Positions 1 to 45,145 of a stretch of 45,145 nt of DNA are shown here, in pieces. The stretch is from a candidate division WWE3 bacterium. Its GTDB lineage: Bacteria; Patescibacteriota; WWE3; UBA101185; UBA10185. Within the stretch, counting starts at the first letter, position 1; every line of letters starts with the position of its first letter. A program made the position numbers and the translations under genes. The notes below the pieces were generated by a model, which worked only from the letters and a program-made list of their open reading frames with translations, had not been told where the DNA came from and made no database searches. The stretch lies in assembly GCA_003564915.1 (NCBI GenBank), contig PXDX01000075.1, forward strand, positions 1-45,145. Reading direction: 5' to 3'.

Positions 1-425
1 GATATAAAGTCGAAGGGACCGGACCCGGTCTCCGAAGCGATTGGGGCATTTGTCGAAACAACGACGTAGAATTTTTTATCCAAAACCTCGTTATTTGTTA
101 TGGTTTCCTGGACAAATTTTCTGTAAGATTCAGCATTGTGTTTAAGAAGAGGATCCTCTATCTTTTTCTCTACCTTGACAATCTTTTCCAGATAACTACT
201 TATATCCAGTTTCTTTGACCTGATAACTATTTGTATAGGAAAAGTGATTGAGTTAATAAGCATTGAAAAAGCAGCAATGATAGCATCTTGCTCTATTTCG
301 GATAGAAGGTCGAAGTTTACCGCTGTTGTCTTTAAAACCCCCGCAACAGCACCGTTCTTAAGTATTACCAGATCGTCCCTTATTTCTTCAATTTCCAGAT
401 GGTCTTGGGTGGTGGCAGGTTTCAT
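1..425 (-). CDS. VirB4/TraC-like type IV secretion ATPase, N-terminal fragment (runs off the left edge)
   Basis: My translation of the minus strand from the ATG at 425 gives MKPATTQDHLEIEEIRDDLVILKNGAVAGVLKTTAVNFDLLSEIEQDAIIAAFSMLINSITFPIQIVIRSKKLDISSYLEKI...KKFYVVVSTN, open to position 1. It resembles the N-termini of Gram-positive-type VirB4/PrgJ ATPases. It lies 5 nt downstream of a PrgI-like gene, matching the VirB3-like then VirB4 order. Confidence 0.45.
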   Translation of the reverse strand, partial: MKPATTQDHLEIEEIRDDLVILKNGAVAGVLKTTAVNFDLLSEIEQDAIIAAFSMLINSITFPIQIVIRSKKLDISSYLEKIVKVEKKIEDPLLKHNAESYRKFVQETITNNEVLDKKFYVVVSTNAPIASETGSGPFDFI

Positions 426-430
426 TATTT

Positions 431-1624
431 TTAAGTTCCTATAATTTCAAGTGAGGGTAATAATTCTCCCCTCACACTAAATGGTATTATATCAAACGAG
501 AAGCCTGTTTCATTATCTTTATCAACTTCAATACTATACTCACCGTTGGGAAGAGGAGAAGAAATTAGGAATTTCCCCAACTTGTTAGTCTTTATAGCCC
601 TGACAGCTTCTCCTTTTTCGTTTCTTATAGTTAAAACAACGTCCTCCAAAAGTTTCCCCTCGCGACTGATTATCTTTCCACCGATTATATTAGGGCGGTT
701 TACCTCTGGAGGTAACTTTCTCATTCTCAGAGCCTTTTTTTGATCGGAGGATTGATCCTGCTCTCTTCTATCAAGCATTTCCTGTACTCTGGCATCTCTT
801 TTCAGGTAGCTTTCCTCAACGTCGCTTTCAACTTTCAACACCTTTTCCCCTCTTATGGGAAGGACTATTTGACCTTGTCCGGGGGTTAGATTAAGGAATT
901 TTCGCCCCGCGTGCTCTCCTATAGGCTGCAGTTTTGTTTTTCTTTTAAATTGATCCTCATCAGGGAGTTTAATATCGGCCTTACTCATGCGCGATCTTAT
1001 TATTTGATCCATCTTTCCTTGCTCCTCGGAAATATCGATTTCTTTTTCTCCCTCGGGACCTTCTTCCTGCACTTTTTTATCAGCCGGTTTCTTCTTATCG
1101 GGGGGACTTTCTTTGGGAAGGTCTTTGAAGGCTATTCTAACCATGTCTATATATTCTTTTTCAGGTATATCAAGGGAGTCCTCTTTAGACGCTATACCGC
1201 TTGTTTCCAGATATTCTTCAAGTTTTCTGCGACTAGCCGTTGGGGCCAGGGTTACCATCTCCTTTTGTAGAAATTCAAGATTTTGTTCATACGCAAAGGC
1301 TTCCGGGATAACGATTTTCTTCCTCCAGATCCTTTCGGTAGGTGAGTAGATCGCTTTGAAAAAATTGATTGCCCATATGTCCAAACCCCTCTCTTCTATT
1401 GGAACAAAAGCCAGAGCCAGCCCTAGAAGAGCTAACACTACAACAAAGATCCAGGTAAAGGGTTGAGGAACGATCAGTCTTGCCATATAGGCCATAATTG
1501 CAAAGATTACTATATAAACAAACTGTCTCATTGTCAGATCCCCTATCAGCTTAAATTCCACATCCATGATATTTTGGGGAACCGCATGCTGTCTATTGGT
1601 TTTTTGCTGTTCTCTAATGGGCAT
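431..1624 (-). CDS. PrgI-family (VirB3-like) T4SS membrane protein with a long charged linker and a C-terminal carboxypeptidase-regulatory-like beta-sandwich domain
   Basis: The N-terminus VPQNIMDVEFKLIGDLTMRQFVYIVIFAIMAYM plus two TM helices is the typical PrgI-family signature. The C-terminus IIGGKIISREGKLLEDVVLTIRNEKGEAVRAIKTNKLGKFLISSPLPNGEYSIEV fits the CarboxypepD_reg pattern. Confidence 0.6.
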   Translation of the reverse strand: MPIREQQKTNRQHAVPQNIMDVEFKLIGDLTMRQFVYIVIFAIMAYMARLIVPQPFTWIFVVVLALLGLALAFVPIEERGLDIWAINFFKAIYSPTERIWRKKIVIPEAFAYEQNLEFLQKEMVTLAPTASRRKLEEYLETSGIASKEDSLDIPEKEYIDMVRIAFKDLPKESPPDKKKPADKKVQEEGPEGEKEIDISEEQGKMDQIIRSRMSKADIKLPDEDQFKRKTKLQPIGEHAGRKFLNLTPGQGQIVLPIRGEKVLKVESDVEESYLKRDARVQEMLDRREQDQSSDQKKALRMRKLPPEVNRPNIIGGKIISREGKLLEDVVLTIRNEKGEAVRAIKTNKLGKFLISSPLPNGEYSIEVDKDNETGFSFDIIPFSVRGELLPSLEIIGT

Positions 1625-1646
1625 CTTGTTTAATTATACGGTATTT

Positions 1647-2894
1647 TTAACTTATTTCGGCAATAATGTTTTTTAGTTCCAGGATTTTTGTTTTCTCCTC
1701 GGATCTTTTTTTAAGTTCCACTTTATTGCCGGTCTTTTTGGATACGATAATTCTATTTCTTATTCCCAGCAAATCTGCTCCCTGCAACTTTTCTCCTGCT
1801 GATACATCTTTTCGATCGTCAAAGAGAACATTTATATTATTATTCTTCAGATACTCATATACTTCTTGAGCTCTTAAATTGACTTTGTTCTCCTCGATAT
1901 TTAATGCTATTAAGTGAGCTTCGAAGGGAGATATTTCTTCGGGCCATATTAGACCTTTCTCATCGGAGAGTATTTCCGCAACTGCTCCCAAACATCTTCC
2001 CGGTCCTATTCCATAGCTTCCCATTACTACAAGCTTTCTTTCCCCATTTTCGTCGGTGTAATACAGATCCAAGGCCTTGGAAAAACGGGTTCCTAATTTA
2101 AAGATGTTGCCGATCTCGATGGCATTCAATTTCTCCAATGAGTCTTTATCCATTCCGAGCTCATTGATAATTTCCTCTTTATAAACCTCTTCGTTTATTG
2201 CCATTCCTTGCTCTCTGTCCAAATAGACGGTATCCTCTCCTGTAGTGCAGATTGCCTGAAATTCGTGGCTGAATTTACTAAAAACTCCTCCGCTGGCAAA
2301 GGTCAGAAAAGTAATCTCCTCTAGGCCAATTCTTTCAAATATCTTTAAGTAAGCTTTTATCATTTTGTTGTAAAAATTCTCTTGTTCGTTCTCTGTCTTA
2401 TTGAAGGAATAGAGGTCCTTCATTATGAACTCTCTGGTTCTAAGGATGCCGCTTTTGGATCTTAGTTCATTTCTGAATTTTGTTTGAAATTGGTATGCAT
2501 ATACCGGGAGATCCCTATGAGAATTAATATGCTGCACCATTATATTTGTTAGAGGTTCTTCATGAGTTGTGGCCAAGCCAATCTCTGAGCGGCTCTGAAG
2601 ATGAGTTTTAAACCATACATCCAATTCCTTATCGCTCCACCTTCCCGTCTTTTTCCATAAATCCGGATTTTGTAGAGAGCCGAGAAGGATCTCTTGTCCT
2701 CCTACAGCGTTCATCTCCTCCCTGATTATTTGGATGATTTTATCCAATACAATTTTACCTAGAGGGAGGTAGGCGTAAACACCGGCCATTTCTTTTTGGA
2801 TGTAGCCGCCTTGGACCAGGAGTTGAGCGCCTTTACTTTCCTCGTCCGAAGGAGGATTTTTTCTTATCTTGGTGAAAAGATTGCTTTGAAGCAT
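1647..2894 (-). CDS. proS: Prolyl-tRNA synthetase, short bacterial-like form without the INS editing domain
   Basis: 415 aa. Recognisable elements are QGGYIQKEMAGVYAYLPLG, motif 2 FRNELRSKSGILRTREFIMKDLYSF, motif 3 GSYGIGPGR and a C-terminal anticodon-binding region. Confidence 0.9.
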   Translation of the reverse strand: MLQSNLFTKIRKNPPSDEESKGAQLLVQGGYIQKEMAGVYAYLPLGKIVLDKIIQIIREEMNAVGGQEILLGSLQNPDLWKKTGRWSDKELDVWFKTHLQSRSEIGLATTHEEPLTNIMVQHINSHRDLPVYAYQFQTKFRNELRSKSGILRTREFIMKDLYSFNKTENEQENFYNKMIKAYLKIFERIGLEEITFLTFASGGVFSKFSHEFQAICTTGEDTVYLDREQGMAINEEVYKEEIINELGMDKDSLEKLNAIEIGNIFKLGTRFSKALDLYYTDENGERKLVVMGSYGIGPGRCLGAVAEILSDEKGLIWPEEISPFEAHLIALNIEENKVNLRAQEVYEYLKNNNINVLFDDRKDVSAGEKLQGADLLGIRNRIIVSKKTGNKVELKKRSEEKTKILELKNIIAEIS

Positions 2895-2934
2895 CGATGT
2901 TCCATCTTAAAAAAGACACAACGAAGTCAATTTC

Positions 2935-3372
2935 TTAAGATTCTTCTTCAGCCCCCTCTCCTACAAGATCGGGATTTTCATATATGTTTCCCAGTACTTT
3001 GATACGACGTAAAGAGCGTTTGTCCGCGAAGTCTATCTGTCTGTCTTCATCAATAAAATGTAACTCAAAGCGAGCATTTTCAGTGCTCCATTTTACTATT
3101 GCCAATTTCTCTTGTGCGCCCACACTTACCACATCACTCTCAAATATTTTCTTTCCCCGATCATCTTTTAGACCGGTGTATTGCATTACAATTATATTCT
3201 CATCATATTCCTCGCTGACGTACCAATCCGCTCCTCTTTTTTTAGGATTTCCCCTTGAATATAGAACCTTTCCCATTAGCCCGACCGCAATATTTTTATA
3301 CATATACTCTTTTTCTTGATGCCAGACTCTAAAACTTATTTCTCTACCGTTTTCCTTTTCACCGATTTCCAT
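2935..3372 (-). CDS. YopX-family protein (phage-associated domain)
   Basis: FRVWHQEKEYMY...MQYTGLKDDRGKKIFESDVV...IKVLGNIYENPDL matches the YopX hallmark (FRAW..., QYTGLKDKNGKEIYEGD, IGNIYENPEL). A GAAAGGAAAA RBS lies upstream. Confidence 0.7.
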   Translation of the reverse strand: MEIGEKENGREISFRVWHQEKEYMYKNIAVGLMGKVLYSRGNPKKRGADWYVSEEYDENIIVMQYTGLKDDRGKKIFESDVVSVGAQEKLAIVKWSTENARFELHFIDEDRQIDFADKRSLRRIKVLGNIYENPDLVGEGAEEES

Positions 3373-3427
3373 AAAATTTTCCTTTCAGAATTATCTACTT
3401 TGCCTATATTTGCTTATTCTATCATGT

Positions 3428-3793
3428 TTAGCTCTTAGATAAAGGGGTTTTGATTTTAAACCACACGATCGTTAATATTAGAAGAGCTCCAGTAACAATA
3501 TTTAATACTCCATATATCTTTAGAGCTGTAAAAATTGTTATTCCGATACCCCATATTATTGATTTTAAAAAACACGCTCTATATAATTGGCGCAGATCGG
3601 TCATAAATTGTGCTTTGCTTTTTTTGACAAAAAACGTAATGAGAGAGATCGCTAATGTAGAGGAAAGACCAAGAAGCAGTAAGAATAATAGTCTGACGTA
3701 TGTTTTATCGGGACTTATATTATAGACAAGGAAGAGTTTACTCGAAATTAACAATAGCTGAGCAAATAATAGTGTGTAGATAAATTTAGGCAC
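3428..3793 (-). CDS. Hypothetical small integral membrane protein (about 4 TM)
   Basis: 121-aa ORF with several hydrophobic helices. No recognisable family. Confidence 0.45.
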   Translation of the reverse strand: MPKFIYTLLFAQLLLISSKLFLVYNISPDKTYVRLLFLLLLGLSSTLAISLITFFVKKSKAQFMTDLRQLYRACFLKSIIWGIGITIFTALKIYGVLNIVTGALLILTIVWFKIKTPLSKS

Positions 3794-3826
3794 GCTTTTA
3801 TACTAACACTCTCCATAAAATTTAAT

Positions 3827-3856
3827 AATCTTTTAATCTTTTTGTGTAAAGATTAA
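3827..3856. promoter_or_regulatory. Tandem AATCTTTT x2 overlapping a perfect 9-bp inverted repeat (TTAATCTTT-N6-AAAGATTAA) in a divergent intergenic region
   Basis: Read directly. AATCTTTT occurs at 3827-3834 and 3835-3842. The IR arms are 3833-3841 and 3848-3856. The site lies between the membrane-protein start (3793, minus) and the response-regulator start (3879, plus). Confidence 0.25.
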
Positions 3857-3878
3857 AGAATTGGGAATTTTAGTTAAC

Positions 3879-4574
3879 ATGAGAATCTTGTCAGTAACAT
3901 CAGAAAATCGTTTGAAGAGAAAAATAAAAAGAGCTTTAAAGGATGAGTTCATTGTTGATTTTGTAGATTCCGGGTCTTTGGGGATTTATTCCGCACAGGA
4001 GGAATTCTATAGCCTTATTTTGTTAGATACCAGCCTTTCGGACATGTCCGGGATTGATCTTTGTTCAATGATACGTAAGAGAGGTGTTACGATCCCAATA
4101 ATCATAATTAGTGATAAGGGATGTTCCTCCGAGCGGATTTCTTGCTTAAGGCAGGGGGCGGACGCTTATATTCCAATGGATCAGATCTCTTCAGAGCTTT
4201 CGGTCAGCATAATCGCTCTTCTAAGAAGAATATCTTATTCATACCCGACTGGAGATATTTATAAAATCGGGAATTTTAACGTTGATTTTTGTAACCATCA
4301 GGTTTTGTTGAATGGTAAGGATCTTAAGTTCAAAAAGAAGGAATACGCTCTTTTGGAACTTTTTCTCCGCAACAAAGGTAGAGTTCTGTCCAGAAATGTA
4401 ATTTTGGAAGCTGTTTGGGAGGATGGTGAGAAAAAGGAATCAAACGTTGTTAGTGTCAATGTCTATTCATTGCGTCAAAAATTAGAACAGTGCTTGAATA
4501 CCAGGAATTTAATAAGGACCGTATACGGTTTAGGTTATGTTTTTGAGGATACAGAGTTGCAACAGAAGGAGTAA
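3879..4574 (+). CDS. OmpR/PhoB-family response regulator (receiver plus winged-helix) with an atypical receiver; orphan
   Basis: The C-terminal Trans_reg_C pattern is KKKEYALLELFLRNKGRVLSRNVILEAVW...VNVYSLRQKL...IRTVYGLGYVF. The receiver is MRILSVTSE...LILLDTSLSDMSG...IIIISDKG...GADAYIPMD. I prefer the ATG at 3879 over the TTG at 3861. Confidence 0.8.
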   Translation: MRILSVTSENRLKRKIKRALKDEFIVDFVDSGSLGIYSAQEEFYSLILLDTSLSDMSGIDLCSMIRKRGVTIPIIIISDKGCSSERISCLRQGADAYIPMDQISSELSVSIIALLRRISYSYPTGDIYKIGNFNVDFCNHQVLLNGKDLKFKKKEYALLELFLRNKGRVLSRNVILEAVWEDGEKKESNVVSVNVYSLRQKLEQCLNTRNLIRTVYGLGYVFEDTELQQKE

Positions 4575-4591
4575 AACCCTATTATTATGAT

Positions 4592-5548
4592 GTGTTTAAA
4601 ATCATAGACCTTATCTATCAGATTGCCCGCACCGCACGCCCTAGGCAGTGGTTGAAGAATTTTAGTGTTTTTGCCGCACCCTTTTTTTCCGGATTAATGT
4701 TCACTTCGGATGTTCTAAGAAAAGCTCCCCGTACTTTTGTTGTTTTTTGCTTAATATCTTCTGCAGCCTACTTTATTAATGACATAGTAGATGCTCCTAA
4801 AGATCGGCAACATCCTGTGAAGAAAAATCGCCCCATCGCTTCCGGAAACCTTCCTGTAAGCATCGCTTGGTTAGTAGCCTTGTTTTTGATTATAGCTTCC
4901 TTTTATCTTTCCTATCGATATATTGGGATCTTTGTCTTTTACAGTGTTTTAGCTTACATTTTATTGCAAATTTTTTATTCACTTTATTTTAGGAACGTAA
5001 TTATTTTGGATTCTTTGGTTGTGGGTACGGGTTTCGTACTCCGAGTTTTTGCAGGCGGTTTTGCAACTAATACATCGCTTTCTTCATGGCTGATTTTGGC
5101 AACCATAGGTTTGTCTCTTCTCTTGGCTTTTGGAAAGAGAAGGTCCGAGAAAACCCTTTTAAGAAGTTTGGTGGATTTAGAGGAGCCCAAGACGCGTAAG
5201 ACACTGCGGCATTATCCGGATAGTTTACTGGATAGTATGATTTCCGTTTCAGCTTCAATATCAGTAATTACTTACTCTCTGTTTACATTTCAAATTTCTC
5301 CGCAAGCCCGTGAAGGTATCGGATCTCTGATTGGAATACTTCCCCCAACCCTTCAAAGTCCAAAATGGATGATGCTTACAATACCTTTGGTCATTTACGG
5401 TGTGGCACGCTATCTTTATGTGGTCTATGAAAAAAAGGACGCTGAATCTCCGGAGAGAGTTTTGCTTTCGGATCTACCTCTTTTGGCTACCGTCATCATT
5501 TGGGCTGCATCGGTCTTTGGTATTGTGTACGTTATTCCCGGATACTAA
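4592..5548 (+). CDS. UbiA-family prenyl-phosphate phosphoribosyltransferase (decaprenyl-phosphate PRPP transferase-like)
   Basis: RPRQWLKNFSVFAAPFFSG and NDIVDAPKDRQHPVKKNRPIASG are typical of Rv3806c-like UbiA enzymes. The protein is polytopic. GTG start. Confidence 0.75.
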   Translation: MFKIIDLIYQIARTARPRQWLKNFSVFAAPFFSGLMFTSDVLRKAPRTFVVFCLISSAAYFINDIVDAPKDRQHPVKKNRPIASGNLPVSIAWLVALFLIIASFYLSYRYIGIFVFYSVLAYILLQIFYSLYFRNVIILDSLVVGTGFVLRVFAGGFATNTSLSSWLILATIGLSLLLAFGKRRSEKTLLRSLVDLEEPKTRKTLRHYPDSLLDSMISVSASISVITYSLFTFQISPQAREGIGSLIGILPPTLQSPKWMMLTIPLVIYGVARYLYVVYEKKDAESPERVLLSDLPLLATVIIWAASVFGIVYVIPGY

Positions 5549-5594
5549 CAAAATATCGAATTAAAAGAAGCAATAGGAATTAAGTGAATAGTAT

Positions 5595-5930
5595 TTATTC
5601 GCTTTCTAAACCGTCTTCGATTTGCAGTTCAAATTCAAGTTCGGAATTTTCTTCGCTATCTTCTTCTAATTCCTCAACAGGATCCAACTCGGGTTCGGTA
5701 GAAAAGAATCTTCTCTCGTATTCCAAGTTTATACATGGTTGAGTTGCCCCTTTGACACTAGGAAACGTTTCATCTTGAGCAGAGAGAACCTCTTGATTAT
5801 CTCCATCGATATTTCCTATGGAAGCTAATCCCAAGGAAGTTATTGGCAAAGCCAGAAATCCTATAAGTAACACCGCCATCAAAACGTTAATCGTAATAGA
5901 TGTTAGTTTATCAAACATGGTCATCTCCAA
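5595..5930 (-). CDS. Hypothetical membrane-anchored protein with an acidic C-terminus
   Basis: 111-aa ORF with one N-terminal TM helix and an E/D-rich tail. It overlaps the upstream gene by 20 nt, suggesting an operon. Confidence 0.4.
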   Translation of the reverse strand: MEMTMFDKLTSITINVLMAVLLIGFLALPITSLGLASIGNIDGDNQEVLSAQDETFPSVKGATQPCINLEYERRFFSTEPELDPVEELEEDSEENSELEFELQIEDGLESE

Positions 5931-6495
5931 AATCCAAAACTAATACGTCTTCGTCGTCTTCATAATAATCAAATGAATCTTCTTCCATTGCGTTTAAGTT
6001 TATTTCTCTTTCTACGTCAATTACGAACATTATGGTAGTAATGACCCCAAGGACCAGCCCCGTATAAAAAACCCACGGAAAGAGGAGTCCAAACAGAGCC
6101 ATAACTCCTGACATAAGGAGCATAAGATAGAGATAAGAGATCCAAATGACTCCCTGCGAATAAAGATCAAATGAATTCTGTATAAAGTGAGAGAGACGGA
6201 GGCTGAAGATGGTGGCAGTGGTTTGAGGATCCACATGGCTATTGTGAAAAACAAAGGTTTTTATGAGAACGTAAGACAGGCCTATTGTTAAGGTAACAAA
6301 TATAGAAAGAATAGAGTAAGAGTTTATCGTTAGATAATGTTGCGGATTATTAAAAGTGAGTCCTGCGGGCCCAACCACATAAGGGATTCCCAACTGATTA
6401 CTTATCAACACTACTGAAATCATTCTCACAGCGACAAGGAGCAGTGCGGGGACTATAGCTTGGTCAATTAGTTTAATAAGTATTTTAGAAAACAT
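5911..6495 (-). CDS. Hypothetical polytopic membrane protein
   Basis: The ORF spans 5911-6555. I prefer the internal ATG at 6495 (MFSKILIKLIDQ...) because the longer form overlaps the divergent gene that starts at 6521. Confidence 0.45.
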   Translation of the reverse strand: MFSKILIKLIDQAIVPALLLVAVRMISVVLISNQLGIPYVVGPAGLTFNNPQHYLTINSYSILSIFVTLTIGLSYVLIKTFVFHNSHVDPQTTATIFSLRLSHFIQNSFDLYSQGVIWISYLYLMLLMSGVMALFGLLFPWVFYTGLVLGVITTIMFVIDVEREINLNAMEEDSFDYYEDDEDVLVLDFGDDHV

Positions 6496-6520
6496 GGCAG
6501 GTTGATATGATAATAGCAGT

Positions 6521-7798
6521 ATGCTTTTTAAAAAGTCAATTTTTACGCAGACCATAAACGGCCTTTTTATCCTTTTGCTTTTACTTACGCCTTTGATACA
6601 ATTTCCATTTACAAGGGATGCTTACGAATTTCCTAAGGGCATCTTCATTTCCCTGATCGGTATATTAATTCTATTTTTATTTAATTTGGGATGTTTGTGC
6701 GGTTTCTATAAATTAAGAAAACCCCCCGTCTTAATATTGCTTTTACTAGGGGTTTACGTTATTTCCTCATTTTTTTCTTCCTATGGACATACATCCCTAT
6801 GGGGTTATCACGGGCGTCTTAGTGGAGGATCGGTTTTACATCTAATCTATACAGGACTTTTCATTGTCTCTTATAGTTTTTTTGACGAAAAGTCCATTAC
6901 CAAGATGATTTTTCTTTCTCTGCTTGTAAGTTCGTTTTTAACCTCTCTCATAGGAATAATGCAGTATTTTGGTTTTGGGGCAGATCCTTTGGAACGGGTA
7001 TATTCTACATTCGGTCAGCCAAACTGGCTGGCGGCTTTCTTGGTCTTTGGCTTAATGTGTTTTATGCACTTGTATCTTAAGGCCGATTCAAGAAGAAAGA
7101 GTATTCTTTATTTAATTGCTCTGACACCCGTTCTTTTGTGTTTATGGCTCACCTTCTCGCTCTCAGGATGGTTGGGATTCTTTGCAGGATTGTTATTACT
7201 CTGTTTTTTAGGAAGGTCAAGGTACAGCTTTAAGAAGTTAATTCCCGTTTTTCTTGTTCTGCTTTTGTTTTTGACATTGTTTCCGGGGCAGTTCTTACCG
7301 AAAATCAGAGATTCTTTAATGGATCTAGATCAACAGTTTGGAGGATTTCCACGTGTTGTAGTTCAAGCAAAGAACAGCGATCTCCTCCCGACAAGCCGAG
7401 AAATTTCCGATCCCGGATTTATCCGTATAAGTGTCTGGGAAGGAGCGGTAAAACTTTTTTCTCACTACCCTTCAAGGATGATTTTTGGGCATGGCCCCGG
7501 CTCCTTTGCTTATTTGTTTCCTTTTTTTCGACCTGATAGTTTGAATTACTCTTCAGAATGGAATTTAGTTTTCAGTAAACCTCACAACTATTTTTTAGAG
7601 TTGCTTATTGAGGTTGGATTGTCAGGTCTTTTGTTGTATTTAGCTATTCTTTTCAAGGGAATTACTTCCGGTAGATCTTGGAATTCAGCTATTTTCACTG
7701 TATTCGGATTGGTCGTCTTTTTTAGCTGGCCCGCTGTAACCATGAGTTTATATTTCTGGATTTTATTGTCAGGAGCATATTTATATGAAGAGAAATAG
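6521..7798 (+). CDS. O-antigen ligase / Wzy-like polymerase family membrane protein
   Basis: About 10 or more TM helices. Contains a Wzy_C-like block: FGHGPGSFAYLFPFF...KPHNYFLELLIEVGLSGLLLYL. Confidence 0.7.
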   Translation: MLFKKSIFTQTINGLFILLLLLTPLIQFPFTRDAYEFPKGIFISLIGILILFLFNLGCLCGFYKLRKPPVLILLLLGVYVISSFFSSYGHTSLWGYHGRLSGGSVLHLIYTGLFIVSYSFFDEKSITKMIFLSLLVSSFLTSLIGIMQYFGFGADPLERVYSTFGQPNWLAAFLVFGLMCFMHLYLKADSRRKSILYLIALTPVLLCLWLTFSLSGWLGFFAGLLLLCFLGRSRYSFKKLIPVFLVLLLFLTLFPGQFLPKIRDSLMDLDQQFGGFPRVVVQAKNSDLLPTSREISDPGFIRISVWEGAVKLFSHYPSRMIFGHGPGSFAYLFPFFRPDSLNYSSEWNLVFSKPHNYFLELLIEVGLSGLLLYLAILFKGITSGRSWNSAIFTVFGLVVFFSWPAVTMSLYFWILLSGAYLYEEK

Positions 7799-8378
7799 AT
7801 ATTTAATTTTTTTACATATTCTTGTTGTACTTTTTCTATGTCCGCTTCTGACTTTTAGGATCATAGTTATTTTTAGAGCTGAATTGGACAGTTTTTCAGC
7901 ACATTCTCTTTATGAGAAGGGGGAGGCCTTAAAAGCTTTACCTTTATCTGTTAGTGCTGTGAATTATAATCCAACCGAACCCACGCACTTAATTGAAAGA
8001 GCGAGAATACTTGCTTTGCTGGGTGCGTATGATTGTTCCTATGGACTTGATAACTTACATAAACGCTACGCTGCAAGGGATCTTGTGAAAGCAGTCGAAA
8101 TGAATTCCCACAATATATTGGTTAGCAGAAGGGCTTTACCGATATATTACACTCTGTCAGCTATTACTTGTGATCCCGGAACGGATCCGTTTTACGTACA
8201 GAAAACACGTGATCATATTTGGATGCTGAAACATAATTATCCAAATGATGCCGGTGTCTTAGTTCAAGCCGCTCATTATGAGAATTTATTAGGGCTTGAT
8301 GAGGACTATAGATCTACAAAAAACTTGATTCAACAATTGCGTTCCGACCTTTTGGAATGGCACCCGTCACTGAGATAG
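7785..8378 (+). CDS. Hypothetical membrane-anchored helical (TPR-like) protein
   Basis: 197-aa ORF overlapping the ligase-like gene by 14 nt. It has an N-terminal TM helix followed by a helical repeat-like sequence. TPR tails are often fused to O-antigen-ligase-like proteins. Confidence 0.4.
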   Translation: MKRNRYLIFLHILVVLFLCPLLTFRIIVIFRAELDSFSAHSLYEKGEALKALPLSVSAVNYNPTEPTHLIERARILALLGAYDCSYGLDNLHKRYAARDLVKAVEMNSHNILVSRRALPIYYTLSAITCDPGTDPFYVQKTRDHIWMLKHNYPNDAGVLVQAAHYENLLGLDEDYRSTKNLIQQLRSDLLEWHPSLR

Positions 8379-9518
8379 CCTGACGTACGAAGATGAGACC
8401 CAGCCTTCTTGATCTGCGGATATCCTTATTTTTACCCATCCCGTTAGTTCCTCTAGAACGGAAAAAGTTTCACCCTCGTTAACTCTGCTTATTTCGCTAG
8501 CATTTAGGCTTGGGCTTTCTCTTACCCTTAACCAGCCCGTGCCGGTTGGTAAAACCGTCGCCATTTTGGAATCAAAAATCGCCAGATAAGTCTGCCTTGC
8601 GTTTTCGGTTAAACCTCCTCCCATTGCCCCCACTCCCAAATACCCTCCCCTCCTCGTCTCGGGGATGACTTCCTGAGCCTCCTCCAATGTTAAAAGAACT
8701 CCGTCAGAATTGAATATGTTGCCCATATAGTCCAAATAATAATCAAAATCTTCCATGTCCTCCTCGATACCGAAATCCACGCCCCTGGTTTCATAGTAAT
8801 AGGAAGTTGCTCTAGCTCTCTCAAAAGAACCGGCAATGGTTTCATCGCTTATTGTTAGATCCCAAAGATTCTCAGAATCATCGAATCTTTTCGGATTTTG
8901 AGGTGCGGGACGCGGAAATAGTTGAACCGAGACTTTCAAATTATGCCCGCTAAGAGTAGTAATCCTCATATCATGGGAATCATATCCGGGGGAATATAAC
9001 GCTAGTTCATACTCTCCTTCGGTAACATCGTCCAGTGATAAGGGCGTCATTCCCATCTCCGTACCGTCCAAATAAACCGTAGCTCCCGATGGTTGGGAGA
9101 TAACGGTCATTCCCGTTCTTCCTTTCTCGAACCAGATATCCCTTCCCTCCGAAAATAAGCTGGAAACTCCCAGATCCCTGTATACTAGAGCGCCCGTGTT
9201 AGGTGCCGGATCCATGCTTATTGAGTAAGTTCTAGTTGGATCTGATACTGATTGTAAAGTAATATTCTCAAGTTCCACAATATCCATATCTTCTATTGGA
9301 GTTATACCTACTTCTTCACCGTCTATCAATACTATCGCTTCTTCCCCCCAGGTCTTTACCGTTAAATTAGAGTTTTGTCTTAAGGAGGGCATTCTCTGCA
9401 TTCCTATGGAAACAGCATAAGTTATACCTCCCAAGGCTATGAAAAGAAATACATATATTAGAAAGGGCTTTATCCTGTTAAAAAAGCTATCTTCTTGATT
9501 TGCAATAGTAAAAGACAT
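8367..9518 (-). CDS. Membrane-anchored PEGA-domain plus C-terminal SH3b-domain protein
   Basis: PEGA-like segment: TVISQPSGATVYLDGTEMGMTPLSLDDVTEGEYELALYSPGYDS. SH3b-like segment: GWLRVRESPSLNASEISRVNEGETFSVLEELTGWVKIRI..EGWVSSSYV. The start is set at the ATG at 9518 (MSFTIANQ...) to avoid overlapping alaS. Confidence 0.6.
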   Translation of the reverse strand: MSFTIANQEDSFFNRIKPFLIYVFLFIALGGITYAVSIGMQRMPSLRQNSNLTVKTWGEEAIVLIDGEEVGITPIEDMDIVELENITLQSVSDPTRTYSISMDPAPNTGALVYRDLGVSSLFSEGRDIWFEKGRTGMTVISQPSGATVYLDGTEMGMTPLSLDDVTEGEYELALYSPGYDSHDMRITTLSGHNLKVSVQLFPRPAPQNPKRFDDSENLWDLTISDETIAGSFERARATSYYYETRGVDFGIEEDMEDFDYYLDYMGNIFNSDGVLLTLEEAQEVIPETRRGGYLGVGAMGGGLTENARQTYLAIFDSKMATVLPTGTGWLRVRESPSLNASEISRVNEGETFSVLEELTGWVKIRISADQEGWVSSSYVRLSQ

Positions 9519-9600
9519 TTGCACCCATAGTTTATCAGGAACTTGAAAAAAACTCAATGCTCGACAGGAAGGTTTTTTTCCTTTAATATTAGGAATATCT

Positions 9601-11433
9601 ATGCAAGAGACTACAAAAGATATTCTGAAAAAGTATATCAACTTCTTCAAAGAGAGGGAACATGTTGAAATACCTAATGTTTCTTTAGTACCGAAGAACG
9701 ATCCTACGCTTTTGTTTGTCAACTCAGGAATGTTTCCCTTGGTGCCTTATCTCATGGGAGAGCCCCACCCAGAGGGAGATAGGTTGGTAAATGTTCAGAG
9801 ATGCGTCCGCTTTGAGGATATTGAGGAAGTAGGAGATAATCGCCATACGACAGCTTTTCACATGTTGGGAAATTGGAGCTTGAACGATTATTTTAAAGAA
9901 AAGCAATTGGAGTGGGTCTACACGTTCTTGTTCGATGTTTTGAAGATTGAGCCGGCAAAGACTTATGCTTCAGTTTTTTCAGGGAACAAAGACGCTCCTA
10001 GAGATGAAGATACTCTTAAAATATTAAAGAAAATATTCTCTGACTATGGAATAGATCCGGTTGAAAATGAGCGCATATTTTTCCGGGAGGAAGATAATTG
10101 GTGGCAACGAGGGGATACGGTTGGAGAGCTGGGAGGTCCCGACAGTGAGATTTTTTATTATATTGGCGACAAAGAAATCCCAGATAAAGCTTTAGATCCC
10201 TCAAAAGATGAAGATATCCTTTTAGAAATTGGGAACTCTGTTTTCATGGAGTATGTTAAGACAGAAAACGGATGGAAACGTATGGGGAGGAAAAATGTTG
10301 ATTTTGGGGGTGGACTTGAGAGAATGGCATTAGTTTTGCAAGGTAAGAATGATATTTTTGAAACCGACAATTTTTGGCCTCTTATTGAAACGCTAGAGAA
10401 TATTTCCGGTCTTTCTTACGGGGAATCTATTGAGAGCACCCGGCATATGCGCATCATCGCGGACCATGTTAGGTCAGCGGTTTTTCTTGTTATGGACGGC
10501 GTAGAACCTTCTAATAAGGATCAGGGCTATATTTTAAGGCGCCTGATCCGAAGAATAGTTAGGTCAGGAAAAAGCTTGGGTTTAGACCGAGAGATCTCAA
10601 CGGAGCTAGCTTCTCTGGTAGTTGAAATGTTTAAGTGGTTATATCCGGAGCTGGAAGAGAAAGAGGGAGGTATAAAAGAGGTTTTTCAAAAGGAGGAGAA
10701 AAGGTTTAGAAGGTCTTTGAAAAGAGCCTCCAAGGAGATAGAGAAATATTTGGATCAATTGTCCCAAAAAGCGTCTGAAGAAGATCTGGCAAAACAGGCA
10801 TTTACTTTTTACCAATCTTTAGGTTACCCCGAAGAGATATTTTTAGAAGATCTGCGTGAGAGAGGTGTTTCTTTTGATACAAGAAAATTTTACGAGATAT
10901 ACCAGGATCTTTTGGAAGCACACAAGGAAAGATCCAGGAAAAGTGCGGCCGGACGTTTCAAAGGAGGTCTAGCTGATTCGGAAGAGAATACCGTTAAATA
11001 TCACACGGCAACTCACATTCTTCATGAAGCTCTCAGACGGGTTTTGGGCGATGATGTAGAGCAGAAAGGAAGTAATATCACAAGTGAGAGATTGAGATTT
11101 GATTTTTCTTTTCATAGACCTGTAACGGAAGAGGAGATAATTCAGATAGAGGGGATTGCCAATTCAATAATAAAATCAGATGTGCCCGTCAAATCAAAGA
11201 TTATGGGTAGCAAGGACGCTATAGCGCAAGGAGTAAATTTTTTATCGAACGAAAAATATGGAGATAAAGTAAAAGTTTATTTTGTCGGTGAATCGCTTGA
11301 GAAATCTTATAGCAAGGAGTTTTGCGGCGGTCCCCACGTGGATTCTACAGGTGAGCTGTCCTCTTTAAATATTTATAGGCAGAAAAAGATAGGGCGCGGA
11401 ACCATCAGGATATACGCAAAATTCGATCTGTAA
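9601..11433 (+). CDS. alaS: Alanyl-tRNA synthetase, short form (610 aa, no C-Ala domain)
   Basis: LLFVNSGMFPLVPYL and RCVRFEDIEEVGDNRHTTAFHMLGNWS mark the catalytic core. Editing-site motifs HTATHILHEAL and CGGPHV are present. Confidence 0.9.
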   Translation: MQETTKDILKKYINFFKEREHVEIPNVSLVPKNDPTLLFVNSGMFPLVPYLMGEPHPEGDRLVNVQRCVRFEDIEEVGDNRHTTAFHMLGNWSLNDYFKEKQLEWVYTFLFDVLKIEPAKTYASVFSGNKDAPRDEDTLKILKKIFSDYGIDPVENERIFFREEDNWWQRGDTVGELGGPDSEIFYYIGDKEIPDKALDPSKDEDILLEIGNSVFMEYVKTENGWKRMGRKNVDFGGGLERMALVLQGKNDIFETDNFWPLIETLENISGLSYGESIESTRHMRIIADHVRSAVFLVMDGVEPSNKDQGYILRRLIRRIVRSGKSLGLDREISTELASLVVEMFKWLYPELEEKEGGIKEVFQKEEKRFRRSLKRASKEIEKYLDQLSQKASEEDLAKQAFTFYQSLGYPEEIFLEDLRERGVSFDTRKFYEIYQDLLEAHKERSRKSAAGRFKGGLADSEENTVKYHTATHILHEALRRVLGDDVEQKGSNITSERLRFDFSFHRPVTEEEIIQIEGIANSIIKSDVPVKSKIMGSKDAIAQGVNFLSNEKYGDKVKVYFVGESLEKSYSKEFCGGPHVDSTGELSSLNIYRQKKIGRGTIRIYAKFDL

Positions 11434-11444
11434 CGCCTAATTTC

Positions 11445-11475
11445 TTGACACTCTTCACCTGAGAGTGCTATAAAT
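11445..11475 (+). promoter_or_regulatory. groESL promoter (-35 TTGACA, -10 TATAAAT) with an embedded CIRCE-like operator TTGACACTC-N9-GAGTGCTAT
   Basis: Read directly at 11445-11471. It matches 15/18 positions of the CIRCE consensus TTAGCACTC-N9-GAGTGCTAA with exact 9-nt spacing. It lies about 55 nt upstream of groES. Confidence 0.55.
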
Positions 11476-11525
11476 TACACTGCGAACATTTAGTAGTAAA
11501 TTACTTGTTTAGGAGAATATAAATT

Positions 11526-11819
11526 ATGAAAAAGATCAAACCTCTATTTGATTATCTATTGATAAAACCTTTGGAAGGAGAAACAACACTTCCTTCAGGT
11601 ATCGTGATCCCAGATAGCGCAAAAGAAAAGCCCCAAGAAGGTGAAGTTATTGCCGTGGGACCGGGCGTGAAGGATAAAGAAGGTAATTTGATAACGCCCG
11701 AAGTCGAAGTTGGGCAGACAGTCATGTATAAAAAATGGGGCGGAACGGAAGTTCAAATAGAAGGAGAGGAGCACATCTTGGTAAAAGAAGAAGATTTGCT
11801 TGCTGTCCTAGAAGATTAG
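11526..11819 (+). CDS. groES: Co-chaperonin GroES
   Basis: 97 aa, containing KPLFDYLLIKP...LPSGIVIPDSAKEKPQEGEVIAVGPG. An AGGAGA RBS lies upstream. Confidence 0.95.
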   Translation: MKKIKPLFDYLLIKPLEGETTLPSGIVIPDSAKEKPQEGEVIAVGPGVKDKEGNLITPEVEVGQTVMYKKWGGTEVQIEGEEHILVKEEDLLAVLED

Positions 11820-11850
11820 TTGATTATTTATTAAGGAGAAGGAGGTCATT

Positions 11851-13506
11851 ATGGCAGCAAAAAATATTATTTATGATGAGGAAGCACGTCAAAAGCTTAA
11901 AGGAGGTATAGATAAATTGGCCAGAGCAGTGGGAACTACTTTGGGACCAAAAGGTAAAAACGTTGGTTTGGCGCAAAGCTGGGGTTCGCCACAAGTGGTG
12001 CACGACGGTGTAACCGTAGCGAAGGAGATAGATTTAAAGGATCCGTTTGAGGATATGGGCGCTCAGCTGGTAAAAGAGGCCGCAACTAAAACGAATGACG
12101 TTGCAGGGGATGGTACTACAACAGCTACTTTGTTAACTCAAGCCATAGTTGATGAGGGTTTGAAAAATATATCTGCCGGTGCAAACCCCATGATTTTAAG
12201 GCATGGGCTGGAAAAAGCCACTAAGGTCGTTGTGGAAGCAATAAAAGATCTGTCTGTGGAGATATCGACTCGTGAAGAGCGTGCGCAGGTAGCCACAATA
12301 TCAGCTCAGGATGAGGAGATTGGAAATACTATAGCTGAAGCTATGGAGAAGGTCGGACAGGATGGAGTATTGACGGTAGGAGAGTCTAAAGGGTTGGAAC
12401 TGGAATTGGAGTATAAAGAAGGGATGATGTTCAACAAAGGATATGCTTCCCCCTATTTTGTGACCGATTCTGAAAAGATGGTGGCGGAGATAGAAGATCC
12501 CTACCTTTTAGTAACCGATTTGAAGATAACCAATATTCAAGAATTGTTACCAATGCTCGAAAATCTAGTAAAGGTTTCCAAGAACTTGGTTATATTAAGC
12601 GAGGGTATGGAAGGAGAGGCTTTAGCCACCTTGGTTGTCAATAAACTGAGAGGAACTTTCAATGCCTTGGCTGTTGAAGCTCCGGGATTTGGTGAAAGAA
12701 GGAAAGCCATGTTGGAGGATATCGCTATCTTATCCGGTGCAACTTTTATTAGTGAGGATACGGGAAGAAAGCTAGATTCAGTTGCTGTGGATGATCTGGG
12801 TAGAGCGGAGAAAGTTCTTTCTACTAAAGATGAAACAACGATTGTAGGTGGGCAAGGAGATAAGGAGAAGATTGACGCTAGAATAGCTCAGATAAAGGCA
12901 CAGATGGAAGCTTCAGATTCCGATTACGATAGAGATAAGTTAAAAGAGCGAATGGCAAAGCTTTCCGGTGGTGTAGCCGTTATTAATGTTGGGGCCGCAA
13001 CAGAGACCGAATTGAAAGAAAAGAAGCACAGAGTTGAAGATGCGGTCAATGCAACCAGAGCAGCTGTAGAAGAAGGGATAGTTCCCGGTGGTGGAGTAGC
13101 TTTGTTTAGAGCAAGAGAAGAAGTAAAGAAGCTGGAACTGATCAATGATGAGGAAACGGGGGCAAATATTCTTTATGCGGCTCTTAGTAGGCCAATTCGT
13201 AAGCTAATTGAGAATTCCGGAAGGGATCCCGGTGAGGTTTTGGCTGGAATGAAAGCTTTATCGGAAAGCACGGATTTCAAGGGCAAAGAAGAAAACATCG
13301 GATTCAACGTTATGACCATGGAGTACGGAGACATGATATCTCAAGGTATCATAGATCCCGCTAAAGTCGTAAGAAGCGCTCTTCAAAATGCCGTTTCAGT
13401 TGCTATGATGGTTTTGACCACTGATTGTTTGATAGCTGAGGAACCAAGCGAAGATGAGGATAATCTTCCTGCAGGAGGGATGGGTGGAATGCCCGGGATG
13501 ATGTAG
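11851..13506 (+). CDS. groEL: Chaperonin GroEL
   Basis: 551 aa, containing [11 protein letters not shown], the [13 protein letters not shown]-like segment [12 protein letters not shown], and the [10 protein letters not shown] tail. Confidence 0.97.
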
Positions 13507-13532
13507 AATTCTCGCGCATAAATTAGATAAAG

Positions 13533-13566
13533 AAAAAGGACTCCGCTTAGCGGAGTCCTTTTTTGT
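13533..13566. terminator. Bidirectional intrinsic terminator between the convergent groEL and hsp20 genes
   Basis: AAAAA-GGACTCCGC-TTA-GCGGAGTCC-TTTTTT. This is a perfect 9-bp GC-rich stem (13538-13546 / 13550-13558) flanked by an A-run and a T-run. Confidence 0.75.
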
Positions 13567-13582
13567 TGTCTTTTTGTCTTTC

Positions 13583-14002
13583 CTACTTTTTGCTTTTTAC
13601 CTCAATCTTCTTAGCCCTTTCCTCTTCTGCTATAGGGATTTCAACTCTAAGAATTCCCTGATCGATCGACGCATCAGCTTTCTCTGCGTCTACGCTTCGA
13701 GGTAGATTTGTAGTGTATCGGAAGGATCTCTGGCGAGTTTCCCTATAAATTGCCTTTTTATCTTCTTTCTCTTCTTCTGTTTCCTGATGATCAGCTGCTA
13801 TTGTTAGTACATTGCCTTCGACCGATATATCAACTTCTTCTTCAGGAACGCCCGGAATTTGCGCCTCGACTACAACCGAATTCTCGGTTTCGTAAATGTC
13901 CAAACCCGTTTCACTTACATTGAAAGGCCAAGTAGGTTCAAGCCAATTTTCATCGTCGAAGAATGAAGTAGGAAAACGTCCTCTCCATCTAACTATTGCC
14001 AT
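13583..14002 (-). CDS. hsp20: Small heat-shock protein, Hsp20/alpha-crystallin family
   Basis: 139 aa, containing DIYETENSVVVEAQIPGVPEEEVDISVEGNVLTI...FRYTTNLPRSVDAEKADASIDQGILRVEIP. A strong AAGGAGGTGA RBS lies upstream. Confidence 0.9.
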   Translation of the reverse strand: MAIVRWRGRFPTSFFDDENWLEPTWPFNVSETGLDIYETENSVVVEAQIPGVPEEEVDISVEGNVLTIAADHQETEEEKEDKKAIYRETRQRSFRYTTNLPRSVDAEKADASIDQGILRVEIPIAEEERAKKIEVKSKK

Positions 14003-14040
14003 GAAATCACCTCCTTGCTAAGCAAACATTTACTTACCTA

Positions 14041-14075
14041 TTAGCAGTCTATAATGGAGAGTGCCATTTTGTCAA
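14041..14075 (-). promoter_or_regulatory. hsp20 promoter (-35 TTGACA) with a CIRCE-like operator ATGGCACTC-N9-GACTGCTAA
   Basis: The minus-strand reading of 14041-14075 is TTGACAAAATGGCACTCTCCATTATAGACTGCTAA. It matches 15/18 positions of the CIRCE consensus with exact 9-nt spacing. Confidence 0.45.
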
Positions 14076-14092
14076 GAACGCCGCAATAAAGG

Positions 14093-14980
14093 TCATAAAA
14101 GATTTTTATATTTGTCAATTATGACCTTGGATTTATCATATTTATTAAAATGTATCTTGTTATAGGATATGATTTCATTTTCAGAAGGACTTTTCATGTA
14201 CATTTTTTGTGTGAAAAAAGCGCATTTGTTAAAAACATCAAGAAGATTCTTTTTACTTTTATTTACGGGGTCAAATTTATAAATTGAAAAGTTAGGTGCG
14301 AATTTTGCTACCCAGGAGTTCACCGATAAAAATAACTCATAGCTACTATTTCTATTTATTACAGGATGTATCCTGGTAATCTCCGCAGACACATACACAT
14401 TTCTCTTATCATCGCTCTGAGAAAGGGCATTAATTTCCAGGTAGAGATTTGGGCAAACTTTTCCCGCTTGATCTTTCTCTGAAAAATATATTCCCCAGGC
14501 TTTAAGATAAAGGACTACCAGCATCCTGGTAAGCCAAACCCGATTCTTATCCGTAATTATCAGAATATCTATATCATCTTCATCTTTATAATTCGAGGCG
14601 GCCAAAGATCCCGTGAAACCCAAAAATCTTATCCAGGGTATTTTTTTTAATCTGAGAAGCTTTTTGGCGTATATATCCCTTATTTCTTTCGACTTTTCCA
14701 TTTTTTCCCCCCAATCAGAAGTTTCGGAATCCTGAATTTTATACGTTTCTTTATCTTTTTCCACAATCTTCTTGTTGACCAGAGACTTCAGAGAGGATCT
14801 TAAAGCCTCTCGTGTGGATCTTACATCCATGTATAAGGCAATTTGATAGAAGCTTAAGGGATATTTAAAAACAGCCGAATACTTCAAAGCTCTAATCACG
14901 GATCTCTCGACTTTGCTGGTTTTTAAGAGAGGAATGGTTCCTTTTTTATTTTTTAGGTTCATTTCTTTTATCAATATCAT
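14093..14980 (-). CDS. Hypothetical protein with a Pol-beta-type nucleotidyltransferase-like motif
   Basis: GFTGSLAASNYKDEDDIDILIIT fits the G-S...D-x-D NTase motif. The N-terminal region is wHTH-like. An alternative start is at 14962 (MNLKNKK). The gene overlaps the RNase H stop codon. Confidence 0.4.
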   Translation of the reverse strand: MILIKEMNLKNKKGTIPLLKTSKVERSVIRALKYSAVFKYPLSFYQIALYMDVRSTREALRSSLKSLVNKKIVEKDKETYKIQDSETSDWGEKMEKSKEIRDIYAKKLLRLKKIPWIRFLGFTGSLAASNYKDEDDIDILIITDKNRVWLTRMLVVLYLKAWGIYFSEKDQAGKVCPNLYLEINALSQSDDKRNVYVSAEITRIHPVINRNSSYELFLSVNSWVAKFAPNFSIYKFDPVNKSKKNLLDVFNKCAFFTQKMYMKSPSENEIISYNKIHFNKYDKSKVIIDKYKNLL

Positions 14981-15386
14981 CCAGGATATGGTTTACCATT
15001 TCATCGGCCTCTTTGTTTTTTTGCCTCTTAACATGGTTGTACTCTATAGAAATGAAATTTTTCTCCATTTCCCTTATGGTTTTGAAATACTTTTTTAAAT
15101 TTGCACTTTTTACCTTATATAGGCCGTTAAGCTGTTTGACTATTAGCTCGCTGTCAAGAATGCATGTTAGCTCTTTGATTTCCTCCAGAATGGCGGCTTT
15201 CATTCCCAGGATAAGGGCTTGATATTCCGCTTCGTTATTTGTTTTTATCCCTAAATATTTTCCTGCTTTTTTAAGGTTTTTCCCTTTGGGGTCCTTAATA
15301 ACGACTCCTGCTGCAGCAGGTCCGGGATTTCCACGGGATCCCCCGTCGGTAAAGAGAGTGTAACTTTTGCCGTTATTTTTTGACAC
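14946..15386 (-). CDS. rnhA: Ribonuclease HI family protein
   Basis: The DEDD-type pattern is present: LFTDGGSRGNPGPAAAGVVI...NNEAEYQALILGM...LDSELIVKQLNG...NKEADEMVN. Confidence 0.8.
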   Translation of the reverse strand: MSKNNGKSYTLFTDGGSRGNPGPAAAGVVIKDPKGKNLKKAGKYLGIKTNNEAEYQALILGMKAAILEEIKELTCILDSELIVKQLNGLYKVKSANLKKYFKTIREMEKNFISIEYNHVKRQKNKEADEMVNHILDDIDKRNEPKK

Positions 15387-15387
15387 C

Positions 15388-15999
15388 TTATCTCTCCTTT
15401 AGATACTCTTTTACCCCTAAATATAAAGTGCCAAGTCCAAGTGTGACCAACGCTCCTACTGAGGAAAATACATAAAGTGTTTCCGGAACCTCCCTTACTA
15501 AAGGAACTTCCTGTAGCGGGATTGTACTAATATTTGGATCCCCATCCTCAACCAGAATTTCAGCTAATTCCAAAAGAACGGAGTTAAGAACTGACCAGGT
15601 TTCCGTTAATTTCGCGGTTTCATTTGATTTAATCTCAACTTTTATTAATTGGGGACCCGTTTCCTTGACTCTATAGTTTTTCCTGAATTTGCGCAGACTC
15701 TTGCGATTCACTTCAATACCTAGCTCTCTTAGAAGCATCGCTTGGAATTCTTCGGTTTCCATTATCCCTCTTACGGTTCTGGTGTGAGACAGAGCGGTTT
15801 GCTGATTATAATAACCGGAGTAAGTGTAGAATTCGTCGCTGATCTCTGCTTCTCTGGTTATGAAAAACAGTCCTGACCCAATGTATTTTTCCGGAATTAC
15901 ATAAAAAACGAGCGCTCCCAGAAGCCCTCCCGCGATCAATAGACCAATCAATATAGTTGAATTATGTTTTATGAAATGGATCATATCCTTTAAATCCAT
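15388..15999 (-). CDS. Wzz/CpsC-like polysaccharide chain-length-determinant-type protein (short)
   Basis: 203 aa with one TM helix at each end flanking a helical extracytoplasmic segment. The N-terminus (STILIGLLIAGGLLGALVFYVIPEKY) resembles the Wzz N-terminal domain. Confidence 0.45.
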   Translation of the reverse strand: MDLKDMIHFIKHNSTILIGLLIAGGLLGALVFYVIPEKYIGSGLFFITREAEISDEFYTYSGYYNQQTALSHTRTVRGIMETEEFQAMLLRELGIEVNRKSLRKFRKNYRVKETGPQLIKVEIKSNETAKLTETWSVLNSVLLELAEILVEDGDPNISTIPLQEVPLVREVPETLYVFSSVGALVTLGLGTLYLGVKEYLKER

Positions 16000-16060
16000 G
16001 AAACCATTATATCGAATAAATTTTTGTTATATACTGGTATAGATGAATTGAACTGCCCCT

Positions 16061-19000
16061 ATGCCTAAAGATCTTGTTATTAAAAAATCAGCTCTCACTC
16101 CGACCATCTTGGTTTACAACGGAATTTCCTATCTGGGGTTGAATCTGTGCAGAAAACTATTGGAGAAAGGTGCTAGAGTCGTAGTTCTGGATGAAGTCGA
16201 CCTTGATGTTCGTAAAAATGTAGAATCTCTTTTATCCGATCCCAACTTTGCTCTTTTTAATGTTGAAGCGGACAAGGGAATTCCAGAGAAGATTCAGTCA
16301 GTGGATTATATTTTTCAGATAATATTTCCCGATGACCCAGTTGATGTGGGAGCAAAAAATCTTATCTCCGACGCGTTTGCCACTAAGAATTTATTGGATT
16401 TGGCAGTTTCCTCGAAAGCGCGTTTTGCCTTGGTGGAGCCTCTTTTTACCGTAAAGAAGAGAGGTGCCGATCAGGAAAAAGAACAGTATTCATACGCTAA
16501 AAACAGTGAATTCCTTCGTTCCTTGGTTTGGGATTATGTTAATAATAAGGATCTTAACGGACGGATTATTAGGCTTTGTCCTGTATATGGTCCCGGAATG
16601 TCTTTGGATTTTCCTCAAGGATTGTTCCGCTTTATTGATGCTGTTCTGGAGGGAAGGGAACTCAAGATATATGGAGATGGTGTAGAAAAATCCCCCTATG
16701 TTTATGTAGATGATGCGGTAGATGCTCTTATCAAAGCGTTATTTTATAAGCGGACTTCAGGAAGGGTTTTTGATATTCGCAGCGAGGAAGTTCATGCGGA
16801 CTTGGAATTGGCATTTATAATGAAAAGTTTGGCCAATGAGGAGTTGAGTCTTAAGTATGTTGATGAAACGCTTCCCTTTGAAATTACATATTTAACTTCC
16901 GGAGGAGAGCAAGTCCCAAGATGGGTTCCCGAAACGCAATTAAAAGACGGCCTTAAGGTTTCGTTGGAAGGATTTTCTTATAGGGTCAATCCTCATTCTT
17001 TTAAGCCCACCAAGGTCATAAAGGATAAATTAGAAGAGAGAAATAGATCTACTGCAATACACTCTCTTTTGGACGCCAAAAAAGATCTGGATAAGAGCGA
17101 TCTTAAAAAGGAAAGTCCCGCTGAAAAGAGGTTAAATTCCAGAGATTTCAGTAAAAAAATGAAATTCAGATTCAAATTTCCGTCTTTTAGGCTACCTAGA
17201 ATAAATCTCAAAAGGAAAAAGAGTTCGGATCGTAAGGAAAAGGATTCTTTGAAAAATTTACAATTTCCCAAAAGATCTTCGGCCCCTTTCTCCTTTAGAG
17301 GCAATCTTAAATATATTATTTTCGGGATCTTTGTTGCAGCCTTTTTCATGGTTATGGCTCCCGCGGTGACGACTATTTATTCCTCTTACAGAGCGGTAAA
17401 AGCCTTAGAGAAAGTTTCTTTCAATTTGATCCATTTGCGGACGGATGATTCAGAGGAGCATTCTCGTACTGCTTTTATTAACTTCAATCGAGCTCGAGAT
17501 TCATTTAGGCAGTTGAATTGGGCTTTTAAGCTTACCGGACTTACTGAAACCTACGGATCCATCGATAGTTTATTCGATTCGGCATCCTATTTTAGCGGTT
17601 CTCTTTATAGGACATCGCGAGCACTGGATCCTTTCAGCTCTCTTTGGGAGGTGTTAAAACCCACATCTGAAAATGTCTTTTCCGAAGAGGATTTTGCGCT
17701 CAGTACGGGGGAGCTTGTTAACGCAAAGAGTACGATGAATATGGCCTTAGCGCATTATGAAAAAGTGAACGAGGAAAAATTACCTTCCATGCTAGCAACC
17801 CACTCCTCAAATTTTGGAGCCGCAATGAACAGGGCTAACGATTTGCTTGATGATGCCGTCTTGGTTTCTTCTTCTCTTTCTTCAGTTTTGGGTGTAGATA
17901 GAACCAAACAGTATTTATTGCTTTTCCAAAATCCAGCCGAGATTAGGCCTACGGGAGGGTTCATTGGCTCTTATGGAGTCTTGACAGTAAGGGACGGGAA
18001 GATCCAAGAACTTTTTATCGATGATATATATAATCCTGATGGTCAGATAGACTTAAGGAATATCGCAGTAGAGCCGCCCGATCCTATAAGTGAATTTTTG
18101 GGTGAGGAAATCTTGCACATTAGAAACGCTAACTGGTCGCCGGATTTTATTGAAAGTGCGTCTAAAATTGAGAATCTCTTCTTCTTATTGGACAACCGTT
18201 CTTTTGATGGAATTATAGGGATAGATCTTAATCTAATACGTTCTTTATTGGAAGTGACGGGTCCGGTCTATCTTGCCTCCTATAACGAGGAAATTAGTGC
18301 TGATAATTTATATGAACGAACTCAGTATCACAGCGAATTTGACTATCGGGACGGTATAAGTGAAAAAAGGAGCTTTTTGACGGTACTTTCGGCCAAACTC
18401 CTTGAAAGTGTTTTTGCTTTGTCATCAGATAAAACGGGTCATTTTCTGACACAGATACATTCCTCTCTTGAATCCCGAAGTCTGCAGATTTATGTAAAAA
18501 ATCCATCCTTAGCTTCCTTATTAAGAAGCAAGGGTTGGGATGGGTCGCTTGTTTTAGTAGAAGGGGATTTTCTTATGGTAGTTAATTCTAATCTGGGAGG
18601 AACTAAAGCAAATCATTTTGTTTCCAACTCCTACAGCTACTCAGTATCATCCGATACTAGGGATGGTCTGCTTCGTTCTAAGTTAAACTTAAACTATCGA
18701 CACCGCGGCAATAACAATGCTTGGCCCGGCGGCCCTTACACCAACTATGTACGTGTTTATTCCCCTCGGGGTTCTTATCTTGCCGGAGCTTCATTATATA
18801 GAGGGGATCAAACTGAGGATATCATGTCTTCAACACTTGTATACGAGGAAGGATCTTACAATGTTTTTGCGTTCAGTTTTGTCTTAGATCCCTCGGAGGT
18901 TTTGAGAGTAGAGTTATCGTATGATCTTCCGGAAGATCTCTCGCTTTCGAAAGAGGATCAAAGGTATTCTCTTTATTGGCAAAAACAAGCGGGAACCTTG

Positions 19001-19147
19001 GATGATGTTTTCAGGTTTGATTTTAGAGGTCCTTTTGGTACGGAAATAGTTTCTTACAGTCCTTCCGATTTTGCAAAAGAGAAGAATATCGCTGTTCTGG
19101 AAGGTCTGCTGAACATTGATCAGGAGATATTCCTTGAGATGAAGTGA
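16061..19147 (+). CDS. Fusion protein: UXS/RmlB-like extended-SDR domain (degenerate), basic linker, TM helix, DUF4012 domain
   Basis: Residues 1-310 align by eye with UDP-glucuronate decarboxylase (RIIRLCPVYGPGM, KIYGDGVEKSPYVYVDDAVDALIKAL, YSYAK). The TM helix is at aa 417-440. The C-terminal part carries the DUF4012 hallmark LLLFQNPAEIRPTGGFIGSYGVLTV. Confidence 0.65.
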   Translation: MPKDLVIKKSALTPTILVYNGISYLGLNLCRKLLEKGARVVVLDEVDLDVRKNVESLLSDPNFALFNVEADKGIPEKIQSVDYIFQIIFPDDPVDVGAKNLISDAFATKNLLDLAVSSKARFALVEPLFTVKKRGADQEKEQYSYAKNSEFLRSLVWDYVNNKDLNGRIIRLCPVYGPGMSLDFPQGLFRFIDAVLEGRELKIYGDGVEKSPYVYVDDAVDALIKALFYKRTSGRVFDIRSEEVHADLELAFIMKSLANEELSLKYVDETLPFEITYLTSGGEQVPRWVPETQLKDGLKVSLEGFSYRVNPHSFKPTKVIKDKLEERNRSTAIHSLLDAKKDLDKSDLKKESPAEKRLNSRDFSKKMKFRFKFPSFRLPRINLKRKKSSDRKEKDSLKNLQFPKRSSAPFSFRGNLKYIIFGIFVAAFFMVMAPAVTTIYSSYRAVKALEKVSFNLIHLRTDDSEEHSRTAFINFNRARDSFRQLNWAFKLTGLTETYGSIDSLFDSASYFSGSLYRTSRALDPFSSLWEVLKPTSENVFSEEDFALSTGELVNAKSTMNMALAHYEKVNEEKLPSMLATHSSNFGAAMNRANDLLDDAVLVSSSLSSVLGVDRTKQYLLLFQNPAEIRPTGGFIGSYGVLTVRDGKIQELFIDDIYNPDGQIDLRNIAVEPPDPISEFLGEEILHIRNANWSPDFIESASKIENLFFLLDNRSFDGIIGIDLNLIRSLLEVTGPVYLASYNEEISADNLYERTQYHSEFDYRDGISEKRSFLTVLSAKLLESVFALSSDKTGHFLTQIHSSLESRSLQIYVKNPSLASLLRSKGWDGSLVLVEGDFLMVVNSNLGGTKANHFVSNSYSYSVSSDTRDGLLRSKLNLNYRHRGNNNAWPGGPYTNYVRVYSPRGSYLAGASLYRGDQTEDIMSSTLVYEEGSYNVFAFSFVLDPSEVLRVELSYDLPEDLSLSKEDQRYSLYWQKQAGTLDDVFRFDFRGPFGTEIVSYSPSDFAKEKNIAVLEGLLNIDQEIFLEMK

Positions 19148-19159
19148 TATACTGCTTGT

Positions 19160-20101
19160 GTGCATATAGTACAATCCCCGGTTTGGGAGAAATTTAGGCA
19201 ATCTTACGGAGCTGAGCCTGTTAGGGCAGGTGAGGTCCTTTATACCATGCATCCCATACCGCTAATGGAGAAATACTATGCTTATTGCCCAAAAGTAGAT
19301 CCCTTCTCAATAAATTTTGAAGATCTAATCATTTCTCTTAAAGAGAATAATTGCTTTGCAATAAATTTTGATGTTCCTGATATCCTAATTACTTCTTCAA
19401 AGGGAGAAAACGCGATTGAGATATTTCAAAATGAAGGCTGTGTTAAATCTCCCCGGAATAATTTTATGAGGCACAGCTTACTCTTGGATTTAACCCAAAC
19501 GGAAGAGCAGCTTTTTAGCAATCTTCACTCTAAGCACAGATACAACACAAGATACGCACGTAGAAAAGGCGTGATCGTAAGAGAGGAAGAAGGTGAACAT
19601 GGTTTCAACGTTTTTTATGATCTATTAAGGAAAACCTCTGAGCAGCAGGGTTTTTACATTCATCCGAAGGAATACTATTGGAATTTATGGAATATACTAG
19701 GTAGCGAGGGAGTTGCTCGGATTTTGACGGCTTATTATCAGAATATTCCTTTGGTTTCCTGGATGTTTTTTATTTACGGGAATGTCTTATATTATCCTTA
19801 CGGAGGGTCGTCCGGAAAGCACGGAAATCTTCATCCTAGCAATCTCTTGGGCTGGGAAGGCATACTTCTGGGGAAAAAAGAGGAGTGTGAGGTTTTTGAT
19901 ATGTGGGGAGCTTGCCCCGATCTTGAGGATAGGTCGGATCCTCGCTGGGGATATACTAATTTTAAGATCAAATTCGGCGCTGAATATGTGGAATATATCC
20001 CTTCGTACGATTTGGTATTGGAACCCTTTTGGTACAAGATGTTTAATTATGCAAATGAAGCTCGTTGGTTATTTTTGAATTTCAAGAGAGGAGGTTTCTA
20101 G
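19160..20101 (+). CDS. FemAB/FemX-family peptidoglycan aminoacyl-tRNA-dependent transferase, paralog 1
   Basis: LLLDLTQTEEQLFSNLHSKHRYNTRYARRKGV...YYPYGGSS...FDMWG...FKIKFGA parallels Weissella FemX and the FemAB family. GTG start. Confidence 0.7.
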   Translation: MHIVQSPVWEKFRQSYGAEPVRAGEVLYTMHPIPLMEKYYAYCPKVDPFSINFEDLIISLKENNCFAINFDVPDILITSSKGENAIEIFQNEGCVKSPRNNFMRHSLLLDLTQTEEQLFSNLHSKHRYNTRYARRKGVIVREEEGEHGFNVFYDLLRKTSEQQGFYIHPKEYYWNLWNILGSEGVARILTAYYQNIPLVSWMFFIYGNVLYYPYGGSSGKHGNLHPSNLLGWEGILLGKKEECEVFDMWGACPDLEDRSDPRWGYTNFKIKFGAEYVEYIPSYDLVLEPFWYKMFNYANEARWLFLNFKRGGF

Positions 20102-21001
20102 ATGTATCCGCTGGACATAAGGCAATCAGAAGAATGGCTGGAGTATCTGGAATTTTTGGGATGGAAGATTTTGGAAACCTCGGGCGGTATCAAGGGCGTT
20201 ATGATGAAAAGTAGATTTGGAAATGTCATCAAAGTGCAACGTCCCCGCGGTTTAAGTGTTTCAGATCTAAAAGATTTTGATAAGATCGCTGAAGAAAACA
20301 AGATCGCATTTGTGAAAGTAGAACCCGATTTGTCTCAGGATCTAACAATTTTGGATCAAGCTGGGTATATTACGGAAGGTTCTCCTCTTACTCCACCCAC
20401 CACCATCTTTATTGATCTCTCAAAAGACAAAGAATCTTTGTGGGAGGATCTATCCGGGAGCTGTAAGTACTCTATCAGGAGGGCAAAAAGAGAAGGAGCT
20501 GTAACCGATTTTTATACTGACCCGGACGAAAATTTGGTGGAGAAATTTTACGAGATCCACAAAAGTACCGGTAAACAAAAGAGTTTCTATATTCAAAGTA
20601 GGGAAGACATAAAAAAGAAAGCGGAGCTTTTTAAGGATAGAGCAATTATTGGTATGGTCAGAACAGAGAGCGGAGAAGTAACGGGAACCAATCTTTATCT
20701 GGGTTTTGGCAATGGGGTTTGGTATCTTCACGGAGGTACAACCGCAGAAGGCAGGAAAACCAAGAACGGCTATGAATTATATTGGCAATCCATACTTTAC
20801 TTAAAATCTTTAGGATACAAATGGTTTGATCTGGAAGGTGTTGATGATAAGAGATTTCCGGGTTTTACAAAAAATTGGGGAGGTCTAAGCCATTTTAAGG
20901 AGAAATTTGGCGGTCAAAGAGTTGAGTTCCCTGCTCCCAGAGTTAAGATATTTAATAGATTTTTGAAGCTTATTTCCAAATATTCCAATACTCCTATATA
21001 A
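20102..21001 (+). CDS. FemAB/FemX-family transferase, paralog 2
   Basis: IFIDLSKDKESLWEDLSGSCKYSIRRAKREG...WYLHGGTT...FDLEGV...FKEKFGG. The start is immediately adjacent to the stop of paralog 1. Confidence 0.65.
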   Translation: MYPLDIRQSEEWLEYLEFLGWKILETSGGIKGVMMKSRFGNVIKVQRPRGLSVSDLKDFDKIAEENKIAFVKVEPDLSQDLTILDQAGYITEGSPLTPPTTIFIDLSKDKESLWEDLSGSCKYSIRRAKREGAVTDFYTDPDENLVEKFYEIHKSTGKQKSFYIQSREDIKKKAELFKDRAIIGMVRTESGEVTGTNLYLGFGNGVWYLHGGTTAEGRKTKNGYELYWQSILYLKSLGYKWFDLEGVDDKRFPGFTKNWGGLSHFKEKFGGQRVEFPAPRVKIFNRFLKLISKYSNTPI

Positions 21002-21005
21002 AAGG

Positions 21006-23855
21006 TCATTCTTTTACTGCATGAGGACAAATATTATTGTAATCGCACCACCGACAATGGTAGCCCGGAATCGCATCAAAAAGCCTGTCTTTTATCTTGC
21101 TTACCACCTCCGCAGCCTCTTTTTTGGCCTTTTCCATAGATTCATCGGTTCTGGTGGTAGATATTTTTTTACCATGCTCCAAAAAATGCAAAGTTAGTTT
21201 GTCTGGATTTAGTTTTAGGGCTTCTTTTGCTCCTATAGCATAGAGAGTTATTTGTTTATCTTTATCAACTTCTTTTTGGTCCTTAAGACTTCCGGTCTTA
21301 TAATCAACTATTTCTATACCGCCTTTTGTTCGATCAATTCTATCTATCCAGCCGTATAACCTGATCTCATCAATTTTAATATTGAAGGCTTTTTCTATAC
21401 CTATGGTTTCTGTTTTCTCGTCAAGGGAATTGTAATAATTTCTAAGTAACTCTTTTCCGCTACCGAATCTTTCCTCTCTGTGTTCTTTACTATCATATCC
21501 GAGAGGTTCCCAATTTTTTTCATAAAGTTGCAAAAGTTTGTCCAGGGGAACTTCTCCCGCCAACAACCTTTCGTGGAACTCCCTTAGAGTTTTGTGAACA
21601 GTGTTTCCGAAACTAAGGGCATGGCTCGGGGGCGTGGGAATGTTTAATATGTATCTGTATTTATACTTAAGCGGGCAGCCTTCGTATGTGGATATTTGAG
21701 TGTAACTTACGGACTCGGGTATGCGGTAATTTACTTCTTTGTCAGGACTTTCCTTAAGTTTTGAGCTTTCCCTAAGAAAACTTTTTTGCCGGTTTACATC
21801 TTTTTCCATTTCAACTATCAAAGGATCTATTCCGGTTTCTTCGAGGAATCCACTGGGTCTGTTTTGCCTTTTCCCTCCATAGTCTTTTCCGTATACCATA
21901 TGCAAATATTTTTGGGATCTAGTCATTCCAACATAGAAGAGGCGCCGTTCTTCCTGGATGTGAGCATTTCCTACAGGCAAAGTCTCTTTTATCAGATCAT
22001 CCGGAACCTCAATCTTATCGCTTCGGTTCATTGAAGGAAATCTTGTAGAGACTAGATTTACCATAAAGACGACAGGAAATTCCAATCCTTTTGATGAATG
22101 AACAGTAAGTAGGTTTATGGTGTCAATATCTTCAATTTCCGCTTGTGCCGGATTTTCTCCCGCCTCAAGCATGGCCTCGGTATAGTTCATAAATTCTATT
22201 AATGTTGGAAGTTCTTTTTTACTTTGATTAAAGTCGATCTCGAATCTTTTTATTTTTTCCAGAAATAGATCCAAATTCTTTAGGCTGAGCTGATTTTCCA
22301 GGTTCTCCTCCCTTACAAATTTTTCAAGGTAATCAATTTCATTTATTAGCTCATAGACCAGCCCCACCGGAGTGGTTTTAGGGATCTTGGATCTATATTT
22401 CTCAAGGAGTTGTAGGGTTCTCTTGACCTGTTCATTTTCAGTTTCTTCCATAACGTCCCAGATCTCTTTCTTTTCGTACCTTGATGACGCCATAATTTTG
22501 TTTATTATGTCGGAATTTATTTTCATACAATCCAAATTCAATACTCTGTATATGCTTGTTGGATCATAAGGTTCGACCAGTACTTTCAGGAGAGCAAGGA
22601 TATCTCTTATTTCATTACGGTCGTAAAGACCGCGATTTCCTACAAGTTGATAGGGAAGTTCATATTTTCTAAGGGCCAGAACAAAAGGATCTAAATGGTT
22701 GTTCGCTCTGGCAAGAATAGCAAAATCCTTGTAAGTATATTGTGTTTCTTCTCCCAATATATTGATTATCTTTGTTATCACAAAATCCACCTCGTTCTCT
22801 AAAGTATCCACTTCAATAATTTTAGGTTTTTGGTCATTATTATTTCCCGTCTTTTGACTGATCAGTTTTTTTGATATCCCAAGCTTTGTTTCCAAAGTAT
22901 CGGGATCGTTATTCTTAATTAGTCTGTATGCCGCATCCAAAACCGATTGACCTGATCTGTAATTTTTTATTAGTGTGACGGTTTCGGTAGAAGGATAATC
23001 TTTTTTAAATTGGAGAATATTGGATATGGCCGCACCGCGGAATTTATAAATGGATTGGGAATCGTCTCCCACCACTGTCAAGCCTCTCTCGTACGTATCC
23101 TTTTGCGGAAAAAGCAGTTTTATAAGTTCATATTGTGCGTAATTGGTATCTTGGAATTCATCCACAAGTATGTGTTCGAATTGTTTACGATATTTTTCCA
23201 GTATTGAAGGCCGCTCAATAAAAAGTTTTATAGTCCAGGTTATTAGATCGCCAAAATCCAATTTAGATTCGTCCACTTTCACCTCTTGATACGTCTTGTA
23301 AGCGTTTGTGATCTCCGCCCATTTTTTTGCTTCATCGTCTTCGAAATTTTTTGCTTCCGTATAAATTTGCAGGTCTTCCGGTGATATATTCTCGTCTTGT
23401 AATCTGGAAATGAACTTTAACATTGCCGCCACAAATTTGGTCGGGTTTCCTAGAGGTCTGTAATAATCCAAGCCCATTGAGAACAAATTTTCCTTAAAGA
23501 GAAGCCACTGCTCCGGGAAAGGAATGATCTTGTAGGAAGGATCTAAACCTATCTCTAAGGCTTCTTTTCTCAATACTCTTTCGCAGAATCTGTGAAATGT
23601 GTAGACCCAGGGTTCTTCGTAGGCTAACGGCATGGTGTCTTGAACTCTATTAAGCATTTCTTCCGAGGCTTTCTCAGTAAATGTAAGGGCGAGGATCTTC
23701 ATTGGATCGGTTCCATCCTCGCTAATTAAATGGTTGATCTTTTCAGTTATGACCCGCGTCTTTCCGGTTCCCGCCCCAGCAACCACTAGAAGAGGGCCTC
23801 TCTTATGGTCTACGGCTTTCGTTTGGCTTTCGTTGAGCGTGATTTTTTCGGCCAT
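21006..23855 (-). CDS. UvrD/PcrA-type SF1 helicase fused to a C-terminal Cas4/AddB-type PD-(D/E)XK nuclease with a 4-Cys cluster
   Basis: Helicase motifs: Walker A GAGTGKT, VDEFQDTN, VGDDSQSIYKFRGA and YVGMTRS. Nuclease motifs: GCPLKYKYRY, IDRIDR..IEIVDYKTG, QITLYA and CRWCDYNNICP (C-x2-C-x5-C). Confidence 0.85.
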   Translation of the reverse strand: MAEKITLNESQTKAVDHKRGPLLVVAGAGTGKTRVITEKINHLISEDGTDPMKILALTFTEKASEEMLNRVQDTMPLAYEEPWVYTFHRFCERVLRKEALEIGLDPSYKIIPFPEQWLLFKENLFSMGLDYYRPLGNPTKFVAAMLKFISRLQDENISPEDLQIYTEAKNFEDDEAKKWAEITNAYKTYQEVKVDESKLDFGDLITWTIKLFIERPSILEKYRKQFEHILVDEFQDTNYAQYELIKLLFPQKDTYERGLTVVGDDSQSIYKFRGAAISNILQFKKDYPSTETVTLIKNYRSGQSVLDAAYRLIKNNDPDTLETKLGISKKLISQKTGNNNDQKPKIIEVDTLENEVDFVITKIINILGEETQYTYKDFAILARANNHLDPFVLALRKYELPYQLVGNRGLYDRNEIRDILALLKVLVEPYDPTSIYRVLNLDCMKINSDIINKIMASSRYEKKEIWDVMEETENEQVKRTLQLLEKYRSKIPKTTPVGLVYELINEIDYLEKFVREENLENQLSLKNLDLFLEKIKRFEIDFNQSKKELPTLIEFMNYTEAMLEAGENPAQAEIEDIDTINLLTVHSSKGLEFPVVFMVNLVSTRFPSMNRSDKIEVPDDLIKETLPVGNAHIQEERRLFYVGMTRSQKYLHMVYGKDYGGKRQNRPSGFLEETGIDPLIVEMEKDVNRQKSFLRESSKLKESPDKEVNYRIPESVSYTQISTYEGCPLKYKYRYILNIPTPPSHALSFGNTVHKTLREFHERLLAGEVPLDKLLQLYEKNWEPLGYDSKEHREERFGSGKELLRNYYNSLDEKTETIGIEKAFNIKIDEIRLYGWIDRIDRTKGGIEIVDYKTGSLKDQKEVDKDKQITLYAIGAKEALKLNPDKLTLHFLEHGKKISTTRTDESMEKAKKEAAEVVSKIKDRLFDAIPGYHCRWCDYNNICPHAVKE

Positions 23856-23911
23856 TTGAATTATTATACTATGGAGCTTTGCGCTTTTTAGTGAAACCGG
23901 GGGGTGGGAAA

Positions 23912-24028
23912 ATGGCTTTTTGGTGGGTTTTTACGGCTCTCATGGCTCTTTTCGGAGCTCTCGTCGGATACGTTATTGCTCGCGGAGCATTAGCCATTCG
24001 AGATGTGATCGACGATGAGAGTGAGTAG
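23912..24028 (+). CDS. Candidate 38-aa small membrane protein (below the ORF-track cutoff)
   Basis: MAFWWVFTALMALFGALVGYVIARGALAIRDVIDDESE has one TM helix and an acidic tail. It is preceded by a G-rich stretch (GGGGGGTGGGAAA) and followed by a strong hairpin with a T-run. The region is locally GC-rich. Confidence 0.35.
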   Translation: MAFWWVFTALMALFGALVGYVIARGALAIRDVIDDESE

Positions 24029-24035
24029 TGGGTTC

Positions 24036-24095
24036 GGGGGGCCGATCAGACAACAAATATGTTTTTAATCTGATCGACCCTCCGCTATTTTTATT
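24036..24095 (+). terminator. Intrinsic terminator-like hairpin (15-bp stem with one mismatch, 18-nt loop) followed by a T-rich tract
   Basis: GGGGGGCCGATCAGA (24036-24050) pairs with TCTGATCGACCCTCC (24069-24083), followed by GCTATTTTTATT. It sits between the small ORF and the rmuC stop codon (24102). Confidence 0.5.
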
Positions 24096-24101
24096 CAAAC
24101 G

Positions 24102-25184
24102 CTATTCCTCATCATCCGGTGCCTCTATTTGGATTTCGCTTTGTCTTGATTCAATACTTTGCACACGCTCTATTCTTCCAAATAGATCCGAAAAGGAGGA
24201 TGAAACTCTTTCCATGTTCTTATAGGAATTTGTTATATGTCTGGAAAGTGTATCCAGATCGCTCTCAAATTTTTTAGCTTCAACCTTAATTCCACCAAGA
24301 GCTTTTAATATCTCCTTGGCATTTTTTTCGATTTCGTGCTGCTGGTACCCCAAAAGTATTGTTCTTACAAAATAGGAAAACGTGTTAGGTGAGGCCATGA
24401 GGACGTTTCGATTTCTTGCATATTCTTCGATCTTTGTAGAATGTACTATCAATTCGTAGAAAATATTCTCTGAAGGAATGTACATAATCGCAAAATCCAT
24501 TGTCCCCTCTTCAGGAAGAATATATTTATCGGCCACTTCATCTACTCTCTTTTTTACATCCCTTAGGAAAGCCTTCTTTAAACTGGTTCTATCCGAGTCT
24601 TGCTTCGCTTCTTTCATGGCACGAAAATTTTCCATTGAGAACTTTGAGTCCACGGAGATCAATCCCTTTTCAATAATAATGACCGCATCGCAGACCGCGC
24701 CGTTTTTGAATTTATATTGTGTTTTATAAAGACTTTTAGGTAGGGAGTTTTCCAAAATTTCGTAAAGGAAAAACTCGCCTAATTCTCCTCGGAGTTTAGG
24801 CGCTTTTAATATATTGTTTAGCTCCCTCATGTCTTTTCCCAGCTCGCTTATTCCCCCCAAATGTTCTTGTACTTTTCCTATAACATTGGTGGCATTCTCC
24901 AGTCTTTCCCAAAGCACCTTTGTTTGTTGGCCCATGGCTTCGCGTTGATTTTTGAGCTGTTCATCGAGAGTTTTTCTCTGATCGTGTAATTGTTTTTCCA
25001 AGGTGTCGGTGTTTCGGTCCACACTGGATTTCATCTCCTTAAGCCATTGTGTGAGGACAGCATCTTCTTCTTTTTTAAGATCTTTCTTTAAGTTTTTGAT
25101 CTGTTTCAGAAGGAGATATGTCATTAGCGCAACGCCTCCCAAGATTATTAGTGCGATAAGAATAAATATTTCTACATTAACCAT
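24102..25184 (-). CDS. rmuC: DNA recombination protein RmuC
   Basis: 360 aa with an N-terminal TM helix, a coiled coil and an RmuC core (KLRGELGEFFLYEILENSLP...DFAIMYIPSENIFYE...NVLMASPNTF). Confidence 0.85.
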   Translation of the reverse strand: MVNVEIFILIALIILGGVALMTYLLLKQIKNLKKDLKKEEDAVLTQWLKEMKSSVDRNTDTLEKQLHDQRKTLDEQLKNQREAMGQQTKVLWERLENATNVIGKVQEHLGGISELGKDMRELNNILKAPKLRGELGEFFLYEILENSLPKSLYKTQYKFKNGAVCDAVIIIEKGLISVDSKFSMENFRAMKEAKQDSDRTSLKKAFLRDVKKRVDEVADKYILPEEGTMDFAIMYIPSENIFYELIVHSTKIEEYARNRNVLMASPNTFSYFVRTILLGYQQHEIEKNAKEILKALGGIKVEAKKFESDLDTLSRHITNSYKNMERVSSSFSDLFGRIERVQSIESRQSEIQIEAPDDEE

Positions 25185-25214
25185 AGTGGTCTAATTTTAA
25201 CAGATTTGGAGGGA

Positions 25215-25242
25215 TTGACGGCTCTTGATCAATAGCTGTCAA
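25215..25242. promoter_or_regulatory. 28-nt near-perfect palindrome TTGACGGCTCTTGATCAATAGCTGTCAA in the divergent rmuC / GT2 intergenic region
   Basis: Read directly. 24 of 28 positions are self-complementary, with a central TTGATCAA. It lies in a 255-nt AT-rich spacer. Confidence 0.3.
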
Positions 25243-25439
25243 GATCTTAATTACTCTGAAATAGTCCTAATTATATGAGAGTAGAATTGCGTTGTAATTT
25301 CTCAGTTTTGTAACTATCTGTAAAGCTTGATTTTTTTTGGTTTTCCGGGTTTTATTGTGTTTTTCATCCTATATATTTATTAAGTACAAGGAGCAAAATT
25401 AAGAATGAATTCTTAATTACTATAATAGAGAGCTCTAAT

Positions 25440-27764
25440 ATGATAATATGTCCCACAGCAAGAATTGATCATATGATAAAAATAAAATCAAAGAAAAAAA
25501 CCCATAGATTTTTGAGCAAACGTCAGCGAGGTACTGAAGAAGAAACTAAAGCTCTCCCATATATACACGAATCTCCTTCTGTTAGAAATATCGCCTGGAG
25601 CAGATTTTCCATTGTTCTGACTATATTTTTTTGGTCTATGTACTTGACTTTGGTAATAGTTAGACAGCTAATGGAGGGTCCCAACACTTATAATTTTACT
25701 TTGGAGGTATTCTTTTATTTGTTGGTAGTAACATTTTTAACTTTCTCGGCTTTAATGTATCTTGTAGCAAGACACGGGGCTCTACAGAGATTCAGCACAC
25801 ACATACGTACTCCGAAAGCCTTGTTAGATAGTTATTTTTCGTCAAATCAACCCGCGATTACGGTTTTGGTTCCTTCTTATAACGAAGAGCCCGGCGTAGT
25901 TAGGAATACACTTTTATCCGCCGCTTTACAAGAATATCCAAAAAAACGCATAGTGCTTCTAATTGATGACGATCACAAAAAAATTCACCCTAAGGATATG
26001 TCTAAATATGAAGAAACAAAAGACTTAAGCAAAGATATAGCCGAGATTTTAGAAGAACCATCTATTCGTTTTCGTAAAGCTACAGCGCGAGCAAAAAAAA
26101 GAAATTACTCAAAAATTTCTGATATTGATGAGGCCATAGTCGAGGTAATAGATCATTACGAATGGGCTGAAAAATGGTTAAAGAATTTCTCAAAAGGACA
26201 AACCTTAGAAGATCATGTAGACATCTTTTTTATTGAGGAGGTCATTGGCGGACTAGAGAAAGATTTAAGGCTTGTTAAAGAAGCTTTACTAATTTCTCGT
26301 AAAGAGAACGCTAGATTGACAAAAGATGTTATTTTACATTTATACTGTAGACTTTCATGGATTTTTAATGCGGAACTTGAGGTTTTTGAAAGAAAGAAGT
26401 ATATCTCTCTTTCACATGAGCCAAATAAGGCCATGAACCTTAACTCATACATAAGTCTTATGGGAGGTGCTTATAGTCAGGTAGAAACTCCAGTAGGTGT
26501 GGAGCTGGTTCCTACAGAAAAAAAGGATGAAACATCAATTGATATACCGGACAGCGACTATTTACTTACACTTGATGCAGATTCCATATTGCTACGTGAG
26601 TATTGTCTCCGCTTGGTTTATCTTTTGGAACAGCCCGATAATAGTGATGTTGCGGTTGCCCAGACCCCATACTCATCTTTTAGAGGAGCACCTACACGAA
26701 TTGAAAGGCTCGCTGGAGCTACGACGGATGTTCAGCATATATTACATCAGGGTATGACTTATTATAATGCTACTTTTTGGGTGGGCGCTAACGCAATAAT
26801 TAGGAAAAAAGCATTGGAAGATATTGTTGAGAAGGAGTGGATTGGTGGTTATGAAATAAAACGATATATACAGGATCATACTGTCATAGAAGACACTGAG
26901 TCTAGTATTGATATAGCTATGAATGGATGGCGTTTGATTAATTATCCAGAACGCCTAAGTTATAGTGCGACTCCTCCAGATTTTGGCTCTCTTGTAGTGC
27001 AAAGAAGACGTTGGGCTAACGGCGGTCTCATTATCTTACCTAAATTAATGACACATGTACGTGGTCAAAAAAGCAAAGGGGAAAGTATTTCCAAGACGGA
27101 ATTTTTACTTAGATTGAATTATATGGCTTCTATTGCATGGTCTAACATTGGCTTGGTTTTTCTTTTAGCGTACCCCTACGATGGCCGCCTTTTAAGTCCT
27201 CTGGTACTGCTTTCCGCCTTGCCATATTTTATTTCTATGTCTATAGATTTGAAATATTGCCGATACAGGTATACCGACGTTATTCGTATATATGGTTTTA
27301 ATTTGATTTTACTTCCTGTAAATATTGCTGGAGTTTTTAAGTCACTGCAGCAAGCCTTGACGGCAAAGAAAATTCCTTTTGCCCGAACCCCAAAGATTAA
27401 GAATAGAACCGCTGCGGGCTTAATATATGTTTTATCCCCCCTCTTTATAGTAGGATTTTCTGTATTTACATTGATGCGTAACTTGGAAAGTCAAAGCTGG
27501 GGAAATGCTGTGTTTGCTGGATTTAATGCTTTAGCCGCTTTATGGGCTATAGTAGCATATATAGGAATAGGTAATTTACTTGTAGATCTGTGGTTAGGCT
27601 TTAAGGACTTATTTTATGTGGAGGTAAAGAATAAAAAATCTTCAACCGATGCAGAACGATTGCAAAAATTGGATTGGAAAGCAATTCTTTATTATGGCAG
27701 AAATAGCGGGAATTTGCCTTACAAAAGTGTCAATAAACTTACCGTTGGACATGAAAGGAGCTAG
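25440..27764 (+). CDS. Processive family-2 glycosyltransferase (cellulose/chitin-synthase-like beta-glycan synthase), no PilZ domain
   Basis: Motifs present: VLVPSYNEEP...LLIDDD; NKAMNLN (KAGNLN-like); TLDADS (DxD); FWVGANAIIRKKAL (FFCGS-like); VIEDTES (TED); QRRRWANGG (QxxRW). There are 2 N-terminal and about 5-6 C-terminal TM helices. An alternative start is at 25473. Confidence 0.85.
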   Translation: MIICPTARIDHMIKIKSKKKTHRFLSKRQRGTEEETKALPYIHESPSVRNIAWSRFSIVLTIFFWSMYLTLVIVRQLMEGPNTYNFTLEVFFYLLVVTFLTFSALMYLVARHGALQRFSTHIRTPKALLDSYFSSNQPAITVLVPSYNEEPGVVRNTLLSAALQEYPKKRIVLLIDDDHKKIHPKDMSKYEETKDLSKDIAEILEEPSIRFRKATARAKKRNYSKISDIDEAIVEVIDHYEWAEKWLKNFSKGQTLEDHVDIFFIEEVIGGLEKDLRLVKEALLISRKENARLTKDVILHLYCRLSWIFNAELEVFERKKYISLSHEPNKAMNLNSYISLMGGAYSQVETPVGVELVPTEKKDETSIDIPDSDYLLTLDADSILLREYCLRLVYLLEQPDNSDVAVAQTPYSSFRGAPTRIERLAGATTDVQHILHQGMTYYNATFWVGANAIIRKKALEDIVEKEWIGGYEIKRYIQDHTVIEDTESSIDIAMNGWRLINYPERLSYSATPPDFGSLVVQRRRWANGGLIILPKLMTHVRGQKSKGESISKTEFLLRLNYMASIAWSNIGLVFLLAYPYDGRLLSPLVLLSALPYFISMSIDLKYCRYRYTDVIRIYGFNLILLPVNIAGVFKSLQQALTAKKIPFARTPKIKNRTAAGLIYVLSPLFIVGFSVFTLMRNLESQSWGNAVFAGFNALAALWAIVAYIGIGNLLVDLWLGFKDLFYVEVKNKKSSTDAERLQKLDWKAILYYGRNSGNLPYKSVNKLTVGHERS

Positions 27765-27769
27765 CTTTA

Positions 27770-29362
27770 ATGAAAAAAGAGAAAGTGGACACTACATTGA
27801 AAATACCTGAAAGACCTCAAAAAAAGCTTTCCATTTTTAGGATTATATTAGTGTTATTTATTTTAGCCTTGGTAATTTATAGAGTAGATTTAAAAAGACG
27901 CACAAATACTGAGATAGCCTCTATTATCGATTTTGACCCATGGTTTGCCTCCTACGTTGATGTTACAGCAATCCCGTTATACGGCTTTGAGCAACTCGGT
28001 ACGGATAAAGAGTCCAACGTTGTTCTCTCGTTTATAGTTTCTTCTGAGTCAGATGCGTGCTCCCCTACATGGGGGACTTACTATACACTTGATGAGGCGG
28101 CTGTATCTTTGGATATGGATCGCCGAATCGCTCGACTAAGACAGCAAGGAGGGGAGATTGCCGTTTCTTTTGGAGGAGCTAAGAATGATGAAATAGCACT
28201 TGGGTGTACTGATCCAGAGAGACTGTTGGAAGCGTATTTATCTGTTATTTCCAGATATAACATAGACACTATAGATCTCGATCTTGAGGGGGAGGGATTA
28301 AATAACTTAGAAGCAGGGGAAAGACGTGCAGAGGCAATCGCTCAACTGCAGCAGCAAATGAGAACTGAAGGCGGTAACTTAGCTGTCTGGTTAACTTTGC
28401 CGGTTGTACCTCAAGGTTTAACAAAAGAAGGTACAGATGCAATATCTATAATGTTAGACAAAGGCGTAGATATCTCGGGAGTCAATGTGATGACAATGAA
28501 TTACGGTAATAGTAAAGATAAAAATGATTCAATGCTCGAAGCTTCAATAAGCGCCTTAAGAGAGGTTCATAGACAATTAGGAATCTTGTATACGCAAAAG
28601 GATATCAATTTAAGTAGCAGAACTTTGTGGAGAAAGATTGGTGCTACTCCAATGATTGGTCAAAACGATTTTGTAAACGAAGTTTTTACTTTGGAAGATG
28701 CGGAGGGCCTGAATGAATTTGCTCTAGATCAGAGAATTGGAAGAATATCTATGTGGTCGGCAAATAGGGATACTCCTTGCGGTGAAAATTATGTGGATGT
28801 AAAAGTGGTCTCTAATTCGTGCAGCGGAGTTAATGCTCCAAAATATAGTTTTACAAAAATTTTAAGTAATGGTTTTGAGGGAGAGATATCTCAAAATGCC
28901 TTAATACAAACAGAAAATGATCTAGAAACAGTGGATGTAATAATTGATGATCCGGAAAATAGTCCATATCAAATATGGCAAGAAACGGGGGCTTATCCTA
29001 GAGGCGTGAAAGTAGTATGGCGCGGCAATGTTTATGAAGCAAAATGGTGGACAAAAAACGATCTTCCGGATAATCCCGTTTTACAATCATGGGAAACTCC
29101 TTGGCAGTTAATCGGGCCAGTTTTACCAGGGGAGAGTCCAGTTAGACAAGCTACACTTCCTGAGGGTACCTATCCTAAATGGTCCGGTACCGTAGAATAT
29201 GAAGGAGGGGAACTAGTATTATTTGAAGGAATACCTTTTCAAGCAAAGTGGTGGAATCAGGGACAAAGCCCTGCAGCATCTGCCGCTAATATAGATAGCT
29301 CTCCATGGTTGCCTCTGTCACAAAAACAAATAATGGAAATTCTCGCAGAATTAGAGAATTAA
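27770..29362 (+). CDS. Membrane-anchored GH18 chitinase (ChiD-like) with two C-terminal CBM5/12 chitin-binding modules
   Basis: N-terminal TM helix. GH18 motifs: SFGG, DTIDLDLE (DxxDxDxE) and VNVMTMNYG. CBM5/12 repeats: YQIWQETGAYPRGVKVVWRGNVYEAKWWTKNDLP and YPKWSGTVEYEGGELVLFEGIPFQAKWWNQGQSP. Confidence 0.8.
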   Translation: MKKEKVDTTLKIPERPQKKLSIFRIILVLFILALVIYRVDLKRRTNTEIASIIDFDPWFASYVDVTAIPLYGFEQLGTDKESNVVLSFIVSSESDACSPTWGTYYTLDEAAVSLDMDRRIARLRQQGGEIAVSFGGAKNDEIALGCTDPERLLEAYLSVISRYNIDTIDLDLEGEGLNNLEAGERRAEAIAQLQQQMRTEGGNLAVWLTLPVVPQGLTKEGTDAISIMLDKGVDISGVNVMTMNYGNSKDKNDSMLEASISALREVHRQLGILYTQKDINLSSRTLWRKIGATPMIGQNDFVNEVFTLEDAEGLNEFALDQRIGRISMWSANRDTPCGENYVDVKVVSNSCSGVNAPKYSFTKILSNGFEGEISQNALIQTENDLETVDVIIDDPENSPYQIWQETGAYPRGVKVVWRGNVYEAKWWTKNDLPDNPVLQSWETPWQLIGPVLPGESPVRQATLPEGTYPKWSGTVEYEGGELVLFEGIPFQAKWWNQGQSPAASAANIDSSPWLPLSQKQIMEILAELEN

Positions 29363-29490
29363 GTCTATACAAAAACTTCCATTGCAAAAAACCTTAAATT
29401 TTAAGGTACGAACAATTATTTAGTGAAACACGCTTAGCTTATTGTCTGCCTTTGAGCCTTCCAGCAAGCAGGATTTATTAAAAAGTCAGT

Positions 29491-29519
29491 TGGTGAACCC
29501 ACGGGGAATCGAACCCCGG
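29491..29519 (-). repeat. Orphan copy of the 3' end (T-arm, acceptor 3' strand, CCA) of tRNA-Glu; att-like direct repeat
   Basis: TGGTGAACCCACGGGGAATCGAACCCCGG matches 31111-31139 at 28 of 29 positions. No matching tRNA 5' half lies upstream of it on the minus strand. Confidence 0.75.
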
Positions 29520-29651
29520 CTTTTAAAATAGGTATTCCACAGTGTCTGAAAGTCGATCATGATGTTGCTATTCTATCAAATTCTCAATAAGCACAGTTCA
29601 ATTTAAAAAGGGATTGTTGATAAGAAAATGATTAATTAGTAAGATTAATTC

Positions 29652-30734
29652 ATGGTAGAAAGCACTGCTGAACAGCCCCCACCAACAACCCAGACTCCAG
29701 AATCCCAGAAATATGTGGAAAGCGTCGAAGCCACTCACGAAGGACTTTCCAAGCACTGGAGTAATCTTAATAATGAGAACAAAATTGATTTTGCAAAGAC
29801 TCTGTTAAAAGAGAATTTTAAAAATAATATTGATGGACATTGGCCAAACGCAATCAGAATCGCCCCTGGTGAAGCACTTCCGGAAATGGACGAAGATAGA
29901 TTGGGACAACCCGAGATAATTATTACACCGCTTACTACAGAATCGGAGAGAGCGGAAGACAGGGAGGTTCGGATAATTCTAAGAATGAACAACTCTCTTG
30001 AACCGGAAAAGAACAGTCTGCTGGTATTTACCTATGGAGTAGATCGGGAAACTTTGACACCCCAAATGGAAGGAATTACGGAGGGACTTTTGGAGAACGA
30101 ACGTTACAGAGGGGGGCTAATCCAGCTTTCAACGGAACAAGAAATGAACAATTTAAACGAAGAAATTTACCGTTATCACGAAGGTGAACGTGGAAGAAGA
30201 GGACTTCCCGAATCACTATCCGGACAAGCATTTAATAAAGAAGAAGTAGAAGAGAAAAATCTAAAATTAAGGCAACTGCTGATTATTGGGGCTCTAACAA
30301 TGGATCAATATAAGAGTAGGTATGAGCGTTTAAACGGTAAAGCTTTAATTGAATCTTTAAGGGAAAGCGACCGTAAAAGAGAATTTTATGATGAGAGAAT
30401 TGAAGTAAGGAGAGAGTTTTATGAAGCACAGAAAAATCATCAAGAAATTTTAAAAAACACGTTTATTGAAAGATATGAGAATCTGATAACGGAAAGAGAC
30501 GAGCAAATAAAGGAAACTCTGGAAGATACAGAGAACGTGTTATCTAACATGGAAGAAAAAGAAGCAGAGGAAACTGGGGTTGAGCCGGAAATAATCGCAA
30601 GTTACTATGTTGAGCTTGGAAAGTTACTCACACTTCACAAATTGGAGAGGGATCCGGAAAAAGAAAAAGAGCTTCAAGGTCTGATAATGAAACATATTAT
30701 GAATTTTCCCCAAGGAGTAGGTAATGAAACTTAA
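29652..30734 (+). CDS. Hypothetical highly charged (E/K/R-rich, helical) protein
   Basis: 360-aa ORF with no TM helix, no signal peptide and no recognisable motif. Confidence 0.5.
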   Translation: MVESTAEQPPPTTQTPESQKYVESVEATHEGLSKHWSNLNNENKIDFAKTLLKENFKNNIDGHWPNAIRIAPGEALPEMDEDRLGQPEIIITPLTTESERAEDREVRIILRMNNSLEPEKNSLLVFTYGVDRETLTPQMEGITEGLLENERYRGGLIQLSTEQEMNNLNEEIYRYHEGERGRRGLPESLSGQAFNKEEVEEKNLKLRQLLIIGALTMDQYKSRYERLNGKALIESLRESDRKREFYDERIEVRREFYEAQKNHQEILKNTFIERYENLITERDEQIKETLEDTENVLSNMEEKEAEETGVEPEIIASYYVELGKLLTLHKLERDPEKEKELQGLIMKHIMNFPQGVGNET

Positions 30735-31047
30735 AGAAAAATATATAGAAATTATTAGATCAATGGATCTTGAGGAAAGCCTGGAATCTGTGGTTGTAAA
30801 TTTTGTCGAAGAATGTGGGCAAGAGAACAATCAATACTTTGATTTATTCATGATAAATCTACTGCCGGTATTAAGAGAACACAAAAGATTAAAGATTAAG
30901 GCAGAAGGTTACGATAAAGTCTTAGAGATCAACAAAGATTTTGAGAGAAGTATAGAAAATCTTAAGAAAGAGCATAGTATTATGAAAGATCTTGATAAAG
31001 GCGCTCTTAGCGTCAGTTCCGATAATGCCGGAGAAACTGGTTCATAA
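30724..31047 (+). CDS. Hypothetical small helical protein
   Basis: 107-aa ORF overlapping the upstream ORF by 11 nt, which suggests translational coupling. Confidence 0.4.
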   Translation: MKLKEKYIEIIRSMDLEESLESVVVNFVEECGQENNQYFDLFMINLLPVLREHKRLKIKAEGYDKVLEINKDFERSIENLKKEHSIMKDLDKGALSVSSDNAGETGS

Positions 31048-31110
31048 GCGCCTTTTAAATCTCTGGTTTTAAGTAATTGCAGATTTGGCGTCCGCTGTTT
31101 GATGTGATGA

Positions 31111-31185
31111 TGGTGACCCCACGGGGAATCGAACCCCGGTTTCCAGGATGAGAACCTGGTGTCCTGACCGCTAGACGATGGGGCC
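31111..31185 (-). tRNA. tRNA-Glu (anticodon CUC), CCA encoded
   Basis: Folded by hand: GGCCCCA-TC-GTCT-AGCGGTCA-GGAC-A-CCAGG-TTCTCAT-CCTGG-AAAC-CGGGG-TTCGATT-CCCCG-TGGGGTC-A-CCA. It has a 7-bp acceptor stem (one G-U pair), a Glu-typical D-arm and a TTCGATT T-loop. Confidence 0.9.
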
Positions 31186-31243
31186 ATAGCTCTGACATTC
31201 TAACAAATCCACAAATCCAATTCCATCGATTATAATAAAGTAC

Positions 31244-31738
31244 ATGATTAAAACATATTTTAAAAATAAAGATAAAATTCGACGTGAAAAAGGGAATGTT
31301 CCCCTCTGGATCGCTCTTTTACTTACAGTGATAGCCGGTTTTACCGCACTTACTTTTTTGGATCTTCCTTCGATTCTTCCTTCTCCGGAGGGAACCCATC
31401 CGTCCGATCCAGTTAAAATAGAACCCTCTCCCCCGAGTTCAGCGGAAGTCGATTTTGAAAATTTTCCGGATGATATCCGTTATTGTGAGGTGGATGCCGA
31501 TTGTGTTTTGGTGAAGGAGAATTGTGGGTGTCTGTGTTCAGGGTGCGGGCCTGACTTTGATACGTCCATAAGCAGAAAGTATTTAACGGCATGGAATGAA
31601 GCTTTGGAGTCCAAATGCCCTCCCGGACATGCTGATATATGCCCTATGGTTTGTTGTGATGAAGCAAGACCTATTTGCACTAATAACGTATGTTCTTATG
31701 TAAAGGATGACGCCGTAATAGAGATTGAAGTTTATTGA
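31244..31738 (+). CDS. Membrane-anchored Cys-rich protein (12 Cys in about 70 aa)
   Basis: TM helix (LWIALLLTVIAGFTALTFL), a Pro/Ser linker, then CEVDADCVLVKENCGCLCSGCG...CPPGHADICPMVCCDEARPICTNNVC. Confidence 0.5.
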   Translation: MIKTYFKNKDKIRREKGNVPLWIALLLTVIAGFTALTFLDLPSILPSPEGTHPSDPVKIEPSPPSSAEVDFENFPDDIRYCEVDADCVLVKENCGCLCSGCGPDFDTSISRKYLTAWNEALESKCPPGHADICPMVCCDEARPICTNNVCSYVKDDAVIEIEVY

Positions 31739-33018
31739 TCTAAGAAATTGATGTTTTCTTGAATTCTCTCTATCGTTTCACTAAAAGAGCTGGAAATACC
31801 GTGCGGGACAACAATAATTATAAATTTTTCAGAAAAAGGATGTTCTACGTATGTTAGTTCTCCCCACCAAGCGTAGTTTTGTAATTTCAGGGCCTCTTGT
31901 CCTCCAACAAAGACTCTACTCTCCCGTAATCCGGTAGGATCTTTTTCCTCCACCACCCTGTATTCCTGAATCAAGGTCTGTTTCTGTTGATTCAGGAATA
32001 GATCAAAAGATATTCTGTCTCCGTCGTAACCAAATACGCCGAACTTATCCGATACTTGTCGTGGATCCTGACCTTCAATGAAATTGGCCAGCACAGCGAT
32101 TTTTGTCAGATTCTCAAGAGATGGTTGAGTTACTTCGCAGCATTCAATATCCAGGAGGGGATGGGTGATCTCTATTCCGTAGCGGGTATTTCGGATAGTA
32201 CTTTCTGTTTTCTCGAATTCCTTTTCCCTGTACCAGCTTACAGTGTCGATTAGACTCTCTGTCTGGGCTTTATAGCTTTGTTTGAAACCAATATCCCCTC
32301 TGTAAACTTGCGTGATCTCAAAAACCCTGCCCCCAAAATTGATCAAATTGACTATATAGTCCTGAGGACAATTGATAACTTCAAAAGAACTTCCGTCAAT
32401 TCCATCTATTGTGGTTGAATAAGTTTTACCTATAGTTGCCTGAGCGGGACATTCTACCTTGAACTTTTCCTTCTTTCTCTCTATTAGATCCTGTATTTCC
32501 CTGTCGATTCCCTCAAAAACAGCTATTTTGAGTAAATATCCCTCTTCAAGATCGGTCTCTTTCTCAAGATTTTCCGGTCTGTTTTGAAGGTATTCGATTC
32601 GAGCGATAGAGATTTGGTCGGAAGAAGGTACTCTTTCCCTCAACCTGTGTATATCAGTATCGTACTCAACGGAAAGTCCGTAGACATCATTTTGATAAGT
32701 TCTTAATGTTGTAATTTCTTGGGGATCCTTCGTTATTATGATTTCCGGAGGATCCTCATCTATTTGGGTTTCCGGCTGCGGATCTTGAGATAAAATATAC
32801 AAGGCCGCTGTGATCAAAGCTAAAAGTAGGAAAACTATAATTAAGGCCGGTGTTTTAAGTTCTCCTTTTCTTTTAGGAATTTTGGCAAAACCTTCCCCTA
32901 TGGATTGGCTCTGAAATCGATTGAAAATGTTCTCTTCCGGGTCTTGGTTCTCTTCAGTTACGTCGTTTGGCCTATCTTCCATACTTAGATTTTGCCAAGG
33001 TTTTTTGATAATGTCCAT
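31732..33018 (-). CDS. Hypothetical membrane-anchored extracytoplasmic protein
   Basis: 428-aa ORF with a charged N-terminus and a single TM helix (ALIIVFLLLALITAALYIL). An alternative start at 32982 would abut the pepF stop codon. Confidence 0.5.
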   Translation of the reverse strand: MDIIKKPWQNLSMEDRPNDVTEENQDPEENIFNRFQSQSIGEGFAKIPKRKGELKTPALIIVFLLLALITAALYILSQDPQPETQIDEDPPEIIITKDPQEITTLRTYQNDVYGLSVEYDTDIHRLRERVPSSDQISIARIEYLQNRPENLEKETDLEEGYLLKIAVFEGIDREIQDLIERKKEKFKVECPAQATIGKTYSTTIDGIDGSSFEVINCPQDYIVNLINFGGRVFEITQVYRGDIGFKQSYKAQTESLIDTVSWYREKEFEKTESTIRNTRYGIEITHPLLDIECCEVTQPSLENLTKIAVLANFIEGQDPRQVSDKFGVFGYDGDRISFDLFLNQQKQTLIQEYRVVEEKDPTGLRESRVFVGGQEALKLQNYAWWGELTYVEHPFSEKFIIIVVPHGISSSFSETIERIQENINFLDQ

Positions 33019-34730
33019 GCCCTCTCCAGCATTTTCTCTTGTTCATTCAACCCTTCCTCCCAGAACCCTCTATTTCTAATATCTATTCCAATATCATTGA
33101 AAGCTTCCATCGGCGCTTTAGAATTCCCTATGGAAAGCAGGTGCTTAATGTTATTCATAAAGCTGTGGTCTTGCTCATATTTCTTCTTCAGCGCTGCTGC
33201 AATAAGATTTCCGCTGACATAAGAATATACGTAAAAAAAGTTTCTTATATGTGACCAGTAGACCCACCAGTTTTGGGAACCTTCGGATCGTTCAACAAAT
33301 TCCCCCATATACTGATTCATGTGCTTTCCGAAGATTTTACCTATTTCCTTGTTTGAAAGATATCCTTTATTTTCAAATGATCTATGGAGTTCCTGTTCGA
33401 ACTTGTAGCACGCTGCCTGTCTTTGAATGGAGGAGACGCTGTCGTTAAGCCTTCTCATTAAAATTTCCAGTTCAATCTCTTGAGGATTCTGCTCCACAAG
33501 CTCATCTATTACAAAACTCTCCATAAGTGTGCTGGCTACTTCGGACACTGCAAGAGAGGAGCCGTCGTTCAAACCGCTTTGATTCTCCCTGATAAGTTCA
33601 GCATGTATCATATGGCCCATCTCGTGGGCAAGGGTAGTAAGATCTCCCACTTTATCGGTGTGGTTTAGGAGTATGAAGATCGGTTGAGTTTTTAGATTGG
33701 ATATACAAGCCGCCCCGGATATTTTGCCTTTCTTGGGGAATGCGTCCACCCTACCTTCTCTCAAGCACCTTTTCGCCAACTCCCCAAAATAGGGATCCTT
33801 TTTATTAAAAGCTTTTACAATAGTTCTCGCGCTATTTTCAAAATCGAATCCTTTCAATCCCTCTCCGTAAGGAACATTTCTTTCATGGTATTGCAGTTTC
33901 TTTAATTCCATCAAGAGAGATTTGAGTTCATAATATTTAATTGAGATGTCATATCTTTCACTGACCGTTTCTAGCAGAGTATCAACTACCTCAGGCTCCA
34001 TGCCGTCGCTGATGAGCCGGGGATGATCCGGCCTCCCATATCCTCTCAGGCCTCGATCAATTCTTTCATTTTCAAGTATGGAATTTATCTCATGCTCTGC
34101 AGTATCGACATGGTTTTCCATTATCTCGTTAAACCATTTTGCCGCCAGATCCCTTGTCTTTTTGTCCCGGTCATTTAAGAGATTCATTATTTCCGGGAAG
34201 CTTTTTCCGTTGCGTTCTTCCTTTGAGAGTTTTGTCTGCGTCATTTCAACCCAATTCGAATGAGAAGTTTTGCTTTTTAAATTCATTATTTTTTCTTCGG
34301 GCTCGGATAGAAGATACTTTGCGAGTGCAAAAAGTCTGCTTAAAAAGTATCTGTATTGCTGAAGTTGACTTGCCTTCAAAAATTTTTCTTGCGTGTTTGA
34401 AGAAATTTTTGATATTTTGAGTGTGAAAAATTCCAGATCATTGCTTATTCTTATAGCCCTCTCATGAAGTTGGCTGTATCTGGCTTTGATTTTGGTATCC
34501 GTCTGATCCAGTGAACTTTCAAGTCCTAGTTTGTACATCTCATTCCCACCCACTCCATACATTTCCGTTAACTTCTCATACTCTCTCAAAGCCCGCAATA
34601 AAATCTCAGGGTCTTTTAAATAATCATCTCTGGACTTCCACTTCTCAATGAATTTATAGTTTTCCTTCTCAACCTTATCCATATCGGATATCTCTAGACC
34701 CTCTAGAGCCCATTTGGCTTTATAGCTCAT
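32985..34730 (-). CDS. pepF: Oligoendopeptidase F family (M3B metallopeptidase)
   Basis: 581 aa with the zinc motif TLAHEMGHMIH (HEXXH) in the expected position, and an M3B-like overall length and layout. Confidence 0.85.
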   Translation of the reverse strand: MSYKAKWALEGLEISDMDKVEKENYKFIEKWKSRDDYLKDPEILLRALREYEKLTEMYGVGGNEMYKLGLESSLDQTDTKIKARYSQLHERAIRISNDLEFFTLKISKISSNTQEKFLKASQLQQYRYFLSRLFALAKYLLSEPEEKIMNLKSKTSHSNWVEMTQTKLSKEERNGKSFPEIMNLLNDRDKKTRDLAAKWFNEIMENHVDTAEHEINSILENERIDRGLRGYGRPDHPRLISDGMEPEVVDTLLETVSERYDISIKYYELKSLLMELKKLQYHERNVPYGEGLKGFDFENSARTIVKAFNKKDPYFGELAKRCLREGRVDAFPKKGKISGAACISNLKTQPIFILLNHTDKVGDLTTLAHEMGHMIHAELIRENQSGLNDGSSLAVSEVASTLMESFVIDELVEQNPQEIELEILMRRLNDSVSSIQRQAACYKFEQELHRSFENKGYLSNKEIGKIFGKHMNQYMGEFVERSEGSQNWWVYWSHIRNFFYVYSYVSGNLIAAALKKKYEQDHSFMNNIKHLLSIGNSKAPMEAFNDIGIDIRNRGFWEEGLNEQEKMLERAWTLSKNLGKI

Positions 34731-34904
34731 GCAGCAATGTTAACACGTATTGCTTCAATGAGCGTAAATTGACAACTCCTTACCCCTTTGATAAACTTCT
34801 TTTGCTTATAGTTACCCTATGGGCATGTGAAAGGCAATTTTCTCATATGATACCCAGCTAGGACGATGTTTCTAACTATAATTTAATAAGTTAAACAAAA
34901 TAAT

Positions 34905-35366
34905 ATGTCAAAAACGGTTTATATAACAAAAAAAGGACTAGAGAAGCTCAGAGAAGAGCTCAAAGAATTAACTGAAGAAAAAAGACCCGCGGTAGCAAGA
35001 AGAATTAAAGAAGCGAGGGAGATGGGTGATATTTCGGAAAATGCTGAGTATGATGCCGCCCGTCAAGAGCAAGCCTTTGTCGAAGGGCGCATCTCCGAAC
35101 TGGAGGAAGTAATAAAGAACGCAAAAGTTGTAGAGGAGAATAAAGAGAAAAACATCGTTCATGTAGGGGCTAAAGTTACCGTTCACATTGAAGGAGATGA
35201 AGAGACTTTTGAGATAGTTGGTGCACAGGAAGCAGATCCGACGGAGAACAGAATTTCCCATGAGTCGCCGTTAGGCTCGTCTATGGTAGGAAAGAAAGTA
35301 GGAGAAACTTTTGAAGTAGAGGCTCCTATAGGTAAATTGACCTACAAAATTTTAAAGATCCATTAA
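34905..35366 (+). CDS. greA: Transcription elongation factor GreA
   Basis: 153 aa, containing ITKKGLEKLREELKEL...GDISENAEYDAARQEQAFVEGRISELE. Confidence 0.95.
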   Translation: MSKTVYITKKGLEKLREELKELTEEKRPAVARRIKEAREMGDISENAEYDAARQEQAFVEGRISELEEVIKNAKVVEENKEKNIVHVGAKVTVHIEGDEETFEIVGAQEADPTENRISHESPLGSSMVGKKVGETFEVEAPIGKLTYKILKIH

Positions 35367-35413
35367 TTTTAATTTCCCTTGAATAGAGCAGGAATTTGTG
35401 GTTTTATATCCTC

Positions 35414-36931
35414 ATGTCTACGCTTGAGGATCTTAGAAACATTCGCCTGGAAAAACTCGATAAATTGATCTCTCTGGGTATAAATCCCTATCCCGCAACA
35501 TCCTATAAGGATATATCAAATTTTAGGATCACTTCCAATTTCGATTCTTTAGAGGGAAAGTCGGTTATAGTTGCTGGGCGTATCATATCGATCCGTAAGC
35601 ATGGCAAACTGATCTTTATAGATATTCGTGATGTGTCCGGAACCATACAGCTTTACATAAGAGAAGAAGATTACTCAGGCGCTGATTATTCCGAAAACGA
35701 ACTTAAGTTTGCGGATCTGGATCTGCTTGACGTTGGGGATTTTGTGGAGGCATCGGGCGTTGTCTCCAAGACCAGAAGAGGTGAAATTTCCGTTTTTACC
35801 CATAAAATAAGACTGCTTACAAAAGCTTTACGTCCCATTCCAATAACCTGGGATGGACTTCAGGATAAAGAAACAAGACTTAGGCGTCGCTATTTGGATA
35901 CAAATGTAAACAGAGAGGTATTTGAAAGATTTATTAGAAGGTCAAAATTTTGGCAGGCGCATAGGGATTTCTTAAATAAGAACGGTTTCATAGAGATGGA
36001 CATTCCTGTATTGGAAAATATTCCGGGAGGTGCTGACGCAAAACCTTTTGTTACTCACATGGAGGCTTTGGATCAGGATTTCTATCTTAGAATTTCCCAT
36101 GAACTGTATCTAAAGCGTTTGATCGGAGGAGGTTATGAGAAGGTTTATTCCATTGGAGAGCGTTTTAGAAATGAAGGTCTTTCCGAAGAGCATCTACCGG
36201 AACATGTTGCCATGGAATTTTATTGGGCTTACGCTGATTGGGAGAGAGGGATGGCGTTTGTCCAAGAGCTGTTTTCTTATATTTTGGATATGGTATACGA
36301 CGGAAAGACCGTGTTCAATATTCGCGGGTTTGAAGTTGACTTTTCCAAGGGATGGGATCGGGTTGATTTCACCGATCTAATGAAGGAGAGGTACGGCATA
36401 GATGTCAAAAAAGTATCGCTCAAGAAAATAAGGGATCTTCTGACGGAAGAAGGTATTACATTTGAAGATGATGTGAATTTGGCTCGGGGATTGGATATGC
36501 TCTGGAAAGAGGTAAGAAAGACTTTATCCGGACCTATATTTTTAATCAATCACCCTAAATATATATCTCCTTTGGCTAAAGCACATCCCAATGACCCGTC
36601 CATTACCCAGAGATTTCAGCCGATAATAGCGGGATCGGAATTAGGCAATGGTTGGTCGGAGTTGAACGATCCCTTGGATCAATTTGAAAGATTCAAGAAG
36701 CAGCAAGCTTTAAGAGATGCCGGCGATGAGGAAGCTCAGTTTATGGATATAGATTTTGTTGAAATGTTGGAATATGGAATGCCTCCTACTTTTGGTTATG
36801 GTCATTCGGAAAGGGTCTTCTGGTTTTTGGAAGATGTAACGGCAAGAGAAGGAGTGCCTTTTCCTCAAATGAAATATGAAATAGATAGGACAACCAAAAA
36901 TATATATGATTTGGATAACGGCAAGGAATAA
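35414..36931 (+). CDS. lysS: Lysyl-tRNA synthetase, class II
   Basis: An OB-fold N-domain, then RRRYLDTNVN, FIEMDIPVLE, ERFRNEGLSEEHLPEHVAMEFYWAY and GYGHSERV. I prefer the ATG at 35414 over the TTG at 35396. Confidence 0.95.
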   Translation: MSTLEDLRNIRLEKLDKLISLGINPYPATSYKDISNFRITSNFDSLEGKSVIVAGRIISIRKHGKLIFIDIRDVSGTIQLYIREEDYSGADYSENELKFADLDLLDVGDFVEASGVVSKTRRGEISVFTHKIRLLTKALRPIPITWDGLQDKETRLRRRYLDTNVNREVFERFIRRSKFWQAHRDFLNKNGFIEMDIPVLENIPGGADAKPFVTHMEALDQDFYLRISHELYLKRLIGGGYEKVYSIGERFRNEGLSEEHLPEHVAMEFYWAYADWERGMAFVQELFSYILDMVYDGKTVFNIRGFEVDFSKGWDRVDFTDLMKERYGIDVKKVSLKKIRDLLTEEGITFEDDVNLARGLDMLWKEVRKTLSGPIFLINHPKYISPLAKAHPNDPSITQRFQPIIAGSELGNGWSELNDPLDQFERFKKQQALRDAGDEEAQFMDIDFVEMLEYGMPPTFGYGHSERVFWFLEDVTAREGVPFPQMKYEIDRTTKNIYDLDNGKE

Positions 36932-36997
36932 AATTGGATTTTTATGGTGAGGATAGGAAATAGAAAGATCTTTAGGATCTCTCAAAATCTGCGCGGC

Positions 36998-37070
36998 GTC
37001 GTTTTTTCCGGAGGCAGGGAATTGGGTCGAGCAGTAGATGATGTCTCGGAGGAAAACGGACCTTTACTTT
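36998..37070 (+). terminator. Long imperfect hairpin downstream of lysS (possible terminator or structured leader)
   Basis: GTCGTTTTTTCCGGAGGCA (36998-37016) pairs imperfectly with TGTCTCGGAGGAAAACGGAC (37042-37061), followed by CTTTACTTT. The region is locally GC-rich. Confidence 0.3.
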
Positions 37071-37118
37071 GTATACGCAACAAAATTAAAAAACTATTGA
37101 TTTTCTCTAACGGAGACA

Positions 37119-37673
37119 ATGATCGATAGAGAAACCGCATCCTTATTACTAGATCAACATGTTAGGAATGAGTATCAAAAATTACATGCACTGATGGTAG
37201 CAGAGGCGTTGGAATCCTACGCCCGCAATTTAGGGGAGGATGTTGAATTGTGGTACGTAACAGGACTTTTACATGATTTGGATTTTGAGGAATTTCCTGA
37301 ACAGCACCCTGCAATGTCCATAGAATGGCTTACCGCAGAGGACGTCCCAGATGAAATGATCCATGCAATTGCGGCACACGCTTATTCCTTAACAGGAGAA
37401 GAACCGGAAACCAAGCTCGCATCATACTTATTGGCTGTAGATGAACTTTCGGGATTCATGTACGCATATTCCTTAATGAGACCGAAAGGTTTTTCGGGCA
37501 TGAGATCCTCCAAAGTGGTCAAAAAACTTAAGGACAAAACCTTTGCATCCAAGATCTCCCGTGAAGATATTTTTTATGGCATTGAGAGGGCGGAATTGGA
37601 TTTGCACGAACATATCCAATTTTTAATAGGTGTATTTGATTCCGAAACAAAAATAGGTTTAGATTGTAGTTAG
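37119..37673 (+). CDS. HD-domain metal-dependent phosphohydrolase
   Basis: 184 aa with H...HD (LHALMVAEAL...TGLLHDLD) and a downstream AAHAY histidine, the typical small HD-superfamily layout. Confidence 0.7.
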   Translation: MIDRETASLLLDQHVRNEYQKLHALMVAEALESYARNLGEDVELWYVTGLLHDLDFEEFPEQHPAMSIEWLTAEDVPDEMIHAIAAHAYSLTGEEPETKLASYLLAVDELSGFMYAYSLMRPKGFSGMRSSKVVKKLKDKTFASKISREDIFYGIERAELDLHEHIQFLIGVFDSETKIGLDCS

Positions 37674-37675
37674 GT

Positions 37676-39016
37676 ATGTTGGATTTGGATTTCATTAGAA
37701 AAAACCCCGATGAGGTACAAAAAGCTTTGGATAATAGGGGCGTCGAAGGGGTGGATCTTAAGAGGTTCCTGAACCTGGATAGTCGGAGAAGAGATGTTTT
37801 GCGGCTTTTGGAAACTAAAAGAGCGTTAAGGAATTCTCTTTCAAAGGCCGTAGCCGAAACTTCCGGGAGTGATCGGGAAAGGATTATAGAAGAAGCCACG
37901 GAGGTAAAAAAAGACGTTCAGGATCTGGAGACAAAGTTCAGAAAGTTGGACGAAGAAGTAATGCAGCTTTGGGTACTGATACCAAACATTCCGTCAGATG
38001 ACATGCCTTTAGGAGAGGAGGAAAAAGATAATGTTGTGATAAAGGTTTGGACTCCTGAAAAAGGATTTTTGGAAGGTCCTTTTCCTTATTCCCAACATAA
38101 TTATATGCCGAAAACAGAATTTCCCTTTAAGGATCACGTGGATCTAGGAGAAGAACTTGATTTAATAGATGTCAGGCAGAGTGCTTTGGTTTCCGGGAGC
38201 CGCTTTTATTATCTAAAGAATGAGGCAGTTTTACTACAGGAGGCAGTCTTTTCCTTATTGAAAGATCGTTTGCTAAAAAAGGGATATATGCCCATGATTC
38301 CGCCCCTTCTAGTTAAAGAAAAAGCTCTTTTTGGGACCAGTCATTTCCCCGAGGGTAGAGATGATATCTATAAGATCGAAAGCCATAATGTGGAGGAGCA
38401 GAACGAGCTTTATCTTGTAGGATCCTCAGAGTCATCTAATTTTTCCTATTACATGGATAAAACCATAGATGTTAATGATCTCCCCATAAAAATATATGCC
38501 GAGACTACTTGTTTCCGAAGTGAGGTCGGATCTTGGGGGAAGGACGTCAGAGGAATAAAAAGGGTCCATCAGTTCGATAAGGTTGAGATGAACGCTATTT
38601 GTAATCCCGATGAATCCAGGCAGATCTTCGATGAATTCATGGAGAACAACGAATGGATGCTCCAACAGCTCCGTCTCCCGTATCGGATAGTGAATAAATG
38701 TACCGGAGATGCGGGGTACAATGCCTCACATCTGCAATATGATTTCGACTTTTGGAGACCGGGAGAAAGAGAATTCATGGAAGGAGGTACAAACACTCTA
38801 ACCACGGATTATCAAGCTCGTAGATTAAACATCAAGTATAGAAAAGATAGAGAAACAGGTTATGTACATACGGTAAATGATACCGGAGCCACAACTCGCA
38901 TTATTATTGCAATCCTTGAGAACTATCAGCAGGAGGACGGTTCGGTTATTGTGCCCGACATTCTCCGTCCTTATATGCATGGACGTGATAAGATTGAGAG
39001 AAAGGAAACGTTCTAA
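37676..39016 (+). CDS. serS: Seryl-tRNA synthetase
   Basis: MLDLDFIRKNPDEVQKALDNRG followed by a coiled-coil arm. The class II core includes FRSEVGSWGKDVRGIKRVHQFDKVE and NDTGATTRIIIAILENYQ. Confidence 0.95.
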   Translation: MLDLDFIRKNPDEVQKALDNRGVEGVDLKRFLNLDSRRRDVLRLLETKRALRNSLSKAVAETSGSDRERIIEEATEVKKDVQDLETKFRKLDEEVMQLWVLIPNIPSDDMPLGEEEKDNVVIKVWTPEKGFLEGPFPYSQHNYMPKTEFPFKDHVDLGEELDLIDVRQSALVSGSRFYYLKNEAVLLQEAVFSLLKDRLLKKGYMPMIPPLLVKEKALFGTSHFPEGRDDIYKIESHNVEEQNELYLVGSSESSNFSYYMDKTIDVNDLPIKIYAETTCFRSEVGSWGKDVRGIKRVHQFDKVEMNAICNPDESRQIFDEFMENNEWMLQQLRLPYRIVNKCTGDAGYNASHLQYDFDFWRPGEREFMEGGTNTLTTDYQARRLNIKYRKDRETGYVHTVNDTGATTRIIIAILENYQQEDGSVIVPDILRPYMHGRDKIERKETF

Positions 39017-39018
39017 TC

Positions 39019-39708
39019 ATGTCGGTATTTGCTGGTATAAGTTTACCCGAAGTTATATACGAGACTTCTTCTAAATATAATGAGAATATAAAGGTTTTAC
39101 AGGTTGGGGATGTTTTTAAGTTAAGCGTTAATAATTTTGTACAATCCTTGAGTAAAAATTCTAAATCCGCTTCTCGGCTTTGCTGGGGTGCTATGGCAGA
39201 AGTATTGAAAGAAGAGCTTGAAGATCCCCAGAGTATATTAATCCTTGGTCTTGGAGGAGGAACCACGCAACATCTTATTAGGAACTATTTTCCGGAAGTG
39301 GGTTTGGTTAGTGTAGAAATAGATCCGGAGATAGTTGATATTGCCAAGAAATATTTCGATATTGAGTCGTTGGAGGATCACAAGATCTTGTTGGACGATG
39401 CCTTTCGTGTTGTAGTGGAACCTGAAAAGCACGGATTAGAAAAGAACAGTTTTGATGCCGTTGTAGTGGATCTGGTATTGGGAGATACATTTTCAAATTT
39501 AGGTACATCAGGTAACTTTTTAAGTGCGGTCAAGAAGCTTATGGCTCCGGGCGGATTGGTGCTTTTCAACAGAATATATTTAGATGATTATCAGGAAGAT
39601 GCCAATAATTTCAAAGTACTCTTAGAAGATTTTTTCTCTGACTTGAGTACTCGTGTAGTTGCAGGCTATACCAACTCCGATAATCTTTTGATTTACGGAA
39701 GATCCTAA
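39019..39708 (+). CDS. Spermidine-synthase-like / class I SAM-dependent methyltransferase-fold protein
   Basis: ILILGLGGGTTQHLI...VSVEIDPEIVDIAKKYF...AVVVDL fits the Rossmann-type MTase / spermidine synthase pattern. Confidence 0.6.
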   Translation: MSVFAGISLPEVIYETSSKYNENIKVLQVGDVFKLSVNNFVQSLSKNSKSASRLCWGAMAEVLKEELEDPQSILILGLGGGTTQHLIRNYFPEVGLVSVEIDPEIVDIAKKYFDIESLEDHKILLDDAFRVVVEPEKHGLEKNSFDAVVVDLVLGDTFSNLGTSGNFLSAVKKLMAPGGLVLFNRIYLDDYQEDANNFKVLLEDFFSDLSTRVVAGYTNSDNLLIYGRS

Positions 39709-40514
39709 TGTTCATTTATAGAGCTCTGATTTTAGGTTTGATCCAAGGGGCCACCGAGTTCTTACCAATTTCTTCATCGGCTCATCTGATAATTTTACCT
39801 GAGACGGTTGGATGGGCAGTTCAACCTTTATTTTTTGATGTGATGATCCATTTTGGATCCGCGTTGGCAATATTAGCTTACTTTCATAAAGAGCTGATAA
39901 TTATAATAAAAGAGTGGAGAGATTGGTGGCTCAAGATCCTCGTGGGAATAGCACCGGCAGGGGTAGTAGGTTTTTTGCTTAGGCAATGGATTGAATCTAC
40001 ATTACGCACTTCCTCCCTTATTATCATATTTCTTTTCCTAGGAAGTTTATTAATGCTTTTTGCGGAGCTATATTCATCCCGTAAGTTTTTTGACTCCTCA
40101 AGACCCGCATCTAAAAAAGACTCTGACTCTGAAAGTATTTCCGTTTCACTAAAACAGGCTCTTGCAGTAGGTATATTTCAGATCTTGGCTTTATTTTCCG
40201 GTTTCTCCCGTTCCGGTACCACAATTTCCGGGGGACTGATTTTTGGCCTAAGTAGAGAAAAAGCCGCTAAGTTCTCATTTTTACTTTCCATTCCTTTGCT
40301 TTTAGGCGCAAGTTTCTATGAACTGTCCACGGTCTTTAAAAGCGATCTATCGTTTCCTCCCTTTTCTTTTGTTTTTGCCGGCTCTATTTCAAGCTTTTTC
40401 TTTAGTTTGATTTCTATAAGTTTTTTAATTAGATTTTTAAAAAGAAACTCCCTTATACCGTTTGTTTTGTATAGGATCGTTTTAGTGCTTTTCTTGTTGT
40501 TTTATATTGTTTAA
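39708..40514 (+). CDS. uppP: Undecaprenyl-diphosphate phosphatase
   Basis: LGLIQGATEFLPISSSAHL and SRSGTTISGGL are the BacA/UppP motifs. The start overlaps the upstream stop (TAATG). Confidence 0.9.
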   Translation: MFIYRALILGLIQGATEFLPISSSAHLIILPETVGWAVQPLFFDVMIHFGSALAILAYFHKELIIIIKEWRDWWLKILVGIAPAGVVGFLLRQWIESTLRTSSLIIIFLFLGSLLMLFAELYSSRKFFDSSRPASKKDSDSESISVSLKQALAVGIFQILALFSGFSRSGTTISGGLIFGLSREKAAKFSFLLSIPLLLGASFYELSTVFKSDLSFPPFSFVFAGSISSFFFSLISISFLIRFLKRNSLIPFVLYRIVLVLFLLFYIV

Positions 40515-40528
40515 GTTATAAATATATT

Positions 40529-40861
40529 ATGGAAAGAATGGAAGGAAGGTCACACGAGATCATTCTGGAAGAGATAGATAGAATCGCCCCTTTTATAGAG
40601 GACAATACTAATTCCGAACTGCAAGAGGAGGGATGGGTTGAGATCTTCTCCTATAGGAAAGGAGATGTTGCACATTTTTCTCCGGTCTTGGATTGTCTTA
40701 GAGATCATGAATTTATGGATGAAAGCGAGGAAAGTACAATCGAGTTCTGTCGGGTCAGATGTGATGATATGCCGGATATTCCTGACAGGGAAAAAATAAT
40801 CATTGTGATGAAAAGGACCGGCGAGAATCCTGATCAGGAAAATTCCAATCTCTCCCTCTAA
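40529..40861 (+). CDS. Hypothetical acidic protein
   Basis: 110-aa ORF in operon position between uppP and secA. No recognisable family. Confidence 0.4.
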   Translation: MERMEGRSHEIILEEIDRIAPFIEDNTNSELQEEGWVEIFSYRKGDVAHFSPVLDCLRDHEFMDESEESTIEFCRVRCDDMPDIPDREKIIIVMKRTGENPDQENSNLSL

Positions 40862-40894
40862 TACCCTTTCCGCGGATGATATAATCTCTTTGCT

Positions 40895-43498
40895 ATGTTT
40901 TCTAATGTTTTCGGATCGATATTTGATACCAACGAGAAACAACTGAATAAACTCCACCCTTTTGTTAAGAAGGTTAATGACTTTGAAGAGGCGGTATCTT
41001 CTTGGAGGGAAGATGACTTTAAAAATAAAACACGGGAGTGGCAGGAAACTTTGAGAGACATGGTTCCGACAGAGCAGCAGAAATTTTTGGATCGTATTCT
41101 GCCGGAAGCTTTCGCTATGGTTCGTGAGGCAGCTTCTAGAACTGTGGGTATGCGCCACTACGATGTTCAGGTGATGGCCGCTTTAACTCTCCATTGGGGT
41201 AAGATAGCAGAACAGAAAACGGGAGAAGGAAAAACTTTAACTGCTACAATGCCATTGTATTTAAACTCCTTAACGGGAGATGGCTGTCATCTTGTAACTC
41301 CCAACGACTATCTTTCTCGCCACGGTGCCGGTTGGATGGGCGATGTATATAAATACCTGGGTTTGAACGTTGGCGTTATCATGCAAGAGAAAGCTTTTGT
41401 GTACGATCCTGATTATGAGAATACATTTTTTCAGGATGATTATGCAAGGCATCTAAAAGAAGTAGAACGGCAGGAGGCCTATCAATGTGACGTGACCTAT
41501 GGAACGAACCATGAATTTGGATTTGATTATCTTCGCGATAATATGACGTACAAGCTTGAGGATATGGTCCAAACCTGCCCGTCCGGTAGCTATGGGATCC
41601 ATAATTACGCTATTGTTGATGAGGTGGACTCGATCTTAATCGATGTTGCAAGAACTCCATTAATAATATCCACTGCACACGCACAACCAACAGACCGCTA
41701 TCACGAAGCTAACAAAATAGTTAAAGGATTGATAAAAGATATTGATTTTGAAGTTGATGAGAAATTTAGGAATTCCACTCTGACCGAACTCGGTATTAGA
41801 AAAGTTGAGAAGCTTTTAAATATCGATAATTTGTATGAACAGGATTTTGAAATGGTCCATTTGATCGAAGAGGCTCTTATAGCAAACACTCTTTACGAGC
41901 GTGATCGGGATTATGTTGTCAAAGACGATCAGGTTATCATTGTAGATCAGTTCACGGGACGTCTATTGATGAGTAATAGATACTCTCATGGGCTGCATCA
42001 AGCAATAGAAGCAAAAGAAGGAGTTACTATTCAAGAGGAATCCCGTACCCTAGCGGAAATTTCTTATCAAAATTACTTCCGCATGTATAAGAAGCTCGCA
42101 GGTATGACCGGTACTGCTGCTACTGAAGCTGAGGAATTCAATAAAATTTACGATCTGGATGTAATTGTTATCCCTACCCATCGTCCCTTGGCCCGTATAG
42201 ATCACAATGATCTGGTCTACAAAACCGAATCGGGTAAATTCAAAGCGGTAGCCGATGATATTGAGGAGAGGTACAAAAATGGGCAACCGGTTCTGGTAGG
42301 TACTACTTCCGTGGAGAAAAGCCAGCTTTTACATAATTATTTGGATCGTAAAAAAATTCCTCATGAAATACTAAATGCAAAGAATCACGAAAGGGAAGCG
42401 TTGATCATAGCTCAAGCAGGAAAGAAAGGATCCGTCACAATTTCAACGAACATGGCCGGACGTGGAGTTGATATTATCTTGGGAGGAGATCCTCCGGAGG
42501 AAGGTACACAAGAAGAAGTCAAAGAGATCGGAGGGCTTCATGTTATAGGAACTGAAAGACACGAATCTCGTAGAATCGACAATCAGCTACGAGGTAGATC
42601 GGGTAGGCAAGGAGATCCCGGTTCCTCTAGGTTCTTTGTTTCTTTACAGGATGATTTGATGCGTATTTTTGGAGGCGCACGTGTGGAGAAATTAATGGAT
42701 AAGTTCGGGTTGGACGATAACACACCTTTGGAGGCCGGAATGGTCAGTAAATCAATTGAAAATGCTCAGAAAAAAGTGGAGGGATTCAACTTTGATCGTC
42801 GTAAATCTTTGGTTGAGATGGATGATGTAATGAATGTTCATAGGGAAGTTGTCTATAAATTAAGACGTCGGGTTTTAGAAGCTGCCGAAGGAATTGAAGA
42901 ACATGAGGATTGGTTGATAGCTCAACTTGAGGAGAAGACAGGTTTTGATTCCTCTATTTGGGAGGAGAACAAAGGAAAATTAGGAAAAGATCGGTGGTTA
43001 CGTGTGGTTGGTTCGTTGGGTTTACCGGTGGTTGATCTTTTCTGGATGGAGCATTTGGTGGACATGGATCAATTAAAGGAGGGTATAGGATTAAGGGGTT
43101 ATGCACAGAGAGATCCTATGGTTGAATACAAAAAGGAGGGACATGCACGTTTTGATGTTTTAGTACAACGGATCTACTCCACTATAGCTGATCGCCTGTC
43201 CAAAACTCGGGTTGAGGAATCTTCTGTCGGTGCCGGTCCCCAAAGGGTGCTGCAGACTTCGGCTGCACAAGCCCGTTATCAAGGAGACCTTGAACTGGGT
43301 GTATCTGAAGAAGCGTCTTTGGTTAGTCAAGCCAGTGGGAACCCCGGCTCACCAGGAAGTTCCGCACCTCTAACCGATTCCATTGGAAGGAATTTGAATG
43401 TTAAGAAAGTCGGATCTTCGGATGAGAAGGTTGGAAGAAACGATCCCTGTCCGTGTGGAAGCGGGAAGAAATATAAGTATTGCCATGGTAGATCATAA
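40895..43498 (+). CDS. secA: Preprotein translocase ATPase SecA
   Basis: 867 aa, containing MRHYDVQVMAALTLHWGKIAEQKTGEGKT, DEVDSILID, TNMAGRGVDI and the C-terminal zinc motif CPCGSGKKYKYCHG. Confidence 0.97.
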   Translation: MFSNVFGSIFDTNEKQLNKLHPFVKKVNDFEEAVSSWREDDFKNKTREWQETLRDMVPTEQQKFLDRILPEAFAMVREAASRTVGMRHYDVQVMAALTLHWGKIAEQKTGEGKTLTATMPLYLNSLTGDGCHLVTPNDYLSRHGAGWMGDVYKYLGLNVGVIMQEKAFVYDPDYENTFFQDDYARHLKEVERQEAYQCDVTYGTNHEFGFDYLRDNMTYKLEDMVQTCPSGSYGIHNYAIVDEVDSILIDVARTPLIISTAHAQPTDRYHEANKIVKGLIKDIDFEVDEKFRNSTLTELGIRKVEKLLNIDNLYEQDFEMVHLIEEALIANTLYERDRDYVVKDDQVIIVDQFTGRLLMSNRYSHGLHQAIEAKEGVTIQEESRTLAEISYQNYFRMYKKLAGMTGTAATEAEEFNKIYDLDVIVIPTHRPLARIDHNDLVYKTESGKFKAVADDIEERYKNGQPVLVGTTSVEKSQLLHNYLDRKKIPHEILNAKNHEREALIIAQAGKKGSVTISTNMAGRGVDIILGGDPPEEGTQEEVKEIGGLHVIGTERHESRRIDNQLRGRSGRQGDPGSSRFFVSLQDDLMRIFGGARVEKLMDKFGLDDNTPLEAGMVSKSIENAQKKVEGFNFDRRKSLVEMDDVMNVHREVVYKLRRRVLEAAEGIEEHEDWLIAQLEEKTGFDSSIWEENKGKLGKDRWLRVVGSLGLPVVDLFWMEHLVDMDQLKEGIGLRGYAQRDPMVEYKKEGHARFDVLVQRIYSTIADRLSKTRVEESSVGAGPQRVLQTSAAQARYQGDLELGVSEEASLVSQASGNPGSPGSSAPLTDSIGRNLNVKKVGSSDEKVGRNDPCPCGSGKKYKYCHGRS

Positions 43499-43522
43499 AA
43501 TACTTTGTAATATGAATTCTTT

Positions 43523-44530
43523 ATGTCTATGAAAAAAGTTGTGGTTATAGGTGGAGGTACAGGATCGTTTGTAGTGCTCTCCGGCCTTAAGAAATTTCCC
43601 GTGGATTTGACCGCTGTGGTAACTGTAGCGGATAGTGGAGGGAGTACCGGCAGACTTAGAGACGAGTTCGGTTATTTACCGCCCGGAGATTTTCGTATGG
43701 CACTTGTGGCTTTGGGTTCGGATGAAGATGAGGATCAGATACTTCGAAAGCTTTTTTTGTACCGCTTTTCCCAGGGAGAGGATGGTTTAAGAGGGCATAA
43801 TTTTGGAAATTTGTTTCTGACTGCTTTGACCGATATATTAGGTACGGAAGAGAGAGCCTTGGCGTATGCTTCTAAGATTCTCAGGGTCAAGGGACGTGTT
43901 CTACCCGTAACGAACGAGTTAGTGACCTTAGTAGCATCCTATGAGGATGGATCTGTTCTGAGAGGAGAAACTTATATTGATGAGCCTCCCGAAGATCATG
44001 ATTGCGAACAGAGGATAGAGGATTTGTGGATAGAACCCGAGGCCGTATGTGTACCCTCTGTTACAAGAGCCATTTTAGAGGCTGACATGATAGTTATTGG
44101 ACCGGGAGATCTCTATACCAGTCTTTTGGCTAATTTAGCGGTTAAGGGTGTTTCCGAGGCAATTCGAAAATCCTCGGCTCATTTAGTCTATATTATCAAT
44201 CTTATGACCAAACATGGGCAGACTACCGGATTTAAAGCCTCCGATCACATAGAAGCAATAAAAAGTTTTCTAAAACAATACCCTGATTTGGTTTTGATAG
44301 ATGATAAAACGTTTCCGAAAGAGATTCTCGATCTTTATATTGAAGAAAAAGGATTTAGGGTGGATGACGACCTGCCCGAAAAGGACACAAGATTCAGTAT
44401 TATTCGTCAGGATTTATCTTCTGATGTTGTGTTTCGCAATTCCCCGGGAGATGATCTAAAAAGAAGTCTGATACGGCACGATGCCGATAAAGTTGCATGG
44501 GAATTGATGAAGATCCTTAAGCCTTTTTGA
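43523..44530 (+). CDS. yvcK: YvcK/CofD-family protein (UPF0052, gluconeogenesis-factor-like)
   Basis: VVIGGGTGSFVVLSGLK...VADSGGSTGRLRDEFGYLPPGDFR...GPGDLYTSLLANL. Confidence 0.85.
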   Translation: MSMKKVVVIGGGTGSFVVLSGLKKFPVDLTAVVTVADSGGSTGRLRDEFGYLPPGDFRMALVALGSDEDEDQILRKLFLYRFSQGEDGLRGHNFGNLFLTALTDILGTEERALAYASKILRVKGRVLPVTNELVTLVASYEDGSVLRGETYIDEPPEDHDCEQRIEDLWIEPEAVCVPSVTRAILEADMIVIGPGDLYTSLLANLAVKGVSEAIRKSSAHLVYIINLMTKHGQTTGFKASDHIEAIKSFLKQYPDLVLIDDKTFPKEILDLYIEEKGFRVDDDLPEKDTRFSIIRQDLSSDVVFRNSPGDDLKRSLIRHDADKVAWELMKILKPF

Positions 44531-44565
44531 TATTTCCTTTTCCAAAGCTTACAAGTTAGGTTATA

Positions 44566-45024
44566 ATGTGTCTAATGAGTTACACAAAAAAGCTAGGTAT
44601 TATCTATACTTCCCTTATTGTTGTAGCATTTTTTGCCTATTTTGCTTTTGCATACTACCCGTACCCGGTATCAAAAGGATCCGCGGATGTAAAGGGATCG
44701 GCATTTTCAGGACCTTTTTCTTTCCTAGTCCCTCCTATTGATTCCAAAGATGCAAATGTTGTCCATTCTCCCGGAAGTATCGCTATATCATATTCATTGG
44801 ATGGGGAATGTAATAAAGAGAGCCATTTCTATTATGAAACTATTTTACTTGATAAAGGCTGGGAGTTAGATTCCAGCAGTTTGGGGGATGCTATCGATAC
44901 TAGGATTTACACTAAGGAGGATATGAAAATACAAGTTTCGGTTTCAGACAAGATGGTGAGCGATGCCGGGGTCGTACTCGAGATCGATAATTGTTTGGTT
45001 AATCTAGTCGGCAGTTCCAACTAA
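44566..45024 (+). CDS. Hypothetical membrane-anchored protein
   Basis: 152-aa ORF with one N-terminal TM helix (LGIIYTSLIVVAFFAYFAFAYY). No recognisable family. Confidence 0.45.
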   Translation: MCLMSYTKKLGIIYTSLIVVAFFAYFAFAYYPYPVSKGSADVKGSAFSGPFSFLVPPIDSKDANVVHSPGSIAISYSLDGECNKESHFYYETILLDKGWELDSSSLGDAIDTRIYTKEDMKIQVSVSDKMVSDAGVVLEIDNCLVNLVGSSN

Positions 45025-45145
45025 ATATACTGCCCTCCAAGGACTATACACACTTTGATACGTTTCCTCGAAGAGTATTTCTCCGTCTCTGGTTACTTTT
45101 CTGGTAAAAGTGGAGGTTGTTCCCCATATAGCATATTGCACCTGC
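45004..45145 (-). CDS. C-terminal fragment of an unidentified protein (runs off the right edge)
   Basis: My translation of the minus strand gives ...QVQYAIWGTTSTFTRKVTRDGEILFEETYQSVYSPWRAVYLVGTAD*. The stop is at 45004-45006. It is a beta-rich, G5-like ending. It overlaps the convergent ORF by 21 nt. Confidence 0.3.
   Translation of the reverse strand, partial: QVQYAIWGTTSTFTRKVTRDGEILFEETYQSVYSPWRAVYLVGTAD

Follow-up and report, generated by a model that had tools for sequence, protein, structure and literature searches.

A strictly coupled GT2 synthase–GH18 gene pair as a candidate make-and-trim module for a chitin-like exopolysaccharide

The window analysed here, a 45,145-nt stretch of DNA from a candidate division WWE3 bacterium (contig PXDX01000075.1), contains two neighbouring open reading frames 5 nt apart. 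The first encodes a 774-aa, membrane-embedded GT2 synthase of the processive type (25440-27764; ORF list, Pfam and NCBIfam), and the second a 530-aa partner (27770-29362; ORF, Pfam and PDB matches) that joins an N-terminal anchor to an extracytoplasmic PF-ChiA-like GH18 domain and two CBM5/12 modules. Both frames and the gap are as described in an initial annotation of the locus, which had been made from the sequence alone and had proposed a candidate module for making and trimming a chitin-like polymer. Features lie on the forward strand unless stated otherwise. A Shine-Dalgarno ribosome-binding site for the GH18 gene, AAGGAG, can be read within the 3'-terminal part of the GT2 gene (27753-27758). 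Upstream, a divergent intergenic spacer of 255 nt (25185-25439) separates the GT2 gene from rmuC on the reverse strand, and its reported AT-richness is real (GC 0.298 versus 0.375 for non-ORF sequence). A sigma-70-like site in the spacer (TTAAGA-16-TATAAT, 25399-25426) rests on a consensus match only, and such sites are no more numerous in the region than expected from shuffling.

The pair had also been described as richer in AT than its flanks and as lying next to a tRNA-linked scar. Overall GC proved ordinary (0.372 for the GT2 gene and 0.399 for the GH18 gene; ORF mean 0.398, s.d. 0.020), and the codon-usage divergence of the two genes is no outlier; only GC3 is low, at 0.308 and 0.309, the two lowest values of 32 ORFs (z about -2.3). 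The scar exists as a partial tRNA-Glu copy on the reverse strand (29490-29520; 28/29 identity with the tRNA-Glu 3' end), with the tRNA-Glu itself at 31111-31185, but it bounds a neighbouring 1.6-kb segment (29521-31110) and not the cassette.

All hallmark motifs previously assigned to the GT2 synthase were located: D176-D178, K330-A-M-N-L-N335, D379-A-D381, F446-W-V-G-A-N451, I483-E-D-T-E487 and Q521-R-R-R-W525. They are invariant or near-invariant across 42 close homologues and 124 representatives (one per 50%-identity cluster), except for the third D of the "DDD" motif, a position at which the family consensus has P. The DxD motif (26574-26582), followed by an invariant S382, aligns with BcsA D246-A-D248-H249. 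QRRRW (27000-27014), the acceptor-binding motif of processive GT2 enzymes, is invariant, stands at the start of an interface helix (residues 515-545 in the AF2 model) and aligns with BcsA Q379-x-x-R-W383. A gating-loop motif, F647-A-R-T-P-K652 (27378-27395), is of the cellulose-synthase type (FxVTxK-like); it is near-invariant as FxRTPK in the 124 representatives, and the AF2 model places it in a low-pLDDT loop behind the third interface helix. FxVTxK marks cellulose synthases, whereas WGTR/KG occurs in chitin and hyaluronan synthases (PMC9934533). That the loop is of the former type and not of the WGTR type speaks against chitin.

More than 5000 GT2 homologues were retrieved, the best 120 sharing 60-67% identity. 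The protein matches PF13632 in Pfam (118 bits), and its best NCBIfam match, CelA, reaches 94 bits against a cut-off of 699. Among named GT families PgaC/IcaA ranks second (PgaC profile, 55 bits against 422), NodC scores 27 bits against 550, and Chitin_synth_2 (PF03142) aligns faintly with the N-terminal half of the GT-A domain (21.7 bits, under the cut-off of 27). BcsA is the sole solved relative by sequence (PDB); the relatives nearest to the protein, named or solved, are producers of cellulose, a second observation contrary to chitin. Foldseek searches with the AF2 model (pLDDT 72.6) returned CesA8, BcsA and Cv-HAS as top matches, with the PcManGT mannosyltransferase also among the fold matches; no chitin synthase was found among the top 50.

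The membrane helices described on both sides of the catalytic domain were recovered. Two are N-terminal (residues 48-120, 25581-25799; hydropathy, AF2 helices H48-79 and H84-120), preceded by a basic, cytoplasmic N-terminus. Four to five are C-terminal (residues 552-725, 27093-27614; hydropathy, AF2 helices), forming a putative glycan channel whose fold matches BcsA, CesA and HAS. Between the DD motif and KAMNLN, the AF2 model of the GT-A domain shows a family-specific insertion of about 125 aa, with five helices that jointly cover 126 residues (residues 184-309, 25989-26366), with a pLDDT of about 90 in the full model and 83.7 when modelled by itself. The insertion has no Pfam match and no structural neighbour better than E 0.29. 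It is kept across the superfamily, query matches running as a single stretch, and its conservation (41-50% identity) is lower than that of the remainder of the protein. The synthase is of the cellulose-synthase lineage but constitutes a distinct, large, unnamed family with its own insertion, far under every named-family cut-off. Placement inside a glucan-synthase family, which would have undermined the original proposal, was not obtained, although the nearest relatives are still cellulose synthases.

The GH18 assignment of the partner is solid because solved chitinases match it: 9buf, a Streptomyces exochitinase (E 3e-48), and 2dsk, P. furiosus ChiA (E 2e-29), define a catalytic domain at residues 58-364 (27941-28861). 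In Pfam, PF00704 scores 30 bits, barely over its cut-off of 29.6, together with two CBM_5_12 stretches. The partner has 2688 homologues, and source annotations name it "chitinase". The catalytic motif DxxDxDxE is intact in the window, as had been stated (D166-T-I-D-L-D-L-E173, with D169-x-D171-x-E173 at 28274-28288), but only D169, D171 and E173 are invariant across the family (69/69 homologues), the first D being variable; Y245 and W329 are invariant as well. A single TM anchor (residues 19-38, 27824-27883; hydropathy 2.46) corresponds to a hydrophobic segment (residues 19-37) kept in 68 of 70 homologues, and the basic residues flanking it on both sides indicate an N-in, C-out topology. The first CBM5/12 (about residues 398-448, 28961-29113; Pfam, PDB 9x9r and 2d49) has the invariant aromatics W403, Y409, W417, Y422, W426 and W427, and the second (about residues 466-516, 29165-29317; best Pfam stretch 471-511, 4txg over 468-516) the invariant residues W471, Y477, F485 and W494. 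The anchored enzyme with two binding modules thus stands as first read. CBM5 modules can bind cellulose too, a point that tells against chitin.

The pairing of the two genes is not due to chance: they form a strictly coupled two-gene unit. The GH18-CBM gene lies directly downstream of the GT2 gene on the same strand in 79/79 informative loci, taken from Patescibacteria, Microbacteriaceae and Paenibacillus/Paenisporosarcina. No other neighbour is widely shared: the counts for the two clusters are 77 and 70 loci, against 6 for the next-ranking one. Across the compared loci we found no third conserved gene and no conserved chitin-uptake or catabolic genes beside the cassette; loci of the GH18-coupled clade have no deacetylase. 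Overlaps predominate among the spacings (-4 nt in 22 loci, -1 nt in 7), and pairwise GT2 and GH18 distances correlate (r=0.82). Many actinobacteria have the two proteins fused, and many independent clusters, cultured Microbispora among them, show one chain that runs from GT2 through a membrane helix to GH18 and two CBM modules; some additionally carry an EAL domain, and the unfused EAL-carrying GT2 likewise has the partner downstream. In these natural fusions the anchor helix has become internal, bridging the GT2 C-terminus in the cytoplasm and the GH18 domain. Given the gene overlaps and the single-polypeptide fusions, the GH18 is not independently transcribed, and a scavenging enzyme under its own control, the outcome that would have told against the initial annotation, is not borne out.

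The cassette is present in ultra-small CPR bacteria (Patescibacteria), actinobacteria, bacilli and Lactococcus, where it resides, flanked by IS6, on 13 mobilizable dairy plasmids; an Arthrobacter plasmid also carries it, and the adjacency, whose restriction to a single genome would have counted against the initial annotation, extends to these plasmids. Accessory, horizontally acquired status is true of the family, on the evidence of plasmid carriage and inter-phylum phylogeny, whereas the window cues from which it had been proposed lend only weak support. Cassette GC follows host GC across loci, from which we infer that residence is old. More distant superfamily relatives (38-44% identity) are fused to PgaB/IcaB/NodB-like CE4 N-deacetylases; the fusion partner is an IcaC-type acyltransferase (Acyl_transf_3) in one case and an LCP domain in two. 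In those clades the PgaB/IcaB-like deacetylases would be compatible with a product of the beta-1,6 PNAG type, an observation contrary to beta-1,4 chitin. Neither a published description of the GT2-GH18 cassette nor biochemical or genetic data on any member were found in the literature searched.

On balance, and with moderate confidence, we regard the cassette as a minimal, self-contained synthase-dependent exopolysaccharide module of single-membrane bacteria whose product contains GlcNAc and is most likely chitin-like. Domain architecture, motif conservation, topology logic, gene coupling, co-evolution, fusions and mobility are shown by the analysis. In the proposed mechanism, the GT2 would sit in the cytoplasmic membrane, where its cytoplasmic GT-A domain (DD, KAMNLN, DAD, IED, QRRRW) would extend a chain from a UDP-sugar; the FxRTPK gating loop would cover the active site, and the chain would exit via the synthase's own channel, as in BcsA/CesA. 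The GH18 gene would be translationally coupled to GT2, its type-II anchored product exposing the catalytic GH18 domain and both CBM5/12 modules at the outer side of the membrane. In that position the partner could bind the emerging chain and then cut, trim or release the polymer, and it may also retain polymer at the cell surface. Its exact role as a hydrolase is inferred, as are the sugar, the linkage and what the polymer does for the cell, be it surface coat, adhesion or matrix.

GH18 catalysis uses the N-acetyl group of the substrate and the DxDxE motif is invariant, from which we infer that the product holds beta-linked GlcNAc, most likely in a chitin-like polymer or oligomer with beta-1,4 linkage. 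This inference from sequence draws on the invariant DxDxE, the CBM5/12 pair and the deacetylase-fused relatives; the invariance of Y245 and W329, the retention of the CBM5/12 aromatics, the nature of the partner's nearest solved relatives, which are genuine chitinases, and the faint Chitin_synth_2 matches all favour a GlcNAc product. The original proposal is thus supported as to the module, the product itself remaining inferred. Judging from the spread of the cassette, a chitin-like surface polymer may be made by many bacteria, a suggestion that falls short of proof. Were the product chitin, the synthase would be a convergent chitin synthase arising from a cellulose-synthase lineage.

It remains possible, if doubtful, that the two-protein machine operates as proposed on a polymer other than chitin, namely a beta-1,6 PNAG-like or mixed GlcNAc glycan (for example, one alternating with another sugar) that the GH18 cuts after GlcNAc. 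The rank of PgaC/IcaA as second-best named GT family is consistent with this, as are the CE4 deacetylases and the IcaC-type acyltransferase fused to superfamily relatives, and Streptomyces MatB (GT2, membrane helix, CE4) makes PNAG (PMC5972031). The two-plus-four helix layout also resembles that of hyaluronan synthase, itself a fold match; however, the solved structures nearest to the partner are beta-1,4 chitinases, paired CBM5/12 modules are typical of crystalline chitin binders, and the GH18-coupled clade is without a deacetylase. Cleavage of beta-1,6 PNAG by GH18 enzymes is not known, PNAG hydrolases belonging to GH20 and GH153, which further counts against such a product.

Strict co-inheritance and fusion are explained most simply by a GH18 that acts on the product, and for this reason among others we consider it unlikely that the GT2 makes a cellulose-like glucan bound by the CBM5/12 modules while the GH18 acts elsewhere, for example on peptidoglycan opened locally for chain passage or on external chitin. 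This explanation would accommodate the best GT2 matches, cellulose synthases in every case whether judged on sequence, profile or fold, as well as the FxVTxK-type gating loop; cellulose binding by some CBM5 modules and lysozyme activity in some class-III-like GH18 enzymes also count in its favour. The CelA score, however, is only 94 bits against 699, substrate-proximal motifs differ consistently from those of BcsA (DADS/DADH, QTPY/QTPH, FWVGAN/FFCGSA), and the N-deacetylases fused to related GT2s would have no substrate in a glucan.

Functional independence of the two genes, with a nutrient-scavenging chitinase and an unrelated envelope glycosyltransferase as chance neighbours, is very improbable: GH18 with CBM5/12 is the standard architecture of secreted bacterial chitinases and source annotations name the partner accordingly, but the 79/79 adjacency holds across phyla with no conserved chitin-uptake or catabolic genes nearby, and start/stop overlap, co-evolution and repeated fusions with the partner anchor as an internal helix contradict it. 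Independence is effectively refuted by the natural fusions. Hardly more credible is a non-processive GT2 adding single sugars to a lipid or protein acceptor: many membrane-helix GT2 enzymes are non-processive and PcManGT is among the fold matches, but QRRRW on an interface helix, the gating loop, a six-helix channel-type membrane domain, full-length fold matches to BcsA, CesA and HAS, and a partner whose polysaccharide-binding modules and endo/exo-glycanase domain imply a polymer all oppose it.

The preferred reading, a synthase-dependent module with a GlcNAc-containing and most likely chitin-like product, can be set beside several known systems. The cassette shares with BcsA-BcsZ of Bcs operons a membrane processive GT2 with D,D,D and QxxRW, an FxVTxK-type gating loop and a cognate hydrolase alongside. 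In contrast to that system, it lacks PilZ, BcsB and BcsC, none of which was found with Pfam, in agreement with the initial annotation. The synthase has two plus four to five helices where BcsA has four plus four, carries the helical insertion of about 125 aa, and reads DADS, QTPY and FWVGAN in place of DADH, QTPH and FFCGSA. Whereas BcsZ is a soluble GH8 glucanase, the partner is a membrane-anchored GH18-CBM5/12 enzyme, which requires GlcNAc. Streptomyces CslA-GlxA-CslZ is likewise a cellulose-synthase-like GT2 with a cognate hydrolase, producing a surface beta-glycan in a single-membrane actinobacterium; it differs in requiring the GlxA radical copper oxidase and in having a hydrolase that is not GH18. 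This system is mentioned in PMC5972031.

PNAG systems (PgaC/IcaA with PgaB/IcaB) and Streptomyces MatB resemble the cassette in combining a synthase-dependent GlcNAc polymer with an extracytoplasmic modifying domain, and the MatB layout of GT2, membrane helix and CE4 recurs in relatives of the window GT2, a likeness of layout that does not imply orthology (PMC5972031). Unlike PNAG systems, the cassette falls far short of the PgaC cut-off (55 versus 422 bits), has no PgaD/IcaD, and has GH18 and CBM5/12 in place of the deacetylase. Chitin synthases, NodC and hyaluronan synthases are also processive GT2 enzymes with QRRRW, and share a presumed UDP-GlcNAc donor and presumed product class; PF03142 and NodC nevertheless score under cut-off, and the window loop is FxRTPK and not WGTR/KG. 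The eukaryote-derived "bacterial chitin synthases" of Proteobacteria (Goncalves et al. 2016, PMC5122149) are likewise horizontally acquired candidate makers of chitin or chito-oligosaccharide. They are division-1 CHS of the PF03142 lineage, found in Gram-negative plant pathogens in operons with an epimerase and DUF1501 (PMC5122149), and differ from the cassette in having no GH18 in the operon and in belonging to a family unrelated to the window GT2. The partner's catalytic domain aligns with PF-ChiA-like chitinases (9buf, 2dsk) over about 300 residues and shares their DxDxE, but, unlike them, the protein is tethered to the membrane and always encoded with, or fused to, its synthase.

The GT2 gene (25440-27764, + strand) encodes a 774-aa protein and is followed, after a gap of only 5 nt, by the gene for its GH18-CBM5/12 partner (27770-29362, + strand), a 530-aa ORF; an AAGGAG ribosome-binding site lies within the 3' end of the GT2 gene. 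Upstream of this two-gene cassette, beyond a 255-nt spacer with a GC content of 0.298, stands a divergent rmuC, and elsewhere the window carries housekeeping genes encoding GroEL, SecA, two aminoacyl-tRNA synthetases, an AddA/UvrD-like helicase-nuclease, FemAB and PepF. A few kilobases upstream of the cassette and on the same strand, an envelope-related cluster (16061-21001) comprises a 1028-aa ORF, in which an NAD-dependent epimerase/dehydratase domain is fused to DUF4012, and then two FemAB-family genes. Rfam searches detected no riboswitch or other RNA upstream of the cassette in the window, and nothing upstream in six further loci (Paenibacillus, Paenisporosarcina, Lactococcus, the microbacterial Orlajensenia, and Cryobacterium).

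A scan of 185,579 species genomes, one genome per species, recovered at least 566 loci with close GT2 relatives, 80 of which were kept; among these, the closest homologue of the cassette was found in a WWE3 genome, which by inference alone points to a Patescibacteria (CPR) genome as the origin of the window. The adjacency of the two genes pointed out in the initial annotation proved to be conserved in related genomes: in 79 of the 80 kept loci the GT2 gene is directly followed by a GH18-CBM gene in the same orientation, and in the single exception the sequence stops 19 nt past the GT2 gene. ORF clustering across 10-kb flanks identified the GT2 and the partner as the only widely shared genes (77 and 70 loci), with the next-best neighbour cluster present in 6 loci. 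The most frequent spacings between the two genes were -4 nt (22 loci) and -1 nt (7 loci), and pairwise distances of the GT2 and partner proteins were correlated (r=0.82).

When 1.84 billion cluster representatives were searched exhaustively, 493 clusters were found at E≤1e-30, many of them 35-49% identical across the whole architecture, including the insertion within the GT2. These clusters and a follow-up search also contained many natural one-chain fusions with the order GT2-membrane helix-GH18-two CBM5/12 modules, exemplified by a 1299-aa protein of Microbispora siamensis and by fusion clusters that contain as many as 43 sequences; larger one-chain fusions of about 1500 aa have the order GT2-EAL-membrane helix-GH18-CBM. 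In the fusions the anchor of the partner becomes an internal membrane helix, as expected if the C-terminus of the GT2 is cytoplasmic and the GH18 domain extracytoplasmic. The partner also lies immediately downstream of the unfused EAL-carrying form and of a plain actinobacterial form. The GT2-GH18 pairing is strongly supported as meaningful, and we regard it as highly probable that the two proteins constitute an obligately coupled synthase-hydrolase machine. The cassette satisfies the criterion for a synthase-dependent exopolysaccharide system, namely a membrane-embedded processive-type synthase and a cognate polymer-cleaving or polymer-modifying enzyme encoded in one operon.

The partner matched the GH18 profile PF00704 only marginally (30.0 bits against a cut-off of 29.6). 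Alignments spanning about 300 residues nevertheless link its catalytic domain to two solved chitinases, a Streptomyces exochitinase (9buf, E 3e-48) and ChiA of Pyrococcus furiosus (2dsk, E 2e-29), and CBM5/12 was recognized by Pfam in two stretches C-terminal to GH18 (41.2 bits against 26.2). Residues D169, D171 and E173 were invariant in all 69 homologues from related loci, among which the first D of the classical DxxDxDxE motif is variable. In a separate 35-sequence alignment, Y245 and W329, the conserved Tyr and Trp of the -1 subsite, were likewise invariant, as were the aromatic residues of the CBMs. A lone N-terminal hydrophobic helix with basic flanks was kept in 68 of 70 partner homologues. 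Judged by its sequence, the partner is a bona fide GH18 protein with CBM5/12 modules; chitin hydrolysis itself is inferred, without an enzyme assay.

GT2 domains were the only domains above the Pfam threshold in the 774-aa synthase (PF13632, 118 bits). The nearest NCBIfam family was CelA (TIGR03030), which the protein matched at 94 bits against a cut-off of 699, and the cellulose synthase profile NF008558 gave 47 against 992. Scores were also low for PgaC/IcaA (TIGR03937; 55 bits against 422), whose deacetylase is absent from the cassette, for NodC (TIGR04242; 27 against 550) and for the Pfam chitin synthase profile PF03142 (21.7 against 27). As it falls below the CelA, PgaC and NodC cut-offs, the synthase belongs to none of the three families. 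The BcsA-type motif set is nonetheless present, comprising D176, D379-x-D381, the TED-like E484-D485, Q521-x-x-R-W525 and F647-x-R-T-x-K652, and BcsA was the sole solved structure detectable by sequence or family-profile search. Pfam found neither PilZ nor BcsB in the GT2 or its neighbours, in agreement with the initial annotation.

The AlphaFold2 model of the GT2 (pLDDT 72.6, pTM 0.71) contains two N-terminal membrane helices, a GT-A domain, a QRRRW-initiated interface helix and four to five further membrane helices, with F647-A-R-T-P-K652 placed on a disordered loop. The top Foldseek matches to this model were poplar CesA8, BcsA and the Chlorella-virus hyaluronan synthase; no chitin synthase appeared among the top 50. 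An FxVTxK-type gating loop is a feature of cellulose synthases, and WGTR/KG of chitin and hyaluronan synthases (PMC9934533). Across 124 representatives of 50%-identity clusters, WGTR/KG was not found after the third interface helix, where the family has FxRTPK instead, and the NWGN near the gating-loop site in the window protein is not conserved. The family signature drawn from these representatives reads DD(P), KAMNLN, DAD[S/T], QTPY, [F/Y]WVGAN, IEDTE, QRRRW and FxRTPK, whereas BcsA has DADH, QTPH and FFCGSA at the positions aligned with DAD[S/T], QTPY and [F/Y]WVGAN. Between the DD motif and KAMNLN lies a confidently modelled five-helix insertion (residues 184-309), which had no Pfam match and, when modelled alone, no structural neighbour better than E 0.29; assignment of this insertion as plant-CesA P-CR-like, or as anything else, is consequently unsupported.

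A C-terminal EAL domain is found in the nearest GT2 outgroup (46-49% identity), which comes from Acidimicrobiales and other actinobacteria, as in cluster representatives P0246, P0413, P0430 and P0453 and their relatives, and in locus L086 (6001-10639). A regular-expression search found the DDFG[TAS]G motif absent from 13 of 13 of these domains. Because the motif is missing, the EAL domains may be of the receptor type; this suggests a degenerate c-di-GMP receptor replacing the PilZ domain of BcsA, without binding data. No c-di-GMP receptor domain was detected by Pfam in the window GT2. In more distant relatives (38-44% identity), other C-terminal extensions replace GH18: a CE4 N-deacetylase of the PgaB/IcaB/NodB/PgdA-like type in six representatives (P0264, P0275, P0281, P0295, P0339 and P0346), an LCP (LytR-CpsA-Psr) glycopolymer transferase in two (P0296 and P0327), and Acyl_transf_3 (P0351) and a DMFA2_C amidase-like domain (P0271) in one each. 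A GT2-membrane helix-CE4 protein, Streptomyces MatB, makes PNAG (PMC5972031). These extensions are the toolkit of synthase-dependent exopolysaccharide systems, especially of those that make GlcNAc polymers. Viewed together, the relatives make up a modular family of exopolysaccharide machines, each a single chain, in bacteria of the Gram-positive type.

Catalysis by GH18 enzymes is substrate-assisted and requires a 2-acetamido group at the -1 subsite. Because of this requirement, and because of the extensions in the relatives, a GlcNAc-containing product is the best inference. With moderate confidence, and without biochemistry, we infer a GlcNAc-containing and most likely chitin-like product. 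For the GH18-coupled clade, the chitinase character of the GH18 and the pair of CBM5/12 modules speak for a beta-1,4 (chitin-like) linkage. Use of UDP-GlcNAc by the GT2 is inferred solely from partner domains, that is, from GH18 and, in relatives, CE4. The product inference remains indirect, as the closest relatives of the GT2 itself are glucan synthases and its donor pocket was not examined.

Hosts of the cassette include Patescibacteria (WWE3, Moranbacteria, Parcubacteria, Saccharibacteria, Collier-, Woese-, Dojka- and Kerfeldbacteria), cultured Microbacteriaceae (Leifsonia, Cryobacterium, Curtobacterium, Salinibacterium and Lacisediminihabitans), Paenibacillus and Paenisporosarcina. Doubtful MAG labels aside, the hosts of the kept loci are all single-membrane bacteria. 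Ten MAG records titled 'uncultured Bdellovibrionales', 'Gammaproteobacteria', 'Micavibrio' or 'Pseudomonadales' (loci L003, L005, L008, L011, L013, L014, L029, L031, L042 and L062) have cassettes that cluster with CPR sequences; their taxonomic labels, which were not checked, are probably unreliable.

The full cassette was also found on 13 mobilizable dairy plasmids of Lactococcus lactis/cremoris, where it is adjoined by the prtP/prtM proteinase genes and flanked by IS6/ISS1 elements (for example, loci L081, L082 and L084 on NZ_CP094476.1, NZ_AP024213.1 and NZ_CP091108.1, respectively). Its GT2 is 52% identical and its partner 48% identical, and no phenotype for it was found in the literature. 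The Lactococcus partner is annotated as 'hypothetical protein' or 'chitinase'. On the Arthrobacter plasmid pNicSoilB8 (L083, 6128-14503), the partner lies upstream of the GT2 and is divergently transcribed. This was the only rearranged cassette seen; downstream there is another GH18 gene (38% identical), and a gene with a GGDEF domain is nearby.

A bootstrapped, unrooted neighbour-joining tree was built from concatenated GT2 and partner proteins. The Microbacteriaceae cassettes (loci L030-L080) were monophyletic in 100/100 replicates, as were the Bacillota cassettes (100/100). Microbacteriaceae and Saccharibacteria cassettes grouped together to the exclusion of the group formed by Moranbacteria, Parcubacteria, WWE3 and the window, again in 100/100 replicates. 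This last grouping stands out, given that Saccharibacteria live as episymbionts on actinobacteria. The groupings make inter-phylum transfer of the cassette clear; its direction is unresolved because the tree is unrooted.

The initial annotation had taken the pair's AT-richness and a neighbouring tRNA scar in the window as consistent with accessory, horizontally acquired status. Across hosts with GC contents from 0.33 to 0.69, cassette GC was close to flank GC (median difference +0.016), so residence of the cassette is old in most lineages, and recent horizontal transfer is rejected on composition. Within the window, the claim that the pair is AT-richer than its neighbours stood only for third codon positions: the GC3 values of 0.308 and 0.309 are the two lowest of 32 ORFs (mean 0.376), but overall GC (0.372 for the GT2, 0.399 for the partner) is within the ORF range (mean 0.398, sd 0.020) and the codon-usage divergence of both genes is unremarkable. 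The low GC3 could reflect faint residual foreign composition or an expression-level-linked bias. The tRNA scar is real but does not bound the cassette. At 29490-29520 (- strand), 130 nt past the GH18 stop codon, lies a 29-nt copy of the 3' end of tRNA-Glu(CTC), 28/29 identical including CCA and oriented like the intact tRNA (31111-31185, - strand). The two bound a 1.6-kb segment downstream of the cassette (29521-31110), which contains two ORFs, one of 360 aa that is rich in Glu/Lys and one of 107 aa; neither had a significant Pfam match, and no integrase was found in the segment, which looks like the remnant of a tRNA-integrated element. A tRNA-linked island carrying the cassette is rejected, since the att-like repeat brackets this segment instead, and neither the GC nor the tRNA cue shows the cassette to be a recent island. 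Anti-phage defence and phage carriage were dismissed on zero PADLOC hits and zero matches among 50,697 phage records, respectively.

Chitin is regarded as a eukaryotic polymer, and to our knowledge the bacterial record consists only of oligosaccharides made by NodC and a few CHS genes of eukaryotic origin whose activity is unknown. A joint reading of the evidence, which we put forward tentatively and at somewhat less than even odds, is that a large undescribed family of the cellulose-synthase lineage makes true chitin (beta-1,4-GlcNAc), as a convergent second origin, through an obligate two-protein or fused synthase-chitinase nanomachine; that this machine is widespread in CPR/Patescibacteria, where it makes a major episymbiont surface polymer; and that it has been exchanged among Saccharibacteria-like lineages, actinobacteria and bacilli and is present on industrial Lactococcus plasmids. 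A conserved synthase-chitinase unit in hundreds of bacterial species would change the view of chitin as eukaryotic. It occurs across much of the CPR radiation, a group in which little is understood of the envelopes and the means of attachment; if the joint reading is true, the unit offers a candidate surface or adhesion polymer for these bacteria and a second enzymatic route, independent of the first, to chitin-like material. Structural study of the coupling between synthesis and cleavage, and biotechnological production of chitin or chito-oligosaccharides, could both profit from the minimal form with two genes or even one. The proposal is directly testable, because cultured Leifsonia, Cryobacterium, Paenibacillus and Microbispora carry the cassette, as do the Lactococcus lactis dairy plasmids.

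No description of the GT2-GH18 pair was found in the literature, although the library was incomplete and a prior description elsewhere is not excluded. The proteobacterial 'bacterial CHS' genes (PMC5122149) belong to a different family from the cassette GT2, and the 'chitin synthase' CP4_0468 of C. perfringens (PMC2879425), a 466-aa GT2 in another context, is a different protein. The cassette GT2 fails the membership tests for BcsA, for PgaC and for the CHS/NodC/HAS group alike. In its layout, the cassette resembles the Bcs, Pga and Mat-type systems, being likewise a synthase-dependent exopolysaccharide arrangement with a cognate glycanase, the function of which is inferred.
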